A stretch of 64,000 nucleotides of DNA from Candidatus Latescibacterota bacterium (GTDB lineage Bacteria; Latescibacterota; UBA2968; UBA8231): contig CBDETY010000003.1 of NCBI GenBank assembly GCA_965243025.1, positions 3,104,001-3,168,000 of the forward strand, in the 5' to 3' direction. Positions 1-64,000 of the stretch are shown piece after piece (position 1 is the first letter of the stretch; the number at the start of each line of letters is the position of its first letter). The notes under the pieces are model-generated. The model did not search any database, had not been told where the DNA came from, and saw nothing but the letters and a program-made list of their open reading frames with translations. Made by a program: the position numbers and the translations under genes.

Positions 1-47
1 TTCTGCGACCGGACATCAGCTTCGGTAAAACAGGAGGACTTTCTCAC

Positions 48-1169
48 ATGGCTCAGGTTCTGTCTCAACGCACCGTCGTCCGCGACGGATGGCACAACAT
101 GTGTACCGACCTCTGCTTCTGGCGGGACACGTTCTGGCTGGTCTACGACCGCACTTCTGCGCACTCGGCGCCCGACGGGGTCGTCGTCCTGCTGCGGTCG
201 GCGGACCTGGGGCGGTGGGACGAAGTCGCCGTCTTCAGGACGCCCAACGACGCCAGGGACGCGAAGCTGGCGGCCACCGACGACGAGCTCTTCGTGTACT
301 GCGCGGACAGCAGGCATGAACCGGTCGCCGGACAGAAGCGGGAGGTAATCCACTCCTACGTCTTCGTTTCAGACGACGGGTACAGGTGGTCGGCGCGGAC
401 GGGGATATCCGGCAGAAACTACTGGATGTGGCGCGTGCGGCTGCACGAAGGGGTATTCTACTGCGCCGAGAAAGGGGGCGAGCTGCTGTCGAGCCGGGAC
501 GGCCGCAGCTGGACCTTGGTCTCGAGGATTCCCTCCGACCCCGAGGGCGCGAGCCCGGAGGAACTGCGGGAAACCCGGGCGCTCGACCACCGCTCGACGC
601 CGAGGTTCAACGAAGCCGACGTCATCTTCCGCCCCGACGGCGAGCTGTGGTGCGTCTCCCGGACGAAGCGGGAGTCCGGCCAGCATTCGCTTCTCTACAC
701 GTCCCCTCCCCCCTACCAGGAGTGGTCCTGCGTGGACCTCGAGACGATGATCCACTGCCCGGCGCTGTGCGAATCCGGAGGGAAGGTGTACGTCGCCGGG
801 CGCCGCGATCCCACCGCGCCGTGGATTCCGCAGCACTCGCCGGCGGGCAACACCGGGATTTTCCAGCTGGACCGGGACGGCCTGACGCCGGTGTTCGCGC
901 TGCCGAGCGACGGCGACGCCGCCTATCCGGGTCTGCTGTCGCTCGAGGCCGGCAGGCTGATCATCAGCTACTACTCGCAGCACGCCTATCTGAGCGGCGC
1001 CCTCGAGGGGGAGAAGAAGCGCCTGCACTACATCGAGCGCTGGGGTGCTCTCCGCCGGGAGGCGCCTCCGCCCGGCTACGGCGAGCTGTCGTACTCGATG
1101 TCCGGGCCCGCCGATATCTTCGTGGCCGAAATCGACCTGGAGGCCGAGAACAGGGCCGCGTCGTTCTGA
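48..1169 (+). CDS. BNR/Asp-box sialidase-like beta-propeller protein
   Basis: 373 aa. RBS AGGAGG upstream. Asp-box motifs SDDGYRW and SRDGRSW, and C-terminal GDAAYPG...ISYYS typical of this family. No signal peptide. Confidence 0.7.
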   Translation: MAQVLSQRTVVRDGWHNMCTDLCFWRDTFWLVYDRTSAHSAPDGVVVLLRSADLGRWDEVAVFRTPNDARDAKLAATDDELFVYCADSRHEPVAGQKREVIHSYVFVSDDGYRWSARTGISGRNYWMWRVRLHEGVFYCAEKGGELLSSRDGRSWTLVSRIPSDPEGASPEELRETRALDHRSTPRFNEADVIFRPDGELWCVSRTKRESGQHSLLYTSPPPYQEWSCVDLETMIHCPALCESGGKVYVAGRRDPTAPWIPQHSPAGNTGIFQLDRDGLTPVFALPSDGDAAYPGLLSLEAGRLIISYYSQHAYLSGALEGEKKRLHYIERWGALRREAPPPGYGELSYSMSGPADIFVAEIDLEAENRAASF

Positions 1170-1253
1170 CAATCTGAATGTCGAGTGCGGGTCTCCCGGC
1201 GCTGATCGTCTGGTGTCCGATGCACCGCGTGTCGTCTTTCAACGACCACCATC

Positions 1254-2384
1254 ATGAAAATCCAGACAATCCAGGCCTTCCCCCTGGCCTATCCCGAGCC
1301 CCACTACAAGGGGACCGAGCGCTACATCACCCTCGTCCGCATCGAGGGCGAGGACGGCCTGGTCGGCTGGGGCGAATGCATATCGCAGTTCCGCGAGGCG
1401 TCCCTGGCGGCCCGGCTCATCGTCGAGCAGGGCCTGGCCCCTCTCCTGGTCGGCGGGAACGCCCTCGATGTCGAACGCCACTGGCATGCGATGCGCGGCC
1501 ACGTCTGGTGGTACGGTCCCGAGGGCATCGCCGCCTTCGCCATCAGCGCCGTCGACATGGCCCTGTGGGACCTCGCCGGCAAAGCGCTCGGACAGCCCGT
1601 CTGCCGGTTGCTCGGCGGCCAGCTCCACGACAAGGTCGTCGCCATGGCCTCGTTCGTCTTCGACATGGAAGACGTCGACTGGACCCTCGACGAGTTCCGC
1701 TGGCTCAGATCGCAGGGCTACCGTGTAGTCAAGGCAGGTTGGGGCATGCGGCCGGAAGCCGTCTTCGGGCTGGACCGCAAGAAGGACATCGACATGGTCC
1801 GCCGGGTGCGCGAAGTCATCGGCGACGACCTCGAGCTCGTCGTCGACACCCCGGGCGCGCGCAATCTCTGGGACCTCAATACCGCGATCCAGCGCTTCGG
1901 CGACCTCGAACCCTACCGCCTGCGCTGGATCGAGCAGCCCCTGCTGCCCTCCGACCTCGACGCCCACGCCCGGCTGCGCGACGCAACCTCGACCCCGATC
2001 GGCACCGGCGAGGACGAATGGGACCTCGAAAGCTACCGCCGCCTGATCCATTCGGGCGGCGTCGACGTCGTCCAGATGGATCCGGGCCGCTGCCACGGCA
2101 TCACCGGCTGCCGCCAGTACATCAGGCTGATCGAGGCGGAGAACCTGCAGTGGAGCGCCCATACCTGGAGCAGCGCCATCAACACCGCCGCCAGCCTGCA
2201 CCTGATGGCCAACTCGACCCGCGGGGTCGCCCTCGACTTCAAACCGCACGAGTCCCCGATGCAGCACGAGCTCGTCGCCGACCCCTGGGTGCAGGAAGCG
2301 GGCTGCCTCGCCGTCCGCGACAGACCCGGTCTCGGCGTCGAGGTCATCGAAGAGATCGTGGAGAAGTATCGCTTTGGAACCTAG
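1254..2384 (+). CDS. Mandelate racemase/muconate lactonizing enzyme (enolase superfamily), probable acid-sugar dehydratase
   Basis: AISAVDMALWDLAGKALGQPV signature. Metal ligands in VVD, IEQP and GEDE. C-terminal RPGLGVE. Confidence 0.9.
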   Translation: MKIQTIQAFPLAYPEPHYKGTERYITLVRIEGEDGLVGWGECISQFREASLAARLIVEQGLAPLLVGGNALDVERHWHAMRGHVWWYGPEGIAAFAISAVDMALWDLAGKALGQPVCRLLGGQLHDKVVAMASFVFDMEDVDWTLDEFRWLRSQGYRVVKAGWGMRPEAVFGLDRKKDIDMVRRVREVIGDDLELVVDTPGARNLWDLNTAIQRFGDLEPYRLRWIEQPLLPSDLDAHARLRDATSTPIGTGEDEWDLESYRRLIHSGGVDVVQMDPGRCHGITGCRQYIRLIEAENLQWSAHTWSSAINTAASLHLMANSTRGVALDFKPHESPMQHELVADPWVQEAGCLAVRDRPGLGVEVIEEIVEKYRFGT

Positions 2385-3174
2385 ACGCGCGCTGATCACC
2401 GGCGGGGCCGGGGGCTTCGGCCTGGGCACCGCCAGGGCCCTGCTCGCCCGGGGCGCCCAAGTCGCCATCGCCGATATCGACGGCGAGAAACTGCGGGCGG
2501 CGGCCAGCGAGCTGCACAGCGATCGCGTACTGCCCCTGGTGCTCGACGTCACCTCACGGGAATCGGTTCAACAGGCCGTGGACGCCTGCCGGACGCGCTT
2601 CGGGGGCCTGGACACCCTGGTCAATTCCGCCGGCGTCATCCACTTCGGCTCCCTCGAAGAAACCACCGAGGCGGACTGGGACCGGGTCATCGACATCGAC
2701 CTCAAGGGGGTGTTCCTATGCTGCCGGGCCGCGGCCCCGCTCCTGCGCCAGAGCGGCCGCCGGGGCCGCATCGTAAACATCGGCTCGGACGTGTCCAGGA
2801 TCGGCTTCCCGCTGATCGCCTCCTACTGCGCCGCCAAGTCCGGCGTCGTCGGCCTGAGCAGGGCGCTGGCCGGCGAGCTGGCCCCCGACGGCGTCACCGT
2901 CAACTGCGTCTGTCCGGTCGGGGTGTCGACCACGGGCATGGGCCGGGAGGTGCTCGCCTACAAGCAACGGACCACCGGCGCGGCGCCCGGGGAGATCCTT
3001 GCGGCGACGGCAGCGGACATCCCGCTTGGCCGCAACCCCACCGAGGAGGACGTCGTCAACGCCATTGTGTTCTTCCTCGCCGAGGAGTCCTCCTTTCTGA
3101 CGGGAGTCGCCCTCGATGTCGACGGCGGTCTGCTCAGCACCTCGACCCTGCCCGGCGTCGACGACGGTCCGTAA
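2374..3174 (+). CDS. SDR family NAD(P)-dependent oxidoreductase
   Basis: TGGAGGFG, VNSAG and YCAAK motifs. TTG start overlaps the upstream gene. Confidence 0.92.
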   Translation: MEPRRALITGGAGGFGLGTARALLARGAQVAIADIDGEKLRAAASELHSDRVLPLVLDVTSRESVQQAVDACRTRFGGLDTLVNSAGVIHFGSLEETTEADWDRVIDIDLKGVFLCCRAAAPLLRQSGRRGRIVNIGSDVSRIGFPLIASYCAAKSGVVGLSRALAGELAPDGVTVNCVCPVGVSTTGMGREVLAYKQRTTGAAPGEILAATAADIPLGRNPTEEDVVNAIVFFLAEESSFLTGVALDVDGGLLSTSTLPGVDDGP

Positions 3175-3298
3175 AAGGATTACCTGTTCCGAGCCTGACT
3201 GATCGACTCGACTCCATCGACCCGGAGCACTTGGGAGACCGGCTCGTGAACGTCGATCGTCATGACCTCCATCCTGCGCCGCCGGCGCGGACCGTCGA

Positions 3299-4918
3299 TC
3301 AGCGGATCTCGTCGCGATTGACCGGCGTCAGCTCGCCGTCGGCGGCGCGGATGTACTGAGCGCGCATCCTCGACTCGAAGCTGTCGTAGTACACGTAGAG
3401 CACCAGGCCGGGGCGCACCTCGAGCATCGAGCCCATGACCCAGATCGAGCTGTCGATGATCGAACCCTGCCAGCTCGCGCCGCCGTCGAAGCTGGCGTGC
3501 ACCGTCATCAGGGGCAGGCGGTGGGCGACCAGCAGCGCTCCGGTGCTGGTCTTGAGCATGTTCGGGGTCGCGTAGCCCGGAAACGGCCCGCGCATGCACG
3601 GGCTCCAGGTGAGGCCGCCGTCCCGCGACCACGTTTCCCACATCCACGGCGAGTAGATCGGCCGGATGAGCGCCACCATGCTCCCGGGGGACGCCTCCGC
3701 GCCGCACACCTCGGTGAGGTCGAGGGAGCCGTCCACCGGCTCCCCCCTGCCGTTGACGGCGTGGTCGATGTTGACGAGCGGCGACCAGGTGGCGCCGCTG
3801 TCGGTCGAGCGGCAGGTGAAGGCGCGGCAGTGGTTGGACCCCCAGGTGTGGATCAGCTCGGGGCCGGCCCCGGACTCGTGGCTGCCGTACAGGAACATTA
3901 CCACGGCGCCGTCGCCGAGGTTGGCGAAAACCTGGGGTCCCATGTGCAGGGCGTTCATTCCCTCCGGCACGGGTCCGATGTCGAGGGCGCGCGGCGGACC
4001 GATGGAGCCGATGTCGTCCGACACATCGGCCAGGGCGTACCTGCCGTCCTCGTCTATGGAGAGCCGCCGCACCCGCCCGTCGGGAAACCGGTGCATGGTG
4101 CCGCGGACGGTCCAGGGATCGGCCTCAACCGTGCCGGTGACCTCCGGTGCGCTCCAGGTCCTGCCGTCGTCGGCCGAGCGGGTCATCAGGTGGCTGGTGG
4201 GTCCCGCCGAACCCCGCCGGCTCCCGCTGAAGGTGAGCACCAGCTCGCCGCTGCCGGCGCGCAGCAAGGTCTGCGGCTTCTGCCAGGTGCCGTGGGTGTC
4301 GTCCTCGACGGGATGGAACCAGTTGGTGGGCTGCTCGACCGAGTCGACCCAGCCGGCGCCGGGTGCCGGCTCGCCGTCGATACGGACGGCGCGAACGCTG
4401 GCGCGGCCGAAGATGAACAGCCCGACGCAGCCGGCCCCTTCCGGCAGGCCCCGGTGCTCGAAGACGCCGCGGCCGTCGATCAGGGCGCGCACCTCGCCGC
4501 CGCGCACCTCCACCTCGACGTCGTGCCAGATGCCGGTGCTCGAGGCGACCCGGTTGACCATGGCGAGCCGGTCGACGCGCAGGAAGCCGCTCGCGTCCAT
4601 GCGCGACAGAACCGTCCAGAAGTGCTGCGCCCGGTAAGCCTGGCCGCAGCAGGGGAAGTGCAGCAGGGTGAAGTCGCACCGGTTGCGCGCCCGGAAGATC
4701 AGGCCGACGTCGCTGTGCGCCATGTCGTGGCGCGCCTGGAAGGTGGCGCGGAAGTCCCGGTACGAGGTGTCGGCGGCGAACGCGAACCGGCACCCCTGCA
4801 TGCCGCGCCCGCTGTCGGCGTCGATGGCGTCGACCGGCTCCATTCCCCCGTCTCCGCCCGCCCGCCATTCGCCGCCGGCAAAAGACCACGCCCGGGCCTC
4901 GCTGAGGTCAAAGTTCAT
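3299..4918 (-). CDS. Two-domain protein: N-terminal DUF1080/ConA-like domain plus C-terminal sialidase/BNR propeller
   Basis: [19 protein letters not shown]...GCVGLF in the N-terminal part. Four Asp boxes ([32 protein letters not shown]). RBS GGAGGAG. Confidence 0.75.
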
Positions 4919-5061
4919 CGTGCTCCTCCGAGGTCAATAAGTTGAAATGAGACAGTGCAGACCGCATCCCGCGCAGAATGCCGGCCTTCGGTGCGTTCCG
5001 CCGGGGCCGCGGAAATCGCGGTCCGTTCAGCGCACCGCGCACAGGCGGAGCAAGCCGCCGT

Positions 5062-7326
5062 TCAGTCGCTAAACCGCCTGAGCACACCATCCCAGGTTAC
5101 CACGGCGATTCCGTCCTCGAGCGGGACCGGCGCGGCCGTTATCGGCGACCCGAACTCCACCGTCCCTTCGCATTCGCCGGAATCGGCGTTCAGGTGGCAG
5201 ATCACCCCGTCGGCCCCGCAGGCGACCACCTGCCCGCCGTGGATGACGGGCCGCGCAAGAACCGTGCTTCCCCCACGGCGCTGGGGAGCCATGTCGAGCA
5301 GGGCTTCCCCTGTCTGGAACTCCCACCTCACCTTGCCGGTGCCGAGATCGCATGCCATCACCTTGCCGTCTCCGGTTCCCGCATACAAGAGCGGTCCCTC
5401 GGCGGCGAGCCCGGTGACGTAGTTGTCCGCTACGGCGCTTCCATCCAGCACCTTCTCGTCGAACAGGACCCCGCCGTCCCGGGCCCGAACCGCGAGGAGA
5501 CGGTTCGGCTCGCCGCCGCTCACCACCGCGTCTCCCGCCAGGATCGGCGAAGCCCACCAGTCCTGGCTGGCGGTGAGCACGTGCTCCCAGACGGTCCGCC
5601 CGCTTTCCCGGTCGAGGGCGGTCAGGGCCCGCCGCGGAACCAGGCAGATCAGCAGCCCGCCGCAGACGATCGGGGTGAACCACGCCCCCCACTTGTCGCC
5701 GGCCGGGTCGGCAATGAGATCGAGGGTGCCGCTGAAGCGCCTGAACCACAGCGGCTCTCCGGTGCGGGCATCGCAGGCGCCGTACCCGGACTTGGCCCCG
5801 GCGTACACGACGCCGCCGGCGACCGCGGGAGAGCCGGCCATCCAGCGTTCGGGAAAGCCGGGGGTGTCCGCGTGCCAGAGGACTTCTCCCGTCTCCTCGT
5901 CGAGGGACCACAGCCGGCCGCAGTCCGACATGGCGAACAGCGCCCCGTCCGCGGCGGCTACGCTGTTGCGAACCGCCGAATCGGTGCGGCAGTGCCAGAG
6001 GATCGAGCCGTCGTCGAGGTCGACGCGGCAGACGCCGCTCTGACTGCCGTCGTCGTCGTCCTGCAGGCTCAGGATGAGGCCGCCTTCGCAAAGGACCGGC
6101 GCGGCCCGGTGAACGCGCCCCGGCAGACGGGTTTCCCAGACCGGGCGCGGGGCGCTTCCTGACTCTGCGGCTGCCGGGACGCCGGCGGGGGGCGCCTCCT
6201 GCGAGCGCCCTTCCAAGCCGCCCTTCGAGCCGCGCTTCGAGCGGTCCTTTGAGCGCCCCTTTGAGAGGTCCTTTGAGCGGTCCTTTGAGCGCCCTCCGGC
6301 AGCGCGCAGCTCCATGTCGAACCTGTCGCCGTCGAAATGCAGGGCCCGGAAACCGCGCGGATCGGTGCTGCTGCCCCCCCAGCACAGGGGCGGTGTCGAG
6401 GCGATCACCATCTCGCCCTGACGGAATGCCCGGCTCGTGTGGGTGTGGCCGTGGAGGACCAGCCGGACGTCGTACTTCGCCAGCCGCTCCAGCAGGTCGG
6501 TCCGCGGCGGCATGTGCACTCCCACGGCGATCGGTCTGCCGGCCGGCTGCAGCGCCAGGTCCGCCTCGAGCCAGCGCTCCTTGCGCAGCTGGTCGTAGGC
6601 GGAGAACTCGTGCTCCTCGTTGGGGTAGAGGACGAAATGCCAGCTGCCGTAGTCGAAGCTGTAGTGGGTGGGGCCGAGTACCCTCTCGAAATACCCCGTC
6701 AGGGTCACGCCCGCGTTGGAATCGTCGAGCCAGTCGCGGACCTCGCTGCCTTCCTCCACCCGCCTTCCCGGCGTCCGCGCCTGCAGGACGTTGGAGTCGT
6801 GGCCGCCGAAGCCGAGGTGCAGCGGCGTGGCCGCGGCCTCGGCGACCGCGCGGAATGCCTCGAGCTCCTGGATCGAGCCTGAGTTGGTCAGGTCGCCGGT
6901 GAGAAGCATGAAAGCCGGGGACAACATCTGCTCAACCTCTGCGATCTCCCCGGCGAGGATTTCCGGAGACGCCAGGTTGAAACCGGGCCCCTGACGGTGC
7001 CAGTCCTCCCCGGTGATCAGATGGAGATCGGTGATGTGGGCTGCAGCGAAGCGGCTGGAGGCCTCGCCGAGCCGGGTGAGCTCGAAATGGAACCGCCCGT
7101 CCTCCTCCCCGCGGATCCGCCGGAAATGGGAATCCGCCGGCCGGAATCCCTCCGGGCAGGTGACCGTCAGAAAGCGGTGGATTCCCGGCTGGGCCTCGAT
7201 CTCGTACGCCCCGCCGGCACCGGTACGCTCGATGAGCTCGCCGTTGGATACCGCAACTCCCTCGATCCCCTTCCCCGCCGGATCGGCGACGGTCCCGCTC
7301 AGGTAGATGATTCTCTGGGATATCAA
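5062..7326 (-). CDS. Calcineurin-like metallophosphoesterase fused to a PQQ-like (BamB-type) beta-propeller
   Basis: GIEGVAVSNG N-terminal domain; HITDLH, TGDL, GGHD and HGHTH motifs; propeller repeats such as DLGTGKVRWEF. Start re-assigned to TTG at 7326, because the longer ORF to 7998 overlaps the PHP gene. Confidence 0.8.
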   Translation of the reverse strand: MISQRIIYLSGTVADPAGKGIEGVAVSNGELIERTGAGGAYEIEAQPGIHRFLTVTCPEGFRPADSHFRRIRGEEDGRFHFELTRLGEASSRFAAAHITDLHLITGEDWHRQGPGFNLASPEILAGEIAEVEQMLSPAFMLLTGDLTNSGSIQELEAFRAVAEAAATPLHLGFGGHDSNVLQARTPGRRVEEGSEVRDWLDDSNAGVTLTGYFERVLGPTHYSFDYGSWHFVLYPNEEHEFSAYDQLRKERWLEADLALQPAGRPIAVGVHMPPRTDLLERLAKYDVRLVLHGHTHTSRAFRQGEMVIASTPPLCWGGSSTDPRGFRALHFDGDRFDMELRAAGGRSKDRSKDLSKGRSKDRSKRGSKGGLEGRSQEAPPAGVPAAAESGSAPRPVWETRLPGRVHRAAPVLCEGGLILSLQDDDDGSQSGVCRVDLDDGSILWHCRTDSAVRNSVAAADGALFAMSDCGRLWSLDEETGEVLWHADTPGFPERWMAGSPAVAGGVVYAGAKSGYGACDARTGEPLWFRRFSGTLDLIADPAGDKWGAWFTPIVCGGLLICLVPRRALTALDRESGRTVWEHVLTASQDWWASPILAGDAVVSGGEPNRLLAVRARDGGVLFDEKVLDGSAVADNYVTGLAAEGPLLYAGTGDGKVMACDLGTGKVRWEFQTGEALLDMAPQRRGGSTVLARPVIHGGQVVACGADGVICHLNADSGECEGTVEFGSPITAAPVPLEDGIAVVTWDGVLRRFSD
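6200..6295. repeat. About 8 copies of an imperfect 12-nt tandem repeat (TTYGAGCGGTCC-like) encoding an RSKD-type linker
   Basis: Units include ttcgagccgcgc, ttcgagcggtcc, tttgagcgcccc, tttgagaggtcc, tttgagcggtcc and tttgagcgccct. Confidence 0.85.
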
Positions 7327-7364
7327 GGGCTCAGTCCTGCGCGCGCGGCTTCCCGGACGCGACA

Positions 7365-8261
7365 CTAATAGAAGAAGGGGTTGGTCCAGGCCCGGCGCCC
7401 GTGCTCGTCGCGCACGGTCACACGCATCCACGGGCTCGGCCAGTTCCGCGTCAGCCGGGCCTCGGTGATGCCGTCCCCCTCCTCGCTCTTCGCCTCGCCG
7501 TCCTTGCCGGTCATCATGATGCGGGAAACCGGTGAGCAGCGCACCTCCACCGTGTCGGGCGGGTGGATCGCGACGTCGTCGATGGTGGGACCGCAGCTGG
7601 CGTAGTAGCGCCCCGCCTTCAGCGCCTCCATCAGCGATCCGGGCGACAGCTCCTCGCTTTTTACCCACACCCACCCCAGGCCGAAGTCGTTGCGGAACGG
7701 CTCGAAGTGGGCGTCGTCGGCCGCGGTGGCCAGGTAATGCTCGTCCTGTTGCAGGAGCAGGTCGGCCGCGTACCAGCTGTGCCCCTTGTCGGTGCAGTCG
7801 GCGACGCCGTTGAAGATCTCGATCGCGTGGATCGGACCCAGGCTGAGGATCTGCTCCGGCGTCAGGAAGGAGTGGTGGGGATGAACGGCGACGACGAAGG
7901 CGCCCGCCTCGAGGGCCCTGGCCGCGATCCCGGGTCCCGACTCCCCTTCCCTCCACGGCTCGAAGTCCAGCGGCAGATCGATGGCGCCGATGTCCCACTT
8001 GAGCGCCGAGCCGGGAATCGGGGCGTGGAGCTCGGCGCCGATGAGGGTCGTGAACCCGTCCGCGCGGAAGGGTCTCGTGTCGACGATGGGGTAGCCGTAC
8101 TGCTCGAGGAAGTGATCGGTTATGGACAGGAAGTGATAGCCGGCCTCCCGGTAGCGGCGGCAGACCTCGCCGGGGGGCAGGGCGCCGTCCGAGCGGGTGG
8201 AATGGGTGTGGATGTTACCCTTCCAGAACTTTCCCGGCTTGTCGAACGGAAGTCGATCCAT
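7365..8261 (-). CDS. PHP-domain metallohydrolase (CehA/McbA-like)
   Basis: KGNIHTHSTRSDG, SITDH, VHPH, IEIFN and DDAH motifs. Confidence 0.85.
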   Translation of the reverse strand: MDRLPFDKPGKFWKGNIHTHSTRSDGALPPGEVCRRYREAGYHFLSITDHFLEQYGYPIVDTRPFRADGFTTLIGAELHAPIPGSALKWDIGAIDLPLDFEPWREGESGPGIAARALEAGAFVVAVHPHHSFLTPEQILSLGPIHAIEIFNGVADCTDKGHSWYAADLLLQQDEHYLATAADDAHFEPFRNDFGLGWVWVKSEELSPGSLMEALKAGRYYASCGPTIDDVAIHPPDTVEVRCSPVSRIMMTGKDGEAKSEEGDGITEARLTRNWPSPWMRVTVRDEHGRRAWTNPFFY

Positions 8262-8380
8262 CCCCTTTCGCCTACGGCCGCCGGGGCCGGGAAACGCCGG
8301 GCATCAGCGCGGGCGCCACTCGGTCTGCGGCGGGAGCCGCGCCGGTGCGGTGACGGTCAGTCCGGGGGGAGTCCGACCCG

Positions 8381-8782
8381 TCACTCATCAACGTGGCTCA
8401 GGACAAGATCCCGCAAGGTCACCATGCCGAGAGGGTGGCGCTCGTAGTCGACGACCACGGCGCGGGACAGCTCGAAGCGCACGAGCAGGCGCACCGCGTA
8501 GCGGGCGAGCATGGCCGACGGCAGGGTCAGCACCGGTTTCGACATGATTTCGTACACGTTGACGCGCTCGGGTGCGCGGTTCTTTGCGATCACCTCGCGC
8601 GCGATGTCAGCCACCACGAGCACGCCGTACTCGTCGTCGTCGTCCCGCCGGTCGACGGCCAGCGAACTGACCTCGTGCTGCTTCATGAGGGCCATGGCTT
8701 CGGCCACGGTCGCCAGCCTGCCGATGGTGTATAGTTCGGAGCCCATGACGTCTCCGACCCGGATGATGCGTTTCTCGCTCAT
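8381..8782 (-). CDS. CBS-domain protein (one Bateman pair)
   Basis: VGDVM...ATVAEAMALM...VYEIMSKPV...GMVTLRDLV. Overlaps the PII gene stop. Confidence 0.9.
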   Translation of the reverse strand: MSEKRIIRVGDVMGSELYTIGRLATVAEAMALMKQHEVSSLAVDRRDDDDEYGVLVVADIAREVIAKNRAPERVNVYEIMSKPVLTLPSAMLARYAVRLLVRFELSRAVVVDYERHPLGMVTLRDLVLSHVDE

Positions 8783-9129
8783 AGCTCTTCATCCACTTCT
8801 TCGAGGATGGTGGGGAGTTGGGTGGTCAGACCGACGGCGTCCTCGATCGGCACCTGGAAGGCGATGCCGGCGCCGGGTTCCTGCTCGAAACGCCCGGCGT
8901 CGCGGATGCGCTCCAGGATGTCCCGCGCCCGCGTCTCGACCACCAGGAACAGGACGACGTCGCGCCGGGCCGCCAGGTCGAGACCGAAAAAGGTCTTCTG
9001 CGGCTTCAGGCCTTCGCCGCGCACGCCGGTAATAATCGTCGCGCCGGTCGCGCCGCCGGCGCGCGCCGCGTCGACCACGGTATCGGTCTTGTCGTCGTTG
9101 ACCAGGGCGACGATCAGTTTCAGTTGCAT
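8779..9129 (-). CDS. P-II-like signal transduction protein
   Basis: 116 aa. KLIVALV...GATGATII.G.RGEG...PGAGIAFQVPIEDAVG matches the PII fold, without the canonical GlnB T-loop Tyr. Confidence 0.88.
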   Translation of the reverse strand: MQLKLIVALVNDDKTDTVVDAARAGGATGATIITGVRGEGLKPQKTFFGLDLAARRDVVLFLVVETRARDILERIRDAGRFEQEPGAGIAFQVPIEDAVGLTTQLPTILEEVDEEL

Positions 9130-9132
9130 GGC

Positions 9133-9918
9133 TCAAGTCTCCTGGGATTGTCTGGCGTTCCGCCGGCGTCCCACCCAGGACACTGCCATAGCATAGCCCA
9201 GCACGGACATGATGGGAAAGACGCTGGCGAAGGCGATGAGGCCGAACCCGTCGATCAGCGGGCTGCGCCCGGGAACGGTTGCGGCGAGCCCGAGGCCCAG
9301 CGCCGCGACCACGGGCACGGTGACGGTCGACGTGGTGACGCCGCCGCTGTCGTAGGCGAGGGGCACGATGGTCCGGCTCGAACGGAAGGTCTGGGCGATC
9401 ACCACGACATAGGCGGCGATGATGTACCAGGGCAGGGGGGTGCCGGTGACGATGCGGAAGCAGCCCAGCGCCACCCCCGCGGCGACCCCGACCGCCACGG
9501 CGATTCTGAGGCCCCAGGCGTGGATCGCGCCGCCCGAGATCTCCTCGGCCTTGAGGGCGACCGCGATGAGCGAGGGCTCGGCCACCGTGGTCGCAAACCC
9601 GATGGCGGCGGCAAAGAGGTAGACCAGCAGGTAGTCGTACCAGTCGACGCCGTCGGCCAGACTCGCCTTGCCGATGGTTTCCGGAGCGGTGAGCTGGCGC
9701 GCCATGGTCTCGCCGATGGGAAAGAGGGCCTCCTCCAGGCCGATGAGGAAGAGGGTGAGGCCCATAAGGACCAGGACAAACCCGGCCGCGATCCGGCCCA
9801 GGTGCGGAAGGTTGCGGCGCAGCACCGCTACCTGGAACAGAACGAGGATGCCGATAATCGGCGCCACGTCGAGCGCGGTGGAAAGCGCGGTGTCGGCAAT
9901 GGTGCGCAGGAACTCCAA
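9133..9918 (-). CDS. DUF1538 family membrane protein (subunit 2)
   Basis: Multi-TM protein with GFATTVAEPSLIAVA and [15 protein letters not shown] motifs. Confidence 0.85.
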   Translation of the reverse strand: MEFLRTIADTALSTALDVAPIIGILVLFQVAVLRRNLPHLGRIAAGFVLVLMGLTLFLIGLEEALFPIGETMARQLTAPETIGKASLADGVDWYDYLLVYLFAAAIGFATTVAEPSLIAVALKAEEISGGAIHAWGLRIAVAVGVAAGVALGCFRIVTGTPLPWYIIAAYVVVIAQTFRSSRTIVPLAYDSGGVTTSTVTVPVVAALGLGLAATVPGRSPLIDGFGLIAFASVFPIMSVLGYAMAVSWVGRRRNARQSQET

Positions 9919-9919
9919 C

Positions 9920-10654
9920 TCAGACCACCATGCCGTAGGCGAGGACGAAGATCATGGGCGTCAGGCTGGCGAAGGCGATGAGCCCGAAGCCGTCGACCAT
10001 CGGGTTGCGCCCCCGGATCGACGTCGCCAGCCCGACACCCAACGCGGTGACGAGCGGCACCGTGATCGTGCTGGTGGTGACGCCGCCGGAATCGTAGGCC
10101 ACGCCGATGATCTCCGGGGGCGCGAACGCGGTCATTGCGGTCACCACCACGTAGCCCCCGATGATCAGCCGGTGGAGGGGCCAGCCCTTGAGGATGCGCA
10201 GCACCCCGAGCAGGATCGCCGCGCCGACCGAGAACGCCACCACCATGCGCAGCTCGAAGGCGTACGTGGAGCGCGCCTCGTCATCGGCGGCGATGGCCCC
10301 GGCTTCGGCTGCGACTTCGGCCGCTTCGGCGGCAACGGCGATCAGGGCCGGCTCCGCGACCGTGGTGCCGAAACCCAGGCAGAAGGCGAACGCCAGCAGC
10401 GCTGCCGCGCTCCCCTTGCGCGCAAACGCCTGCGCGATGGCCTCGCCGAGGGGAAACAGACCGCTTTCGAGCCCCTGGATGAAGAGCGTCAGGCCGGCGA
10501 TAACGCAGAACAGGCCGACGGCGACGCGCCCGAGATTCGGAAAGGGCTGCTGCAGCACCACGATCTGAAAGAACGCGATGACGATGATGATGGGCGCCAG
10601 GTCGCGCAGCGAGCCGACGATCCGCCGCAACACCGCGGCCAGGGCTCTGGTCAC
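9920..10654 (-). CDS. DUF1538 family membrane protein (subunit 1)
   Basis: [15 protein letters not shown] and [15 protein letters not shown] motifs. GTG start at 10654 after GGGAG. Confidence 0.85.
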
Positions 10655-10898
10655 GGCCGCTCCCCGGATTCCTTTGGGGGCCTTCCGACAATCCCGGGAG
10701 TGCCCCGGGCGGCGAAGATGCCTGGAGTTTCCCGGCCCTGCCATAAGGGCATCCCGCAGATCGGTTCAGCAGATCGCGCCTTGGGCGGTACTGGAAAAAG
10801 CGGGTTGCCGGTTGTCTGGCGGGTGCAGGACATGGGCAGGATTAACGGGATTGAGGCTGATTCTGAAAAGGTTCCATGCAATCGGGTAGGTCGCCCCG

Positions 10899-13802
10899 TC
10901 AGCCCCTATGGCCGGGGGAAATTTCGAGCGGACCAGGTTGCTGCACGTTTCGGGTATAGCCGCATTCAGGCCAGGTCGAGCAGCCGAGGAAGCGGCCGTG
11001 TCTGCCGATCCGGGTCTGCAGCCAACCGCCGCAGTGGGGGCAGGCCTCGATCTGCTGCCGGCAATCCCGGCAGCGGAACCCTCCGTTCGCCGCGACCGGC
11101 AATCCCTCGCCGCAGGCAGGACAGGCCGGCTGCCTGTGCTTGCAGTACGGCCAGTTCGAGCAGCCGTAGAAGACGCTCCTGTTGCGGGCGTTCTCGCGGC
11201 GGACCAGGCGTCCTTCGACGCATCTGGGACAGGGCGCATCCTGCTCCGGCGAACGCCCGAAGACGGCGACGCCGCGGTTCCCATCGATCAGCTCCTGGAC
11301 GAAGGCGGAAGGGGGGCCCCCGTCGGCGAGAAGGAAAACCTGGCGTCTTGCCCGGGTCATGGCGACGTAGAGAAGACGCCGCTCCTCGGCATTCGGATGT
11401 TCGTCCGGGGCGGCAAGAACGAGATCGAGAAGCGGGTCGTCGGCGATCTCCGCCGGAAAGCCATGCCTCCCCGAGCACAGGCCGAGGACCACCGCATAGT
11501 CGGCTTCGAGTCCCTTGGAGCCATGTACGGTCTTGAAGGACAACCGCAGACGCGGGTACTGGCTTGCCAGGCCGGGCAGGTCGGGGGGCCGCAAGTGCCG
11601 GTAGCGTCCCAGCAACAGCACGCTGGATGCCTCCCGGCGCGCCGCGGCGTCCGCGGCGATCCTGTCGAGGGCTTCCCTCAACAGGGGAAGACCCTGCGCC
11701 CCGGCAAGCCCTGCGTGCACGCACGGTCCGTCCGCCTGGCGCGTCGAACGCACCTTCTTGCGTATCTGGGCGGGGTTGGCGAGAACGAACCGGGTCGCGG
11801 CCTCGGCGATCGCCTCCGGACACCGAAAGGTCGTCTCCAGGTCGATCCGCTCGCTGGCCCCGAAGCGCTTCCCGAAGTCGCGCATGACGGCGATGTCGGA
11901 TCCGGCGAAGCGGAAAATCGCCTGCCAGTCGTCGCCGACGGCGAACAACCGGGCCGCGGGGGACTGGTCGAGCAATGCCTTCAGCAGCCTCGCCCTTGCC
12001 GGAGAGATGTCCTGGAACTCATCGACCAGGATATAGCCGAACGGGCTTCGGTAGCGTCCCGCCTCCACGTGTTCCGTCGCCTTGTCGATCATGTCGTGAA
12101 AGTCGATCTCTCCCAGACCGGAGAGGGTCTCCTGGTAGCGCTCGAAGACCGGTCTGAACAGGGCCAGGAACGCCTCGGCCCGCAGCGGGTCGCCGGCTCC
12201 GGCGGCCCGGCGGGAGAGTTCCTCGAAGGAGAGCTGGGCCCCCTTGAAATGATGAAGGAAGGTTGCCAGCAGACGCAGGAACGGATCGATGCGGCCCTGC
12301 CGCTGGAGGACGGCGAAGACCTCGGCCGGGGGAAGCGGAGACAGGGTGACGCCGTGCGCGGCCAGCTTCTCCCTCAGTCTGACGGTCAACACGCCTGCCG
12401 CCCGTTCCCGGCTGTAGGTCTCGATGAGGACGGTGCCCTTCTCCTCGTGCAGCCGGCGCTTCCACTCCATGTCCCGGAGGTTCTTCTTCCCGTCGACGAA
12501 CGACGCGGTCCGGCCTTCGGCGTCGACCCCGAAATGCTCGATGTAGATCCCCGCCTCCGGGAGATGAAAGTCGGGCAGGTACTGGCGCTTCTCCGGGGTC
12601 GCCGTGTCGTGTTCGTAGGGCGCTTCGTACTCGTAGGGAACCCCGTTCAGGTAGAGGAAGTTGGCGATCTCCCATTCCTCCATGCTCTTGACCCTCTCTC
12701 CCTGGAGAGATCGGATGTCGAAGCGGCGGAGGTAGTCCCAGTATTCCCCCCAGTTCCGGAACTCGTGGTGGCTGCGGTAGGGAGCGGACTGACCCATGAA
12801 CCACCTCAGCAGGGCATCCGATACCTTCCCGGCGGCGAGCAGGCCGGCGAGGATCTCCTTCAGCAGGTCGATCAGCGCCCTTTCGTCCTCTGCCGCCCTG
12901 GCGAGTGAGGGACGCTTGCCCTCGGCCCTGCCGATGATCGACATCCCGAGGCTGTGAAACGTCCGCACCGTCGCGCCGCTGGCCACCTCGTCCCCCAAAC
13001 GGCCCCGGATGCGTTCGTCGAGCTCGTCCCGGGCGTCCCTTGCGAAGGCGAGCAGGAGCAGTTCCGACGGGCGCCGGAAGCCTCTCAGCACGAGCCAGCC
13101 GGCCTTGGCGACGATCACCGAGGTCTTGCCGCTGCCGGCCGCGGCGACCACGAGGTTGCGGTCTTCGTCGACGACGACGGCTCTGCGCTGCTCGTCCGTG
13201 AGGGGCCGCGCCTCCACCCGGTCGAAGAACGCCCCGGACCGCTCCAACTCCCTGGCGAGGTAGGTTTCGTTGGCCCTCGCCCTGAACGCATCGGGGCTTT
13301 TCAGGAACCCCCGCACCACCGCCAGCATCCCGGCTTCGGGAGCGTTCGCCAGAGTGTCCGGCCATTTGCCCGGAAAGTGGGCGTCCACTTCCCGCGCGCG
13401 CTTCTCGAGATCGCGGCAGAGGTTGCGGCCCATGTATCGCGGCGGGTCTTCGAACTGCCCCAGGCGCTCGTGGACCGAGCGGAGCCCCTCGCTCGGGGCC
13501 GCGAGCTCCCGGCGCCACCAACCGACTCGGGCAGCTTCCAGCGCCGCCGCAAGCGCCTCCGCGTCAGCCCGCCTCAGCCCGGAAACGGCCTCGGTCCCGG
13601 AGGCATGACGGACCCTCACCCGGCCCCAGCGCCGCCCCGCCTTCAGTTCCGCGGAATCGATGGCGCCGAGAGGGATCTCTCCGGACCGGGACGCATACGT
13701 CAGTCTCAAGGCCGCGGCCCCGACGGCGGCGGCCCTGGCGTCCCGGCTGCGGAAGATCCGGAACAGGACCGACGCGAGCCCGGGCGCCCGGGAGAAGGTC
13801 AC
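10899..13802 (-). CDS. helD: UvrD-family helicase, DNA helicase IV (HelD)-like long form with C-terminal zinc ribbons
   Basis: AAAGSGKT, VDEFQD, VGDDWQAIFRF, TVHGSKGLEAD and EERRLLYVAMTRAR motifs. Topoisomerase-type C4 ribbons (CPRC...FYGCSNWPYC; CPHC...FLGCSTWPEC). Confidence 0.85.
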   Translation of the reverse strand: MTFSRAPGLASVLFRIFRSRDARAAAVGAAALRLTYASRSGEIPLGAIDSAELKAGRRWGRVRVRHASGTEAVSGLRRADAEALAAALEAARVGWWRRELAAPSEGLRSVHERLGQFEDPPRYMGRNLCRDLEKRAREVDAHFPGKWPDTLANAPEAGMLAVVRGFLKSPDAFRARANETYLARELERSGAFFDRVEARPLTDEQRRAVVVDEDRNLVVAAAGSGKTSVIVAKAGWLVLRGFRRPSELLLLAFARDARDELDERIRGRLGDEVASGATVRTFHSLGMSIIGRAEGKRPSLARAAEDERALIDLLKEILAGLLAAGKVSDALLRWFMGQSAPYRSHHEFRNWGEYWDYLRRFDIRSLQGERVKSMEEWEIANFLYLNGVPYEYEAPYEHDTATPEKRQYLPDFHLPEAGIYIEHFGVDAEGRTASFVDGKKNLRDMEWKRRLHEEKGTVLIETYSRERAAGVLTVRLREKLAAHGVTLSPLPPAEVFAVLQRQGRIDPFLRLLATFLHHFKGAQLSFEELSRRAAGAGDPLRAEAFLALFRPVFERYQETLSGLGEIDFHDMIDKATEHVEAGRYRSPFGYILVDEFQDISPARARLLKALLDQSPAARLFAVGDDWQAIFRFAGSDIAVMRDFGKRFGASERIDLETTFRCPEAIAEAATRFVLANPAQIRKKVRSTRQADGPCVHAGLAGAQGLPLLREALDRIAADAAARREASSVLLLGRYRHLRPPDLPGLASQYPRLRLSFKTVHGSKGLEADYAVVLGLCSGRHGFPAEIADDPLLDLVLAAPDEHPNAEERRLLYVAMTRARRQVFLLADGGPPSAFVQELIDGNRGVAVFGRSPEQDAPCPRCVEGRLVRRENARNRSVFYGCSNWPYCKHRQPACPACGEGLPVAANGGFRCRDCRQQIEACPHCGGWLQTRIGRHGRFLGCSTWPECGYTRNVQQPGPLEISPGHRG

Positions 13803-13806
13803 GGGT

Positions 13807-14697
13807 TCAAGCTGAACTGGAATGCTGGGCTTCCCACTCTTCCCACGTCGGCTTGCGGCCTTCGGTGAGCACGACGAGCGGCACCCTTCCCCCCGCCAGG
13901 ATTTTGTTTTTCGCGTACTCGGCGGCTTGGCGTTCCCCGGCAGTCAGATCCGCCCGGTCGGGCGTTGGGAAGTAGCGGAAATCGATGCTCCAGCGGCATT
14001 CCCTCGTCCTGTTCACCTTGCTGGTGTGCACGCAGAGGTTCGACAGGAACAACGCGCCGCCAGGTTCGAGAGGAACGGGAACCGGAGTGCCGCGCGCCTC
14101 GACATCCTCCTCCATGCGCACGTTCAGGTCCGCGCCTCGCGCGCCGTCCAGCAACCCCCAGCGGTGACTGCCCGGAAGGACCCAGCAGCACCCGTTCTCG
14201 ACGGTCGCCTCGACGAGCGGCACCCACACTGTAACCATGCGCAGGCTGCCGGTGTGCTTCTCCTTCCTGCCGATGGTCAGCTGGTCGAAATACTGGCTGT
14301 CCTGATGCCACGGAAACGAAGTGACGACGCTGCCGGGGAGCTTCGTCCGCAACGCCGGGGTGCCGACGTTCAGGACCTCGGGTCCGAGGAGAAGGCCGAC
14401 CACATCGAGAACGCCGGGAAGGTTGTAGAGATCGTAGAACTCGGGCCCGAACATCCCGAAATCCCAGCTGCGCGGCGATATGCCCAGTTCTTCGCAGACT
14501 GCGGCGTACCGCCGCCCGAAGGACTCGTCCTCATGGCACGACGACAGCTTCCCTTCACGGTGCAACTCCCGGCTGTAGGCATCGACCTTTTCCCTGATGA
14601 AGTCGCACATCGGCTCCAGATCCCCGACATCGACAAGGTCCTTGACCACTGCGTAACCGTCCCGCTCGAAAGCAGCCCTTATTTCCTGGTCTTTCAT
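13807..14697 (-). CDS. Phytanoyl-CoA dioxygenase (PhyH) family Fe(II)/2OG oxygenase
   Basis: FERDGY, WHQD, WVPLVEATVENGC...PGSH and VHTSKVN...R motifs. Confidence 0.9.
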   Translation of the reverse strand: MKDQEIRAAFERDGYAVVKDLVDVGDLEPMCDFIREKVDAYSRELHREGKLSSCHEDESFGRRYAAVCEELGISPRSWDFGMFGPEFYDLYNLPGVLDVVGLLLGPEVLNVGTPALRTKLPGSVVTSFPWHQDSQYFDQLTIGRKEKHTGSLRMVTVWVPLVEATVENGCCWVLPGSHRWGLLDGARGADLNVRMEEDVEARGTPVPVPLEPGGALFLSNLCVHTSKVNRTRECRWSIDFRYFPTPDRADLTAGERQAAEYAKNKILAGGRVPLVVLTEGRKPTWEEWEAQHSSSA

Positions 14698-14770
14698 CCG
14701 CCGATCTCCTCCAGTCGCTGTTTCGCCATCAAAGTTCCCGGGCCCGTCCTCCCGCCATGCCCTCCCGGTC

Positions 14771-16378
14771 TCACGCGTAGCTGATCGCCACCTCCACGTC
14801 CATCAGGAGGATGGGCGCCGACCTCTGCACGGCGCCGCGCAGCAGCCGCACCTCCAGCTCGTTCTCCCCCTTCCTCAGCGGCGGGCAGGCCAGGTCGAAC
14901 TCGATGGCCGCTCCCGAATAGCTGGCGTGGGTGAGCCTGGCGGGGAACCCGCTCCACTCGACCCGCCCCCAGTCCCCGAAATTCGTCCTCGACAGCTCCG
15001 AGCCGAGCTGCTCGCCGTTGAGCCACACCTCCATCTCGTCCTCGCCGCTGCAGCCGGTGAGCTTCAGGCTCAGCACGCAACTCTTCAGCACCCCCTCCGC
15101 CGAAGCCGCGGCCAGGTCGTCGGCTATCCCGAAGCGGAGCGCCGGCCCCCTCGGGGTCAGCGTCTCGGCCAGGGCGACCGGCAGCTGCGAGGCCGGCACC
15201 GCGTTCTGGAAGGCGTAGTCGTGCAGGTCCCGGTCGGCCAGGTCGCGGCCGTAATCCCAGCGGAACCGGGTGTTCTCCATCTGGTAGCGCTTGTCGAGCC
15301 TGGCGAGGGCCGCCGGGTCGGCAAGCTCGGCGAACATCCGGCGCTTCCACTCGGGAGGCTTGCTGAAGTAGTTGAACAGGTAGATTCCGGAGGCGCCGGC
15401 CTCATAGTGGCGCGCGGCGATGGCGCGGATCACCTCGTCGTCCAGGGCGGGCCTGAGCCGCTCGATGCAACCGTACACGAGGCAGCCGGTTCCCTCGGCC
15501 GCCTCCACGAACTCCCCGACAGGGGTCTCGAAAGGGATGAAGCCGCCCCCCGCGATCGCGATGTCCACCAGTCCCTCGGCCATCCACGCGGCGACGTCGA
15601 GGCCGATCCTGGCCGCGTCGGACAGCGTCGGGGGCACCCTGACGGCGAGGTCGATGCGGCGCCCCCGGTCCGCCGCCACCTCGGCCATCCGGCCCTTTAC
15701 GCGGCGCACCAGGTCCGTCATCAGGTGGCGGTTGGCGAAGCCGCTCCCGAGGGGGAAGAAGGTGGGATGGCGCATGAAGTCGAGCTCGACGCCGTCGACG
15801 TCGAAGCGCTCGAACAGCTCGCAAATGACCGCTGCCATGTGCCTGCGAACTTCCGGGTGGGTGTAGTCGACTCCGGTGCGGACCCCCCACTCGAGGCTGC
15901 CCCGGGGCAAGGTCTCGCCCGGCTTGCCGATCAGGGCCTCCGGGTGGTCGCGCCGGAAGCGGCTCTCTCCCGACCCGTCGAGGCCGGCGTCGTAGTGGCT
16001 GTTCATCCGCACCGACGGGAAGATGTCGAGACCCGCCTCCCTGCAGAGCTCCACCAACGCGGTCAGGGGGCCGCCCCGTTCCTCGATCAGGCTGCGAATG
16101 TTGGCGGCGCGGGCCGCCAGGCGCGGGTCGTCGAACGGCGTGTCCTCCTCGCCCGGAGGGGACTCCTGCCCGGCACCGAACATCTCCCCCACGCGGGTCT
16201 CGTGCTGGTACACCTCCCTGTTGCCGATGCACCACAGCAGCGCCCCCAAAGGCGCGCCGCGGTAGGTGTCGACCATCTTCTCCTTCAGGTCGCGGGCGGT
16301 CAGAGGGGGTTGGGCCTCGCTCATGATCCAGCCGTCGTCGTTGACCAGGAGCGGGCGGTGGGTCGCCGGTGCGGACAT
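14771..16378 (-). CDS. GH10-like (GHL10-type) TIM-barrel protein with C-terminal beta domain
   Basis: NDDG, SVRMN, DYTHPEVR, DGVELDFMR and GIYLFNY motifs. No signal peptide. Confidence 0.7.
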   Translation of the reverse strand: MSAPATHRPLLVNDDGWIMSEAQPPLTARDLKEKMVDTYRGAPLGALLWCIGNREVYQHETRVGEMFGAGQESPPGEEDTPFDDPRLAARAANIRSLIEERGGPLTALVELCREAGLDIFPSVRMNSHYDAGLDGSGESRFRRDHPEALIGKPGETLPRGSLEWGVRTGVDYTHPEVRRHMAAVICELFERFDVDGVELDFMRHPTFFPLGSGFANRHLMTDLVRRVKGRMAEVAADRGRRIDLAVRVPPTLSDAARIGLDVAAWMAEGLVDIAIAGGGFIPFETPVGEFVEAAEGTGCLVYGCIERLRPALDDEVIRAIAARHYEAGASGIYLFNYFSKPPEWKRRMFAELADPAALARLDKRYQMENTRFRWDYGRDLADRDLHDYAFQNAVPASQLPVALAETLTPRGPALRFGIADDLAAASAEGVLKSCVLSLKLTGCSGEDEMEVWLNGEQLGSELSRTNFGDWGRVEWSGFPARLTHASYSGAAIEFDLACPPLRKGENELEVRLLRGAVQRSAPILLMDVEVAISYA

Positions 16379-16426
16379 TGCGGTCTCCCTGTTCGGTCAT
16401 CCAGTCATGGATGCGTCAGTGTATCG

Positions 16427-16432
16427 TATAAT
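16427..16432 (+). promoter_or_regulatory. Putative sigma70 -10 box for the sulfatase gene
   Basis: Perfect TATAAT in the divergent intergenic region of a GC-rich genome. Confidence 0.4.
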
Positions 16433-16568
16433 AACGGAAGAAGGGAAGCGATCCATGCGGTCGCCGCGGCGGCAACGGACCAGCCGGGAGGCAGTCCGGC
16501 GCCTGTGAAACCACCGCGGATGGAGGCGCAGTCTCCGGGACCGCTTCAACAACGACAGGGGGACAACC

Positions 16569-18104
16569 ATGAAGGACAGGCCCAATCTGGTCTTCATAAC
16601 GAGCGATTCGCAGCGTTTCGACACGCTGGCCTGCTATGGCAATCACCAGATCCAGGTCCCCAACCTCAACGCCCTGGCGGAGACGGGCCACGTCTTCGAG
16701 AACGCCTGCATCACCATGCCGCCCTGCGCGCCGGCGCGGTCAACGATCATGACCGGGCTGTATCCCCACGCCAACGGGTGCGATTTCGACCTGGCGGCGC
16801 TGAGCCCGGAGGTGCCGACCATCGCCGAGCTGCTCCCCCAGGATTACCACTGCGCGTTCTGCGGCCACTGGTCCCTTGGCGACGAACTCGTCCCGCAGCA
16901 CGGATTTGCGGAATGGGTCGGAATCAGGGACGAGTGGACGAGGCATGCCTCCAGGCCGGAATACCGGGAGCTGTTCAGCGCCTACCATCAGTACCTGGTG
17001 GCCAACGGCTTCCAGCCGGATGTGCAGAGGCGCGCGGATGCGCCGGCGGCCCCGGCCGACTGGCGCAACGCCATGGTATTCGACATGGTGACGTCGGCCG
17101 AACTGGAAGAGCCTTTCACCAAGGCGGGCTTCGTCGGCCGCGAAGCATCCCGCTTCATCCGCGAGAACCGGGGCCGGCCCTTCGCGCTGTATGTCAGCCT
17201 CCTCGAGCCCCACACTCCCTGTTCCGGGCCATTCAACGACCTTTACCCCCCGGAGTCGGTGCCCGTCGGGCCCCACTTCATGAAGGCGCCGCCGGCGAAT
17301 GCCGCGCTGGTCAACCGGCTGGCCGCCGAGACCTATTTCGAGTGGCGCCGGCAGGATGATCCGGACCCGCGGAGCGACTGGATAGCCCGTACCGGCGGGT
17401 CCCGCATGACGCCGGCAGATCTGCGCACCGGGGCATTCTGGCGCAAGTTCCGCGCTCAGTACTGGGGGCAGATAACCCTGATGGACCGCGCCGTGGGCGG
17501 CATTCTGCGCACCCTGGAGGAGTGCGACCTGGCGGATCGCACGATCGTCGTCTTCACGAGCGACCACGGCGCGATGATGGGCGACCATGCCCTTCTGACC
17601 ACACCCTACCTGTACGAGGAAAACGTCAGGGTGCCGCTTCTGGTGCGGGTGCCCTGGCTGGCCGACAGGCGGAGAACGGTCCCGGGACGGGCCAGCCACG
17701 TCGACCTCGTGCCGACCTTGCTCGAACTCATGGGAGCGCCGATTCCAGCGAATCTGCAGGGGAGGAGTCTGGTCCCGGTTCTCGAGAACGAGGCCACCCT
17801 CGAGGAGAACGATGTTTTCATCCAGCTGCACAGTCCCGCCAACCGGGAGCTGTGGCGGCCCTGCACCGGGGAGGAGATGCGTATCGTCTCCGGTCCCTGG
17901 CGGGGGATCGTCTCCGCCGAGGGGTGGAAGCTCAACCTGAGCCCGGTGGATCAGTGTGAGCTCTACGATCTGAACACCGACCCCCACGAGCAGCGCAACC
18001 TCTTCGACGATCCGGCTCAAAGGGATCGGGTCCGGACCCTTGCCGACCGCATCCGTGCCTGGCAGGAGCGAACCGAAGACTCGATGCCCCTTCCGGCGGT
18101 GTAG
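16569..18104 (+). CDS. Cys-type sulfatase (S1 family), cytoplasmic
   Basis: RPNLVFITSD, CAPARSTIMTG (CxPxR), FTSDHG and ELYDLNTDPHE motifs. Confidence 0.92.
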   Translation: MKDRPNLVFITSDSQRFDTLACYGNHQIQVPNLNALAETGHVFENACITMPPCAPARSTIMTGLYPHANGCDFDLAALSPEVPTIAELLPQDYHCAFCGHWSLGDELVPQHGFAEWVGIRDEWTRHASRPEYRELFSAYHQYLVANGFQPDVQRRADAPAAPADWRNAMVFDMVTSAELEEPFTKAGFVGREASRFIRENRGRPFALYVSLLEPHTPCSGPFNDLYPPESVPVGPHFMKAPPANAALVNRLAAETYFEWRRQDDPDPRSDWIARTGGSRMTPADLRTGAFWRKFRAQYWGQITLMDRAVGGILRTLEECDLADRTIVVFTSDHGAMMGDHALLTTPYLYEENVRVPLLVRVPWLADRRRTVPGRASHVDLVPTLLELMGAPIPANLQGRSLVPVLENEATLEENDVFIQLHSPANRELWRPCTGEEMRIVSGPWRGIVSAEGWKLNLSPVDQCELYDLNTDPHEQRNLFDDPAQRDRVRTLADRIRAWQERTEDSMPLPAV

Positions 18105-18271
18105 CCGGGCCCTCCCGCTGTGAAGGACCGGGCTGTAATCACATGCGGATCGCCGCGGCGCTGAGGGATCGAGTTCTGGTTTTATTTCATCGCGGAACAA
18201 ACGACCTGGAGGGTATCCAGCGCGGGAAGGCAACCCCGACCCGGCGAGACCGACAGAAACCGGAGGAGACA

Positions 18272-19720
18272 ATGGAGTCCCAGCTGCTGCACGATTTCGG
18301 CACGAAGAAGCAGATCCTTTTCGACGACGCCCTGGTGGCGGACAACCGCGGGTTCCACCTGACCATGAACCCCGCGGTGCGGGCCGAGCAGCCGGCGGTG
18401 GTCGCCGACAGGCCGTGGGAAGCCGGGGGCGCCAGCCAGCCGAGCGTCGCCGCCTGCGCCGACGGCCGGCACCGGATGTGGTACTACAGCACCGAGGGCC
18501 GCGGGGGCAGCCAGTTGCTGTGCTACGCCGAATCCGCCGACGGCATCGAGTGGGAAAAGCCCGATCTCGGGGTCTGCGAGTTCGAGGGGAGCACGAAGAA
18601 CAACATCGCCGCCCGCGGCATCCACGCCGGCGTCTTCGAGGACCCGCACGACGTCCCGGAACGGCGTTACAAGCTGATCGGCTCGGACGGGACCAAGTGG
18701 GGGGTGACGAGCGTCAACTGCGGCGGCGCCCGCTTCCGGTATTTCAAGGGGGAGCTGGAAACCTGGGAGTACCAGGGCGTCATCGGCGCGCACTCGCCCG
18801 ACGGCATCCACTGGACGAAGTACGACGAGCCGATCATGCCGTGGTACACCGACACCCACAACGTCGCCTTCTGGGACGACGGCATCGGGCGCTACGTCGC
18901 CTACGTCCGATGGAACGACCACCTGCACGTAAACGAGGAGGGCCGCCAGGTCGGCTCCTTCGACTACCGCTCCATCGCCCGCTCCGAGAGCGACGACTTC
19001 GCCAGCTTCCCCGAGCCGGTGAAGGTCCACGAGCCGGACTTCAGCCTCCCGGAGGACGACGACCTGGCCGGCGGCGGGCTCTACAACACCGGGGCGGTCA
19101 AGTACCCCCTCGCCGCCGACGCCTACCTGATCTTTCCCTCGGCCTACCACCACACCAGCGACACCCTCGACATCCAGCTGGCGACGAGCCGCGACGGCAT
19201 CGACTTCGACCGCTGGCTCGATCCGTTCGTGCGGCTGGGGCCGACGGGCCGCTTCGACTCGCGGTCCCTCTACATGGGGCCCGGCCTGGTTCCCGCAGGG
19301 GACGAGCTGTTCCTCTACTACGGCGGGCACCCGAACCGGCACGACCTCGACATCGAAGACAGGGAACCCGGGGCGATCGGCCGTCTCCGCGTCCGCCTCG
19401 ACGGCTTCGTCTCCCACGACGCCGAAGCCGAGGAAGCGTCGCTGACCACGGTCCCGTTCGCGCTCGCCGGAGACCGGCTGCAGGTCAACATGGATGCCAG
19501 CTCGCGCGGCTGGCTCGAGGTGGAGGTTCTCGACGCCAGCGGGCACGCCCTGTGGGGGTACGGGAAGACAGAGGCCGACCGCCTCCATTTCAACGACGTC
19601 GCCCAGGCCGTCACCTGGAACGGGTCGGGCGACCTGTCGACCCTGCGGGGACGAAACGTGCGGCTCCGCTTCAGCGGCCGCTGGGTGAAGCTGTACGCCT
19701 TTCAGTTCCTGGGTTCGTAG
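18272..19720 (+). CDS. GH32/GH-J-like 5-bladed beta-propeller hydrolase (paralog 1)
   Basis: QILFDD, YAESADGIEWEKP, RLDGFVS and KLYAFQF motifs. ATG at 18272 after GGAGGAG. Confidence 0.7.
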   Translation: MESQLLHDFGTKKQILFDDALVADNRGFHLTMNPAVRAEQPAVVADRPWEAGGASQPSVAACADGRHRMWYYSTEGRGGSQLLCYAESADGIEWEKPDLGVCEFEGSTKNNIAARGIHAGVFEDPHDVPERRYKLIGSDGTKWGVTSVNCGGARFRYFKGELETWEYQGVIGAHSPDGIHWTKYDEPIMPWYTDTHNVAFWDDGIGRYVAYVRWNDHLHVNEEGRQVGSFDYRSIARSESDDFASFPEPVKVHEPDFSLPEDDDLAGGGLYNTGAVKYPLAADAYLIFPSAYHHTSDTLDIQLATSRDGIDFDRWLDPFVRLGPTGRFDSRSLYMGPGLVPAGDELFLYYGGHPNRHDLDIEDREPGAIGRLRVRLDGFVSHDAEAEEASLTTVPFALAGDRLQVNMDASSRGWLEVEVLDASGHALWGYGKTEADRLHFNDVAQAVTWNGSGDLSTLRGRNVRLRFSGRWVKLYAFQFLGS

Positions 19721-20226
19721 CCTGAACGGGGAATTCGGGCTCCACTGCATCACGTTGCCTGCGGGCGGACCCGACCATCGATTTTTGGACGGAACCCGGG
19801 AAGCAGGACTTCAATCGCCGACCCTGCAGCTGCAATCGAGGATGAGATCGTCAGGTACTGGCCCAGTTGCTCCGCCAAGACCATGGCGGCGGCCGAGCGC
19901 GTGCTGGTGGTGCCCTCGGTGGTCCAGTCGCCGTCGCCTTCGCCGCTGGAGGCGCGCTCGCGCACGCCGTACCACGCCGTACAGGGTATTGTGCTGGCCC
20001 GGTCAGAAAATGGCTGGTGACGGTTCGGGCCCACCGAGGTGTCGGTGCAGACGCCGCCGGAGCGGGTTTCGCGGTTCCCGGTGGTATCGGCGTCCGCGTC
20101 GGGCCCGATCCTTGGGCACCGCCTCCGCCATCGTCGCGGAAGGCGTAGCAGCAGTATTAAATCCCGTATCCGGTGATCGGGGCGCCGCTGGCCGGCGCCG
20201 TCCAAGAGACGACGAGGGCCCCGGTG

Positions 20227-21144
20227 CTAGCGGAAAGGGGGTTTGCGCCACCATTCCGACGCGATCGTTGCACCCACAATAGGGCCAAAAAAGGCGCTGG
20301 AAAACAGTAATATGGCACTGCCTTCCCCCTTTTCAAAAAGGGTACCTATTGTATAAGGCACTCCTACTCCACCCAACAAACTGCCCGCAAATGTAATTAA
20401 AAAATTATCATGCGGATCAACTGCACTCACCCCAATCGGGGTTCCAACCACGTTGCCACCCCAAAAACCGAAAGTAGCAGGAACCACCCAGCCGAAATTA
20501 CTATCGTCTGTATTCAACATGATTTGTGCTCCTAATAGCCCCCCTACGGCACCCGCCAGCACTCCGGATCCCAACTTTTTTCCGAGGCGAAAATCGTCGC
20601 TTTTTTCTCTATTTTTTGCCTCTTCCCCTGGCATACTGAGCCGTTCTGTATTCTCTCCGCCTTCTCGTTTTTTTTGAAAGGCAGGGCGCGGGGGGATTCT
20701 ACCTGAAGGGCCGGGGACATGATCAGCCATTTCGGCATGCACCCCGTCCGAATTCATTTTATCAAAGAGGCCTCCCATCGGGAAAGGAGTTTTTTTCTCC
20801 GGCAAAATCCCGGTCCAGTAGACATTTTTTTGATAGTGCCATAAGGGTGGTTTCATCTTCATCCAGTTGTACAACTTGACCTTCGAATTCCCGCTTTCAG
20901 GTCTGGAACAAGATATCCCGCTTTGATTGAAGCTGACCCTCGCAAGAGCCCGGCCGATGTACGCGGAATGGATGGCGTTGCGCCCGGTCCCCACCCTCCA
21001 ATCCGCCCAAGCATTCCAGTTTACCTGCTGGCGGTTATACACCCCCGGAAACCACCTCCCTATCGAAAACTCCTCCTGAGCTTCCACCGGCTCACCAAGA
21101 GCCAGAAGCACCGGAACCAAGGGATACGATCGTTGAAACCTCAT
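20227..21144 (-). CDS. Hypothetical, AT-richer ORF with a Gly-rich membrane C-terminus (possibly chimeric or degraded)
   Basis: 305-aa ORF. C-terminal GxxxG-rich hydrophobic helices. Codon usage differs from neighbours. Confidence 0.4.
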   Translation of the reverse strand: MRFQRSYPLVPVLLALGEPVEAQEEFSIGRWFPGVYNRQQVNWNAWADWRVGTGRNAIHSAYIGRALARVSFNQSGISCSRPESGNSKVKLYNWMKMKPPLWHYQKNVYWTGILPEKKTPFPMGGLFDKMNSDGVHAEMADHVPGPSGRIPPRPAFQKKREGGENTERLSMPGEEAKNREKSDDFRLGKKLGSGVLAGAVGGLLGAQIMLNTDDSNFGWVVPATFGFWGGNVVGTPIGVSAVDPHDNFLITFAGSLLGGVGVPYTIGTLFEKGEGSAILLFSSAFFGPIVGATIASEWWRKPPFR

Positions 21145-21769
21145 TGGGATTAATCCTCCCCAAAAAAGACGGACCGCACAGCTTGTACCTCATTTTATTG
21201 CAGGAGGGTCATTTCCTGAGTGAGTGCTTTCTCTCCGGCGGTGATTCGTTAGAGATAGACGGCGGCGGCGGCGGGCAGTCCCTGGTCGTCTCGTCCCTCC
21301 CCCCGTTCTGTTGGTGCAACCACCTCTCAATGGAAAATCTTCCTGTTCGCTCCACTCAAGGATGCCGGAGTTGTCGCCCGACTCCACGGTGAAGTTCGCT
21401 GGGGCCTCGGGTAGAGTAGGGGCATTGGCAGAGAGCTTCTCAAGGAAACCTGGTTCATTCGGAATGCCTTTTCGCATTACCCCAAGTACGGGGAAAAAAT
21501 GGAGGTTTGCACAGGTGTCCTCTCCCCGTCAGAATGGCTCACCTGATTACCCTGGAGCACCGCATTGACTGCCCATATTTCGTTTATGAAAACCGGAACA
21601 TCGATGGACCAGAGGATCCGGCCACTTAATTCCAAGCCGTACCCAGGGAGAAATACATTTGATACTCCAATGCTTGGATAATCGAATTCATACTTGGGAG
21701 CAGGGGCAGTCCATTGCGCATCACCCTTGGATGCTGATTATGCTTGGTGTCGAATTCGGGCAACGGGGC

Positions 21770-23329
21770 TCAGTCGCCGAAGCGGTAGCTGTAGAGGACT
21801 GCGTGGCTGTAGCGGATGCACACCACGACCTCCTCGCCGACCAGCCCGGCGGCGTTGTCGCGGTGCTTCCAGCGCACCGGGGCGGCGACCGAGTTCTCCA
21901 TGACCGACACGCAGTCCTCGTACCGGTAGCCGTCGATCGGCGTCCAGTCCGGCCGCCGCAGCTCGACGACGCACTCCCGCTCCGCCCACTCCTCGACGAC
22001 CTCTAGATTGACCGTCAGCTCGGGGCCTTCGACGCGCACCGGCCGGGTGATGATCCAGGCGGATGCATCCGTCCCGTCCGGCCCGCGCCCCCTGAGATTG
22101 CGGCTCGCCATGCCGACGAAGCCGTCGAGCCGCAGGTGGGCCCCGGCGATGCAGCGCACCCCGTCGGGGTGCCGCTCCTCGGTGCGGGAGCAGTCGTAGT
22201 AGATGTACATGCGGTCGCCGACGACGATGGGCTCGTTGTGCAGCGGCACGACGCTGCAGCGGTCGTGGGCGCCCGGGGCGCCGACCGGAATGAACGGCTG
22301 GTCGCGGAAGACCCGCTTCCAGGGGCCGCCGTCGCGGTGGGACAGCAGGTAGGTGCTCGACAGGCCGCCGGTGCGCAGGCTGCTGGCGAACAGGAAGGCG
22401 AGGTCCTGGTTGCCGTAGTTGAAGGGGATGAAGCTCTCGAACTGCATCAGCTCGCCGTGGCCGTCCAGCTCGTCCGGGGTCAGCACCACCTCGTTCGGGC
22501 TGGTGAACTCGACGAGGTCCTCGCTGTAGCTCAGCCCGAGGAAGCGGGTGTACCCGGTCCCGGGGATCGGCTCGCTCAGCGGCCGGTCGAACAGCATCCA
22601 GCGCCGGTTGCGGTGGTCGCGCATCAGGATCATGCGGTCCCCCCCCTCGCACCCCTTGAAGCGCTCCAGCGGCTGGTTCCAGTGGATGCCGTCCGGGCTG
22701 CAGGTGATGTACTTGGCCCGGTGCGCCCAGAACCGCTCCATGTCCTCCTCGGGGCGTTCGAGCAGGTGCACGCGGTTGTCCCAGACGTGGGAGGTCTCCC
22801 AGTGGGCGATCATCTTGTAGCGGCGCTCCGGGTCCTCCTCGGCCTCGTCGCGGATGATGGTGTGGCCGTCCCAGTTGGTGACGCAGCCGGCGAACTGCCG
22901 CGACGCCGCCTCCCCGGTGAGGAAGATGTTGTTTTCCCGGGAGCCGCGGTGCTCGTAGAGGCCGAGGTTGGGCTTCTCCCAGGTGAGGCCGTCGGTCGAC
23001 TCTGCGTACATGCCGAGGGAGTGGTGGGTGATCGGGCACTCCCCCGGCATTCCCTGCGGGAAGAAGCCGTACTCCGTGCCGCGGCCCCAGACGCCGGCGC
23101 GGCCCATGTCGTGCCCCTTGGTCAGGTACGACAGGTACCAAAGGCGCAGGCGGCCGTCCTCCTCGCGGATGGCGTTGCCCCAGGCGGCGACGCCGCGGCC
23201 TGGCTCGCCGCTGGTGATCAGGGGACCGGGCAGCTTGGTCGGCTGGTTGAGGACGCGCCAGGTGCCGAAGGTCTGGTGGATTTCCTCGTCGTCGACGAAC
23301 AGGTGCTTCCCCATGTCGTGCGTGGTCAC
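21770..23329 (-). CDS. GH32/GH-J-like beta-propeller hydrolase (paralog 2)
   Basis: HLFVDD, YAESTDGLTWEKPNLG, RLDGFV and LYSYRF motifs. GTG at 23329 after AAAGGTG. Confidence 0.7.
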   Translation of the reverse strand: MTTHDMGKHLFVDDEEIHQTFGTWRVLNQPTKLPGPLITSGEPGRGVAAWGNAIREEDGRLRLWYLSYLTKGHDMGRAGVWGRGTEYGFFPQGMPGECPITHHSLGMYAESTDGLTWEKPNLGLYEHRGSRENNIFLTGEAASRQFAGCVTNWDGHTIIRDEAEEDPERRYKMIAHWETSHVWDNRVHLLERPEEDMERFWAHRAKYITCSPDGIHWNQPLERFKGCEGGDRMILMRDHRNRRWMLFDRPLSEPIPGTGYTRFLGLSYSEDLVEFTSPNEVVLTPDELDGHGELMQFESFIPFNYGNQDLAFLFASSLRTGGLSSTYLLSHRDGGPWKRVFRDQPFIPVGAPGAHDRCSVVPLHNEPIVVGDRMYIYYDCSRTEERHPDGVRCIAGAHLRLDGFVGMASRNLRGRGPDGTDASAWIITRPVRVEGPELTVNLEVVEEWAERECVVELRRPDWTPIDGYRYEDCVSVMENSVAAPVRWKHRDNAAGLVGEEVVVCIRYSHAVLYSYRFGD

Positions 23330-23447
23330 GTCACACCTTTCGCCCAGCGCTTCTTCCCGGCCTCGTCGCGGCTGTCCTCGCGGATGCGGTCGAGGATGGC
23401 GCGGGCGCGCGCCCTTCCCGGGAGATCGAGGTTCATCTGTGCTTCCA

Positions 23448-23834
23448 CTACGCCGCCTGGATGTCCGTGCGTGCGAAGTCCTCACCCTTGAACAGGAGCG
23501 GCTCCCCGGTCGTGCGCGCCAGGGCGTAGGCGAAACAGTCGCCGAGGTTGAGGCCCGCCGGATGGTTGCCCTTACCGAAGCGCCGCCAGGCGCGTCTCGC
23601 CTCCTGGGCATGCTCGGGCATGACCGGTTCCGGGTCGATCCCCGCCTTGTCCAGGAAGGCGTCGCACTCCTGCCCGGCCGCGGTGCCGCCGCGGCTCTCC
23701 ACGACGATGAACACCTCCAGCAGATTGACCACCGACATGCGGCAGTTCGGCGCCCCTGCGATCACCTTCTCGCAGCGCTCCGCATCCTCCTCGCGGAACA
23801 GAACGGCCAGCAGGGCCGAGCTGTCGACGATCAC
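23448..23834 (-). CDS. vapC: Type II TA toxin VapC (PIN domain)
   Basis: MIVDSSALLA...E...LNLGDCFAYALA...LLFKGEDF. Confidence 0.95.
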   Translation of the reverse strand: MIVDSSALLAVLFREEDAERCEKVIAGAPNCRMSVVNLLEVFIVVESRGGTAAGQECDAFLDKAGIDPEPVMPEHAQEARRAWRRFGKGNHPAGLNLGDCFAYALARTTGEPLLFKGEDFARTDIQAA

Positions 23835-24088
23835 TTGGGCAGTCCGCGTTCGTCGTAGAGCAGATCGCCGTGCTCAACCGCGGAGGGGCCCGGGCCCAGC
23901 AGCCGGGCACAGCGCTCGGCGATTTCCCGCAACTCCCTGGCGCGGGTCTCGACGCTGCGTTCGCGCCTCTCCCGTTCGAGACGTTCCCGCAACGCCACGG
24001 TGATCGCCCGGGTCTTGGTCTCGCCGGTCAGTCGGGCGAGCTCCCCGGCCAGCCGGCAGGTCTCGTCGTTCTTGATGTTCAGGCTCAT
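23831..24088 (-). CDS. vapB: Type II TA antitoxin VapB
   Basis: MSLNIKNDET...LARLTGETKT.AI...LLYDERGLPK. 4-nt overlap with vapC. Confidence 0.93.
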   Translation of the reverse strand: MSLNIKNDETCRLAGELARLTGETKTRAITVALRERLERERRERSVETRARELREIAERCARLLGPGPSAVEHGDLLYDERGLPK

Positions 24089-24097
24089 TTCCGCTTC

Positions 24098-24136
24098 CAG
24101 GGTAGAATAGAGGTGTCGAGTTCTACCCTGATTCTA
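24098..24136 (-). promoter_or_regulatory. vapBC promoter/operator: perfect 10-bp inverted repeat plus -10 TAGAAT
   Basis: CAGGGTAGAA-N13-TTCTACCCTG at 24098-24130. TAGAAT on the minus strand at 24131-24136. Confidence 0.65.
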
Positions 24137-24149
24137 AGCGGCGCCGCCA

Positions 24150-25349
24150 TCAGGCGCCACATCCGTTTTCCTTGGCCTCCTGCCGCCTGCCCGCCAGGGG
24201 ATGCATGACCCCGGCGCCGGCAGGCCACACCCCCGGCTCGGCCTTCAGGCGGCGGCAGATGCGCTGACCGTGGGGGGACAGAGTCTCCCAGATTTCATGG
24301 GGCATCGTCTTGCGGAACTCCCTGAGCCCGCCGATCCACGCCGGGGCGTATTCGACGTTGGGCATGGCGCGGACTTCGCGGCTGAGGTTGGGGGTGCCGC
24401 CGTGCCAGGCCCGGTGGTCGCGGAACACGCCGGCCCCGGCAGGAGCCCCGACCAGCGTCGAGAGGCGCATCCACTCCGGTTCCTCTTCCGGAGGAGGCGG
24501 ATCGAAAGCGGACGACTGGGTCGCCGGAATATGCCTGACGGGACCGTTCTCCCAAGTCATGTCCGTCATCAGGAAGTTGATTATCACCAGCTGCGGAGTC
24601 AGCTCGATTACCCTGCGCCGGGTCTGTTCGTCGAGGCCGCCCGAGGCGCCGTCGCGGGACAGCTCGACGCCGAGCGACTCCGCCTGCCTGAGGCGGGAAG
24701 CCGGCATCTCGTGCGACTCCCTGCCGTCGGCGTGGAGGTGCTGGTACTCGATGGCTCCCGGAAGGCACAGGTCCCCTCCTGAGCCCACGCAGATATATCC
24801 CGGCGATCCGAAGATTTCGCTCAGTATGGGGGTCGTCGCCGGCAGGTCGACCATCGAGGCCCACACCGGATCGTGCAGCAGTTGCCGGGAAGCGGAAGAG
24901 GAGCCGTAGCTGTAGCGGTGGGGCAGGCGGCCGGTCTCGTTGACGTACTTGCGGCCCCCGCTGCCGGGGATATCGAGGATATGGCGGAGAACGCGGGCGC
25001 AGCCGGCGCGCCAGCGGCTCAGCGCCTCCGCGTCGAGGAGGTCGCCAACGACGACGAACCCGTCGCGCCGGAAGATGCGGGCGGCGCGTTCGACTTCGGA
25101 GGGCTCGCAGATCTCGAGACCGCGCATGCCGTTGTGCTGTCGAAGGTGGTCCCGCAGCGCCGCCACCTCCGGGTCGTCATGGATTCGGCGTGCGGGAGAG
25201 CGCGGGTCGGAATGTCCGGGGCGCCGCTCCTCCGGAGCCAGGAAGCGGCCCTCCTCGTCGACGAACTCGTTCGGAAGCGTCCGGCCGCACCAGCCCACCG
25301 GGCTGTCTCCGTGTACGGTCAGGGCGTCGAGGTCCGCAGTCCGCCTCAT
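24150..25349 (-). CDS. PhyH-family dioxygenase (long variant)
   Basis: FRRDGFVVV, QHLHAD, ENGPVRHIP and WHGGTPN...R motifs. Confidence 0.82.
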   Translation of the reverse strand: MRRTADLDALTVHGDSPVGWCGRTLPNEFVDEEGRFLAPEERRPGHSDPRSPARRIHDDPEVAALRDHLRQHNGMRGLEICEPSEVERAARIFRRDGFVVVGDLLDAEALSRWRAGCARVLRHILDIPGSGGRKYVNETGRLPHRYSYGSSSASRQLLHDPVWASMVDLPATTPILSEIFGSPGYICVGSGGDLCLPGAIEYQHLHADGRESHEMPASRLRQAESLGVELSRDGASGGLDEQTRRRVIELTPQLVIINFLMTDMTWENGPVRHIPATQSSAFDPPPPEEEPEWMRLSTLVGAPAGAGVFRDHRAWHGGTPNLSREVRAMPNVEYAPAWIGGLREFRKTMPHEIWETLSPHGQRICRRLKAEPGVWPAGAGVMHPLAGRRQEAKENGCGA

Positions 25350-25525
25350 GGCGTTACCGCCCCAGGTTCATTTGGCGAAAAACCTGGTGCCCGAGCGCGT
25401 AGTTCGCGTGAATCCGGCCGCGGGCTCACCACGGCACGCGGGGTTGCCTTCCCTCGCCGTGCACCTCCGGTACGACTCGCGCAGGCACTTGCGAATTCCA
25501 CCGGCTCCATGCTCGAAGCGGCCGC

Positions 25526-26683
25526 CTACGCCCGGTCCAGCGTCCACCGGGTAGCCGCCACGTGAGTCACGCTGTCGCCGAGGGTCATGTAGTACACGGT
25601 GAACAGCGACCCGTCCGATAGCTCCACTGTCCGCGGATAACCCAGGTCGGCGGACGTCCCCTTCCCCGCCTCCCTCCCGCCGGTGGTGAGACCGTCGCCG
25701 CGCAGCACGATCCCGTCCGCCGGTTCCCATGTTTCGCAGCCGTCGCGGGACAGGCAGGCCCGCACCCCGTAGGGAGCCCTCCGGTACCCGTAGCTGCAGA
25801 GGACGTCGCCGCTGCTCAGCAGCAGCAGGTGCGGGGGATACCCCCACAATCCGGTATTTCTGATCTCGCTCCAGGTTCTGCCTCCGTCGTCCGAGTGCGT
25901 CTGGAACAGGTACTTCGCTTCATGGGGAATGCGTTTGCTGCCGCTTGCCGTGCGCACCATCGCCACGATGCGTCCGTTGGGCAGCGCCAGGAGGCTGCTC
26001 TCGTTGAACGGATGCTCGCCGCCGTCGTACGCCATCGTCACCATCTCCCAGGTGTCGCCGCCGTCTTCGGAGCGCAGCACCCAGGCCCGGAACGGATCCC
26101 CTGCCGCGAGGCTGCCGTACACCTGGTTCAGGATGGTATCGTCGGCGAGAACGCAGCCCTTCAGGTCGGTCCCGTTGCGGACCAGGGCGAAGAACGGCAG
26201 CTCTTCCCCGCTCCTGAGCAGGCGGTGTTCCCAGTCGCTATCTCCCGGCCGCTTCCGCGACATCCGCAGGCTGTGCTCCACGTGGATTCGTCCGGGGTAC
26301 TCCTCCACCGCGAACCCGCGCCGCGCGAACTCCTCCCTGCGCCCGGGCGGGTACGTGTTGACGGGCCTGGAGATCCTGACCTGGGTGCCGTCGCTCAGCA
26401 CCGCACTTCTCAGCGCCTCCGGGCATTCGCTGTAGCCGTCGTCCTTCCCCTCCTCGAACCAGCTGCCCCCGCCGTCCGGAGAGAACAGCTCCACGTGACC
26501 GGTCGCGCCCCCGGCCAGTCCGCCGGCATGGGAGTGCGCCGCCCCTTCGACGCCGCGCGCCAGCGGCGTGTGGGAGTTCCAGTTGAAACCGACCCAGAGC
26601 TCGTCGCCGTCTCCCTTTGCCACGGTCGGGAAGCTGGAATACCGGGCCTCGTTCCAATACAACACGGAATGGTTCATAGTCAT
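25526..26683 (-). CDS. Sialidase/BNR family protein
   Basis: Asp boxes SEDGGDTW, SDDGGRTW and SRDGCETW. GYP and DLGYP motifs. Confidence 0.8.
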   Translation of the reverse strand: MTMNHSVLYWNEARYSSFPTVAKGDGDELWVGFNWNSHTPLARGVEGAAHSHAGGLAGGATGHVELFSPDGGGSWFEEGKDDGYSECPEALRSAVLSDGTQVRISRPVNTYPPGRREEFARRGFAVEEYPGRIHVEHSLRMSRKRPGDSDWEHRLLRSGEELPFFALVRNGTDLKGCVLADDTILNQVYGSLAAGDPFRAWVLRSEDGGDTWEMVTMAYDGGEHPFNESSLLALPNGRIVAMVRTASGSKRIPHEAKYLFQTHSDDGGRTWSEIRNTGLWGYPPHLLLLSSGDVLCSYGYRRAPYGVRACLSRDGCETWEPADGIVLRGDGLTTGGREAGKGTSADLGYPRTVELSDGSLFTVYYMTLGDSVTHVAATRWTLDRA

Positions 26684-26780
26684 ACGGATTCACCTGTCAT
26701 AGATTCGACCCGATTCAAAACCGTGCAATGATAGAAAAACCGCGGGCGCGCGCGAAACGCCGGCCCGCAGCGAGGGAACC

Positions 26781-28361
26781 ATGCAGCCGACAGATATCGG
26801 ATCGAGCAAGCAGCTGTTCATCGACGACCGCTTCATCGCCACCAGCAACGGAGTGGAGCTGGCGATGAATCCACCCTACCAGGCCCCGGAGCCGGTGGTA
26901 ACCGTCGACGCCCCCTGGGAAGACCCGACCGACACGAGTTTCGGCATCTACAGCAGCGTGCTGGGGGAAGCCGACGGCCGCGTCCGGATGTGGTATCACG
27001 TGCGCAGGGCAAAGGAGGATTCCGAGCTCAGCCTCGACCAGGCCTACGTCGGCTATGCCGAATCGACGGACGGCATCCACTTCGACAAGCCGGAGCTGAA
27101 CCTCATCGAGGAGGGCGGCTCGACCGCCAACAACATCGTCATCCCGAGCAAGCTCGGCGGCAGCTCGGTCTGGATAGACCCCAATGCCCCGGCCGAAGAG
27201 CGCTACAAGAACCAGTGTAAGGTCTACAATCCGGAAGTGGCGATGCAGTTCCACATGCACGGCTCGCCGGACGGCATTCACTGGAAGTTCCTTCGCCGCC
27301 TGCAGCTCCCGCACCGGGGCGGCTGGGACACGCAGAGCGTCATTTTCTGGGATCCGGCCATCGGGCGCTACGTCCTCTACACCCGACGCTGGGTCGCCAG
27401 ACGCCACACCACCGCCCAGGGAAACGAGAACTACCGGACGGTCAGACGGCTCGAGTCCGACAATCTCGTCGACTGGGACAACCAGAGGATCGTCATGTGG
27501 CCGGACGAGGAAGACCTGGCGACCTACGATACCGGCGCCCCGCTGGACCCCGCGGCGCCGGAAAAACCGTACGGCAGGACGCCGATGGACTACTACGGCG
27601 CGGGCGTGTTCAAGTACCCCGACCCCGACGGCGTGTACGTCATGTTCGCCAGCGCCAACTGGTACTGGTTCAACCGCGAGCCGGTGGTGACCACGGTCCG
27701 CGACGACATGGACGTCCTGCGCACCGAGACGCAGCAGATCTACGGGCCCAGCCGCTTCGACGTGCGCCTGTCGGTGAGCCGCGACGGGGTGAACTTCCAG
27801 CGCTGCGGCGGACGCCGGCCCTTCCTGAGCCCGGGGCCGGAAGGCAGCTTCTCCTCGCGCATGGTCTGGGGCATGCCGCATCCGGTGCGGATGGGGGACG
27901 AACTCTGGATCTACTACAGCGGCACCAACCGCGACCACGACGGCCTCATCGACCCGGCGGGCGACCGCCTCCTTTCCGGCATCGGCCGCGCCGTTATTCG
28001 CCTGGACGGGTTCGTGTCGGCGGATGCCGGCTACGGCGGCGGCGAAATCGTCACGCCGGTTGTCCGCTTCGAGGGGAAGCGCCTGGAGCTCAACCTCGAC
28101 ACCGGGGGCGGCGGCGCCGTGCGCGTGGAGCTTCAGGACGCGGAGGGCCGGCCTCTCGGCGGCTACACCGAGGCGGATGCCTCCTGGATCTGCGGCAACT
28201 CGGTGCGCCTGCCGGTGCATTGGGGGAAGAGCGGGGATGTCGGCGCGTTGGCCGGCAAACCGGTCCGGATCCGCTTCGTCATGCGCGACTGCAAGCTGTA
28301 CGCCTTCCAGTTCGTCGACTCGCCTGGCGGTACGGCTATTCGAACTCCAGCGAAGCCTTGA
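26781..28361 (+). CDS. GH32/GH-J-like beta-propeller hydrolase (paralog 3)
   Basis: KQLFIDD, YAESTDGIHFDKP, RLDGFVS and KLYAFQF motifs. The last 26 nt overlap the convergent gene. Confidence 0.72.
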   Translation: MQPTDIGSSKQLFIDDRFIATSNGVELAMNPPYQAPEPVVTVDAPWEDPTDTSFGIYSSVLGEADGRVRMWYHVRRAKEDSELSLDQAYVGYAESTDGIHFDKPELNLIEEGGSTANNIVIPSKLGGSSVWIDPNAPAEERYKNQCKVYNPEVAMQFHMHGSPDGIHWKFLRRLQLPHRGGWDTQSVIFWDPAIGRYVLYTRRWVARRHTTAQGNENYRTVRRLESDNLVDWDNQRIVMWPDEEDLATYDTGAPLDPAAPEKPYGRTPMDYYGAGVFKYPDPDGVYVMFASANWYWFNREPVVTTVRDDMDVLRTETQQIYGPSRFDVRLSVSRDGVNFQRCGGRRPFLSPGPEGSFSSRMVWGMPHPVRMGDELWIYYSGTNRDHDGLIDPAGDRLLSGIGRAVIRLDGFVSADAGYGGGEIVTPVVRFEGKRLELNLDTGGGGAVRVELQDAEGRPLGGYTEADASWICGNSVRLPVHWGKSGDVGALAGKPVRIRFVMRDCKLYAFQFVDSPGGTAIRTPAKP

Positions 28362-29548
28362 TCCGCCCCCAGGATACCGACTCGACCGCGCTGTCTTCCA
28401 CCGGTCCGGCCGCGGTGGCCGGCAGCAGCAGCCCGTCCAGGTAGACATCCGCCCGGTAATGGGACAGTATGTCCAGTTCCGGGTCTTCAGTCTGGACTGC
28501 TTCAGGCGTCAAGGTGCCCCAGCTGTATTCGTCATCTTTTTCGACCACGAGGATCGCAAAGCCGATGACCTCTCCTGCGGTCAGATCGCTGACCACGACG
28601 TCTTCAGGCCGACTGTCGATTCCCTGCCAACCGTCGTATGGAGTGACGTACAGCTCGATTACCCTGATGATCGGGTTTCCCCAGACGACGTCACCGCCTG
28701 CGTCTCCGTAGGGAGGAAAGAACATCCAGGAATCATACCTGTTGGTTACCGTGTACCCGCCACTCAAGCCGGACCAGACATGGCCGTACAACGCAGTGCG
28801 GCCGTCGGCCGTACGGGCAATTGCCGCGTATTGCTGCGCGTTCCCCCAAAAATCCCCTGCTTCCCAGGATTCCAAACCACTCCCCCCGCCGCTGTGATCT
28901 CCGTCGATAGCCAGGACAAGTTCGGGGGGGCCCAAATAGTATTCAGTAGCTTCATCATATATAATGTGTGCGTCGTCGCTGGCCGTGAACGCGACATAGA
29001 GCCGGGCCGGCTCATCGTGCCAGGCCAGCCAGATGCGGAAGTCCAGGTCAGAAGGGTCGGGTATATGGCCGTACCATCTGAAATCCACCAGTGACATGGT
29101 GGGTTCGTCCACGAGATCGAACCACTCGGCCACCGAACCGTCGTCGAGCTGGATCTGTTCCAGCATCTCGTCGGTCAGCTCGGCGATCGGGAAGACTCGA
29201 TAGCCGCCGTGGGCGCCTGCCCGGGCAGACAGGCCGGCCGCCAGGGCCGACCCGACGACCAGGCCGAGGGCCATGCGCCACTGATTCCTCGTGCCGAAAA
29301 AGATCATCCGCCCTCCTCCTGGTTACCGCGTTACCGCCCGTCATGGGCGGGCTCGACAGGAGACCGCCTATCCCTGTCGGTTTATGGAAGGGGGTGGGCA
29401 CAGGTTACCCCTCGAGGGTTTGACGGGGGGGATGTCAGTACGGCTACTCCATCTCCAGGGAAGCCTTGATCCGCCCCCAGGAAACCGACTCGACCGCGCC
29501 GTTTTCCCCCGGTCCGGCCGGGTTGGCCGGCAGCAGCAGCCCATCGAG
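28330..29548. repeat. Direct repeat of about 110 nt (28330-28440 and 29438-29548) at the 3' ends of the two paralogs
   Basis: Shared gaagccttgatccgcccccagga.accgactcgaccgcg...ggccggcagcagcagccc. Identity extends 6 nt past the stop codon. Confidence 0.85.
28336..29307 (-). CDS. Secreted CBM9/DOMON-like beta-sandwich protein, paralog A, with C-terminal SWGRIKA motif
   Basis: Signal peptide ending ARAGA. LDDGSV.EW, WLAWH...LYVAF...DD, DGDHSGG and IGFAI motifs. RBS AGGAGG. Confidence 0.7.
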   Translation of the reverse strand: MIFFGTRNQWRMALGLVVGSALAAGLSARAGAHGGYRVFPIAELTDEMLEQIQLDDGSVAEWFDLVDEPTMSLVDFRWYGHIPDPSDLDFRIWLAWHDEPARLYVAFTASDDAHIIYDEATEYYLGPPELVLAIDGDHSGGGSGLESWEAGDFWGNAQQYAAIARTADGRTALYGHVWSGLSGGYTVTNRYDSWMFFPPYGDAGGDVVWGNPIIRVIELYVTPYDGWQGIDSRPEDVVVSDLTAGEVIGFAILVVEKDDEYSWGTLTPEAVQTEDPELDILSHYRADVYLDGLLLPATAAGPVEDSAVESVSWGRIKASLEFE

Positions 29549-30454
29549 AAAGTAATCGGAGGCAAAACGACTTATGTCCTCGAAAACTTCACGATCAAGA
29601 TCTACATGGGCTTCCGGTGCAAACGTCTTGACATATTCAATATTCCCCAAGTCCGCATCATACACGCCGATCGCGAACCCGATGGTCTGTCCTGCGCTCA
29701 GATCGCTTGCCACGGACCCCTCGGGACTGGTCAGGCCTTCCCTGTGGTCAAACGGCGTGACGTACAGCTCGATTGTCCAGATGACGGGCCTTTCTCCGGC
29801 TACGCTGCCGCCGGCCTCCGCGTAGGGGGGCAGGGTCATCCAGGAGAAGACCTTACTCCAGTGCCTGGATCTCCGATTATCCAGAATCGGTCCAACAGGA
29901 GTACGGGAAACGGCCTCATACTGCTGAGTCTCCCCACTGGCCTTCACGAGTCGTTCGGTTGTGAATACTCCTTCAAGCGCGGGACCGCCGCTGTGGTCTC
30001 CGTCGACTCCGAGAGCAATACCGTCGTTACCACCGTCCCAACCGGACAGCATATCGTCTTCTGAAGACTCACTCCAATTGTCCACGTCGTAGGTGTGGTC
30101 ATTCCAGTAATTGTCATCGGCGGCCGCGAAGGCTACATAGAGGCGAGCCGGCTCATCGTGCCAGGCCAGCCAGATGCGGAAGTCGATATCCGACGGATCG
30201 AGTGAGCCTTCCTGGCGTTGGAATGCGAAATCCAGCAGGGTCATGGCAGGTTCGCCGAGGAGATCGAACCACTCCTCCACCGAGCCGTCGTCGAGTTGAA
30301 TCTGTTCCAGCATCTCGTCGGTCAACTCGGGGACAGGGAAGACTCGACCGCCGACGTGGGCTTCTGCCCGGGCAGGCAGGCCGGCCCACAGGGCCGACCC
30401 GACGAGCAGGCCGAGGGCCAGGCTCCACTGATTCCGGATGCCGGAGATAAGCAT
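29444..30454 (-). CDS. Secreted CBM9/DOMON-like beta-sandwich protein, paralog B, with C-terminal SWGRIKA motif
   Basis: Tandem paralog of 28336-29307. ATG at 30454 after GAGGAG aligns with the paralog A start. Confidence 0.7.
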   Translation of the reverse strand: MLISGIRNQWSLALGLLVGSALWAGLPARAEAHVGGRVFPVPELTDEMLEQIQLDDGSVEEWFDLLGEPAMTLLDFAFQRQEGSLDPSDIDFRIWLAWHDEPARLYVAFAAADDNYWNDHTYDVDNWSESSEDDMLSGWDGGNDGIALGVDGDHSGGPALEGVFTTERLVKASGETQQYEAVSRTPVGPILDNRRSRHWSKVFSWMTLPPYAEAGGSVAGERPVIWTIELYVTPFDHREGLTSPEGSVASDLSAGQTIGFAIGVYDADLGNIEYVKTFAPEAHVDLDREVFEDISRFASDYFLDGLLLPANPAGPGENGAVESVSWGRIKASLEME

Positions 30455-30563
30455 CTGTTCTCCTCGGTTTGTTCTGTCCGAGATGGGCTCGGAAGGGGTT
30501 CCCCTTTCCCTGTCGGGTTCCTGAACGGTACGGGTGGCCATTCCTCCTCTTCAGGAATTATAA

Positions 30564-30604
30564 GGACGAGGGCCCACCCCCTGAGGGGACGGAACCCCTC
30601 GTCC
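30564..30604 (-). terminator. Stem-loop downstream of the Cys-rich peptide gene
   Basis: GGACGAGGG...CCCTCGTCC 9-bp outer stem with an inner CCCC/GGGG stem. The U tail is weak. A minus-strand TATAAT follows at 30557-30562. Confidence 0.45.
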
Positions 30605-30642
30605 GCGAATGCCGCGTCAGCGGGAAAGCCGCCGGAGGATGC

Positions 30643-30894
30643 TCAGTCAGAGCACTCGCATTTCCAAGTCCCTGGGTCGACGAGGTCAACCTGGTACTCG
30701 TCGTGCCCAAGACGGGAGCAGTTGTAGGCGCACTTTCCGTCCGCCTCGCTGCTCGTGAAAGCGTACACCGTGTGGCAGTGGTGCCAACTGGTGCTCGAGG
30801 AGGCTTCCACCCACGACACGCCTCCGGTGGTCAGCAGGGCGCCCGCAAGAACGGCGAGGACGGCCTTCATGCTCTGCTTCAACGGATGTCTCAT
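30643..30894 (-). CDS. Small secreted Cys-rich peptide, CS-alpha-beta/defensin-like
   Basis: 83 aa. Strong RBS AAAGGAGG 6 nt before ATG. Signal peptide ending VEA. Mature part C-x14-CAYNC-x19-CEC. Confidence 0.7.
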   Translation of the reverse strand: MRHPLKQSMKAVLAVLAGALLTTGGVSWVEASSSTSWHHCHTVYAFTSSEADGKCAYNCSRLGHDEYQVDLVDPGTWKCECSD

Positions 30895-31100
30895 TGCAGC
30901 CTCCTTTGGATTTCGGGGTAGCGCCTGTTCGCCACCCCGGTTCACCCAAATACCATGCAATAGGCGTGCCCGTACATGACCCGCTGAGCCCATAAATGCG
31001 TTGGTTGTTACGTAACCTGTTGTTTTACTGTTCTTTATATAACACTTCTTTTTCTTTTTCGGCGTGATCAGCTCGTCCTTGGCGCCACCGGTTTTTCCGT

Positions 31101-31140
31101 TCCGTCGTATTTAATACGATTCCGTCGTATTTAATACGAT
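31101..31140. repeat. Exact 20-bp tandem duplication, each unit containing the palindrome TCGTATT-T-AATACGA
   Basis: tccgtcgtatttaatacgat occurs twice in tandem. Confidence 0.95.
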
Positions 31141-32285
31141 TTCATCGATGGCCGCGTCAGGCGCCCGGACACGCCCGGTCTAATGTAGAACGCCGCGCTC
31201 CCGAAGAAGTTGAACAGGTACATGCCGTCGGCGCCGTTGCGCCAGTGGCGGGCCGCCACGGCGTTGATCATCTCCAGGTCCAGCGGCAGGATGGCCGGCG
31301 GATGGTAGTGGTTCCGCGTCACGCCCCCGGTGTGGCCGGCCCGGTACCCGGCCTCTATGGTCGGGACGATCTGCACCCCGGTTCCCCGGGCCAGCTCCAC
31401 CCACTCGCTGATGTCCTCCTCGAGGTCGGCGGCGTACAGCGTCGCGGGTATCAGGATGTCGACCAGCCCCTCGCCCACCCATGTGCGCACGTCCAGCCCC
31501 AGGCGTTCGGCGCCGTCGACGGTGTTGGGGACGCGGGCGGCGAAACCGATCGCCCTGCCCTTCGCCCCGGCCATCCCGTCGATGGCGCGGCGGGACTCGC
31601 GCATGAAGCCGGTCATGATCGGCCAGCCCGCCTTCTCCTCTCCGTGCCGGAAGTAGCCGGGACAGCGCATGAAATCGTACTGGAACCCGTCGAGGTCGTA
31701 GCGGCTGCAGGCCTCCTTCATCACCTCCAGCCTGAACCGCCTCACCTCGTCGTGCCGGTAGTCCTGGAACCATCTCATGGCGACCCTCAGGGCTTCGGGA
31801 AGCCCCGCAGTCCCCTCCTCCCCGATCAACAGGTCTCGCCTCTGTTCGTGGAAGCGGCTGCTGAGGATGTTGCGCTCCCCGTCGAGGACCTCGAGGTGAT
31901 GCCAGTCGTTCATGTGTAGATGCGCCCAGTAGTCGATCCCGAGCCTGCGCGCCTCGTCAATGCGGATCCGGATCGGATCGCATCCCGCCTCCCAGATACG
32001 GCGCACGTTCTCCGCGTACTGCCAGTCCTTGACCGTTCCCACCGGGACATCCGACTCGATCCGGTCGACGATGAACTCCATGCCCTCGACCTGGGTCGGG
32101 TATATCACCTGGTACCCCGAGGCCCATCCCAGGCCCGACACGAAGGCGTCGACCGGGGTACCCTCGAGGAAGCCGAGAAACGCCTGTGCGTACTTCTCCG
32201 GCGTCATCGGGGGATGGTAGCTGGCTTCCTCGCCCCCGTTCTGGTTCCACATGATCCGGTACTTCCTGCTGAATCGTTCGGCCAC
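31131..32285 (-). CDS. GHL10-like TIM-barrel protein, probably C-terminally truncated
   Basis: HMNDWHH, DGFQYDFMR and GMYLFNF motifs. GTG at 32285 after GGAGG. It ends about 23 aa after YLFN, whereas paralog 14771-16378 continues about 200 aa. Confidence 0.65.
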   Translation of the reverse strand: MAERFSRKYRIMWNQNGGEEASYHPPMTPEKYAQAFLGFLEGTPVDAFVSGLGWASGYQVIYPTQVEGMEFIVDRIESDVPVGTVKDWQYAENVRRIWEAGCDPIRIRIDEARRLGIDYWAHLHMNDWHHLEVLDGERNILSSRFHEQRRDLLIGEEGTAGLPEALRVAMRWFQDYRHDEVRRFRLEVMKEACSRYDLDGFQYDFMRCPGYFRHGEEKAGWPIMTGFMRESRRAIDGMAGAKGRAIGFAARVPNTVDGAERLGLDVRTWVGEGLVDILIPATLYAADLEEDISEWVELARGTGVQIVPTIEAGYRAGHTGGVTRNHYHPPAILPLDLEMINAVAARHWRNGADGMYLFNFFGSAAFYIRPGVSGRLTRPSMKSY

Positions 32286-32713
32286 TTTTGCCTCCGGGAA
32301 CAGGGGTTCCGCACCAGATGCTCCACACCGCGCGGCCCATCGAACCGGTGCCGGCGCGTGAATCTGCCGGCCGCCAGTATCGGACAGCGGGAGGGGAGAG
32401 TCGAGAGCGCGCGGTTTATACCTCATAACCCTCACTCAAGACTCAAGGGGCGTTGCCCATGCTGCGGACATCAGTACTTTTTTTCTCATGGCTGTGATGA
32501 TCGGCTGTTCGGATCAGCCTGCGGACCCTGCGGATACGGAATACGACCTCGACGTACCCCGCCGAGGGCAAGCACGTATCCGGGCCTCTTGAAAGGCCCC
32601 AAAATTTACACTTGGACCAAGCTGCAGGATGGTGACTACGATTGGGCTATGACGACGAGGATACCCTCGATGACCTGGTACCGTAGACGAGCTGGATGAA
32701 TTGCAGGTACGCC

Positions 32714-33271
32714 ATGAACGGCCGCATTGCCTTTATCGCAGTTCTGGTCATGTCGGTAGCGGCCCAGGGTGCCCTTCCTGAGCAGTCTCGCTGGGCCCTG
32801 GGGGTCAGCCTCAGAGATGCTGATGCCTCTTCCATCTGGAGGATAGGCCCGCGAGTCACCTATGGGCTCACGCTGGGCAACAACGTCTTCACCCATGTGG
32901 CTGATTGGAGCACATGGACTCTGGACATTGACGCTCGGCTCACGGTGAAAACCTTTCACCACCGGACAAAAGAGACATCGTGGTTCACTTTCCTGGAACC
33001 CGGACTCGTTCTATACGAAGTGGATTACCCCTATGGCGGGTATAGACTCAAAGAGGTCGAGAACGAGAGTGGGGCAATATCATCTCGTGACAGGGTTGCC
33101 ACGAGTCTCGCCGCTGGAACTGGCATCGCCTGGGCGCCTCACAAGCACCTTGGATGCTTTATCCGGTGGGGAATCTTCGTTCAATACCGCGAGAACTGGG
33201 AGCGCGGTTTACCAAACCAGTCCTGGGTCGAGTTGGACAAGATCCGGCTCACCGGCTTCTGGATGCTTTAG
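32714..33271 (+). CDS. Putative small outer-membrane beta-barrel protein
   Basis: Signal peptide MNGRIAFIAVLVMSVAAQG. Alternating aromatic beta-strands, ending IRLTGFWML. AT-richer DNA. Confidence 0.55.
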   Translation: MNGRIAFIAVLVMSVAAQGALPEQSRWALGVSLRDADASSIWRIGPRVTYGLTLGNNVFTHVADWSTWTLDIDARLTVKTFHHRTKETSWFTFLEPGLVLYEVDYPYGGYRLKEVENESGAISSRDRVATSLAAGTGIAWAPHKHLGCFIRWGIFVQYRENWERGLPNQSWVELDKIRLTGFWML

Positions 33272-33642
33272 CAGAGGCACCAGGGAATGGTGGTCATACT
33301 ACAGCTACTGCCGCTGGCCGCCGACGTGTCTGCCCTGACCTTTCACGTCGGCTGCAATCGCTCCGGGTGCCCCGTGAGTTTCCCTTGGAAGTAGTGCCCA
33401 TCAGCCACCGAGGTCTCGCCCACCGCATTCCCCCACCCCTTTCCCGTGGCTCGGGATCCTCGGTACCAACCTGACATGCTTCCCTCGTAATTCCCTTTGG
33501 TTACACCGTCGCCAGGGGACGACCATGCCCGCAACCGCCGGCAGTCAGGTCCCTGCTATGGAGCTTTCCGGCTGGTGAGCCGTATTTCCTGCCCGACTAC
33601 GGACACTGATTCGACTGTGACTCCCGAAAGGAAGGAAACAGC

Positions 33643-34932
33643 ATGAATGACAACTGGCTCACCGGGATATACCTGACCACGGAGGAGGTCCTCGAATACC
33701 CCGATTACGTCGAGCGGCTGCGCGACGAGATCGGGCTGAACACGGTGGTTCTCTCGTTTACCGGCCAGCTGCCCGGGGAGGTGCTCGCCCTCAGCCCCTA
33801 CGGGGGGCGCACCCCGACAGATGAAGAGCTGGGCAGGCTCGTTTTACGGCATTTCGACGGCCGCCCCGTAGACCCGAGGGAATACCCGAAAGCCCGGGAC
33901 CTGTGCGGCCCCGGTGTTTCTGCCGAGGGGGACGACGAAACATTCAGGAGGGCCCTGGGACAGCTGAAGGAGGCGGGCCTGACGGTATGGACGTACGGAG
34001 GGGCCTGGACGATCCGCCGCCTCATGTTCTGTCCGTCGCGGCAGGATGTGCAGGACTGGATCGAGGCAGTCTGCGTGCACTGGGTGACCAGGTACGATCT
34101 CGACGCCCTCGACATCACCCACTTCCGCTACCCGATGGGCAGCTTTCCCCTGGGGCTTTTCGGCTGCACCTGTTCTTCCTGCACCGCGGCCGCCGAGGAG
34201 CTCGGTTACGACATGGGGGCGATGGTCGAGGACCTGAAGCGCGCCCGGGAGGGCCTGCGCCGGCTCGACGGCGCCCGCCTCGGCGAAGTGGTCCGTCTCG
34301 GGGTCGGTTTCTTCGACGTCGTCCACGCCCTCGGCCTGGGTTCGGGGGTGCTCGACTGGGTCCGCTTCCGCTGCGACCTCGTCGTCCGCAACCTTGCCCG
34401 CTTTCGCGCCGCGGTGCACGCGGCCGCCCCCGGCAAGGCGTTCGGCACCGACACCTACCCCGCCTCCATGGCGCTGACCGCGGGCCACGATTACCGGCGC
34501 TGGGGAGAGATGGCAGATTTCGCCAGCCCGCTGGTGTCCCACATCTCCGCCTTCGTCTGCAACACCTTCATCGAGTGGGCCCGCTTTCTGCAGGGGGAGG
34601 TCCCCGGCCTGCGGGAAGAGGATGCCCTGCAACTCGTCTATCGATTCACGGGGTACGACGGCATGGGGTTGCCGGAGACCATCGCCGCATACGGCGCCGA
34701 CGAGCCGGCGACGCTGGCCTACCGGGTCCCCACGGACGACCTGGTGCTGCGGGACCTGGTGAAGGCGAAGCTGTTCCTGCCGGCTGACATGCCCTCCTAT
34801 CCGATCATCCACGGAGAGGGTTGGCCGCCCGAGGCGATCGACCGCATCGTCAGCGAAGCGCGCCGGCTGGGGCACAACGGCATCGTCTGGCAGGGCACCG
34901 ACGAACTGATGGAGTACGACTTCAAACGCTGA
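33643..34932 (+). CDS. Hypothetical GH-like TIM-barrel protein
   Basis: 429 aa. RBS GGAAGGA. FCPS...YDLDALDITHFRY...CTCSSC and WVRFRCD patterns resemble GH-like barrels. Confidence 0.55.
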   Translation: MNDNWLTGIYLTTEEVLEYPDYVERLRDEIGLNTVVLSFTGQLPGEVLALSPYGGRTPTDEELGRLVLRHFDGRPVDPREYPKARDLCGPGVSAEGDDETFRRALGQLKEAGLTVWTYGGAWTIRRLMFCPSRQDVQDWIEAVCVHWVTRYDLDALDITHFRYPMGSFPLGLFGCTCSSCTAAAEELGYDMGAMVEDLKRAREGLRRLDGARLGEVVRLGVGFFDVVHALGLGSGVLDWVRFRCDLVVRNLARFRAAVHAAAPGKAFGTDTYPASMALTAGHDYRRWGEMADFASPLVSHISAFVCNTFIEWARFLQGEVPGLREEDALQLVYRFTGYDGMGLPETIAAYGADEPATLAYRVPTDDLVLRDLVKAKLFLPADMPSYPIIHGEGWPPEAIDRIVSEARRLGHNGIVWQGTDELMEYDFKR

Positions 34933-35011
34933 GAAGGTGCGGCCGTGCGCCGCCCGGGCACCGGCGGCGTTGGCAACTGCGGCCTGTTGTGAACTCAGCC
35001 CCCGGACAGGC

Positions 35012-36106
35012 TCATTCCCCTCTTGCTTCGCCGCTGTCGATACGCTCCCCGGTATCGGCGTCGAAGAGGTGAAGGCGGCCGGGACGGGGACTCAGCGAGA
35101 CCCGGCTTCCGGACACCGCCCATGCGCCGCGGTCCGTGCGGGCAATCAGGTCGGTTCCTGAGACGCGTACGGTGAGGAACACGTCCGGGCCGCTCGGCTC
35201 CCTGAGGATGACGGTTCCGTCCCATGCGTGCCCGCGGCCCTGCTCCCCGACGAGCAGGTCTTCCGGGCGGACTCCAAGGACCACCTTCCGGACCGAGGCC
35301 GCGGGAGCCCCCTCGAGCCGCCACCGGCCGGACGGCCCCTCGAAGCAGGCGGCTCCGTCCTCGAAAACGAGACGCCCCCGCAACAGGTTCATGGCCGGGC
35401 TGCCGACGAACGCGGCGACGAAGACGTTGGCCGGCCGCTCGTAGATTTCGTCCGGGGAGCCGAGCTGCTGGAGCCGTCCGCGGTCCATGACGGCAACCAG
35501 GTCCGAAAGGGCGAGGGCCTCCGCCTGGTCGTGGGTGACGTAGACGAAGGTGCGCCCCAGTTCCTGGTGCAGGCGCTTCAGCTCCCCCCGCATGGAAACC
35601 CGCAGGGCCACGTCGAGGTTGCTCAGCGGCTCGTCCATCAGGAACACGGCCGGCTCGCGGACGATGGAGCGGCCCAGCGCCACCCGCTGGCGCTGTCCCC
35701 CGGAAAGCTGCCACGGCCGGCGGTCGAGCAGCTCGGTGATTCCCAGAGTCTCCGCGGCCTCCCGCACCCGGCGCTCTGTCTCGGCCGGGTCCACCTTCAT
35801 CATGCGCAGCGCGAAACCCATGTTCCCGGCGACGCTCATGTGCGGGTAGAGGGCGTAGCTCTGGAAGACCATGGCGATGTCGCGGCGGTTGGCCGCAAGG
35901 CGGGTGACGTCTTCCCCGTCGAAGGCGATGCTGCCGTCGCTGACCGGTTCGAGCCCGGCGATCAGCCGCAGGCTGGTGGTCTTGCCGCAGCCGGACGGCC
36001 CCAGCAGGGTGACGAAGGCGCGGTCGGGAATCCGCAGGGTGAGACCGTCGACCGCAACCACCGGTCCGAACCGTTTCGTGACGTTTCTCAGGGCGACTTC
36101 GGCCAT
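35012..36106 (-). CDS. Carbohydrate ABC transporter ATP-binding protein (MalK/UgpC type)
   Basis: GPSGCGKT, VFQSYALYPHM, LSGGQRQR, MDEPLSNLD and THDQ motifs. Confidence 0.95.
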   Translation of the reverse strand: MAEVALRNVTKRFGPVVAVDGLTLRIPDRAFVTLLGPSGCGKTTSLRLIAGLEPVSDGSIAFDGEDVTRLAANRRDIAMVFQSYALYPHMSVAGNMGFALRMMKVDPAETERRVREAAETLGITELLDRRPWQLSGGQRQRVALGRSIVREPAVFLMDEPLSNLDVALRVSMRGELKRLHQELGRTFVYVTHDQAEALALSDLVAVMDRGRLQQLGSPDEIYERPANVFVAAFVGSPAMNLLRGRLVFEDGAACFEGPSGRWRLEGAPAASVRKVVLGVRPEDLLVGEQGRGHAWDGTVILREPSGPDVFLTVRVSGTDLIARTDRGAWAVSGSRVSLSPRPGRLHLFDADTGERIDSGEARGE

Positions 36107-36977
36107 CAGCCCTTCACCGAGCCGGCCAGCAGGCCGGAGACGATCATGCGCTGGAACAGGAAAGCGAGCACCAGGGGGGAACGATGGCGAGCACTCCGGC
36201 GGTCGTCATCAGCGTGTAGCGGATATCGACGTCGGTCGCCAGCTCCGCCACGACCACCGGGATGGTCTTGGCGCTTTCGGTGGAGGAGAAGACCAGCGCG
36301 AACAGGAACTCCCCCCACGACGACATGAACGCGAACAGCCCGGCGCCGACCAGCCCCGGGCGCGCCACCGGAACCAGCACCCGCCAGAGCAGATCCCGGA
36401 AGGTGCAGCGGTCGACGACGGCGGCGTCCTCCAGCTCGCGCGGGATCGTCTGGAAGTAGCTCCTCAGGATCCAGATGGTGAACGGCAGGGTGAAGCCGGT
36501 GTGGGCGACGATGATGGCCAGCGGGTTGTCGATCAGTCCCAGCGCCTTGATGATCAGGAACATCGGCACGACCAGGGCCACCCCCGGAACCATGCGGGAA
36601 GCGAGGTAGAAGATCAGCAGGCGCCGCACGCCCCGGAACTCCAGCCGCGCCAGGCTGTATGCGGCAAGCGTCCCGACGGTGAGGTTGAGGACCACCACGC
36701 TCGCCCCGACGAGAACGCTGTTTAGGATGGCGCGCGGCATCTGCCCCGCGGCTCCGCCGGCGCCGAGCGCCAGGAAACCGGTCGGTGACAGCAGCGCCCG
36801 GTAATTGTCCAGGTTGGGCTCCCGCGGTATCCAGTGGGGCGGGGCGGCCATGGACTCGGCCTCGGTCATGATGCTGGTCAGCAGCAGCCAGAGGGCGGGC
36901 GCTGTCAGCCACGCGCAGGTGACGATGCTCGCCAGCGCCAGCAGGGCCCTCGTCCATGGCGGGTGGGGCCAGCTCAC
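36106..36977 (-). pseudogene. Carbohydrate ABC permease (MalG type) with a 1-nt frameshift near the 3' end (real, or an assembly error)
   Basis: EDAAVVD EAA loop in one frame; the conserved tail LVLAFLFQRMIVSGLLAGSVKG is in another frame. The switch is at the G6 run, 36174-36179. Confidence 0.8.
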
Positions 36978-37942
36978 GTCCGGATCTCGCCGCGGGCGTA
37001 AAGACTCTTCAGGTACAGGGCCGCGAGCAGCATGGTCGTCACGGCGATAACCACCGCGTAGGCGTTGGCTTCGCCGAAGTCGAGGAAATGGAACGCGGTC
37101 TGGTAGGTCAGCCAGGCGATCACCGTGGTGCTGCTTCCCGGACCGCCGCCGGTGAGCACGAAGATCAGCTCGAACACCCGCAAGGCGATCATGGTCTGCA
37201 GGATGAGGACGATGATCAGGGGATGGATGAGCCAGGGCATGACGATGTGGCGGAAACGCCGCCAGGGTCCGGCGCGGTCGACCATGGCGGCGCTCAGGAG
37301 GTCGCCGGGGATGGTCTGCAAGCCCGCCAGGAAGATGAGCACCGCCAGCGGCAGCTGGTTCCAGACGTGGGCGAGGACGGTGAGCAGCAGGGCCGTCGTC
37401 GGCTCGCTCAGCCACGAACGGTAGTCGTCGATTATCCCGAGAGAGACCAGAAGCCCGTTCAGGGCGCCGGCGCGGCTGTTGTAGATCCACTGCCACATGA
37501 GCCCGTTGACCACGGGGGGGATGGCCCAGGGAACGAGGATCAGGGTTCGCAGGATTGCCTGGCCGCGGATCGGCTGGTTGGCGAGCACGGCGATGGCGAT
37601 GCCGAGGAGGACGATCAGGCTTACCGAAAGGAGCACGAAGACCAGGGTGACCTGCAGGGCGGTCCAGAACTCGGGCTTGCCGGCGATGGTGGCGTAGTTC
37701 TCCACGCCGGCGAACCCGCGCATGTTCGGGCGCATGAGGTTGTGGCGCTGGAAGCTGGTCCACACCGCCTGGATTATCGGGTAAGCCTCGAGCAGCAGCA
37801 GCAGGAGCAGGGCGGGGCTGTTCAGCAGGTACCCGAAGAAGGCGCTCTCGCGCCACCAGGCGCCGGCGCGCAGCCAGCCGGGGATGAAGCGCCATCCCCC
37901 GGGTTGCCGGCCTTCGCGAACTTCGGGCGGGTTGGCTGTCAC
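36974..37942 (-). CDS. Carbohydrate ABC permease (MalF type)
   Basis: LAGLQTIP.DL.SAAMVD and LTGGGPG motifs. GTG start overlaps the binding-protein stop. Confidence 0.92.
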   Translation of the reverse strand: MTANPPEVREGRQPGGWRFIPGWLRAGAWWRESAFFGYLLNSPALLLLLLLEAYPIIQAVWTSFQRHNLMRPNMRGFAGVENYATIAGKPEFWTALQVTLVFVLLSVSLIVLLGIAIAVLANQPIRGQAILRTLILVPWAIPPVVNGLMWQWIYNSRAGALNGLLVSLGIIDDYRSWLSEPTTALLLTVLAHVWNQLPLAVLIFLAGLQTIPGDLLSAAMVDRAGPWRRFRHIVMPWLIHPLIIVLILQTMIALRVFELIFVLTGGGPGSSTTVIAWLTYQTAFHFLDFGEANAYAVVIAVTTMLLAALYLKSLYARGEIRT

Positions 37943-39240
37943 CAGCGCTCGCGCAGGTCCCGGGCCCGCGTGGCCGAAGCCTCGAGGGCTTCCCGGGGCG
38001 AGACCTTGCGGATCAGGGCAGCCTGGACCTGGTCGTAGTTGAAGCTCTCCCACTCGGCGCCCCAGGGGGCGAGCTGCAGCTCGGAGACCCTGGCGACCGC
38101 CGCGAGCCGCCGCTTGACCCCGGCGTTGCCGAACTTGCCGAAGTGAGCCTGCACCTGAGGATCGGCGTCCAGACTCCGGACGCCGTAGCCCAGGGTGAAC
38201 TTCTCGAACCAGTCAGCGGCCGTGTGGTAGCGGCCCTCCGCGTCCTTTCCGCCCAGGTAGCCGAGCAGGGCCGCGCACCCGTCGCGGTCCCCCAGTGTTT
38301 TGGCGAGACCGTACATGCGCACGATCCCGAAGGTGCCGCGGGTAGCCCCGTCGAGGCCGGGGATCATCCCCATTTTTATCTGACCGCTGGCAGCGGCGAG
38401 CTTCGGGTCGTTGTAGCGGCTCTCGTCGTAGCGGTGCTGCATGACGAAGGCGTAGCGGCCGGCCCCGAACAGATCGCGGGTCTGGTTGACGTCGAGCTCC
38501 ACTGCGGCCGGGTCGGCGATCTTCCAGGTATGCACCGCGTCGACCATCCACTGCAGCACTTCGAGGGCGGTCCCGTCCCCGTCGGGGAATACCGGGTTCA
38601 GCTCGTCGTCGAAGAGGCGGCCGCCGCTGGCATAAACCAGCGTCCACCAGTCGACGTTGGACCAGGTGGCCTTCTTGAGTCCGAAAATCAGGGGGTATTC
38701 CGCGACCCCGGCCTTCTTCAGTTCCAGGGACTGGTCCCTGAGCTCGTCCAGGCTGGCCGGAGGACCGTCGATTCCCGCCCGGGCCAGCATCTGCTCGTTG
38801 CAGTAGAAGACCTGGATGTCGGTGAAGTAGGGAAGCCCGTAGAGCTTGCCGTCGACGCTCATGCCCGCCTTGACAAAGGGGAAGAGGTCGTTCTTCACCT
38901 CCTCGATGCCGGGCAGGCCGTCGACGGGCTGGAGATAGCCGGCGTTCACCCACGCCACCAGGTTCTCGCCGCGGACGTAGAGCGCGTCGCGAAGCCGGTC
39001 CGCCGCCGCCAGCGCCACGATGCGGGTGCCGTAGTCGGCCGGCGCGAACATCTGCATCTCGACCTTGTATCCGGGTTCCATGCTTTCGAACCGGTCGAGG
39101 TTCGCGCGCACCACCTCGGGAGCGAACGCCCACCCGGTGAGCCGGACCGCGGTCCGCGGCCAGGCGTCCCGGGGCAACATGAAGGCGGATGCCCCTGCGA
39201 GGCCGGCGGCGCTTTTCAGGAACGTTCGACGATTCGGCAT
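37939..39240 (-). CDS. Tat-exported ABC sugar-binding protein
   Basis: Tat signal MPNRRTFLK. DGKLYGLP...N..ML.RAG family-1 SBP motif. Confidence 0.9.
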   Translation of the reverse strand: MPNRRTFLKSAAGLAGASAFMLPRDAWPRTAVRLTGWAFAPEVVRANLDRFESMEPGYKVEMQMFAPADYGTRIVALAAADRLRDALYVRGENLVAWVNAGYLQPVDGLPGIEEVKNDLFPFVKAGMSVDGKLYGLPYFTDIQVFYCNEQMLARAGIDGPPASLDELRDQSLELKKAGVAEYPLIFGLKKATWSNVDWWTLVYASGGRLFDDELNPVFPDGDGTALEVLQWMVDAVHTWKIADPAAVELDVNQTRDLFGAGRYAFVMQHRYDESRYNDPKLAAASGQIKMGMIPGLDGATRGTFGIVRMYGLAKTLGDRDGCAALLGYLGGKDAEGRYHTAADWFEKFTLGYGVRSLDADPQVQAHFGKFGNAGVKRRLAAVARVSELQLAPWGAEWESFNYDQVQAALIRKVSPREALEASATRARDLRERW

Positions 39241-39310
39241 TTTCAATTCGCGTGCAGGTCCGCCGGATGCGGACCGTAAATCCTGACCTGACCTCCCTGC
39301 CATTCTCAAT

Positions 39311-39937
39311 TCACCGGTTCTGATTCATGGCTGCAAGTCTCCTGATTGCAGACGGTTCGGGGCCTTCGTCCATGCTCCTCGAGATGAGCTTGGCGCACTC
39401 CTCCGGGCTCAGCAGCGAAGTATCGACTTCAAGGTCGTAGATGCCGGGAACGTGCACTTCGCGCTGCCACAACTTGATCGGGAGAGGTATACCTTCCGAC
39501 TCGTCGACGCCCCACGTATTCCGGCGGCGCTCCATTATTACATCCAGGGGACAACGGACACCCACCAGCCACACCGGAAGTCCCCGCAACCTGCGGGCAC
39601 AGTCGATCAGGATCCCGCGGGGTTGAGAGTAGCAGTCGTGGTGGCCGACATCGACGACCACGTTCAGTCCGAGGCGGCTGTGAGCGGCTATGGATTCATA
39701 CATGGCCGCGTAGAGCGCGACTATCAGAGGTTCGAGATCCGGAGCCTCCCCGCCCGGTCTCAGGCCGATCGCCGGGCTGTAGCGGCCCGGTGTGATGTGC
39801 TTGACGAAGTTGTCGACGCCCAGGTTCATCCAGGGACCTTCAAAGGTCTCCTGGATCGCAGCGGCAATGCTCGATTTCCCGGACCTGGGAACGCCGTTGA
39901 GGATGACGATCCGTCCGGGATCGGCTGTTTCCGTCAT
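39311..39937 (-). CDS. Chloramphenicol phosphotransferase (CPT)-like P-loop kinase
   Basis: IVILNGVPRSGKSS, GLNVVVD, VGVRCP and YDLEVDTS motifs. Confidence 0.85.
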   Translation of the reverse strand: MTETADPGRIVILNGVPRSGKSSIAAAIQETFEGPWMNLGVDNFVKHITPGRYSPAIGLRPGGEAPDLEPLIVALYAAMYESIAAHSRLGLNVVVDVGHHDCYSQPRGILIDCARRLRGLPVWLVGVRCPLDVIMERRRNTWGVDESEGIPLPIKLWQREVHVPGIYDLEVDTSLLSPEECAKLISRSMDEGPEPSAIRRLAAMNQNR

Positions 39938-40557
39938 CAGGTTCTCTCGCAACCAATCACGTCAAGGCATCGCTTGGCTGAATCCTCCACGGACGACGTC
40001 GGGCCGACTTTGACCGTCTTCAGCCCAAACCGTTTGACGGCCTCGGTCATGCGTTGATTGTAGAGACAGGCCCTCCCCAGGAACTTGGTGATCATCTCCT
40101 GCCGGCTTTCAGCTCTCTCGGTAAAACGGCTCGCCTTGAAAATCCGGGTTCTCAGCAACTCTTCGCTCGGCTGCAGCCAGACCGCTGCCACGTTGGGAAG
40201 CTTCAAAATAACGACCGTGTCAGGCCAAATTGCAGAGCCTTCGAGTATCAAGCGGTCGATACTGTCGTCCATTGAGTGCCTGGTAACCAGTGCCTCGATA
40301 TCCGGCCACATATTGCGGTAATGATTCACCACTCTCTCGAAAAGCTCTTCGATGGTGAAGGATGCAAAATGCTCGACAACATGTGGCGGCAGGGGCCGCT
40401 CGTCCGGCGTCCAGGGACGTCCCGGATGACGGGCAAGCTTGTCTGTCGAAGCCTGATGCCACCCGAGCCGCTTCGCGAGAACCTGAGCGACGCTTGTTTT
40501 TCCCGAGTTCGAAGGACCACCAATCAGTATGACACGGATGTCCTCCGTTATGTCCAT
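39937..40557 (-). CDS. Small-molecule P-loop kinase (2-phosphoglycerate kinase-like)
   Basis: ILIGGPSNSGKTS...STD...HPGRPW...ILEG. TGATG coupling to the CPT-like gene. Start re-assigned to ATG at 40557. Confidence 0.7.
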   Translation of the reverse strand: MDITEDIRVILIGGPSNSGKTSVAQVLAKRLGWHQASTDKLARHPGRPWTPDERPLPPHVVEHFASFTIEELFERVVNHYRNMWPDIEALVTRHSMDDSIDRLILEGSAIWPDTVVILKLPNVAAVWLQPSEELLRTRIFKASRFTERAESRQEMITKFLGRACLYNQRMTEAVKRFGLKTVKVGPTSSVEDSAKRCLDVIGCERT

Positions 40558-40670
40558 TTGGCCATTCTGTTCAACAGGGTAGACGGAGGGGAGGACCGGG
40601 GTGAGCCTGGCGCCGTCCAGTTGCTCCAAACCACGTTCCAGGGGACCCAGGTCCCTTGTGCTGCCCCTCT

Positions 40671-41462
40671 TTAATCCGGGTCGCTTCCCACTGCGTCGAG
40701 GCGGGCCATCTCTTCGGCTCCCAACTGCCAGTCGAACAAATCGAGATTGTCGCGCAGATGCGCCGTCGAGCTCGCCTTGGGGATGACGATCATGTCCTTC
40801 TGCAACAGCCACTTCAAGGCCACCTGCGCCGGGGTCTTGCCGTGTTCGGCGGCCACCTGTTTCAGCGCCTCGTCCCGGACCAGGTCCCCCTGGGCAAGCG
40901 GGCGGTGCGCGGTCAGCACCACGCCGCGGGCGTGGCAGTGGCGGCGCAGTTTTTCGCGGTTGTGGCGCAGGTGGTACTCCACCTGGTTGGTGCAGATGGG
41001 CAGACCGGTGGCAGCCCGTGCCCGGTCGGTCTGCTCGATGCTGAAGTTGCTGATCCCGATGCTGCGGGCCTGGCCGGCCCCGTGGATTTTCTCGAAGGCG
41101 GCCAGGGTGCGTTCCACCGGCACCCCCTGGCCGGGGTGGTGGATGAGCAGGAGGTCGACGTAGTCGGTCTGCAGATCGCGCAGAATCTCCTCCATCTGCT
41201 CCAGGGTCGCCTCGTACTCCAGGTGCGAGTACCAGATCTTGGAGGTGATGAAGAGCCGGCCGCGGTCGGCTCCCACCTCCTTCAGGGTGCGGCCGATGGC
41301 ATCCTGGTTCTGGTACATCCAGGCCGAATCCAGGTGCGTATAGCCCAGCTCGAGGGCCTCTTCGACCACCGCCTGGCACTGCCTGCCGCGCAGCGTCCAG
41401 GTGCCCAGTCCGAACTGCGGGATGGTGTGGCCCGAGGCCAGTGTAATGTCAGGCACGCTCAT
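40671..41462 (-). CDS. Aldo/keto reductase (DkgB-like)
   Basis: GLGTW, D.A.MY, TSK, DLLLIH, IGISNF, NQVE and IPKAS motifs. Confidence 0.93.
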   Translation of the reverse strand: MSVPDITLASGHTIPQFGLGTWTLRGRQCQAVVEEALELGYTHLDSAWMYQNQDAIGRTLKEVGADRGRLFITSKIWYSHLEYEATLEQMEEILRDLQTDYVDLLLIHHPGQGVPVERTLAAFEKIHGAGQARSIGISNFSIEQTDRARAATGLPICTNQVEYHLRHNREKLRRHCHARGVVLTAHRPLAQGDLVRDEALKQVAAEHGKTPAQVALKWLLQKDMIVIPKASSTAHLRDNLDLFDWQLGAEEMARLDAVGSDPD

Positions 41463-41686
41463 GTCGATCCTCCTGCCTTTCCTCCATATGCGTCGTCATC
41501 TCCATAATCTCGGAAGTATCCACATATAGTCCCAGGACCGGGGCTGGCTGCGCCCTGAACAAAGCGCTGCCGCCTCGCTGACCGAACCCCAAGGTGGAAG
41601 GTGGTCCTTCTCAGAGGTCTCCCACGGCACTCGCCTGGCCTTGTATTCTTGCTTTTTTAAATCACGACTTTAAATTATCAAGGATA

Positions 41687-42865
41687 ATGATACCTCGACG
41701 GGCAAATAGATCCATCAGGACCGCATTGAAACGCCAGGCGGCGGTTGCGCTTATCGGGCCGCGACAAGTGGGAAAAACCACCCTCGCCAACGCGATCGCG
41801 GGGCAAACGGATGCCCTCTACCTCGACTTGGAGGCCGGGGCCGACCGCGCCAAGCTCGCCGATCCGGCCATGTTCCTGACCGAGTACGAGGACCGGCTCG
41901 TCGTCCTCGACGAGATCCACCGCGCACCCGAGCTGTTTCAGGAGTTGCGCGGCCTGATCGACCGGGGCAGGCGGCTGGGCAAGGGCACGGGCCGCTTCCT
42001 GATCCTGGGATCGGCATCCGTGGACCTGCTCAGGCAGTCGGGGGAAAGCCTGGCCGGCCGCATCGAGTACGTGCCCCTCAACCCGCTCGACGTCCTCGAC
42101 GTCACCGCGGCGGCGGCGCCGATGGCCGCGCTCTGGGTGCGCGGCGGGTTTCCCGGCAGCCTGCTGGCGGCCAGCGATACCGACAGCACCGCTTTCCGCC
42201 GCGATTTCATTCGCACCTACCTGCACCGCGACGTGTCCGAGCTCACGCTGCGGCGAATACCGGCCGAGACACTGGAGCGGTTGTGGACGATGCTGGCCCA
42301 CGGCCAGGGCGGGCTCCTGAACGCGTCCAGGCTGGCGGCCAGCCTGGGGGTGAGCAGTCCGACGGTGACCGGGTACATCGATCTGCTGGTCGACCTGTTG
42401 CTGGTGCGCCGCCTGCCGCCCTTCCACGTCAACGTCCGCAAACGGCTGGTCAAGTCCCCCAAGGTCTACGTCCGCGACAGCGGCTTGGTCCACGCCCTGC
42501 TCGGCATCGAAAACCACAACGCGCTGGCCGGCCATCCCGTGGCCGGCGCCAGTTGGGAGGGGTTCGCAATCGAGAACCTGTTGGCCGCGGTTCCGACAGG
42601 AACGGCGGCGAGCTTCTATCGCACCCAGGCCGGAGCCGAGGTCGACCTGGTGCTCGAACTGCCGGGCGGACGCCGACCCTGGGCAATCGAGATCAAGCTC
42701 GGCCTGACCCCCCGTCCGGAGCGCGGCTTTCACAATGCCCGCGGCGACATCGACCCGGAGCGGTCCTTCATCGTCTATTCCGGGGAAGAGCGCTATCCGC
42801 TGTCAGCGGACGTCGAGGCGATCGGCCTGCGGGAAATGGCCGCCGTACTCCAAAAGGCTGTATAG
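41687..42865 (+). CDS. AAA_14 ATPase with DUF4143 domain
   Basis: GPRQVGKT, LDEIH, LGS, GGFP, KSPKVY.RDSG and EVDL...AIEIK motifs. Confidence 0.9.
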   Translation: MIPRRANRSIRTALKRQAAVALIGPRQVGKTTLANAIAGQTDALYLDLEAGADRAKLADPAMFLTEYEDRLVVLDEIHRAPELFQELRGLIDRGRRLGKGTGRFLILGSASVDLLRQSGESLAGRIEYVPLNPLDVLDVTAAAAPMAALWVRGGFPGSLLAASDTDSTAFRRDFIRTYLHRDVSELTLRRIPAETLERLWTMLAHGQGGLLNASRLAASLGVSSPTVTGYIDLLVDLLLVRRLPPFHVNVRKRLVKSPKVYVRDSGLVHALLGIENHNALAGHPVAGASWEGFAIENLLAAVPTGTAASFYRTQAGAEVDLVLELPGGRRPWAIEIKLGLTPRPERGFHNARGDIDPERSFIVYSGEERYPLSADVEAIGLREMAAVLQKAV

Positions 42866-42884
42866 CGCCGGGACATCCGAAAGA

Positions 42885-44066
42885 TCAGGCGCTCGCGGGG
42901 GCAGAAGACGTCGACACGAGCCAGTCGCTGGGCGTCCGCACGGACCGGTCCGAACCGCGCTCCACGGCGATGGTCTCGCCGCCGGCATGAACGACGCGTT
43001 CGACGCCCTGCCAATCCTCCGGAATGCGCAGCATGTGGGCCTGGTAGTTCACCTCGACCGTGTGCCCCGCCGAAATGGCCCCGAAGCGGGGCACGCCGAA
43101 GAGCGGTCCGGCCATCATGGTGTCCATGACCCTGTGCGCCAGAGCGACAGAACCGAACTCGACACCCCATGCAGTCGTCCTGTTGCTGTACGGGAGGAAC
43201 TCGGCCGCCTCGTGCTCGTACCACAAGGTGGTCCAGGGAAACACCTGATGGGGAAAGACGTAGACGAGCAACAACCCGAGCCGGGGATTCGAGACGGCGG
43301 TGTACGCGTAGTCACCCTCCGGTTCCAGAAGGACCGTTGCAACCGCCATGTAGCGGTCTTCCGGGTAGCGGCCCAGGTCGGCGGTGCCGCGGCCGCCCCG
43401 CAGTCGGGCCGCAGGCCAGTCGAATGACTGGTCCGGCAGCAGGGGATCGGTGCCGTGGATGGCGACCGGGTTGGTATGTCCCCTCCTTGCCGGCAGGTCG
43501 AGGCGGGTCACGCCCCCTTCGACAAACGGGGGTCCCATGGTCACGTGCTGCTGGCAGAAGAACGGGGCGTCCGAGCGCCGCAGGTTGGTCGTGCGCTCCC
43601 TGATGTAGAGGGTCGACTCGCCGGGCCGTATCTCGAGGGTCCGGAGAAAGCGCATCCGCGCATCCGGCAGGTCGAGGCCGTAATCGAGGCGGGCGCAGCC
43701 GGCATCGGCCTGCTGGTCGAACACCGTCCAGGGCAGGTTCGACGCTTCGCCGTGGTGATACCCGCCGGCGGCCTCTTCGGCTTCGCTGATGTCGCCGAAA
43801 TGGTTGAGACAGAGCGAGTGGCCGGCGAGGGAGGCTAGCAGACGGCCCTCACCGGGACCGTAGGTCTCCAGATGCTTCCGCGGATCCCAGGCCTCCGGCT
43901 CGATCAACGGCCAGGGCGGTTCCCACAGGGGGTTCACATCGACATCCGGGCGGCGCAGACTCGCCAGGTGTCCGCAACCGGTCATCGCGATCACCTGCAA
44001 GGCGTCGCTCTCGAGACGAACCGCCCGGCGGCCGAGGAAGCTGGTGGTGTCGCATGTCGGACTCAC
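42885..44066 (-). CDS. Hypothetical protein, galactose mutarotase/aldose epimerase-like fold
   Basis: GHLASL...NPLW, HGE and QHVTMG motifs. Likely GTG start at 44066; the ORF extends to 44228. Confidence 0.55.
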   Translation of the reverse strand: MSPTCDTTSFLGRRAVRLESDALQVIAMTGCGHLASLRRPDVDVNPLWEPPWPLIEPEAWDPRKHLETYGPGEGRLLASLAGHSLCLNHFGDISEAEEAAGGYHHGEASNLPWTVFDQQADAGCARLDYGLDLPDARMRFLRTLEIRPGESTLYIRERTTNLRRSDAPFFCQQHVTMGPPFVEGGVTRLDLPARRGHTNPVAIHGTDPLLPDQSFDWPAARLRGGRGTADLGRYPEDRYMAVATVLLEPEGDYAYTAVSNPRLGLLLVYVFPHQVFPWTTLWYEHEAAEFLPYSNRTTAWGVEFGSVALAHRVMDTMMAGPLFGVPRFGAISAGHTVEVNYQAHMLRIPEDWQGVERVVHAGGETIAVERGSDRSVRTPSDWLVSTSSAPASA

Positions 44067-44255
44067 TGCACTCTGCTCCGGTCTGGATGTATCGCTTTCG
44101 AATCGGTCACCCTCGCCCCTCAGTTTAGGGAACAGGCGCCGAATGCCATTGTGCCGGGGAATATGGTTGCCGCCTGTACTCCGGCTCGATCCCGGCGCGA
44201 ATCCGACCGGATCCATGACCTTGAACAAGCGCCCCGCAGGTCCCGCAGGGACCTC

Positions 44256-45395
44256 TCAATAAACGCCGGGAAAGATCCGGTACTTCACCCGTGCCTGGTA
44301 CTCCGCCCACTTTTCCGCGCCGTATTTTTCCGCGCAGTGCCTGTCGTCGTCGCGTTGACGGCTGGTGAACATCGAGACGATGAAGACAAAGTATGTCCAG
44401 GCCCAGGGATTGGTGAAGTAGCCGAATACCAGGGCGATCGACAGGGCGAGGAACCCCTCGCCCATGTAGTTGAAATGGCGGGCGACGCCCCACAGGCCGC
44501 TGCACAGGATCTTGCGGTCGCCGGCCTGGATGTACTCCGGCTCGATGAGCCCGAGGAATTTTCGCTCGGGCCATCGCTTGAAGGTGTATTTCTGCATGTT
44601 GGCGCCGCGCGAAATGGCCCATCCTGACAGAAACAGCGCAGCCGTTCCGATCAGCCAGAAATTCTTCCAAGCCGGCGAGAACCCTGGGTCGGGATAAACG
44701 GCCATGCCCCACAACGGGAGGATGAACAGCCACCCGTAGACCACGAGGCAACCCCAGAACAGCTTGAACCCGAGATCCTCGTGGATCAGATCGTAGGTAT
44801 ACAGCTGCACGCGCTCGAAGATGAAGTAGTCAAGTATGTAGAACGTGAAGAACGCCGCATACAGGAAAACGCCCGGATTGGAATCTTCGCCAAAAAGCTG
44901 GTAGTGGTAAGCGGCCCCGGACAGGGCGTTGAGCGACAGCATCGTCCCCCCGACGACATACATATACATCTTTACGTCGATGCGTTCGTTCAGGAAAGAC
45001 AGCTCCCGGGCCCGGCCGAACCACAGCGCCAGAAGCGGGTTCTTCACCTTGCCCGGCGCCTGGCTGAACACCGCAATGATGGTAAAGAGGGTGGCGAACA
45101 CCGTTCCCCCGGCCACGGCGTAAATCGAAGACCGGAAGAACCAGTCGCGCGGCAACCCGGTGAGCTCGAGCGCCCATACGATCAGCGCGACGGCGAACAC
45201 GAGCAGTCCGTTCAGCCGGTAGCTGCGGGGTTCGCCGGTCTCCGGATCGACGACGTACCCGGAAACCCGCCTCCCGGGCAATATGAGCTGCACCAGGAAA
45301 AACAGGACGTAGATCACCAGCGGGGTGAAGAACCCCGCAACCGCCTCTGTCCGGGAAAGCTCGACAAGGTGGCTGATGCCAAGCCATTCAATCAT
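44256..45395 (-). CDS. ERG4/ERG24 family sterol reductase (Delta14/Delta7-type)
   Basis: Multi-TM. Y.LNG, DLIHEDLGFKL.WG, ANMQKYTFK, SGLWGVARHFNYMGE and RDDDRHCAEKYG motifs. Confidence 0.85.
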   Translation of the reverse strand: MIEWLGISHLVELSRTEAVAGFFTPLVIYVLFFLVQLILPGRRVSGYVVDPETGEPRSYRLNGLLVFAVALIVWALELTGLPRDWFFRSSIYAVAGGTVFATLFTIIAVFSQAPGKVKNPLLALWFGRARELSFLNERIDVKMYMYVVGGTMLSLNALSGAAYHYQLFGEDSNPGVFLYAAFFTFYILDYFIFERVQLYTYDLIHEDLGFKLFWGCLVVYGWLFILPLWGMAVYPDPGFSPAWKNFWLIGTAALFLSGWAISRGANMQKYTFKRWPERKFLGLIEPEYIQAGDRKILCSGLWGVARHFNYMGEGFLALSIALVFGYFTNPWAWTYFVFIVSMFTSRQRDDDRHCAEKYGAEKWAEYQARVKYRIFPGVY

Positions 45396-45612
45396 GATTG
45401 ATTACCCCTTCCTCCGTGACGCGGTCATAATGCAACCCGGGCTCAAGGGCGGTCAACAGCACCCTGGGCGCCAAAGTGGCGCGACAGAGTCGACGATCCT
45501 TCCATGGCCGCCCCCGGCGAGCGGAGATCCCGGATTTCGCCGGTGACGACCGCGGCCTGCCGCTGCATTCCTTCTTCCGCCAGGAAGGAGGCCGCCCTGA
45601 TGAGCAGGGTTG

Positions 45613-47049
45613 TTACGGCACTGAGGAATGCGTTCCTGCAAACAGCTCCTTGACCAGCGTCCGGGCACGCTCGACCACTGTTTCGAGGCAGCCGGGGGCG
45701 AGCTTGGCCCAGTAGGTGACGTCTTCGTTCGCCTCGTGTCCGCCTCGGTCGTACGCCGCCCGCGTCGGCAGGTACCCGACATACTTCGAGGTGAGGTGCG
45801 CCGGAAACAGAAAAGGCGCCGCCGAGTTCGTCTTGAGCGCGAGCTGGCCTTCGACAAACGGTTCCCCGGGCAGGCCGACCACGCCGAGATCGCCCATGCG
45901 GAAGGCCTGGATTTCGTAGGGAAACTCGGTTTCCCGCTGCCGGCACAGCTCGACGCTGCGGGTCGATGCCGCCCGGAACCATGCCCGATCCACTTCCCCG
46001 TCTGCCCCGCGCGGCGGCTGCGGGTTCCCGGCGAGGATCGCCTCGACCTCGCGCAGGCGCTCCGCCGGAATCTCGCGGAAGGGCAGGCCGACCTGTTCGA
46101 CTCTGCAATCCAGCGCGGCATTGTCGGCGAACGCCATATCGCGAACGATCCGTTCGCTCATCAGGGCCAGTTCGCGCCCCATCCGCCGGTGGTCGGGCCG
46201 GAAGTCCGGGTCGAAGGGATGCCATGGGTTGATGTTGCCGCAGCAGCCGTTGACGACCAGCGGCACCGTCTCGGAGCCGAAAAGCTGCTGCATCTCCCGC
46301 GTCCAGGCGCCGGGCCAGTCCGCCGACACGGCCCGGTAGGTCCCGGGGCACCCGAAAACATTGACCGGGTGACAGGTGAAATGCAGGAGAAAGGCCAGCG
46401 GCCTCATGTCCATGTCCCGGACGCAGCAGACGCCGACCTCCGGGTCCATCGGACCTTCGAGATAGCAGATTTCCGCGTTCCCGAACGGCTGTTCCTCCCG
46501 GCCCCGCGGTTTGGGCATGGCGATGGTGCCGTCCCGGCGAATTCCCCGGCGGTTGAAGGCCAGGTCCCCCAGCACCCCGCGCCCCAGACCGATGCGCACA
46601 GGTTGCAGCCTCCCCACAGCTTCAACCGCTGCTTCCACCGCGGCGGCGGCGGCCCGGTCCCCGAAGGCGCGCTCGCCTCCGCGGAGGTACTCGGTCTTCT
46701 CGGTGGTGTCCAAGGGGAAGTCAGGGTCCAGCAGGAAGTACCCGAGGCTCGGGGCGGAGTGGGTCTGGGTCGCCTGGACCATGATCGCCTCGGGCGGGAT
46801 GCCGGTTTGCTCGCCGATGGCAGCGCGGATCCGGTCGGTGTAGTCGCCGGTGACAATGGTGAGATCGAGGATCACCATGCAGACGCGCTGCTCCCCCGCC
46901 TCGAAGACGATGGCCTTGGCAAAGAGCGGGTCCATCACCGCTTCGGACGGGCGGTGCTCGCCGGCCCCGCTTCCCGCCAGGTGGGTCCCCGGCGGCGGGG
47001 TGATGTCGATCATGGCGGCGCCGGCTTTCAGCAGGCTGGCCTCAGGCAT
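45613..47049 (-). CDS. Neutral/alkaline ceramidase-like amidohydrolase
   Basis: AG.AMIDITP, DPL.AKA, ATQTHSAP, FTCHP, SADWPG, GNINP, PGEPF and GYLPT motifs. Confidence 0.75.
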   Translation of the reverse strand: MPEASLLKAGAAMIDITPPPGTHLAGSGAGEHRPSEAVMDPLFAKAIVFEAGEQRVCMVILDLTIVTGDYTDRIRAAIGEQTGIPPEAIMVQATQTHSAPSLGYFLLDPDFPLDTTEKTEYLRGGERAFGDRAAAAAVEAAVEAVGRLQPVRIGLGRGVLGDLAFNRRGIRRDGTIAMPKPRGREEQPFGNAEICYLEGPMDPEVGVCCVRDMDMRPLAFLLHFTCHPVNVFGCPGTYRAVSADWPGAWTREMQQLFGSETVPLVVNGCCGNINPWHPFDPDFRPDHRRMGRELALMSERIVRDMAFADNAALDCRVEQVGLPFREIPAERLREVEAILAGNPQPPRGADGEVDRAWFRAASTRSVELCRQRETEFPYEIQAFRMGDLGVVGLPGEPFVEGQLALKTNSAAPFLFPAHLTSKYVGYLPTRAAYDRGGHEANEDVTYWAKLAPGCLETVVERARTLVKELFAGTHSSVP

Positions 47050-47078
47050 GGTTTATCTCTCGGGGCAACCAGGGTCAA

Positions 47079-49988
47079 CTATTTCTCGGGGACCTGCGTC
47101 TCCCGAAATACCTTGCGCACCTCGGGGCAACCCCAACTCATTGCCCAGTCGCGGGCACTGCTTTCCCACCTGGGTTCCCTCAAGTCGGGATCGGCGCCAT
47201 TCTCCAGCAGAAACCGGGCCATGCCAGGGCGGCAGTGGCTGACTGTCTGGTGCAGTGCGCTGCGGCCGGAATCTCCGGGCCACAAGAAGTTGACAGGCAT
47301 GGCATCGATGTCAGCGCCCCGGCCCAGCAGAACTTCCGCTGCAGCGAACGCTCCGTTGATAACCGCGAAACTGAGCGCCTCGTCGAGGATTTCCTGATCG
47401 CTGGGCGTGCCGTCGCCCTCGGCATCCGGAGGCGCAATGCGGTACCCCGTACCGGCGCCGGCGGTGAGCCTGCCGCTTTTTGTGAAGAACTGCTGCACTC
47501 GCGTGCTGTCGTTCAGTCCCGCCGCCATCCTCAGGTCCACCCGCGCCCCCGCGGCTGCCAGGAGGCGCGCCCGCTCCGGCCGCGGGTCTCCCCCGATCAG
47601 CATCTTCCACAGCAGATAGCCGTTTTTGTGGTTGGCGTCGGCCCCGGCGTCGAACAACCGGGACAGCAGCTGCTCGTCGATGCCCTGCCAACCAGGCTGT
47701 TCCGCCTCGACGAGCAGTTGGAGCGTGGTCACCGAGTCCGCGGTAACCGCATTGACGTCGGCCCCGGCTTCGAGCAGTACCTCCGCGAGGTCGAGGGCGT
47801 TGTCGGGCAGTTTCGCCCGTTGAGGATACCCCGCGACCAGGTGGATCAGTCCCGCGCCCCGCAACGAGGCGTGTTCGTAGGTGCTGTCGTGGAATCCGGT
47901 GGCGAAAACCAGTTCCGGGGAATCCGCCAGGAGCTGTTTCAGGGTGGCCGTGTCTCCTCCATCGAAGGCGGCGACGGCCTCGTAATACGATGGGTGATCG
48001 GCGTCGCTGCGCTCGTACCCTTGCGATGGCAGGGCTTCGCCCTCCCGGGGAACGGCCAGCGCGAGGAACTCCGACGGCTCTCCCCACCATCCACCGCCGA
48101 CGGGAACGACGATGTACTGGCGGCCCCCCGTTTCGTATGTCATCGGATTGCCGCGCGCATTCGCCGGCAGGTCCGCCCGGGCGAGCAAGCGGCCGTCATC
48201 CTTGTCGTATGCGTAGAGGTATTTCTCCGGATCGATGTAGTAGTTCGCATCGAACCACCTGATACGATCCGGTGATTCAGAAGCGGTCACCAGCAGCGTC
48301 GGAGTCGCCAGCACGAAAGTCCGCGTATCCCAGCCCAGGTGCGGCAGGTCCATGTGTCGAAGCAGGGGGTGATCGACCGGTCCCGGACCCGTGGGCGCGA
48401 TCCACTGATGTTCTCCCGAATTCATGTCGATGGCGGTGATGCGCCCGTACGGCGGCTTGACCAACGGCAGCTCTTCGGGTCCCTCCGGGAAGTACTTGAC
48501 CGGCGCATACCTCGAGAAAGAGGTCGAATCCGCTTTTTTCAGGCCGAAGCCCCTCGGGGCGGTTCGCGACGGCACATAGATCCAGCCCCCCGGGTCGGCG
48601 GCCCCTCCCGTCCAGTCGACGCCGCCCGTATCGCCGGGCAACATCCACAACCCGCGTTCCGTCACCGGCGTGTACAGCTCGCCGATGTCGTACCCGGCGA
48701 CGATGTCGAGCGCCTGCCGCCGCAGTTCGGGGGTGAAGTCGATCAGATCATCCCCGGTCAATCCCTGGCGGTCGTAGGGCAAAGGCCAGGTCGGGAACGG
48801 TTGCGTCGGCGCCGTCCTTTCTCCGGGAACGGTAGACTGCGATACCGGGCGGTCTTCGATCGGCCAGACCGGCTCGCCCGTGATGCGGTCGAAGGCGAAC
48901 GCCCATGCCTGCTTGGTGAGCTGGACAACGGCTCTGATCCGTTCGCCGCGCACTGTCATGTCCATCAGGATCGGAGCTGCTGACGGATCGTAGTTCCAGA
49001 GGTCGTGGCGGACGATCTGATAGTGCCAGATGCGTCGTCCGCTCACGCAGTCGAGGCAGGCGATTGTATTGGAAAAGAGGTTGTCGCCAAGCCGCTCACC
49101 GCCGTAAAAATCGTTGCTCGGAGCGCTGATCGGCAGGTATACGTATCCAAGCTCGAGGTCGGCGCTCATCGGCGCCCACACGTTGGCGCCTCCGTGCCGC
49201 TTCCAGCTCTCGTTTTCCCAGGTGTCGTTGCCGAACTCCCCTTCCCGGGGCACGGTGTGAAACCTCCACAGCAGTTCCCCCGTTCTCACGTCGAACCCGC
49301 GTACATCCCCCGGCGGCATGAATTCCGGGATGTCTCCCGACCCCCACTCGGAGGCCATCGAGCCGACAATCACGACGTCTCTGCAGACGATCGGCGGCGA
49401 TGAGACACCGTAGCGATAGCGGTCGACCACCGGCCGGTGCAGCTGTTGCCCGAGGTCGACTCGGCCGCTGTCGCCGAAGGCGGGGTCGGGGGTTCCCGTG
49501 GCGGCATCGAGCGAATAGAGGTAGTCCGATGTCGTGCCCATCAGCACGCGCTTCTGGTTTCCATCGCTCCAGTAAGCCACTCCCCGGCTCACTCCCCAGC
49601 TCGACTCCACCTTCCAGGCTTCGGGATCGAACCGCCACAGCTCTCTGCCCGTTGCCGCGTCGAGGGCTGCCATGATGTTGTACGGCGTGCTCACGTAGAG
49701 AACGCCGTCGATCATCAGGGGGGTGCACTCGTTGTAGGCATTCGGATAGTCCGGGTTTTCGGTCTTGCGGATGCGGGCGTCCGGCGCCCGCCAGCGCCAG
49801 ATCATGCGCAGGCTGGAGAAATTCGTGCTGTCTATCCGGACAAGCGATGCGTAGCGCGTGCTGGCGGCGTCGGCGCCGTAGAAGCGCCACTCGAAGCTCG
49901 GAGGTTCCGGTCGTGGAGAGCCGAACGGAAGGCAGGAGGTGAGAGTTGCTGTCATCACCCACCAGCAGCCGAGGCAGAGTCTGCTCAT
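47079..49988 (-). CDS. Lipoprotein: PQQ-dependent glucose dehydrogenase-like domain fused to C-terminal ankyrin repeats
   Basis: Lipobox LTSC. TPLMIDGVLY, RGVAYW, GGANVW, HDLWNYD, KPPYGRITAID and PMTYE motifs. Ankyrin-like LLEAGADVNA, LLGRGADID, SALH...LLENGADPD. Confidence 0.85.
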   Translation of the reverse strand: MSRLCLGCWWVMTATLTSCLPFGSPRPEPPSFEWRFYGADAASTRYASLVRIDSTNFSSLRMIWRWRAPDARIRKTENPDYPNAYNECTPLMIDGVLYVSTPYNIMAALDAATGRELWRFDPEAWKVESSWGVSRGVAYWSDGNQKRVLMGTTSDYLYSLDAATGTPDPAFGDSGRVDLGQQLHRPVVDRYRYGVSSPPIVCRDVVIVGSMASEWGSGDIPEFMPPGDVRGFDVRTGELLWRFHTVPREGEFGNDTWENESWKRHGGANVWAPMSADLELGYVYLPISAPSNDFYGGERLGDNLFSNTIACLDCVSGRRIWHYQIVRHDLWNYDPSAAPILMDMTVRGERIRAVVQLTKQAWAFAFDRITGEPVWPIEDRPVSQSTVPGERTAPTQPFPTWPLPYDRQGLTGDDLIDFTPELRRQALDIVAGYDIGELYTPVTERGLWMLPGDTGGVDWTGGAADPGGWIYVPSRTAPRGFGLKKADSTSFSRYAPVKYFPEGPEELPLVKPPYGRITAIDMNSGEHQWIAPTGPGPVDHPLLRHMDLPHLGWDTRTFVLATPTLLVTASESPDRIRWFDANYYIDPEKYLYAYDKDDGRLLARADLPANARGNPMTYETGGRQYIVVPVGGGWWGEPSEFLALAVPREGEALPSQGYERSDADHPSYYEAVAAFDGGDTATLKQLLADSPELVFATGFHDSTYEHASLRGAGLIHLVAGYPQRAKLPDNALDLAEVLLEAGADVNAVTADSVTTLQLLVEAEQPGWQGIDEQLLSRLFDAGADANHKNGYLLWKMLIGGDPRPERARLLAAAGARVDLRMAAGLNDSTRVQQFFTKSGRLTAGAGTGYRIAPPDAEGDGTPSDQEILDEALSFAVINGAFAAAEVLLGRGADIDAMPVNFLWPGDSGRSALHQTVSHCRPGMARFLLENGADPDLREPRWESSARDWAMSWGCPEVRKVFRETQVPEK

Positions 49989-50115
49989 GAAGAGCTCCTG
50001 ACAAACCCAATTGATCTGCCTGGCATTCTCAAATCACCCGTTCTGATGTCATTGCTGTTTCCGCCACGTGATCCACCAGATCCCCGAACTCGCAGGTCCC
50101 CCGGTACTGCACGAG

Positions 50116-50448
50116 CTAGAACCGCTGCTCCCGTTTCAGCGTCTCGGCCCGCGGCTCGTTGAGCTCATTCTCTTCCGAGAGCGGGTCCTGTGAAATCGAC
50201 CGGCTCCTCCAGGGAAGGTAGCGCCAGATCATGGTGCGCTCGTACAGACACTCTTCGAAGCTCCCCCGGCCGCTGCGCGCCGACTGGAACGAGTGCCAGA
50301 GGCAGAGGCCGGTCATCTCCCGCTTGAGCGCGCGCAGCCGTCTCGTTATATCATCGCGCGGATGGAAGTACCAGTGGTGGATGTTCATGCCGGGAAGGTA
50401 GCTGCGACGCCGCGGACCCGACAGGATCGAGGGCGTGAGGAGGTCCAT
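50116..50448 (-). CDS. Small hypothetical protein or gene fragment
   Basis: Non-overlapping ORF with GC-rich third positions in its middle part. No recognisable domain. Confidence 0.3.
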   Translation of the reverse strand: MDLLTPSILSGPRRRSYLPGMNIHHWYFHPRDDITRRLRALKREMTGLCLWHSFQSARSGRGSFEECLYERTMIWRYLPWRSRSISQDPLSEENELNEPRAETLKREQRF

Positions 50449-50499
50449 CTTCCATCACACACAGCCCGAGACGACCACGCGCCGAGGAGGTGAAGAGAG

Positions 50500-51990
50500 A
50501 TGTTGGTATTGAACGGAGGTCCGGGAGTCGATGTAAGCGAAGCGGTGCTGTTCCCCTACGACGACCGCACGATACCGTTCCGGTACCGCCTGCAGCACGG
50601 GCTCGTCGAGGGCGTCAACCCCTACAAGGGCCACCGCGTCGCCATGGAGCGGGGCGGGCCGGGAACGCCGGACAGCCGGATGGTCAAGTACTACGGCGCC
50701 GTCTGCGAGGTCGGGGACGAGCTGCGGCTCTGGTACCTCGGCCACGGGGATATCGACGGCGAGCCGACGCCGGCGCAGGTCTGCTACGCGGTCAGCACCG
50801 ACGGCGTCAACTGGGAGAAGCCGGAGCTGGGACTCGTCGAGTTCAACGGCTCGAAGCGGAACAACATCCTCCCCTTCGAAGCCGCGGGAACGCCGGGCTC
50901 CTGCTCGGTGCTCTTCGACCTGGAGGACCCCGATCCGGCGCGCCTCTTCAAGATGGTGACCGAGGACAACCCCTACTACATCACCGCCTCGTACAGCCAT
51001 GACGGCATCAACTGGAAGGAGGGGCCGAACAACCCGATCCTCAAGCACAACGCCGTCGAGCCGACCGGGCTGATCAAGTTCAACGGCTGCTACCTCCTCA
51101 ACGGGCAGGGGGGCAACGTCGGCACCAAGAGAGCGCTGGTCACCTTCGTCTCCTGGGACTTCGAGAACTGGAGCGACGCCGTGGTGCTGGGGCTGCGCCG
51201 CGACCGGCACCCGTACCGGCAGATCCCCGGCTGCCACGCCGGCGAGCAGGTGCACCTCGGAGCCGGCCTCTGGGACCGGGGCAACGTCGTCATCGGGGTC
51301 TACGGCATGTGGCACGGCGAGACCAACGACCGCCGTTTCACCAGCATGGACCTCGGGTTCCTCGTCAGCAACGACGCCCTCCACTTCACCGAGCCGATAC
51401 CGGACTTCAAGTTCATCGCCGCCTACGAGATCGAAAGGAAGGAGAGCGGCTGCTTCCCCACCCTCGAGCAGGGGCAGGGGTTCGCCAACGTCGGCGACGA
51501 GTCCCTGTTCTGGTACGCGAACTGGCGGGGCGGCGACCTGCACGTGGCGCGCTTCCCGCGCGACCGCCTCGGCTATTTCGAGGTCGTGCCCGACCCGAGG
51601 CCGAACCTGCTGCCGAGCGAGGACACCCACCAGCTCTACTGGCGGGAGCACATCGGCGACATGGTGCCGGAGTACGCCGAGCCCCACTGCATCTCCTGCC
51701 CCATCGATCTGAAGGGGGCTTCCCCGTCGGTGTACGTCAACGCCCAGGGAGTTTCCCCGCAGAACGGGCTCACCGTCGAGCTGCTGGACGAGCGCATGCG
51801 GCCGCTTCCCGGGTTCGGCAGGGCCGACTGCCTTCCCGTGGTCGAGGAAGGGCTGCGGACGCCGGTCGCCTGGAAGGAAAAGAGGACCCTGGAGGGGATC
51901 GACTCACCCGTGCGGGTGCGGATCAACTGGGATGGGGAGCGTCCCGGGGACGTGTTCCTGTACGCGGCCTACGTGGCGAATGACGGTTGA
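50500..51990 (+). CDS. GH32/GH-J-like beta-propeller hydrolase (paralog 4)
   Basis: LFPYDD, YAVSTDGVNWEKPELG, RDRLGYF and LYAAY motifs. RBS AGGAGG. Confidence 0.68.
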   Translation: MLVLNGGPGVDVSEAVLFPYDDRTIPFRYRLQHGLVEGVNPYKGHRVAMERGGPGTPDSRMVKYYGAVCEVGDELRLWYLGHGDIDGEPTPAQVCYAVSTDGVNWEKPELGLVEFNGSKRNNILPFEAAGTPGSCSVLFDLEDPDPARLFKMVTEDNPYYITASYSHDGINWKEGPNNPILKHNAVEPTGLIKFNGCYLLNGQGGNVGTKRALVTFVSWDFENWSDAVVLGLRRDRHPYRQIPGCHAGEQVHLGAGLWDRGNVVIGVYGMWHGETNDRRFTSMDLGFLVSNDALHFTEPIPDFKFIAAYEIERKESGCFPTLEQGQGFANVGDESLFWYANWRGGDLHVARFPRDRLGYFEVVPDPRPNLLPSEDTHQLYWREHIGDMVPEYAEPHCISCPIDLKGASPSVYVNAQGVSPQNGLTVELLDERMRPLPGFGRADCLPVVEEGLRTPVAWKEKRTLEGIDSPVRVRINWDGERPGDVFLYAAYVANDG

Positions 51991-52873
51991 GGTAGAAAGG
52001 CGGAGGATCGGCAGGACCGGGCTGACCGCCCGGGCCGTCGGGGTCGGCTGGGCGGCGATCACCGGCCTGCCGGACAGGGAGTCGACGGCGACGATCCGGC
52101 GCGCCATCGAGGTCGGGTTCGACTTCCACGACACCTCGTCGATGTACGCCGACAGCGAGCGCCGGGTCGGCCTCGCCCTGGAGGGGGGCTGGCGCGAAAA
52201 GGTGATCCTGCAGACCAAGGCCGGGTACCACCGGGACATCCGCGGGTACGACTACTCCGGCCCCGCCATCCGCTCCTCGGTTGAGAACAGCCTGAGGATG
52301 CTGAAGACCGACTACCTCGACTCGGTGCTCGTCCACGACCCGCAGGATATCGAGGAAGCGCTCGGTCCGGGCCGCGCCTTCGACGTGCTCAACCAGATGA
52401 AAGAGGAGGGGGTAATCGGCCACGTCGGCCTCGGCGTGCGCGGAATCCCCCAGCACCTGCGCGCCATGGAGGCGGGGGTCACCGGGATCCACCTCACCCA
52501 CATGGACTACACCCTCCTCGACCAGGAAGCCGGGCCGCTGCTGTTTCCCGCGCTGAAGAAGCAGGGGGTCGGCGTCCTCATCGCCAGCCCGCTCAAAGGA
52601 GTGCTCGCCGGGCCGGAACCGGACCTCGCCGAGGCGCCGGAGGCGCACGCCATGTGGTCCTGGTGCCGCGACCGGGGCGCCAACCTCCGCGACCTCGCCC
52701 TGCAGTTCTGCCTGCGGGCGCCGCTCGAAGCCATCGTCCTGACCGGTCCGGCGAGCGTCAGGCAGGTCGAGGAGAACTGGGCCTCCGCCCATGCCGAGGT
52801 GCCGCCCGACCTCTGGGCGGAGTTCAAGGCCGAGTTCGGAGTCGTCGAGTACGACGGGTCATGTCCGTCTTAG
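51980..52873 (+). CDS. Aldo/keto reductase
   Basis: RRRIGRTGL, DTSSMY..SE..VG, QTKAG and SLRMLKTDYLD.V.VHDP motifs. Confidence 0.9.
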   Translation: MTVEVERRRIGRTGLTARAVGVGWAAITGLPDRESTATIRRAIEVGFDFHDTSSMYADSERRVGLALEGGWREKVILQTKAGYHRDIRGYDYSGPAIRSSVENSLRMLKTDYLDSVLVHDPQDIEEALGPGRAFDVLNQMKEEGVIGHVGLGVRGIPQHLRAMEAGVTGIHLTHMDYTLLDQEAGPLLFPALKKQGVGVLIASPLKGVLAGPEPDLAEAPEAHAMWSWCRDRGANLRDLALQFCLRAPLEAIVLTGPASVRQVEENWASAHAEVPPDLWAEFKAEFGVVEYDGSCPS

Positions 52874-53006
52874 CCTGTGTGAACTTCGCCTCTTTGCGGA
52901 CCCTGCGGGGCGACATGGGAGTGCGGACGATGGCGGGGCCTTCCCCCTTCGCATGGGCGAGGGCTTCGGTGAGGGATTGGATCAGATCGTCGCCGAATGT
53001 GTTCAT
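52872..53006 (-). pseudogene. Truncated XRE/HigA-type HTH antitoxin
   Basis: MNTFGDDLIQSLTEALAHAKG...VRKEAKFTQA is the typical N-terminus. Similarity stops at the start of the HTH, where it meets the AKR 3' end. Confidence 0.65.
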
Positions 53007-53032
53007 TTGATCCTCGTCGCGAGCCAGGACTC

Positions 53033-53317
53033 TCACGCCTCTTTGCCGTCCATAATGGCGTCAATGTCCTCCCAGGTAACGCTGGAAAGCCTCGCGCCGG
53101 TGGCGGCATACTCCCGGCAGGCCCTGATGTCCTCCGGGATGAGGTGGGAGTACATACGGATGATGTCGGCTTCACTCCGTCCTCCGTCCAGCAGCTCCAT
53201 AACCAGTTCCACCGAGATCCGGGTACCCCTTACCGTTGGTTTGCCTGCCAGGATCAGGGGATCGGTAACGATCCGCTCCTGCCAGATTGGTGGCTGATTC
53301 TTGTCTTTATCGGTCAT
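53033..53317 (-). CDS. DUF433 domain protein (antitoxin-like)
   Basis: RIVTDPLILAGKPTVRGTRISV...Y..L..EDIRAC. RBS AAGGAG. Confidence 0.88.
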   Translation of the reverse strand: MTDKDKNQPPIWQERIVTDPLILAGKPTVRGTRISVELVMELLDGGRSEADIIRMYSHLIPEDIRACREYAATGARLSSVTWEDIDAIMDGKEA

Positions 53318-53706
53318 GGCCCATCTCCTTTTTTTCTGGCGCTCCCTGTCAGACCCGGGGGGTTGCCCGGTCAATCTTGGACCACAATGAGGCATACCCC
53401 GGCAACCGGATGGGAAGCGGGCTTAAATAATATACCTCAGCGGGACGCCACCATCGCCGGCATGCGGTCTCACCAACCCGCTCATAGAACCCGACCAGTG
53501 TTTTCCCCCTTAACCGATTTCCGCGAGGAATCCTGATCCGGTCCGTGCGGTCATGGACCCGGAGTCGCATCTCCAGCCCGTACCGGTACTCTGAACTGGC
53601 AAACGACCCGGAAACGAACCTCCAGGAATTCCCCTGTTTCACCCCGGTTTCTGTTCAGTTGGAGTACACCTGATATTTGCGATTTCAACCTGCGAAGGAG
53701 AATACC

Positions 53707-55446
53707 GTGAAAAACGACCGATTCGTGGTATCCGCCCTGGTCGACTTCCCCGACGACTGCGGCAACATCGTCTTTACTCGGGCGCTGGTGGAAAACCTGA
53801 TCGAGCGTCTGCAGTCGGTGGGCGTCACCAGGGTCTACTGGAACTTCTACCAGGCGGGGATGTGGGAGTTCTTCGGGGTCGGAAGCGAGGCCACCCGGGA
53901 GACGCTGGGGAACCTCGGCGAGCCCCTTGCGGTGGGTGCCCGCGCCGCCCACGAGCGGGGCCTGGAGTTCTGGGCCACCATCAAGCCATACGAGACCGGG
54001 GCCAGCCACTCCAACCCCCGGAACAGTCCCAGGATGCTCGAGTACCCCGGCCTGCCCGGCATCGGCGGCGAATACACCGTCGACCCCTGGGTCCTGAACC
54101 ACCCGGAGATGCGCCTGAAGATTCGCTCCGCGGACCTGCCGCGGGGACTGGAGAAGGTCCCGATCAGCCGCATCCAGCTTCGCCAGAAGGACATGGCCCC
54201 GGTCCGCATCAAGCCGGAGAACATTGAGATCTGGACCAGCGACGACAACGTGGGCTACCGCCGCAAGGAGGTGTCGTTCGACGTCAGCGAATCGGTGGAG
54301 ACCTGCCCCAGGGAGGTCGTCGAGATCCAGGGCGGTCCGGTGACCGGGAAGGGGGAGTCCGTGCGCGCCCTGGACCTGACCGGCCTCGACCTTCTAGACC
54401 CCTTCATCGCCGTCACGACGAACCTCGACGACGACAGCGGCACCTTCGCCAACACCGCGCTGGAGATGGTCCGGGCTTTCGGTCCGGACGAGGGTGAGTT
54501 CCCCGTCGTCGTGGCCAGTCACAAAGCCATCTGGCGGCCCGAACGCGACCTGCGCACCGACGACCTGGAGTACGACTGCGGCATCGGAGACGTGGTGGCC
54601 TGCCTGGACGTGGCCAACTCGCGCAACGTCACCCCCGGCTGGTTCGGCACCGGCTCGACCAGGGACGGGGTCATCGCCGTCGGCAGGGGGCGCAACGAGT
54701 ACGTGTCAGGCGCGCTCTGCGAGGCCTACCCGGAGGTGAGGGGCTACTGGCTGGACTGGGTGGGAGCGTGCATCGCCGCCGGCGTCGACGGGGTCGACGT
54801 GCGGATATCCAACCACAGCTCCTGGGTCAACACCCAGGAGATCTACGGTTTCAACAAGCCGGTTGCGGAGGAGTACGAACGGCGGTACGGCAGCGACCCC
54901 GACACAGGCTACTTCGACCCGGAGCTCCTCGGCGCAGTGCGGGGGGAGTTCTTCGACCGCTTCCTGCGGGCGGCCAAGGCCCGGCTTGCGGCAGCCGGGA
55001 AGAAGCTGTCCGTGCACACCGAGATGGAGGGGTTCCGCCCGGATTCCTGCCAGGCCCGATGGAGGTCGATGCCCAACATCGTCTTCAACTGGCGGAACTG
55101 GCTGCGGTCGGGCCTGGCCGACGAGGCCACCCTCTTCGGGAGAGCGTGGAACGTCGACCGCCTCCTCGAAGATCCCCTGACCCAGGAGATGCTGGGCGAG
55201 GCGGCCGCGGCCGGAGTGCCCGTGCACATGAACAATCCGGTCGGCCACCACGCGGAGGAGATGTCCGACCCCGAAAAGCTGGAGTATTCCTACAACAAGG
55301 GCGGGCTGGGGGGTTACTGCTTCTACGAGACCGCGGCGATGTACGACGGCGCGGAGCCGGTCAGCGCCGACGGCACCCTCAACTTCCGCCCCGGCCTGCT
55401 GGAGTCGATCCGGGAAACGGTCGACAACCTGGGGCTGGGGGGATAA
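53707..55446 (+). CDS. Hypothetical GH-like TIM-barrel protein
   Basis: GVTRVYW, AHERGLE, YPEVR.YW...AGVDGVD and YGFN.P motifs. GTG after AAGGAG. Confidence 0.6.
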   Translation: MKNDRFVVSALVDFPDDCGNIVFTRALVENLIERLQSVGVTRVYWNFYQAGMWEFFGVGSEATRETLGNLGEPLAVGARAAHERGLEFWATIKPYETGASHSNPRNSPRMLEYPGLPGIGGEYTVDPWVLNHPEMRLKIRSADLPRGLEKVPISRIQLRQKDMAPVRIKPENIEIWTSDDNVGYRRKEVSFDVSESVETCPREVVEIQGGPVTGKGESVRALDLTGLDLLDPFIAVTTNLDDDSGTFANTALEMVRAFGPDEGEFPVVVASHKAIWRPERDLRTDDLEYDCGIGDVVACLDVANSRNVTPGWFGTGSTRDGVIAVGRGRNEYVSGALCEAYPEVRGYWLDWVGACIAAGVDGVDVRISNHSSWVNTQEIYGFNKPVAEEYERRYGSDPDTGYFDPELLGAVRGEFFDRFLRAAKARLAAAGKKLSVHTEMEGFRPDSCQARWRSMPNIVFNWRNWLRSGLADEATLFGRAWNVDRLLEDPLTQEMLGEAAAAGVPVHMNNPVGHHAEEMSDPEKLEYSYNKGGLGGYCFYETAAMYDGAEPVSADGTLNFRPGLLESIRETVDNLGLGG

Positions 55447-55587
55447 CCGGGCCTGTTTGGACGGATCCCGGGCCTCGCCGTCCGCAGGGTCGCGGGCAGA
55501 TAGCCCCGGAGCGGAATCCCTTGCATCATCAGGAGCCCGTACGTCACGGCCTATCCGACCGGGCCGGGGGCCTGTCGGACCCTCGTA

Positions 55588-58500
55588 TCAGTCCACCACC
55601 ACCGCGGGCAGGCCGGACTCCCGGACCTGTTCGTCGAACGCGGCCAGCTCCCGTTCGGCGAAGCGGTCGAGACGCTCCTCGATGTCGTCGAGCTGCGCCG
55701 ACAGGTCGTCGAACAGCTCGCGCGCCTGCTTCGGGGGCGCCGCGTCGGCGATGCCGACGACATTGGCCACGGTGGCGAGCCTGGTGATCAGCTGCCGCGG
55801 CAGTCGCAGGATGTCGCCCGGCGATTCGTCCCCGATCTGGACCAGCAGCGCCTCGAGTTCGGTGATCCCGTCGCACAGCTCCCCGGCGCGCGCGGCGATC
55901 TCTCCGGCCCCGTGCGCCTCCGCCCTTGTCTTCCATTCCTGCAGCTGCCGCTGGATGCGGCGGATGCGGTCGACGATACCGTTGGCCTGCTCGATGCGGT
56001 CGCGGACCTGCGACCCGAGCTCGAACTGCGCCTCGAAGTCCGCCTGGGCCGTCGACACGCGCGGGTCCCTGACGACCTCGAACGACTGTTCGAAGCTCGC
56101 CTCCCCCACCTTGAGCCGCACCCCGTATCTGCCGGGGGGAACCATCGGCCCCTGTCCCTTCCCCGGGGGCTTCATCAGGGACTCCGGGTGGTCGCGTACA
56201 GGGGTCTCCTCGGTGATCTTGTCCGCCCCCGGGCAGCGCAGGTCCCAGACGAACCGGTTCAGGCCCGCCTCGGCGGGGACGTGGAGCTCATCCCCGGCAT
56301 CGTCGGAGTCCGGCGGGCGGCTCCTGAAGCTGCGCACCACCTGCCCTTCCGAGTCGCTGATGGTCAGCTCGATCGGTTCCCCGGGCTCGGCCGCCAGCGA
56401 GTAGTAGATGATCGCCCCTTTCGGTGGGTTCTCCCCGGCGTCGAGCCATTTCCGCCCGACCTCGCCGTTGGCGTCGGTCATGACGTAGTACCCGGCGTTG
56501 GCTCCCAGCCCCATCATGTAGTTCTTGACGCTCTCGTTGTCGCTGCGGAACATCGCCGCCGACCAGTGCAGGGTGTGGCGGACGGTGGTGCGCGGCGCGT
56601 ACAGGGCGTCGGCGTCGGCCGCGCCCCCGGCGGCCAGGTCGCGCAGCGGCGTCAGGTCGTCGAGGATCCAGAAGGAGCGGCCGTGGGTGCCGGCGACCAG
56701 GTCGCCGCGGGCGACGGCGATGTCGTAGACGGGCACCACCGGCAGGTTGTTGCGCAGGGAGTGCCAGGTGACGCCGTCGTCGGGCGACCAGACGATCCCG
56801 GTCTCGGTGCCGGCGTAGAGGAGCCCGGGCTGCTCCGGGTCCTCCCTGACGACGCGGCTGATCTCCCCTTCCGGGAAACCTCCGGCGAGGGAGCGCCAGG
56901 TCTCGCCGTAGTCGTCGGTCTTGTACAGATATGCGCCGTAGTCGTCGAGCTTGAAGCGGGTCGCCGCCACGTACGCGGTGCCGGCCTCGTGGTGCGAGGC
57001 CTCGATGTTGGCCACCATCGTCCTCGGCTCGAGGTCGGGCGGGGTCACCGCCTTCCACTCGCCGCCGTTGTCGCGGCTGACGTGGACGAGCCCGTCGTCG
57101 CTGCCCGCCCACAGCACCCCGGCCTCCAGGGGCGACTCGGCGAAGGCGTAGATGGTGCCGTAGTGCTCGGCGCCGCTGGCGTCCTTGGTCAGCGGCCCTC
57201 CCGAGGCCAGCAGGGTCTCCGGCTCGCCGCGCGTCAGGTCCGGGCTGACCGCCTCCCAGCTCGAGCCCTCGTCCCGGGTGCGGAAGAGCATGTTCCCCGC
57301 GACGTAGATCACGTCCTCCTCGTGCTTCGAATAGGCGATGGGGAAGGTCCAGTTGAAGCGGTACTTGAGGTCGGAGGTGTCGCGGCCGGTCGCGTCTTCC
57401 GGCCACACGTTGACGAGGCGGATCTGGCGCGTGTAGTGGTCGTACCGCTGCAGCGCCCCGTTGCCCCCGGGGGAGCTGCCGATGGCGCCGATAAAGACGA
57501 TGCCGGGGTCCTTCGGATCGACGGCGATGTCGCCGCTCTCCCCGGTGCCGACCGGGTAGCAGTGCTGCCAGGTGATGCCGCCGAACTCGGTGGCGCTCGG
57601 CACGCTGATGCTCGAGTTGTCCTGCTGCGTGGCGCAGACCCGGTAGGGGAACTGGCTGTCGACGCTGATGCGGTAGAACTGCGAGGTCGGCTGGTTGTAG
57701 ATCGTCGACCAGGACTCGCCGCCGTTGAGGGAGATGCAGGCGCCGCCGTCGTTCCCCTGGGCCATCCGCCGCGGGTTTCGGGGGTCGATCCACAGGTCGT
57801 GGTTGTCGCCGTGCGGGGTCGAGACCTCGGTGAAGGTCGCCCCGCCGTCGGTCGACTTCCACATCCTGAGGTTGAGGATGTAGAGGGTGTCGGCGTCCTG
57901 CGGGTCGGCGAATATGTGGCAGTAGTAGAACGGGCGGTGGACGAGGTCGCGGCTGCCCGACACCCGCTGCCAGTTCTCGCCGCCGTCGTCGGACCGGTAC
58001 AGCCCGGCCTCTTCCGCCTCGACGACGGCCCACACCCTCTGCGGCCGGGCCGGGGAAACGGCGACGCCGATCTTCCCCTTGATCCCCTCGGGAAATCCCG
58101 GCTTGTCCGACAGGTCCTCCCAGGTGTCGCCGCCGTCGCAGGTCTTGTGCAGGCCGCTTCCGGGGCCGCCGCTCGACATGTTCCAGAAGTTGCGGTACGC
58201 CTCCCAGACCGCCGCGTAGATGATGCGCGGGTTGTTCGGGTCCATCGACAGGTCGACGGCCCCGGCCTTGTCGCTGGCGAACAGGACCCGCTCCCAGTCC
58301 CCGCCGCCGTTGCGCGAGCGGTACACCCCGCGCTGGTCGTTGGGGCCGAACAGGTGGCCGAAGGCGGCGACGTACACGAGGTCGGGGTCGTCCGGGTGGA
58401 CGCGGATCTTGCCGACGTGGTGGGTGTCCTCCAGCCCGGTATGGGCCCAGGTGCGGCCGGCGTCCGAGCTGCGGTACACGCCGTCCCCCCAGGAGATGTC

Positions 58501-58773
58501 GAGGCGGGTCGCCGTCTCCCCCATGCCGGCGTAGATGACGTTGGGGTCGGACTCGGCGACCGCCAGGGCCCCGACCGGGGCGGAGTTGAAGTACCCGTCG
58601 GAGACGTTCTGCCAGTAGGTGCCGGCGTCCTCCGTCTTCCACACTCCGCCGGCGCAGGCGCCGAAGTAGAAGACCGGGGTCTCTGTCGGATGGCCGGCAA
58701 CGGCGACCACGCGCCCGCCCCGGGGCGGGCCTATGCATCGGTATTTCAGGGCCTGTATCGCGCTTTTGTCCAT
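55588..58773 (-). CDS. VPS10/BNR-repeat glycosyl hydrolase-like protein
   Basis: RCIGPPRGGR, many Asp boxes, HGDNHDLWI, THGRSFWILDD and GLNRFVWDL motifs. No signal peptide. Confidence 0.88.
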   Translation of the reverse strand: MDKSAIQALKYRCIGPPRGGRVVAVAGHPTETPVFYFGACAGGVWKTEDAGTYWQNVSDGYFNSAPVGALAVAESDPNVIYAGMGETATRLDISWGDGVYRSSDAGRTWAHTGLEDTHHVGKIRVHPDDPDLVYVAAFGHLFGPNDQRGVYRSRNGGGDWERVLFASDKAGAVDLSMDPNNPRIIYAAVWEAYRNFWNMSSGGPGSGLHKTCDGGDTWEDLSDKPGFPEGIKGKIGVAVSPARPQRVWAVVEAEEAGLYRSDDGGENWQRVSGSRDLVHRPFYYCHIFADPQDADTLYILNLRMWKSTDGGATFTEVSTPHGDNHDLWIDPRNPRRMAQGNDGGACISLNGGESWSTIYNQPTSQFYRISVDSQFPYRVCATQQDNSSISVPSATEFGGITWQHCYPVGTGESGDIAVDPKDPGIVFIGAIGSSPGGNGALQRYDHYTRQIRLVNVWPEDATGRDTSDLKYRFNWTFPIAYSKHEEDVIYVAGNMLFRTRDEGSSWEAVSPDLTRGEPETLLASGGPLTKDASGAEHYGTIYAFAESPLEAGVLWAGSDDGLVHVSRDNGGEWKAVTPPDLEPRTMVANIEASHHEAGTAYVAATRFKLDDYGAYLYKTDDYGETWRSLAGGFPEGEISRVVREDPEQPGLLYAGTETGIVWSPDDGVTWHSLRNNLPVVPVYDIAVARGDLVAGTHGRSFWILDDLTPLRDLAAGGAADADALYAPRTTVRHTLHWSAAMFRSDNESVKNYMMGLGANAGYYVMTDANGEVGRKWLDAGENPPKGAIIYYSLAAEPGEPIELTISDSEGQVVRSFRSRPPDSDDAGDELHVPAEAGLNRFVWDLRCPGADKITEETPVRDHPESLMKPPGKGQGPMVPPGRYGVRLKVGEASFEQSFEVVRDPRVSTAQADFEAQFELGSQVRDRIEQANGIVDRIRRIQRQLQEWKTRAEAHGAGEIAARAGELCDGITELEALLVQIGDESPGDILRLPRQLITRLATVANVVGIADAAPPKQARELFDDLSAQLDDIEERLDRFAERELAAFDEQVRESGLPAVVVD

Positions 58774-59009
58774 GTCGGGGCCGCCCTTTCCGGCCGGGTT
58801 TCAAAGTTCTGGTCAGGGGTCACTGCGAGGTGGAACAGACAGGCGCGCCAAGATACCCGGGCAATCGGCGTTTATCAAGATCGGTGGCGCTGGATTTCGC
58901 CGGCGGGGACGGGTATTGCTCCGCCCCCCGGCTCGCGGTATCGTTGGAACTCTCGCACCGGAGCGCGCCGCGGCTGCGACCCGGCGACGTTCCGCGTCGG
59001 AGGAGAACG

Positions 59010-60203
59010 ATGGCCGGCTCTGGCGTTTCAACCCGCTTCGCCACCTCACTGTCCCCTCTCGATCCCGCAGCCCTCCTGCGGCGGTCGCGGCGTACGCTCT
59101 GGTTCAGCCTGCTCGCGGCCGCTGTCCTGCACACCCTGTTCGTCGCCATCAATCCGTTCGGCGAATCCCTGCGCAAGGCGCCCCGCCCGCTGACCAACAA
59201 GTTCATCAAGCGCGAGCCCCGGCTGACCAAACCGCTGGAGCTGCGCAAGATACCGGCGCCCAAACGGAAGCTCGTCCGCCGCGACGTGCGCCCCATGCCG
59301 AACGCCCGCATGGACCGGGTCCAGGCCACCGCCTCCTTCAACACCGGCATCATCGTCTCCCAGACGGGCAACCCACGCGTTCATTTCGCCCCCTCGCAAC
59401 CGGGCCGGCAGCCGGCCCCGGACCTGACCGGCCTGTCGCACCTCGCCCTCACCGGCAGCCGCGTTCCCGAAAACAGGATCGACATGGGTCTGCAGATGCT
59501 CGACATCGGCAGCATGGACACCGGCCGCTACCGGGCGATGGTGGTGCAGGATCCCCTCGACAAACAGTCGCTGCAGGGCTTCGTCAAGCTCGCCCAGGTC
59601 CATTCCGCTCGCGCCACCGAGCTGGGCAAGGGCAGCCGCGACCTGCGCACCCTGGGGTTCCTCAGGGAGGCCCTGAACGACTATACCGGCGTGCGCGCCG
59701 ACCTCCTCGGCGACATCACCTACGACGACAGCCGCCTGATGGAGGTGCCGATCATATACCCCACCGGCGATCCCAACGAGAGCGAGATGGAGAGCCTCGC
59801 CCGCTACCTGATCGCGGGAGGATTCATCCTCGGCGGGTTGACCAGGCCGATGGAGGAGGGGCTGATCAAGTACGGCGGGCTCGTTGCCGGGCGCGATTTC
59901 TGGACGGAGAACCTGCCCGAAGGGCATCCCATCTTCTCCTCGTTCTTCGACGTCAACACCAACATTCCCTCCGGCCACTATTCCGGCATCCACATGAAAT
60001 GGTCCGGGTGGCTCAACACGACCGGCTACTTCGTGCAGGGAAGGCTGGTGGCGGTCAGCCCGGGGCAGGGCTTCGGGTTTCCAAGCCTCCAGCACTTTCC
60101 CGGCGACTACACGCGGCAGCTGCAGATGGCCGTCAACATCATCGTCTACGCCCTCACCCAGGAGGGCTCGATAACCCAGCGCCTGATGCAGATGGTCAAC
60201 TGA
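59010..60203 (+). CDS. Membrane-anchored protein with K/R/P-rich linker and C-terminal DUF4159-like domain
   Basis: One TM (LWFSLLAAAVLHTLFVAI). E.ESLARYL.AGGF, LPEGHPIFSSFFD and MAVNIIVYALT motifs. ATG at 59010 after GGAGGAG. Confidence 0.7.
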   Translation: MAGSGVSTRFATSLSPLDPAALLRRSRRTLWFSLLAAAVLHTLFVAINPFGESLRKAPRPLTNKFIKREPRLTKPLELRKIPAPKRKLVRRDVRPMPNARMDRVQATASFNTGIIVSQTGNPRVHFAPSQPGRQPAPDLTGLSHLALTGSRVPENRIDMGLQMLDIGSMDTGRYRAMVVQDPLDKQSLQGFVKLAQVHSARATELGKGSRDLRTLGFLREALNDYTGVRADLLGDITYDDSRLMEVPIIYPTGDPNESEMESLARYLIAGGFILGGLTRPMEEGLIKYGGLVAGRDFWTENLPEGHPIFSSFFDVNTNIPSGHYSGIHMKWSGWLNTTGYFVQGRLVAVSPGQGFGFPSLQHFPGDYTRQLQMAVNIIVYALTQEGSITQRLMQMVN

Positions 60204-60236
60204 CAGGGCTGCCCTGCCGCGCCTGCCCCACTCCTC

Positions 60237-63158
60237 ATGAGCGGAACATCAAAGCAAGCGGCAGCCTGGGGCCTCGCCCTGCTGACCGCCGTCCCGGCGC
60301 TGGCCCAGCGCCACCCGGAGTCCGATCAGCCGAACCTCCATTTCCGCGACGAGCCCGGGGTCCCGACCGCCCCGCCCTGGAAAAAGAGGCCGCCATTCGT
60401 TCGCGGGCCGCTCGACCGCTACGAGCGCGGCCGCACGCGCCGCTTTCTCGGCAGCGCCGCCGGGCCTCCCTACACCAACTACGCTCACCGCAAGTACATC
60501 TTCTACCTGACCGAGCGCGACGAATCCGGCGGCCTTTCGCTCCGCTACCGGAACGTCTCCTGGGACCGGATCGGCACCTACATGGGGCCGTCGTACCAGC
60601 GCGTGTTCGCCATCGAGGAAACGCGCGGCAACCGCCCCGGGGCCGGATCCTCCCTGATCGACCACCGCACGCGCGGGATCGGGGGGAGGCCGGCGTCGCT
60701 GCTGCGGGAGCTGCGCATCGGGCATTACGCCTACAAGAAGCTGCACTGGACGGTCACCGCCGGGTACGACGTGCGCACCCACTTCACCCCGCTGACCCTG
60801 GGGCGGTCGCACATGAGCATAGCCCGCATCGATCTCAACCATGCCGAGCGCGATCTGGCGACCCTGTTCTACAGCCGCGGCGCGACGGTGGGAACCAGCG
60901 TGCTGTTCTCGACGTGGACCCGCAATCCGCCCGGCGACTTCACCTTCGACGACTCCCCGGTGCTGCTCTACGGCGGCCGCTGGCAGCGCAACACCGGCGA
61001 GTACGGCCGCTTCGGGGCCACCTTCGTCAATCAGCTCATGCAGTTTCCCGCCACCCCCCGCAGCGACGGTCTGCGCGGCGACCTGCCCTACGAGATGATC
61101 GGCCCCAAGCGGATTCGCGTCGTGGCGGCCGACGACTCCCCGCTGGAGGAGCGGGCCAACGGCATGGTCCACGGCGTGCACGTGGTACTGACCGGGGCGA
61201 GGGACGGGGAACCGGTCCGCCTCTCCAGCGATCCCGCCGACCCGGACTTCGACGCCGCCCTCGAACCGGCGGTCACCGGCGGCCTCCGGAGCGGGGACGG
61301 GCGCGAAGCGGTCGGCCGCGAAACCGTGGTCTACGAGTTCCCGGTGCCCTCCGGCCTGACCGTTCACTCGGCGCGCTTTGCCGCCGAGGTCTCAGGCGAC
61401 TACCGCCTGGGTGTGGGGCAGTCGCACGACTTCCCGTTGATCGACCGCAGCGGGAACGAGAAGCTTGAAGAGCAGACCTGGCCGGCCCCTTTCGCCCCGA
61501 ACGAGCGCGCCACGCGGCGGCCGTTCAAGTGGTACATCGAGGCGGACGAGACGCCCTGGTTCACGGTTTCCCGTTCCCCCGGCTCTTCGCCGACCGCCGG
61601 CAACAGGCGCCTTGTCTCCTTCGACTACGGCATGCCCACCGGACAGGTGCTGGCATCCGTCGACTGGAGATTCGACCTGGTGGGGCTGCAGGTCAGCGGC
61701 GAGATGGCCCGCAACCTCCGGCATTTCATCTATCCGGTCGGCGCCAACCGGGGAAAACGGCACCGGGAAACCGCGCTGGCCTGGTGGATGAAGGGCCGCA
61801 GGGAGCTTGCGGACAGATTCGCCCTGGGGGTGGAGCTGTTCCGCATGGAACCGGACTACGCCGGAGGTTACGACAGCTGGCGCGGGGGGCTGCCGTTTCA
61901 CGTCGACCGCGTCTCTTCAGGCCGGGTCCGCTCGCATACGCAGGAGTTCCCCCTGCTGGAAGACAACGACGACAACGACCAGTGGCCCGACGACCACCCC
62001 AACGAGGTCCCGACCGCCGGGGATTCCTACCCGGGATGGCCCAACTCGAGAGTCTACCCGGGGCTCGACGACAACCACGACAACATCCCCGATCCCGACC
62101 GCAACGAGAACTTCATCCCCGACTGGGAAGAACCCTTCATCATGTACGACGCCGAGCCCACCGACTTCGTGTACGGCGTCGACCTGAACAACAACTCGGT
62201 TCCCGATTACCGGGAGAACGACGACCGCCCCGACTTCCCATACCCGCGCGATCAGAAGGGGAACCACGTATTTGTCGTGTTCGAGAGCCTGGGACTCGAG
62301 GGCAGCGCGCTTTCGGTGGGGCGCTACGACACCCGTCAGCTGGTCGGGGGAGGACGCTCGAGGTCGACCTACCTGCGCTACGGCTATCAGGCGGACAAAC
62401 CGGGGGTCGGCTTCGCCCTGTTCCACTGGGATCTCAAGAGGGTGGAAGACGACATCGAGGACCACACCTACGTCCACGTGATTCCACCCGAGGACGTCGA
62501 CGTCATCTCCTGGATCAACCAGCCGGACGGACCGCCCTGGTCCCCCGGCCTGCACCGCCCGGCGACGCCCGACAGTCTCTTCATGCGGGACAGCTGGGTG
62601 AGCACGGGCTTTGCCCAGACCGTGTACCGGGGGCTCGGCGGCTTCGAGGTCGAGAATTCCGCCTTGTGGATGCGCAATGCCCAGGCGGAGATCCTCGAGC
62701 CGGAGACGGACGTACTGGTGCAGCCCGAAGACGTGCGCTCCCGCTTCGCCCTGGTCAACAAGATCGGCTGCGCCTGGGAACTCCGCGCCTTGACCCTGCA
62801 GGCCCGGTTCAAGCACCGCCTGCGCTACGCAAGCGCCGGCGGCGCCGCCCGCACCTCTTCCTCGGACTTCATCCCGATCGCGACCGCCGGGTTCCGCCTT
62901 ACCGAGCACACCCATCTGCTCGCCGGCGCCCAGGGTATTCCCCTGCTCCCCTTCAAGCGCTGGGACCGGGTGCGCGCGGAGGGCACGTACACCCAGACCG
63001 ACTACGTCGCCATGATCCGCCTGCGTTCCGACTACTTCGCCGTCGCCGACAACAACTTCTTCTTCGGCATCAAACAGACGCATCGCCGATACAGCCGCTT
63101 CAAGGAGCGCGACAGGCGGGTTTCGACGATGTTCGTCGAGTTGATTACTCCCCTGTAA
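60237..63158 (+). CDS. Large exported, probable outer-membrane protein with Asp/Asn-rich Ca-binding-like repeats
   Basis: 973 aa. Signal peptide ending ALA-Q. DNDDND, DDNHDNIPD and DLNNNSVPD repeats. Amphipathic beta-strand C-terminal region. Confidence 0.65.
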   Translation: MSGTSKQAAAWGLALLTAVPALAQRHPESDQPNLHFRDEPGVPTAPPWKKRPPFVRGPLDRYERGRTRRFLGSAAGPPYTNYAHRKYIFYLTERDESGGLSLRYRNVSWDRIGTYMGPSYQRVFAIEETRGNRPGAGSSLIDHRTRGIGGRPASLLRELRIGHYAYKKLHWTVTAGYDVRTHFTPLTLGRSHMSIARIDLNHAERDLATLFYSRGATVGTSVLFSTWTRNPPGDFTFDDSPVLLYGGRWQRNTGEYGRFGATFVNQLMQFPATPRSDGLRGDLPYEMIGPKRIRVVAADDSPLEERANGMVHGVHVVLTGARDGEPVRLSSDPADPDFDAALEPAVTGGLRSGDGREAVGRETVVYEFPVPSGLTVHSARFAAEVSGDYRLGVGQSHDFPLIDRSGNEKLEEQTWPAPFAPNERATRRPFKWYIEADETPWFTVSRSPGSSPTAGNRRLVSFDYGMPTGQVLASVDWRFDLVGLQVSGEMARNLRHFIYPVGANRGKRHRETALAWWMKGRRELADRFALGVELFRMEPDYAGGYDSWRGGLPFHVDRVSSGRVRSHTQEFPLLEDNDDNDQWPDDHPNEVPTAGDSYPGWPNSRVYPGLDDNHDNIPDPDRNENFIPDWEEPFIMYDAEPTDFVYGVDLNNNSVPDYRENDDRPDFPYPRDQKGNHVFVVFESLGLEGSALSVGRYDTRQLVGGGRSRSTYLRYGYQADKPGVGFALFHWDLKRVEDDIEDHTYVHVIPPEDVDVISWINQPDGPPWSPGLHRPATPDSLFMRDSWVSTGFAQTVYRGLGGFEVENSALWMRNAQAEILEPETDVLVQPEDVRSRFALVNKIGCAWELRALTLQARFKHRLRYASAGGAARTSSSDFIPIATAGFRLTEHTHLLAGAQGIPLLPFKRWDRVRAEGTYTQTDYVAMIRLRSDYFAVADNNFFFGIKQTHRRYSRFKERDRRVSTMFVELITPL

Positions 63159-63320
63159 GCCGAACGGAATCTTGCCCGTCTGAAAACGGGTGCTCCGCCG
63201 GCAGTATCCACACCGTTCGCGTTGCTGCTGCCGGCTCCTTCCGGATTTCCCGATAGCCCTTGATACTGTGCAAAACGGCCCCTAAGCTGCCTGGATGCGA
63301 ACGCCGGAAGGAGCTGTGGA

Positions 63321-64000
63321 ATGACGCACGACGCGTATGAAAAAGGGGCCCGCTTCTACGACGGGGCGTACTCGGAGGACAATCCGGACGATGTCGCTTT
63401 TTACGTGGACCTGGCCGCGGCGGCCGGGTCTCCGGTCCTGGAGCTGGGGTGCGGTACGGGCAGGGTTGCCCTGCCGATCGCGCGCCGCGGCATAACGATT
63501 ACCGGCCTCGATTCTTCCGGAGCGATGCTGTCGGTTCTGCGCGGCAAACTCGAGGCGGAACCGGACGAGGTGCGGCGAAGGGTCGAGCTGGTGCAGGGAG
63601 ACATGCGCAGCGAGCGGCTCGGGCGCGAGTTCTCCCTGGTCATCATCCCGTTCCGGCCGATGCAGCACATGTACTCCGTCGAAGACCAGCTGGGGGCACT
63701 GACCACGGCGCGCGAACACCTGGCCGACGGCGGCCTTTTCGCCTTCGACGTGTTCTTCCCGATGCTCAGCCGGGTAGAAGGGGGGATCGGCGAGGAGTAT
63801 CTCGATTCGGAGTGGCCGGCAGCCGATGGCAGCGGCCGCGTGCACCGCCGCTACTTCCGCAAGGATGCGTACGACCCGGTCGATCTCAACTTCCGCGGCG
63901 TGTTCCTGCACCGGCTGTGCGCCGGAGACGAAGTGTTGGAAGAGGAGGAGCAGCCGTTGCGGATGTCGGTCTACACCTACCCGCACCTGAAACTGCTGTT
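63321..64000 (+). CDS. Class I SAM-dependent methyltransferase (runs off the window end; absent from the ORF track)
   Basis: Translated by eye: MTHDAYEKGARFYD...DVAFY...VLELGCGTGR...GLDSSGAML...QGDMR. RBS AAGGAG. Confidence 0.88.
   Translation, partial: MTHDAYEKGARFYDGAYSEDNPDDVAFYVDLAAAAGSPVLELGCGTGRVALPIARRGITITGLDSSGAMLSVLRGKLEAEPDEVRRRVELVQGDMRSERLGREFSLVIIPFRPMQHMYSVEDQLGALTTAREHLADGGLFAFDVFFPMLSRVEGGIGEEYLDSEWPAADGSGRVHRRYFRKDAYDPVDLNFRGVFLHRLCAGDEVLEEEEQPLRMSVYTYPHLKLL

Follow-up and report, generated by a model that had tools for sequence, protein, structure and literature searches.

Carbohydrate-binding modules of family 9, such as CBM9-2 of Thermotoga maritima Xyn10A (PDB 1i82) and the CBM9 of Caldicellulosiruptor (7nwn), are beta-sandwiches; in 1i82 the reducing ends of carbohydrates are bound between two Trp side chains, and Ca sites are present. 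CAZy defines a CBM as a module joined directly to a catalytic domain that acts on carbohydrates. A CBM9-like domain that is secreted as a stand-alone protein is known from Bacteroides uniformis (BACUNI_03838, a putative carbohydrate-binding protein, 4jpq). The DOMON/EB_dh heme domains, among them ethylbenzene dehydrogenase gamma (2ivf_C), Nxr gamma (7b04_C) and the cytochrome domain of cellobiose dehydrogenase, belong to the same fold superfamily; they are found in redox enzymes, as single-copy subunits. Other hypervariable binders combine a conserved scaffold with variable, ligand-facing segments in many variants, namely the DGR variable proteins with the C-type-lectin fold of Mtd and TvpA, and antibodies.

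The window analysed here is a stretch of 64,000 nucleotides (C3:3104001-3168000) in which an earlier note had singled out two neighbouring genes as tandem secreted paralogs; the two are co-oriented. Gene A (28336-29307, minus strand, an ORF of 323 aa) encodes a stand-alone secreted protein with a predicted CBM9 fold, consisting of a signal peptide (residues 1-32), a mature N-terminus at His33, a domain at about residues 37-296, a linker and a C-terminal tag. Gene B (29444-30454, minus strand, 336 aa) lies in an ORF that stays open up to 30541 (29444-30541), and its start was set at the second ATG, at 30454, because this aligns with the starts of A and of the ortholog. The observation of tandem secreted paralogs is confirmed: the two proteins share 185 of 352 aligned positions (BLASTP, 53% identity, 45 gap columns, E 2e-97). 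All of the framework strings quoted in that note were found in A and B (ELTDEMLEQIQLDDGSV, DFRIWLAWHDEPARLYVAF, DGDHSGG, IELYVTP, IGFAI and LDGLLLPA..SWGRIKASLE), as were both quoted pairs of segments that cannot be aligned between them. The near-identity of the framework at the DNA level was likewise real, since at 114 of the 161 identical degenerate residues A and B have one and the same codon, where the codon usage of the family predicts 58.8.

The earlier guess of a CBM9/DOMON fold holds because an AF2 model of the family protein (pLDDT 79.1, pTM 0.80) matches CBM9 1i82_A with a VIA Z-score of 16.8 (rmsd 2.9 A, 186/189 residues); a Foldseek search with the model also returned a CBM9 match, at E 8e-7. 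The second-best structural match is BACUNI_03838 (4jpq_B, Z 15.3, rmsd 3.4 over 201 residues), which unlike the family has neither tag nor known expansion and is only 5-10% identical in sequence. The DOMON-type heme domains, which are periplasmic or secreted as the family is, are clearly weaker matches than CBM9 (2ivf_C, Z 10.3; 7b04_C, Z 9.9; others, Z 6-7); the next best score after these four structures was 6.9. At the sequence level, a Pfam search of A and B found no family even at E<=1, CBM9_1 (PF06452) included, and no known metal- or heme-binding family was matched in the sequence searches. A paralogous protein of the same genome that bears Pfam CBM9_1 was aligned by hhalign with a probability of 92.6%, partly owing to the common tag, and CBM9_1 is found on 13-97% of the members of the nearest Atlas clusters. 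The N-terminal framework motif of the type W..D..LYVAF..DD is common to CBM9 and the family. As regards the two Trp side chains and the Ca sites of CBM9, the family has invariant Trp (W62, W93, W96, W194) and Asp residues (D111, D112, D135, D137). Unlike CBM9, the proteins described here are secreted alone rather than appended to a glycoside hydrolase, their sugar binding is putative, and six variable insertions add about 70 residues to their length; further differences are the C-terminal tag, the His conserved at the mature N-terminus and the number of about 87 copies per genome.

Copies in the genome, export and the C-terminal tag

Paralogs were collected from the entire 6.8-Mb genome, and A and B are not the only two copies, a finding that, together with uniform synonymous divergence, would have refuted the idea of the earlier note. 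There are 112 matching ORFs, 87 of them full-length and 25 fragments, distributed over 57 loci (38 single genes, 12 pairs, 3 triples and 4 quadruples), and a six-frame search of the same genome gave 101 matches to the family. By our own arithmetic the 87 intact copies occupy about 1.2% of the genome. In 18 of the 19 multi-gene loci the genes are co-oriented, and positions 28336-30559 of the window are 77.5% identical over 2252 bp to C3:503814-505965. These results show that tandem and segmental duplications, one kind of which copied the B-A two-gene unit as a whole, have enlarged the family, and that the copies diverged in place afterwards. When the signal-peptide start is taken, each of the 87 full-length copies is a protein of about 300-340 aa that stands alone, and none of them is contiguous with a catalytic domain; nearly all of the best 150 family representatives are 120-400 aa long, with one of 833 aa.

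No Pfam or NCBIfam model covers the gene family. Its distribution centres on a single taxonomic family within a Latescibacterota-like phylum; named relatives are Latescibacterota and Gemmatimonadota MAGs. The neighbours of the family loci are heterogeneous, with few glycan enzymes among 111 ORFs (sulfatase, GH32, GH127, NPCBM), and thiol-disulfide oxidoreductase genes adjoin three of the arrays.

Both proteins begin with a hydrophobic signal peptide ending in AxA. That of A ends in AGA|H, as placed by column conservation among the paralogs (29212-29307, minus strand), and the equivalent stretch of B is at 30359-30454, on the same strand. In 76 paralogs the cleavage columns hold Ala at -1 in 65, and at +1 His in 65 and Gln in nine; the mature N-terminal His is followed by a conserved xGDR[VLI][YF]P. 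The signal peptide itself evolves fast (omega 1.28 between A and its ortholog A' in genome G002). The proteins would be exported by Sec and cleaved to leave an N-terminal His or Gln.

A motif search located the C-terminal tag of A (SAVESVSWGRIKASL, followed by three residues and the stop codon) at 28348-28392 and that of B (GAVESVSWGRIKASL) at 29456-29500, both on the minus strand. The motif is found within the last 30 aa of 86 of the 87 full-length paralogs, and in its strict form it ends within 20 aa of a stop codon 101 times and elsewhere once. The same tag, TAVE..SWGxIK, is common to unrelated secreted proteins. In this it resembles the sorting signals T9SS CTD (CHU_C, FlgD_ig), PEP-CTERM, GlyGly-CTERM and LPXTG, which are also strictly C-terminal motifs placed after a variable linker on unrelated folds; it differs from them in being about 15 residues long, with neither a transmembrane helix nor a domain of 80-100 aa. 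Searches of NCBIfam and Pfam gave no match covering the C-terminus of A or B and no curated sorting-domain model, and a literature search with the tag motif strings returned nothing relevant. It is conceivable that the tag holds the proteins at the cell surface. T9SS-type CTDs are present on other proteins of the same genome.

Leader gene and upstream elements

Between the predicted promoter and gene B there is a small leader gene (30643-30894, minus strand) of 83 aa, comprising a signal peptide and a mature part of about 52 aa. The mature part is rich in Cys and His (WHHCHTVYAFT..GKC..C..GH..GPGTWxCEC) and the protein has no Pfam match. Homologs of the leader gene were found upstream of family genes in four further places of the genome and at two G002 loci.

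A sigma-54-type -24/-12 element, GGGCACGCCTATTGCA, was recognised by its motif at 30956-30971 (minus strand), its activity being predicted; the sigma-54 consensus is TGGCAC-N5-TTGCW. The element is kept at the paralogous locus C3:3927853 as AGGCATGCCATTTGCA, and rpoN is present in the genome at C3:4185559-4186035. About 130-170 bp upstream of the element are two exact tandem units of 20 nt (31100-31139, no strand assigned) that each contain the near-palindrome TCGTATT(A/T)AATACGA. With at most one mismatch the palindrome has nine sites in the genome, all nine within 1.5 kb of a family ORF (six loci), and with at most two mismatches 15 of 16 sites are near family ORFs. The tandem palindromes are likely to form a putative site for an enhancer-binding protein, so that the features of a sigma-54-dependent operon, namely -24 GG/-12 GC, rpoN and an upstream activator site, are all present as judged by sequence. 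The motif lies upstream of just 8 of 87 family genes, compared to 2.3% of random windows. Transcription of the A/B clade would start at sigma-54 promoters, and enhancer-binding proteins that carry a periplasmic Reg_prop sensor would control it through the family-specific palindromes.

Variable segments and the origin of their diversity

The earlier note counted about five variable segments; they are indeed unalignable and variable in length, but their number is about six (residues 77-83, 115-127, 142-157, 171-193, 226-234 and 259-286 of A) plus a variable linker (300-305), and several are hairpins or a helix in the model rather than plain loops. The richness in W, Y and D that it described is seen in individual segments of the two proteins, but it does not extend to the family: variable columns contain W 2.7, Y 4.1 and D 8.3%, framework columns W 4.9, Y 4.2 and D 15.4%. 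The codons of the variable segments are AT-richer, as had been suggested: GC3 is 0.66 versus 0.77 in the framework of A, 0.59 versus 0.78 in B, and 0.62 versus 0.74 across 75 paralogs.

Among 20 independent pairs, amino acid difference is 7.5% in the framework and 37.3% in variable columns, while 4-fold silent divergence is the same in both (121/647, 0.187, versus 100/512, 0.195; p 0.76). The ratios of observed to neutral change are 0.18 for the framework and 0.89 for variable columns. In the comparison with G002, the framework dN of A is 0 and the omega of its variable columns 0.9; for B the two omega values are 0.26 and 0.99. These results show strong purifying selection on about 100 scaffold columns, which include many invariant residues of Asp, Trp and His, and they show that about 125 columns in six segments take substitutions at a roughly neutral rate, in addition to indels. 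As a consequence the segments of almost any one copy are unique: 51-63 types of each major segment were counted in 75 genes. Together with the 87 full-length paralogs this supports the idea of a repertoire.

We consider that the family has probably arisen by birth-and-death expansion of stand-alone secreted binding proteins of the CBM9/DOMON type, in which the scaffold is constrained and the loops are almost free of constraint. It is an inherited repertoire and not a mutating system of the antibody kind: unlike that of DGR proteins or antibodies, its diversity sits in about 87 separate genes and comes from ordinary duplication and near-neutral divergence with indels. The proteins, if held at the surface, would bind ligands, most likely glycans, at a conserved CBM9-like site, and the variable segments may modulate ligand specificity. 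Against this explanation, A and B miss the CBM9_1 model, the proteins are not fused to an enzyme as a CBM classically is, the genes around the family loci are mixed and include few glycan enzymes, and the sigma-54 motif precedes few of the family genes. It also does not account for the silent divergence between A and A' (dS 0.06-0.075), which is lower than that of the flanking genes (0.16-0.19).

The antibody-like binding repertoire of the earlier note, elaborated here to variable segments that form a binding surface and are kept diverse by positive selection, with help from gene conversion among paralogs, against diverse or changing targets (e.g. host or food glycans, phages, sponge immune factors), seems to us unlikely. 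The uniqueness of the segments in nearly all copies agrees with it, as does the finding that nearly all differences between A and its closest homologs fall in the signal peptide and the variable segments. Homogenised ends in some adjacent pairs fit it too. The orthologs also point this way, with a whole-gene omega of 0.6-0.74 versus 0.23-0.27 for flanking genes, and with B only 67% identical to its G002 counterpart where flanking genes are 91% identical (the A orthologs share 91% of residues). The ratio of observed to neutral change exceeds 1.3 in 19 of 124 variable columns, and A159, which sits between the invariant Q158 and Y160, is above the neutral expectation with p 0.0004. However, A159 is the only one of 287 columns to stand out and fails Bonferroni correction, and the variable columns change on average at 0.89 of the neutral rate and thus do not exceed it, so a clear signal of selection did not emerge; a mean omega of about 1 accommodates unconstrained loops as well as sites under positive selection mixed with sites under negative selection. 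The uniform silent rate also speaks against this view, and the lower GC3 of the variable columns fits weak constraint.

Segmental recombination of the loops, as had been proposed, was not borne out either. The four-gamete test for shuffling of cassettes found one violation in 15 segment pairs, no sharing of cassettes was observed, and the PHI test was not significant (175 and 119 of 1000 permutations). Gene conversion is weakly supported at the ends of A-B and of a few other adjacent pairs, but not elsewhere in the genes. Synonymous divergence between A and B is not uniform, with a dS of about 1.7 in the middle part and of 0.16-0.36 towards either end. This homogenisation of the 5' and 3' ends is significant in a test that takes in the signal peptide and intermediate columns (0/500 permutations), although not on framework columns alone (198/500).

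Expansion of a binding protein must also be weighed against a function that resides in the scaffold. Among the invariant polar and aromatic residues of the family are W62, W93, W96, D111, D112, D135, D137, H138, Q158, Y160, W194, E218 and D225, and the many polar ones, together with the N-terminal His of 65 of 76 members, could just as well belong to a site for a metal or cofactor. The proteins would then be DOMON-like metal- or cofactor-binding proteins of the periplasm or surface, for instance with copper at His1 or heme b as in ethylbenzene dehydrogenase gamma, the number of copies would have its use in dosage or in regulatory partitioning, and drift would act freely on the loops, consistent with their neutral rate of change. 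The match of the fold to heme-binding 2ivf_C and 7b04_C, the co-encoded His/Cys-rich leader protein and the thiol-disulfide oxidoreductase genes beside three arrays all agree with such a role. Nevertheless, the sugar-binding CBM9 and 4jpq are far better structural matches than any other, nine members have Gln rather than His at +1, sequence searches matched no metal or heme family, and about 87 intact copies would be unusual for dosage alone; we regard this possibility as quite improbable.

The 96%-complete genome has a single RVT_1 match (C3:1032098), outside the window, in agreement with the earlier statement that the window holds no RT; the ORF carries RVT_1 only and is preceded by the RNA of a group II intron (Rfam RF02005, group-II-D1D4-6, 178.5 bits), and there is thus no DGR. 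Rewriting of the segments by a DGR or another localised mutator, for which nothing speaks but the overall appearance of variable segments set in a conserved framework, is close to refuted by this absence, by the equal silent divergence of the two column classes, by the differences in segment length, which DGRs are not known to produce, and by contig differences among four sequencing runs that are not adenine-dominated (A>N 29/204 in X5), the last being weak evidence because the contigs mix strains and paralogs.

Returning to the inherited repertoire, a wider reading would combine most of the features above, and we advance it as a speculation that is rather doubtful as a whole. About 100 germline-encoded cell-surface binders of sponge symbionts would each carry a unique set of six segments on a CBM9 scaffold, anchored or sorted by a previously undescribed tag (TAVE..SWGxIK and 3-6 residues) and served by a dedicated regulon with sigma-54 and a Reg_prop sensor and by a small Cys/His-rich partner. 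The segments would recognise structures of host, food or phage under fluctuating selection that averages to an omega of about 1. The sequencing runs that contain this stretch of DNA include sponge metagenomes.

The gene pair and its family

Gene A is an ORF of 323 aa on the minus strand (28336-29307), and gene B lies on the same strand, 136 nt from it, in an ORF (29444-30541) whose second ATG, at 30454, gives a protein of 336 aa; this start aligns residue for residue with those of A and of the ortholog in the sister genome. Each protein has a hydrophobic signal peptide at its N-terminus, ending in AxA. In the BLASTP alignment they share 185/352 identities with 45 gap columns (E 2e-97). The earlier note had described tandem paralogs with a near-identical framework and unalignable segments between its blocks, and this is what we found, including every quoted block and both quoted pairs of variable segments. 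The near-identity of the framework at the DNA level was also confirmed, the same codon being used at 114 of 161 identical, degenerate residues compared with 58.8 expected from the codon usage of the family.

When the 6.8-Mb genome to which the window belongs was searched in six frames, 101 matches to protein A were obtained, and a profile built from the hits matched 112 stop-to-stop ORFs. Of these, 87 span the domain in full, while the other 25 are partial, several being parts of genes broken by frameshifts. The 87 full-length members are found at 57 loci (38 singletons, 12 pairs, 3 triples and 4 quadruples), with co-orientation in 18 of the 19 multi-gene loci. The family is unannotated, its members being called "hypothetical" by standard tools, and it takes up about 1.2% of the genome. 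The B-A unit (28336-30559) is 77.5% identical over 2252 bp to a region elsewhere on the same contig (C3:503814-505965), which indicates that the pair was duplicated as a unit. Two other family genes, C3:3346538-3347521 and C3:6065643-6066626, are identical at every codon, in opposite orientation and 2.7 Mb apart; this is either a large inverted duplication of recent origin or a repeat of the assembly, and the small ORFs upstream of the two genes are also identical. An isolated fragment (C3:5487002-5487245) with 92% DNA identity to the last 243 nt of A and the stop region is the remnant of a close copy.

Each of two genomes of the same genus contains at least 71 family matches and one from another genus contains 39, the remaining 15 genomes of the same taxonomic family have 1-11 each, and none was found in 12 genomes from two other families of the class. 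A match at E ≤ 1e-10 was present in 79 of 151 sampled genomes of the phylum, a sample in which 14 candidates were scored per genome and copy numbers are therefore lower bounds; by coded taxonomic family the matches were 63/66 (f1), 11/11 (f10), 2/2 (f6), 2/3 (f13), 0/31 (f2) and 0/22 (f4). The named relatives among genome contigs belong to MAGs titled Candidatus Latescibacterota and Gemmatimonadota/Gemmatimonadaceae, with Aminicenantes for one bin (33 loci), and several of the runs containing the stretch are labelled sponge metagenome. Uncultured sponge symbionts are usually described through their eukaryote-like repeat proteins and CAZymes. Searched against 1.84 billion cluster representatives, the profile matched 959 at E ≤ 1e-3, of which 692 passed 1e-10 and 319 passed 1e-30. 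Almost all of these stand alone, with a length of ~300 aa. A Pfam domain or name was absent from the best 120 hits.

Scanned against Pfam and NCBIfam, A and B had no match beyond a chance hit to PcsB (E 1.1), and the profile search of PDB sequences gave chance hits only (E 0.15 and 0.3). The AlphaFold2 model, made with 112 sequences (pLDDT 79.1, pTM 0.80) and disordered at the signal peptide and the last 20 residues, matched best the CBM9 structure 1i82_A (Z 16.8, rmsd 2.9 Å, 186/189 residues), then 4jpq_B, a stand-alone protein from Bacteroides (Z 15.3), and two heme-binding subunits of DOMON type, 2ivf_C (Z 10.3) and 7b04_C (Z 9.9), with all others at or below 6.9. Foldseek concurred with CBM9 (E 8e-7), and the CBM9/DOMON fold that had been guessed from the sequence was thus right. 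In addition, a protein of the same genome that carries the C-terminal tag discussed below and matches Pfam CBM9_1 (E 1.1e-6) aligns with the family profile at an hhalign probability of 92.6%, and CBM9_1 is found on 13-97% of the members of the nearest ESM-Atlas clusters. The family thus belongs to the CBM9/DOMON-like superfamily, as a divergent branch of stand-alone proteins that exceed the minimal module by ~70 residues. Judged by their fold and conserved residues, the proteins would work like stand-alone CBM9-type binding modules. They differ from CBM9 as curated in falling short of the Pfam threshold and in having no attachment to a catalytic module. The ~87 scaffold-identical, loop-different proteins offer a natural test of how CBM9-type specificity is tuned, and the family is a possible scaffold for engineered binders. 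Our literature search, including the CBM9 passages of PMC6081418 and the passages of PMC12993501 on CBMs and eukaryotic-like proteins, found nothing on the family, its expansion or the tag.

Origin of the variable segments

Mature columns in an alignment of 76 strong full-length paralogs were classed as framework (n=103; entropy <1.5 bits, gaps ≤5%), intermediate (n=60) or variable (n=256, of which 128 are occupied in A; entropy ≥2.5 bits or gaps >20%). The variable runs in A are residues 77-83, 115-127, 142-157, 171-193, 226-234 and 259-286, with a linker at 300-305, and in the predicted model they form loops, one helix and two hairpins. The four large segments fall into 51-63 types each among 75 genes at a 60% identity threshold, so that nearly every gene has its own segments. 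At least 90% of the 76 paralogs share R37, P40, D56, G57, W62, E68, P69, D75, F76, P85, D89, F90, R91, W93, W96, D111, D112, D135, D137, H138, G140, G141, Q158, Y160, W194, P199, E218, T222, D225, G249, D258, D291, G292, L294 and the tag residues. The AT-richer codons that had been noticed in the variable segments were also found across the family, with a GC3 of 0.62 compared with 0.74 in the framework, as one might expect of weakly constrained columns if mutation is biased towards AT.

Amino-acid change relative to a neutral expectation, taken from the silent distance of each of 21 independent pairs, was 0.18 in framework, 0.39 in intermediate and 0.89 in variable columns. One of 287 columns was above neutrality at p<0.001, A159 (p 0.0004), which fails Bonferroni correction and sits between the invariant Q158 and Y160. 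The dN/dS check proposed in the earlier note has therefore given no clear selection signal, the variable columns changing at close to the neutral rate.

In the sister genome the syntenic order of leader gene (30643-30894, described below), B' and A' is kept, and the flanking genes differ with a dS of 0.16-0.19 and an omega of 0.23-0.27. B and its ortholog B' are 67% identical in amino acids, with an omega of 0.26 in the framework (dS 0.22) and 0.99 in the variable columns, while A and A' are 91% identical, with a framework dN of 0 and a variable omega of 0.9. The framework dS of B matches the flanks, and the ortholog compared with 28336-29307 is L067:3234-4206. Silent divergence between A and A' is below that of the flanks (12/204.5 silent sites versus 59.5/359; dS 0.06-0.075 versus 0.16-0.19); a recent exchange of alleles between lineages is possible, and our preferred explanation, given below, leaves this observation uncovered.

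Of the mechanisms that had been proposed for the diversity, gene conversion survives in part. The dS between A and B is 0.16 in the signal peptide, 0.36 in residues 33-66 and 0.27 in 286-323 but ~1.7 in 113-285, which suggests homogenisation of the ends of this pair. The two-breakpoint maximum chi-square test was significant with all columns (0/500 permutations), but not with framework columns (198/500) or with framework and intermediate columns (115/500). In adjacent pairs (n=36) the ends exceed the middle by a median same-codon fraction of 0.071 versus 0.031 in non-adjacent pairs (Mann-Whitney p 0.083), a weak trend carried by 4-6 adjacent pairs, several of them from the same B-A cassette. 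In these comparisons, conversion among paralogs is limited.

Segmental recombination, in which cassettes would be shuffled between genes, was rejected. A single four-gamete violation was seen in 15 segment pairs, and it involves the two shortest and least diverse segments; the PHI test on 35 paralogs gave no significant signal, since values as low as the observed one came up in 175 and 119 of 1000 permutations, although saturation may limit its power.

Targeted mutagenesis by a diversity-generating retroelement (DGR) was rejected, because the 96%-complete genome has one RVT_1 match, in an ORF with this domain only (L064:928-2586) directly behind a group II intron RNA (Rfam RF02005, 178.5 bits, L064:752-977; L064, at C3:1030598-1034290 of the window's own genome G000, is the locus of its only reverse transcriptase), and because silent rates are equal in the two classes of columns. 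In 20 independent sister-like pairs, fourfold third positions at identical residues differ at 121/647 (0.187) in the framework versus 100/512 (0.195) in variable columns (Fisher p 0.76), whereas amino acids differ by 7.5% versus 37.3% in the same pairs. There is neither local hypermutation nor preferential homogenisation of the framework. A raised NG86 dS in variable columns was treated as an artefact of multi-hit codons, because the fourfold sites at identical residues show no such difference.

Taken together, the results on DGRs, silent rate, selection, shuffling and conversion point to birth-and-death evolution and not to a dedicated diversification mechanism. In this expansion a rigid scaffold carries nearly free segments, and the diversity is inherited, spread over ~87 genes and the product of duplication, near-neutral substitution and indels. 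The likeness to antibody or DGR systems is in outline only, and a "framework plus hypervariable loops" pattern can come from duplication and near-neutral drift without dedicated machinery. Birth-and-death evolution does not cover the retention of so many intact copies if the loops are merely unconstrained. Contigs from the RNA library X19 align to both genes, among them one of 285 bp with 8 differences and another of 385 bp with 14, which is not proof of transcription; the runs were Logan contigs, and at 85% likeness the conserved blocks attract matches from several paralogs and strains.

Export and the C-terminal tag

The predicted cleavage site has Ala at -1 in 65/76 members, and the first mature residue is His in 65/76 and Gln in 9/76, followed by xGDR[VLI][YF]P. 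Signal peptidase needs no fixed residue at +1, and the N-terminal His is therefore probably functional; it may mark a metal site.

Towards the C-terminus, W[GA]x[IVLM]K is found in the last 30 residues of 86/87 full-length members. The strict motif, [TS][AS][VI]-x1-6-[STG]W[GA]x[IVLM]K, occurs 101 times within 20 residues of the stop, in 83 family and 18 non-family ORFs, and once elsewhere among 24,398 ORFs. Three to six residues follow it, the Lys being most often 4-6 residues from the end; in the two genes it is encoded at 28348-28392 (A) and 29456-29500 (B). Nine of 20 tag-bearing non-family ORFs scanned had Pfam hits and the other 11 had none. The nine are FGE-sulfatase (locus L074, FGE-sulfatase-like), Fasciclin (L077), Cache (two, one below the cut-off; L078), CBM9_1 (L081), PD40 (three; L086, L087 and L089) and Lipocalin_4 (L088, lipocalin-like). 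The scans of A and B with Pfam and NCBIfam gave no curated model for the tag, and the motif was not found in any relevant paper. Because it is short, strictly C-terminal and placed behind a variable linker on unrelated secreted domains, shared by fasciclin, Cache, PD40, FGE-sulfatase-like and CBM9_1 proteins, the tag looks like a sorting or anchoring signal, the machinery for which is undescribed. The model has a short helix of low confidence over WGRIKAS, and one might speculate that it serves as an amphipathic anchor.

Putative promoter, leader gene and genomic neighbours

Reading toward B on the minus strand, two exact 20-nt units (31100-31139), each with the near-palindrome TCGTATT(A/T)AATACGA, are followed by an A/T-rich stretch, a sigma-54-type element (GGGCACGCCTATTGCA; 30956-30971, minus strand), the leader gene, B and A. 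The leader gene (30643-30894, minus strand) encodes a secreted, Cys/His-rich protein of 83 aa without a Pfam hit; once mature, it has the sequence WHHCHTVYAFT..GKC..C..GH..GPGTWxCEC. A paralogous locus, C3:3927853, preserves the entire module, with four palindromes, and family genes are preceded by leader homologs at C3:3346110, 6067054, 3929225 (frameshifted) and 458400 (weak) and at two loci of the sister genome G002. The complex prediction for mature B and mature leader (score 0.09, mark 0.32) speaks neither for nor against binding.

All nine genomic sites with at most one mismatch to the palindrome have a family ORF no more than 1.5 kb away (6 loci), as do 15 of the 16 sites with at most two. 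The genome has rpoN, and a -24/-12-like element is found upstream of 8/87 genes versus 69/3000 random windows, which suggests that the regulon covers the A/B clade and not the whole family. Beside two arrays, the largest of this clade, are encoded proteins (1086 and 1089 aa) that combine seven Reg_prop repeats with a sigma-54 AAA+ domain and have weak matches to Y_Y_Y and HTH_8 (C3:120591-123848, L091:10792-14049; C3:500240-503506, L093:10441-13707). The Reg_prop sensor architecture is known from glycan-sensing hybrid two-component systems of Bacteroides. By their domains and position these proteins are candidate regulators of the palindrome sites, and together with the palindromes specific to the family and the putative sigma-54 promoter they would make up a testable regulon. 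What is new here is how far the family has expanded, along with the tag and the putative dedicated sigma-54 module; the function of the proteins is inferred.

Around 20 arrays, 133 ORFs with a length of 230 aa or more were selected, and the 111 of them that neighbour 17 of the arrays were scanned; no PUL-like regularity was found. PhyH dioxygenases account for 10 of the 111, PD40 beta-propellers lie inside or beside four arrays, and the others include PAS histidine kinases, a LuxR regulator, transposases, T9SS-type CTD proteins and, related to glycans, a sulfatase, GH32, GH127 and an NPCBM protein. Three of the four genomic genes for Peptidase_A24-like membrane proteins (C3:5976747-5977088, 5982821-5983162 and 2826700-2827041; loci L107 and L097) lie directly upstream of distant-subfamily arrays, a recurring cassette, and a ResA/TlpA-like thioredoxin gene is found beside two of these three, in the downstream L107 cassette and at L097.

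Near A and B themselves there is a PhyH (phytanoyl-CoA dioxygenase-like) gene at 24150-25349 on the minus strand. The gene next to A (26781-28361, plus strand) encodes a protein of 526 aa with no Pfam hit at E ≤ 0.01, which is 91% conserved in the sister genome with an omega of 0.23, and beside it lies a BNR/sialidase-like gene (25526-26683).
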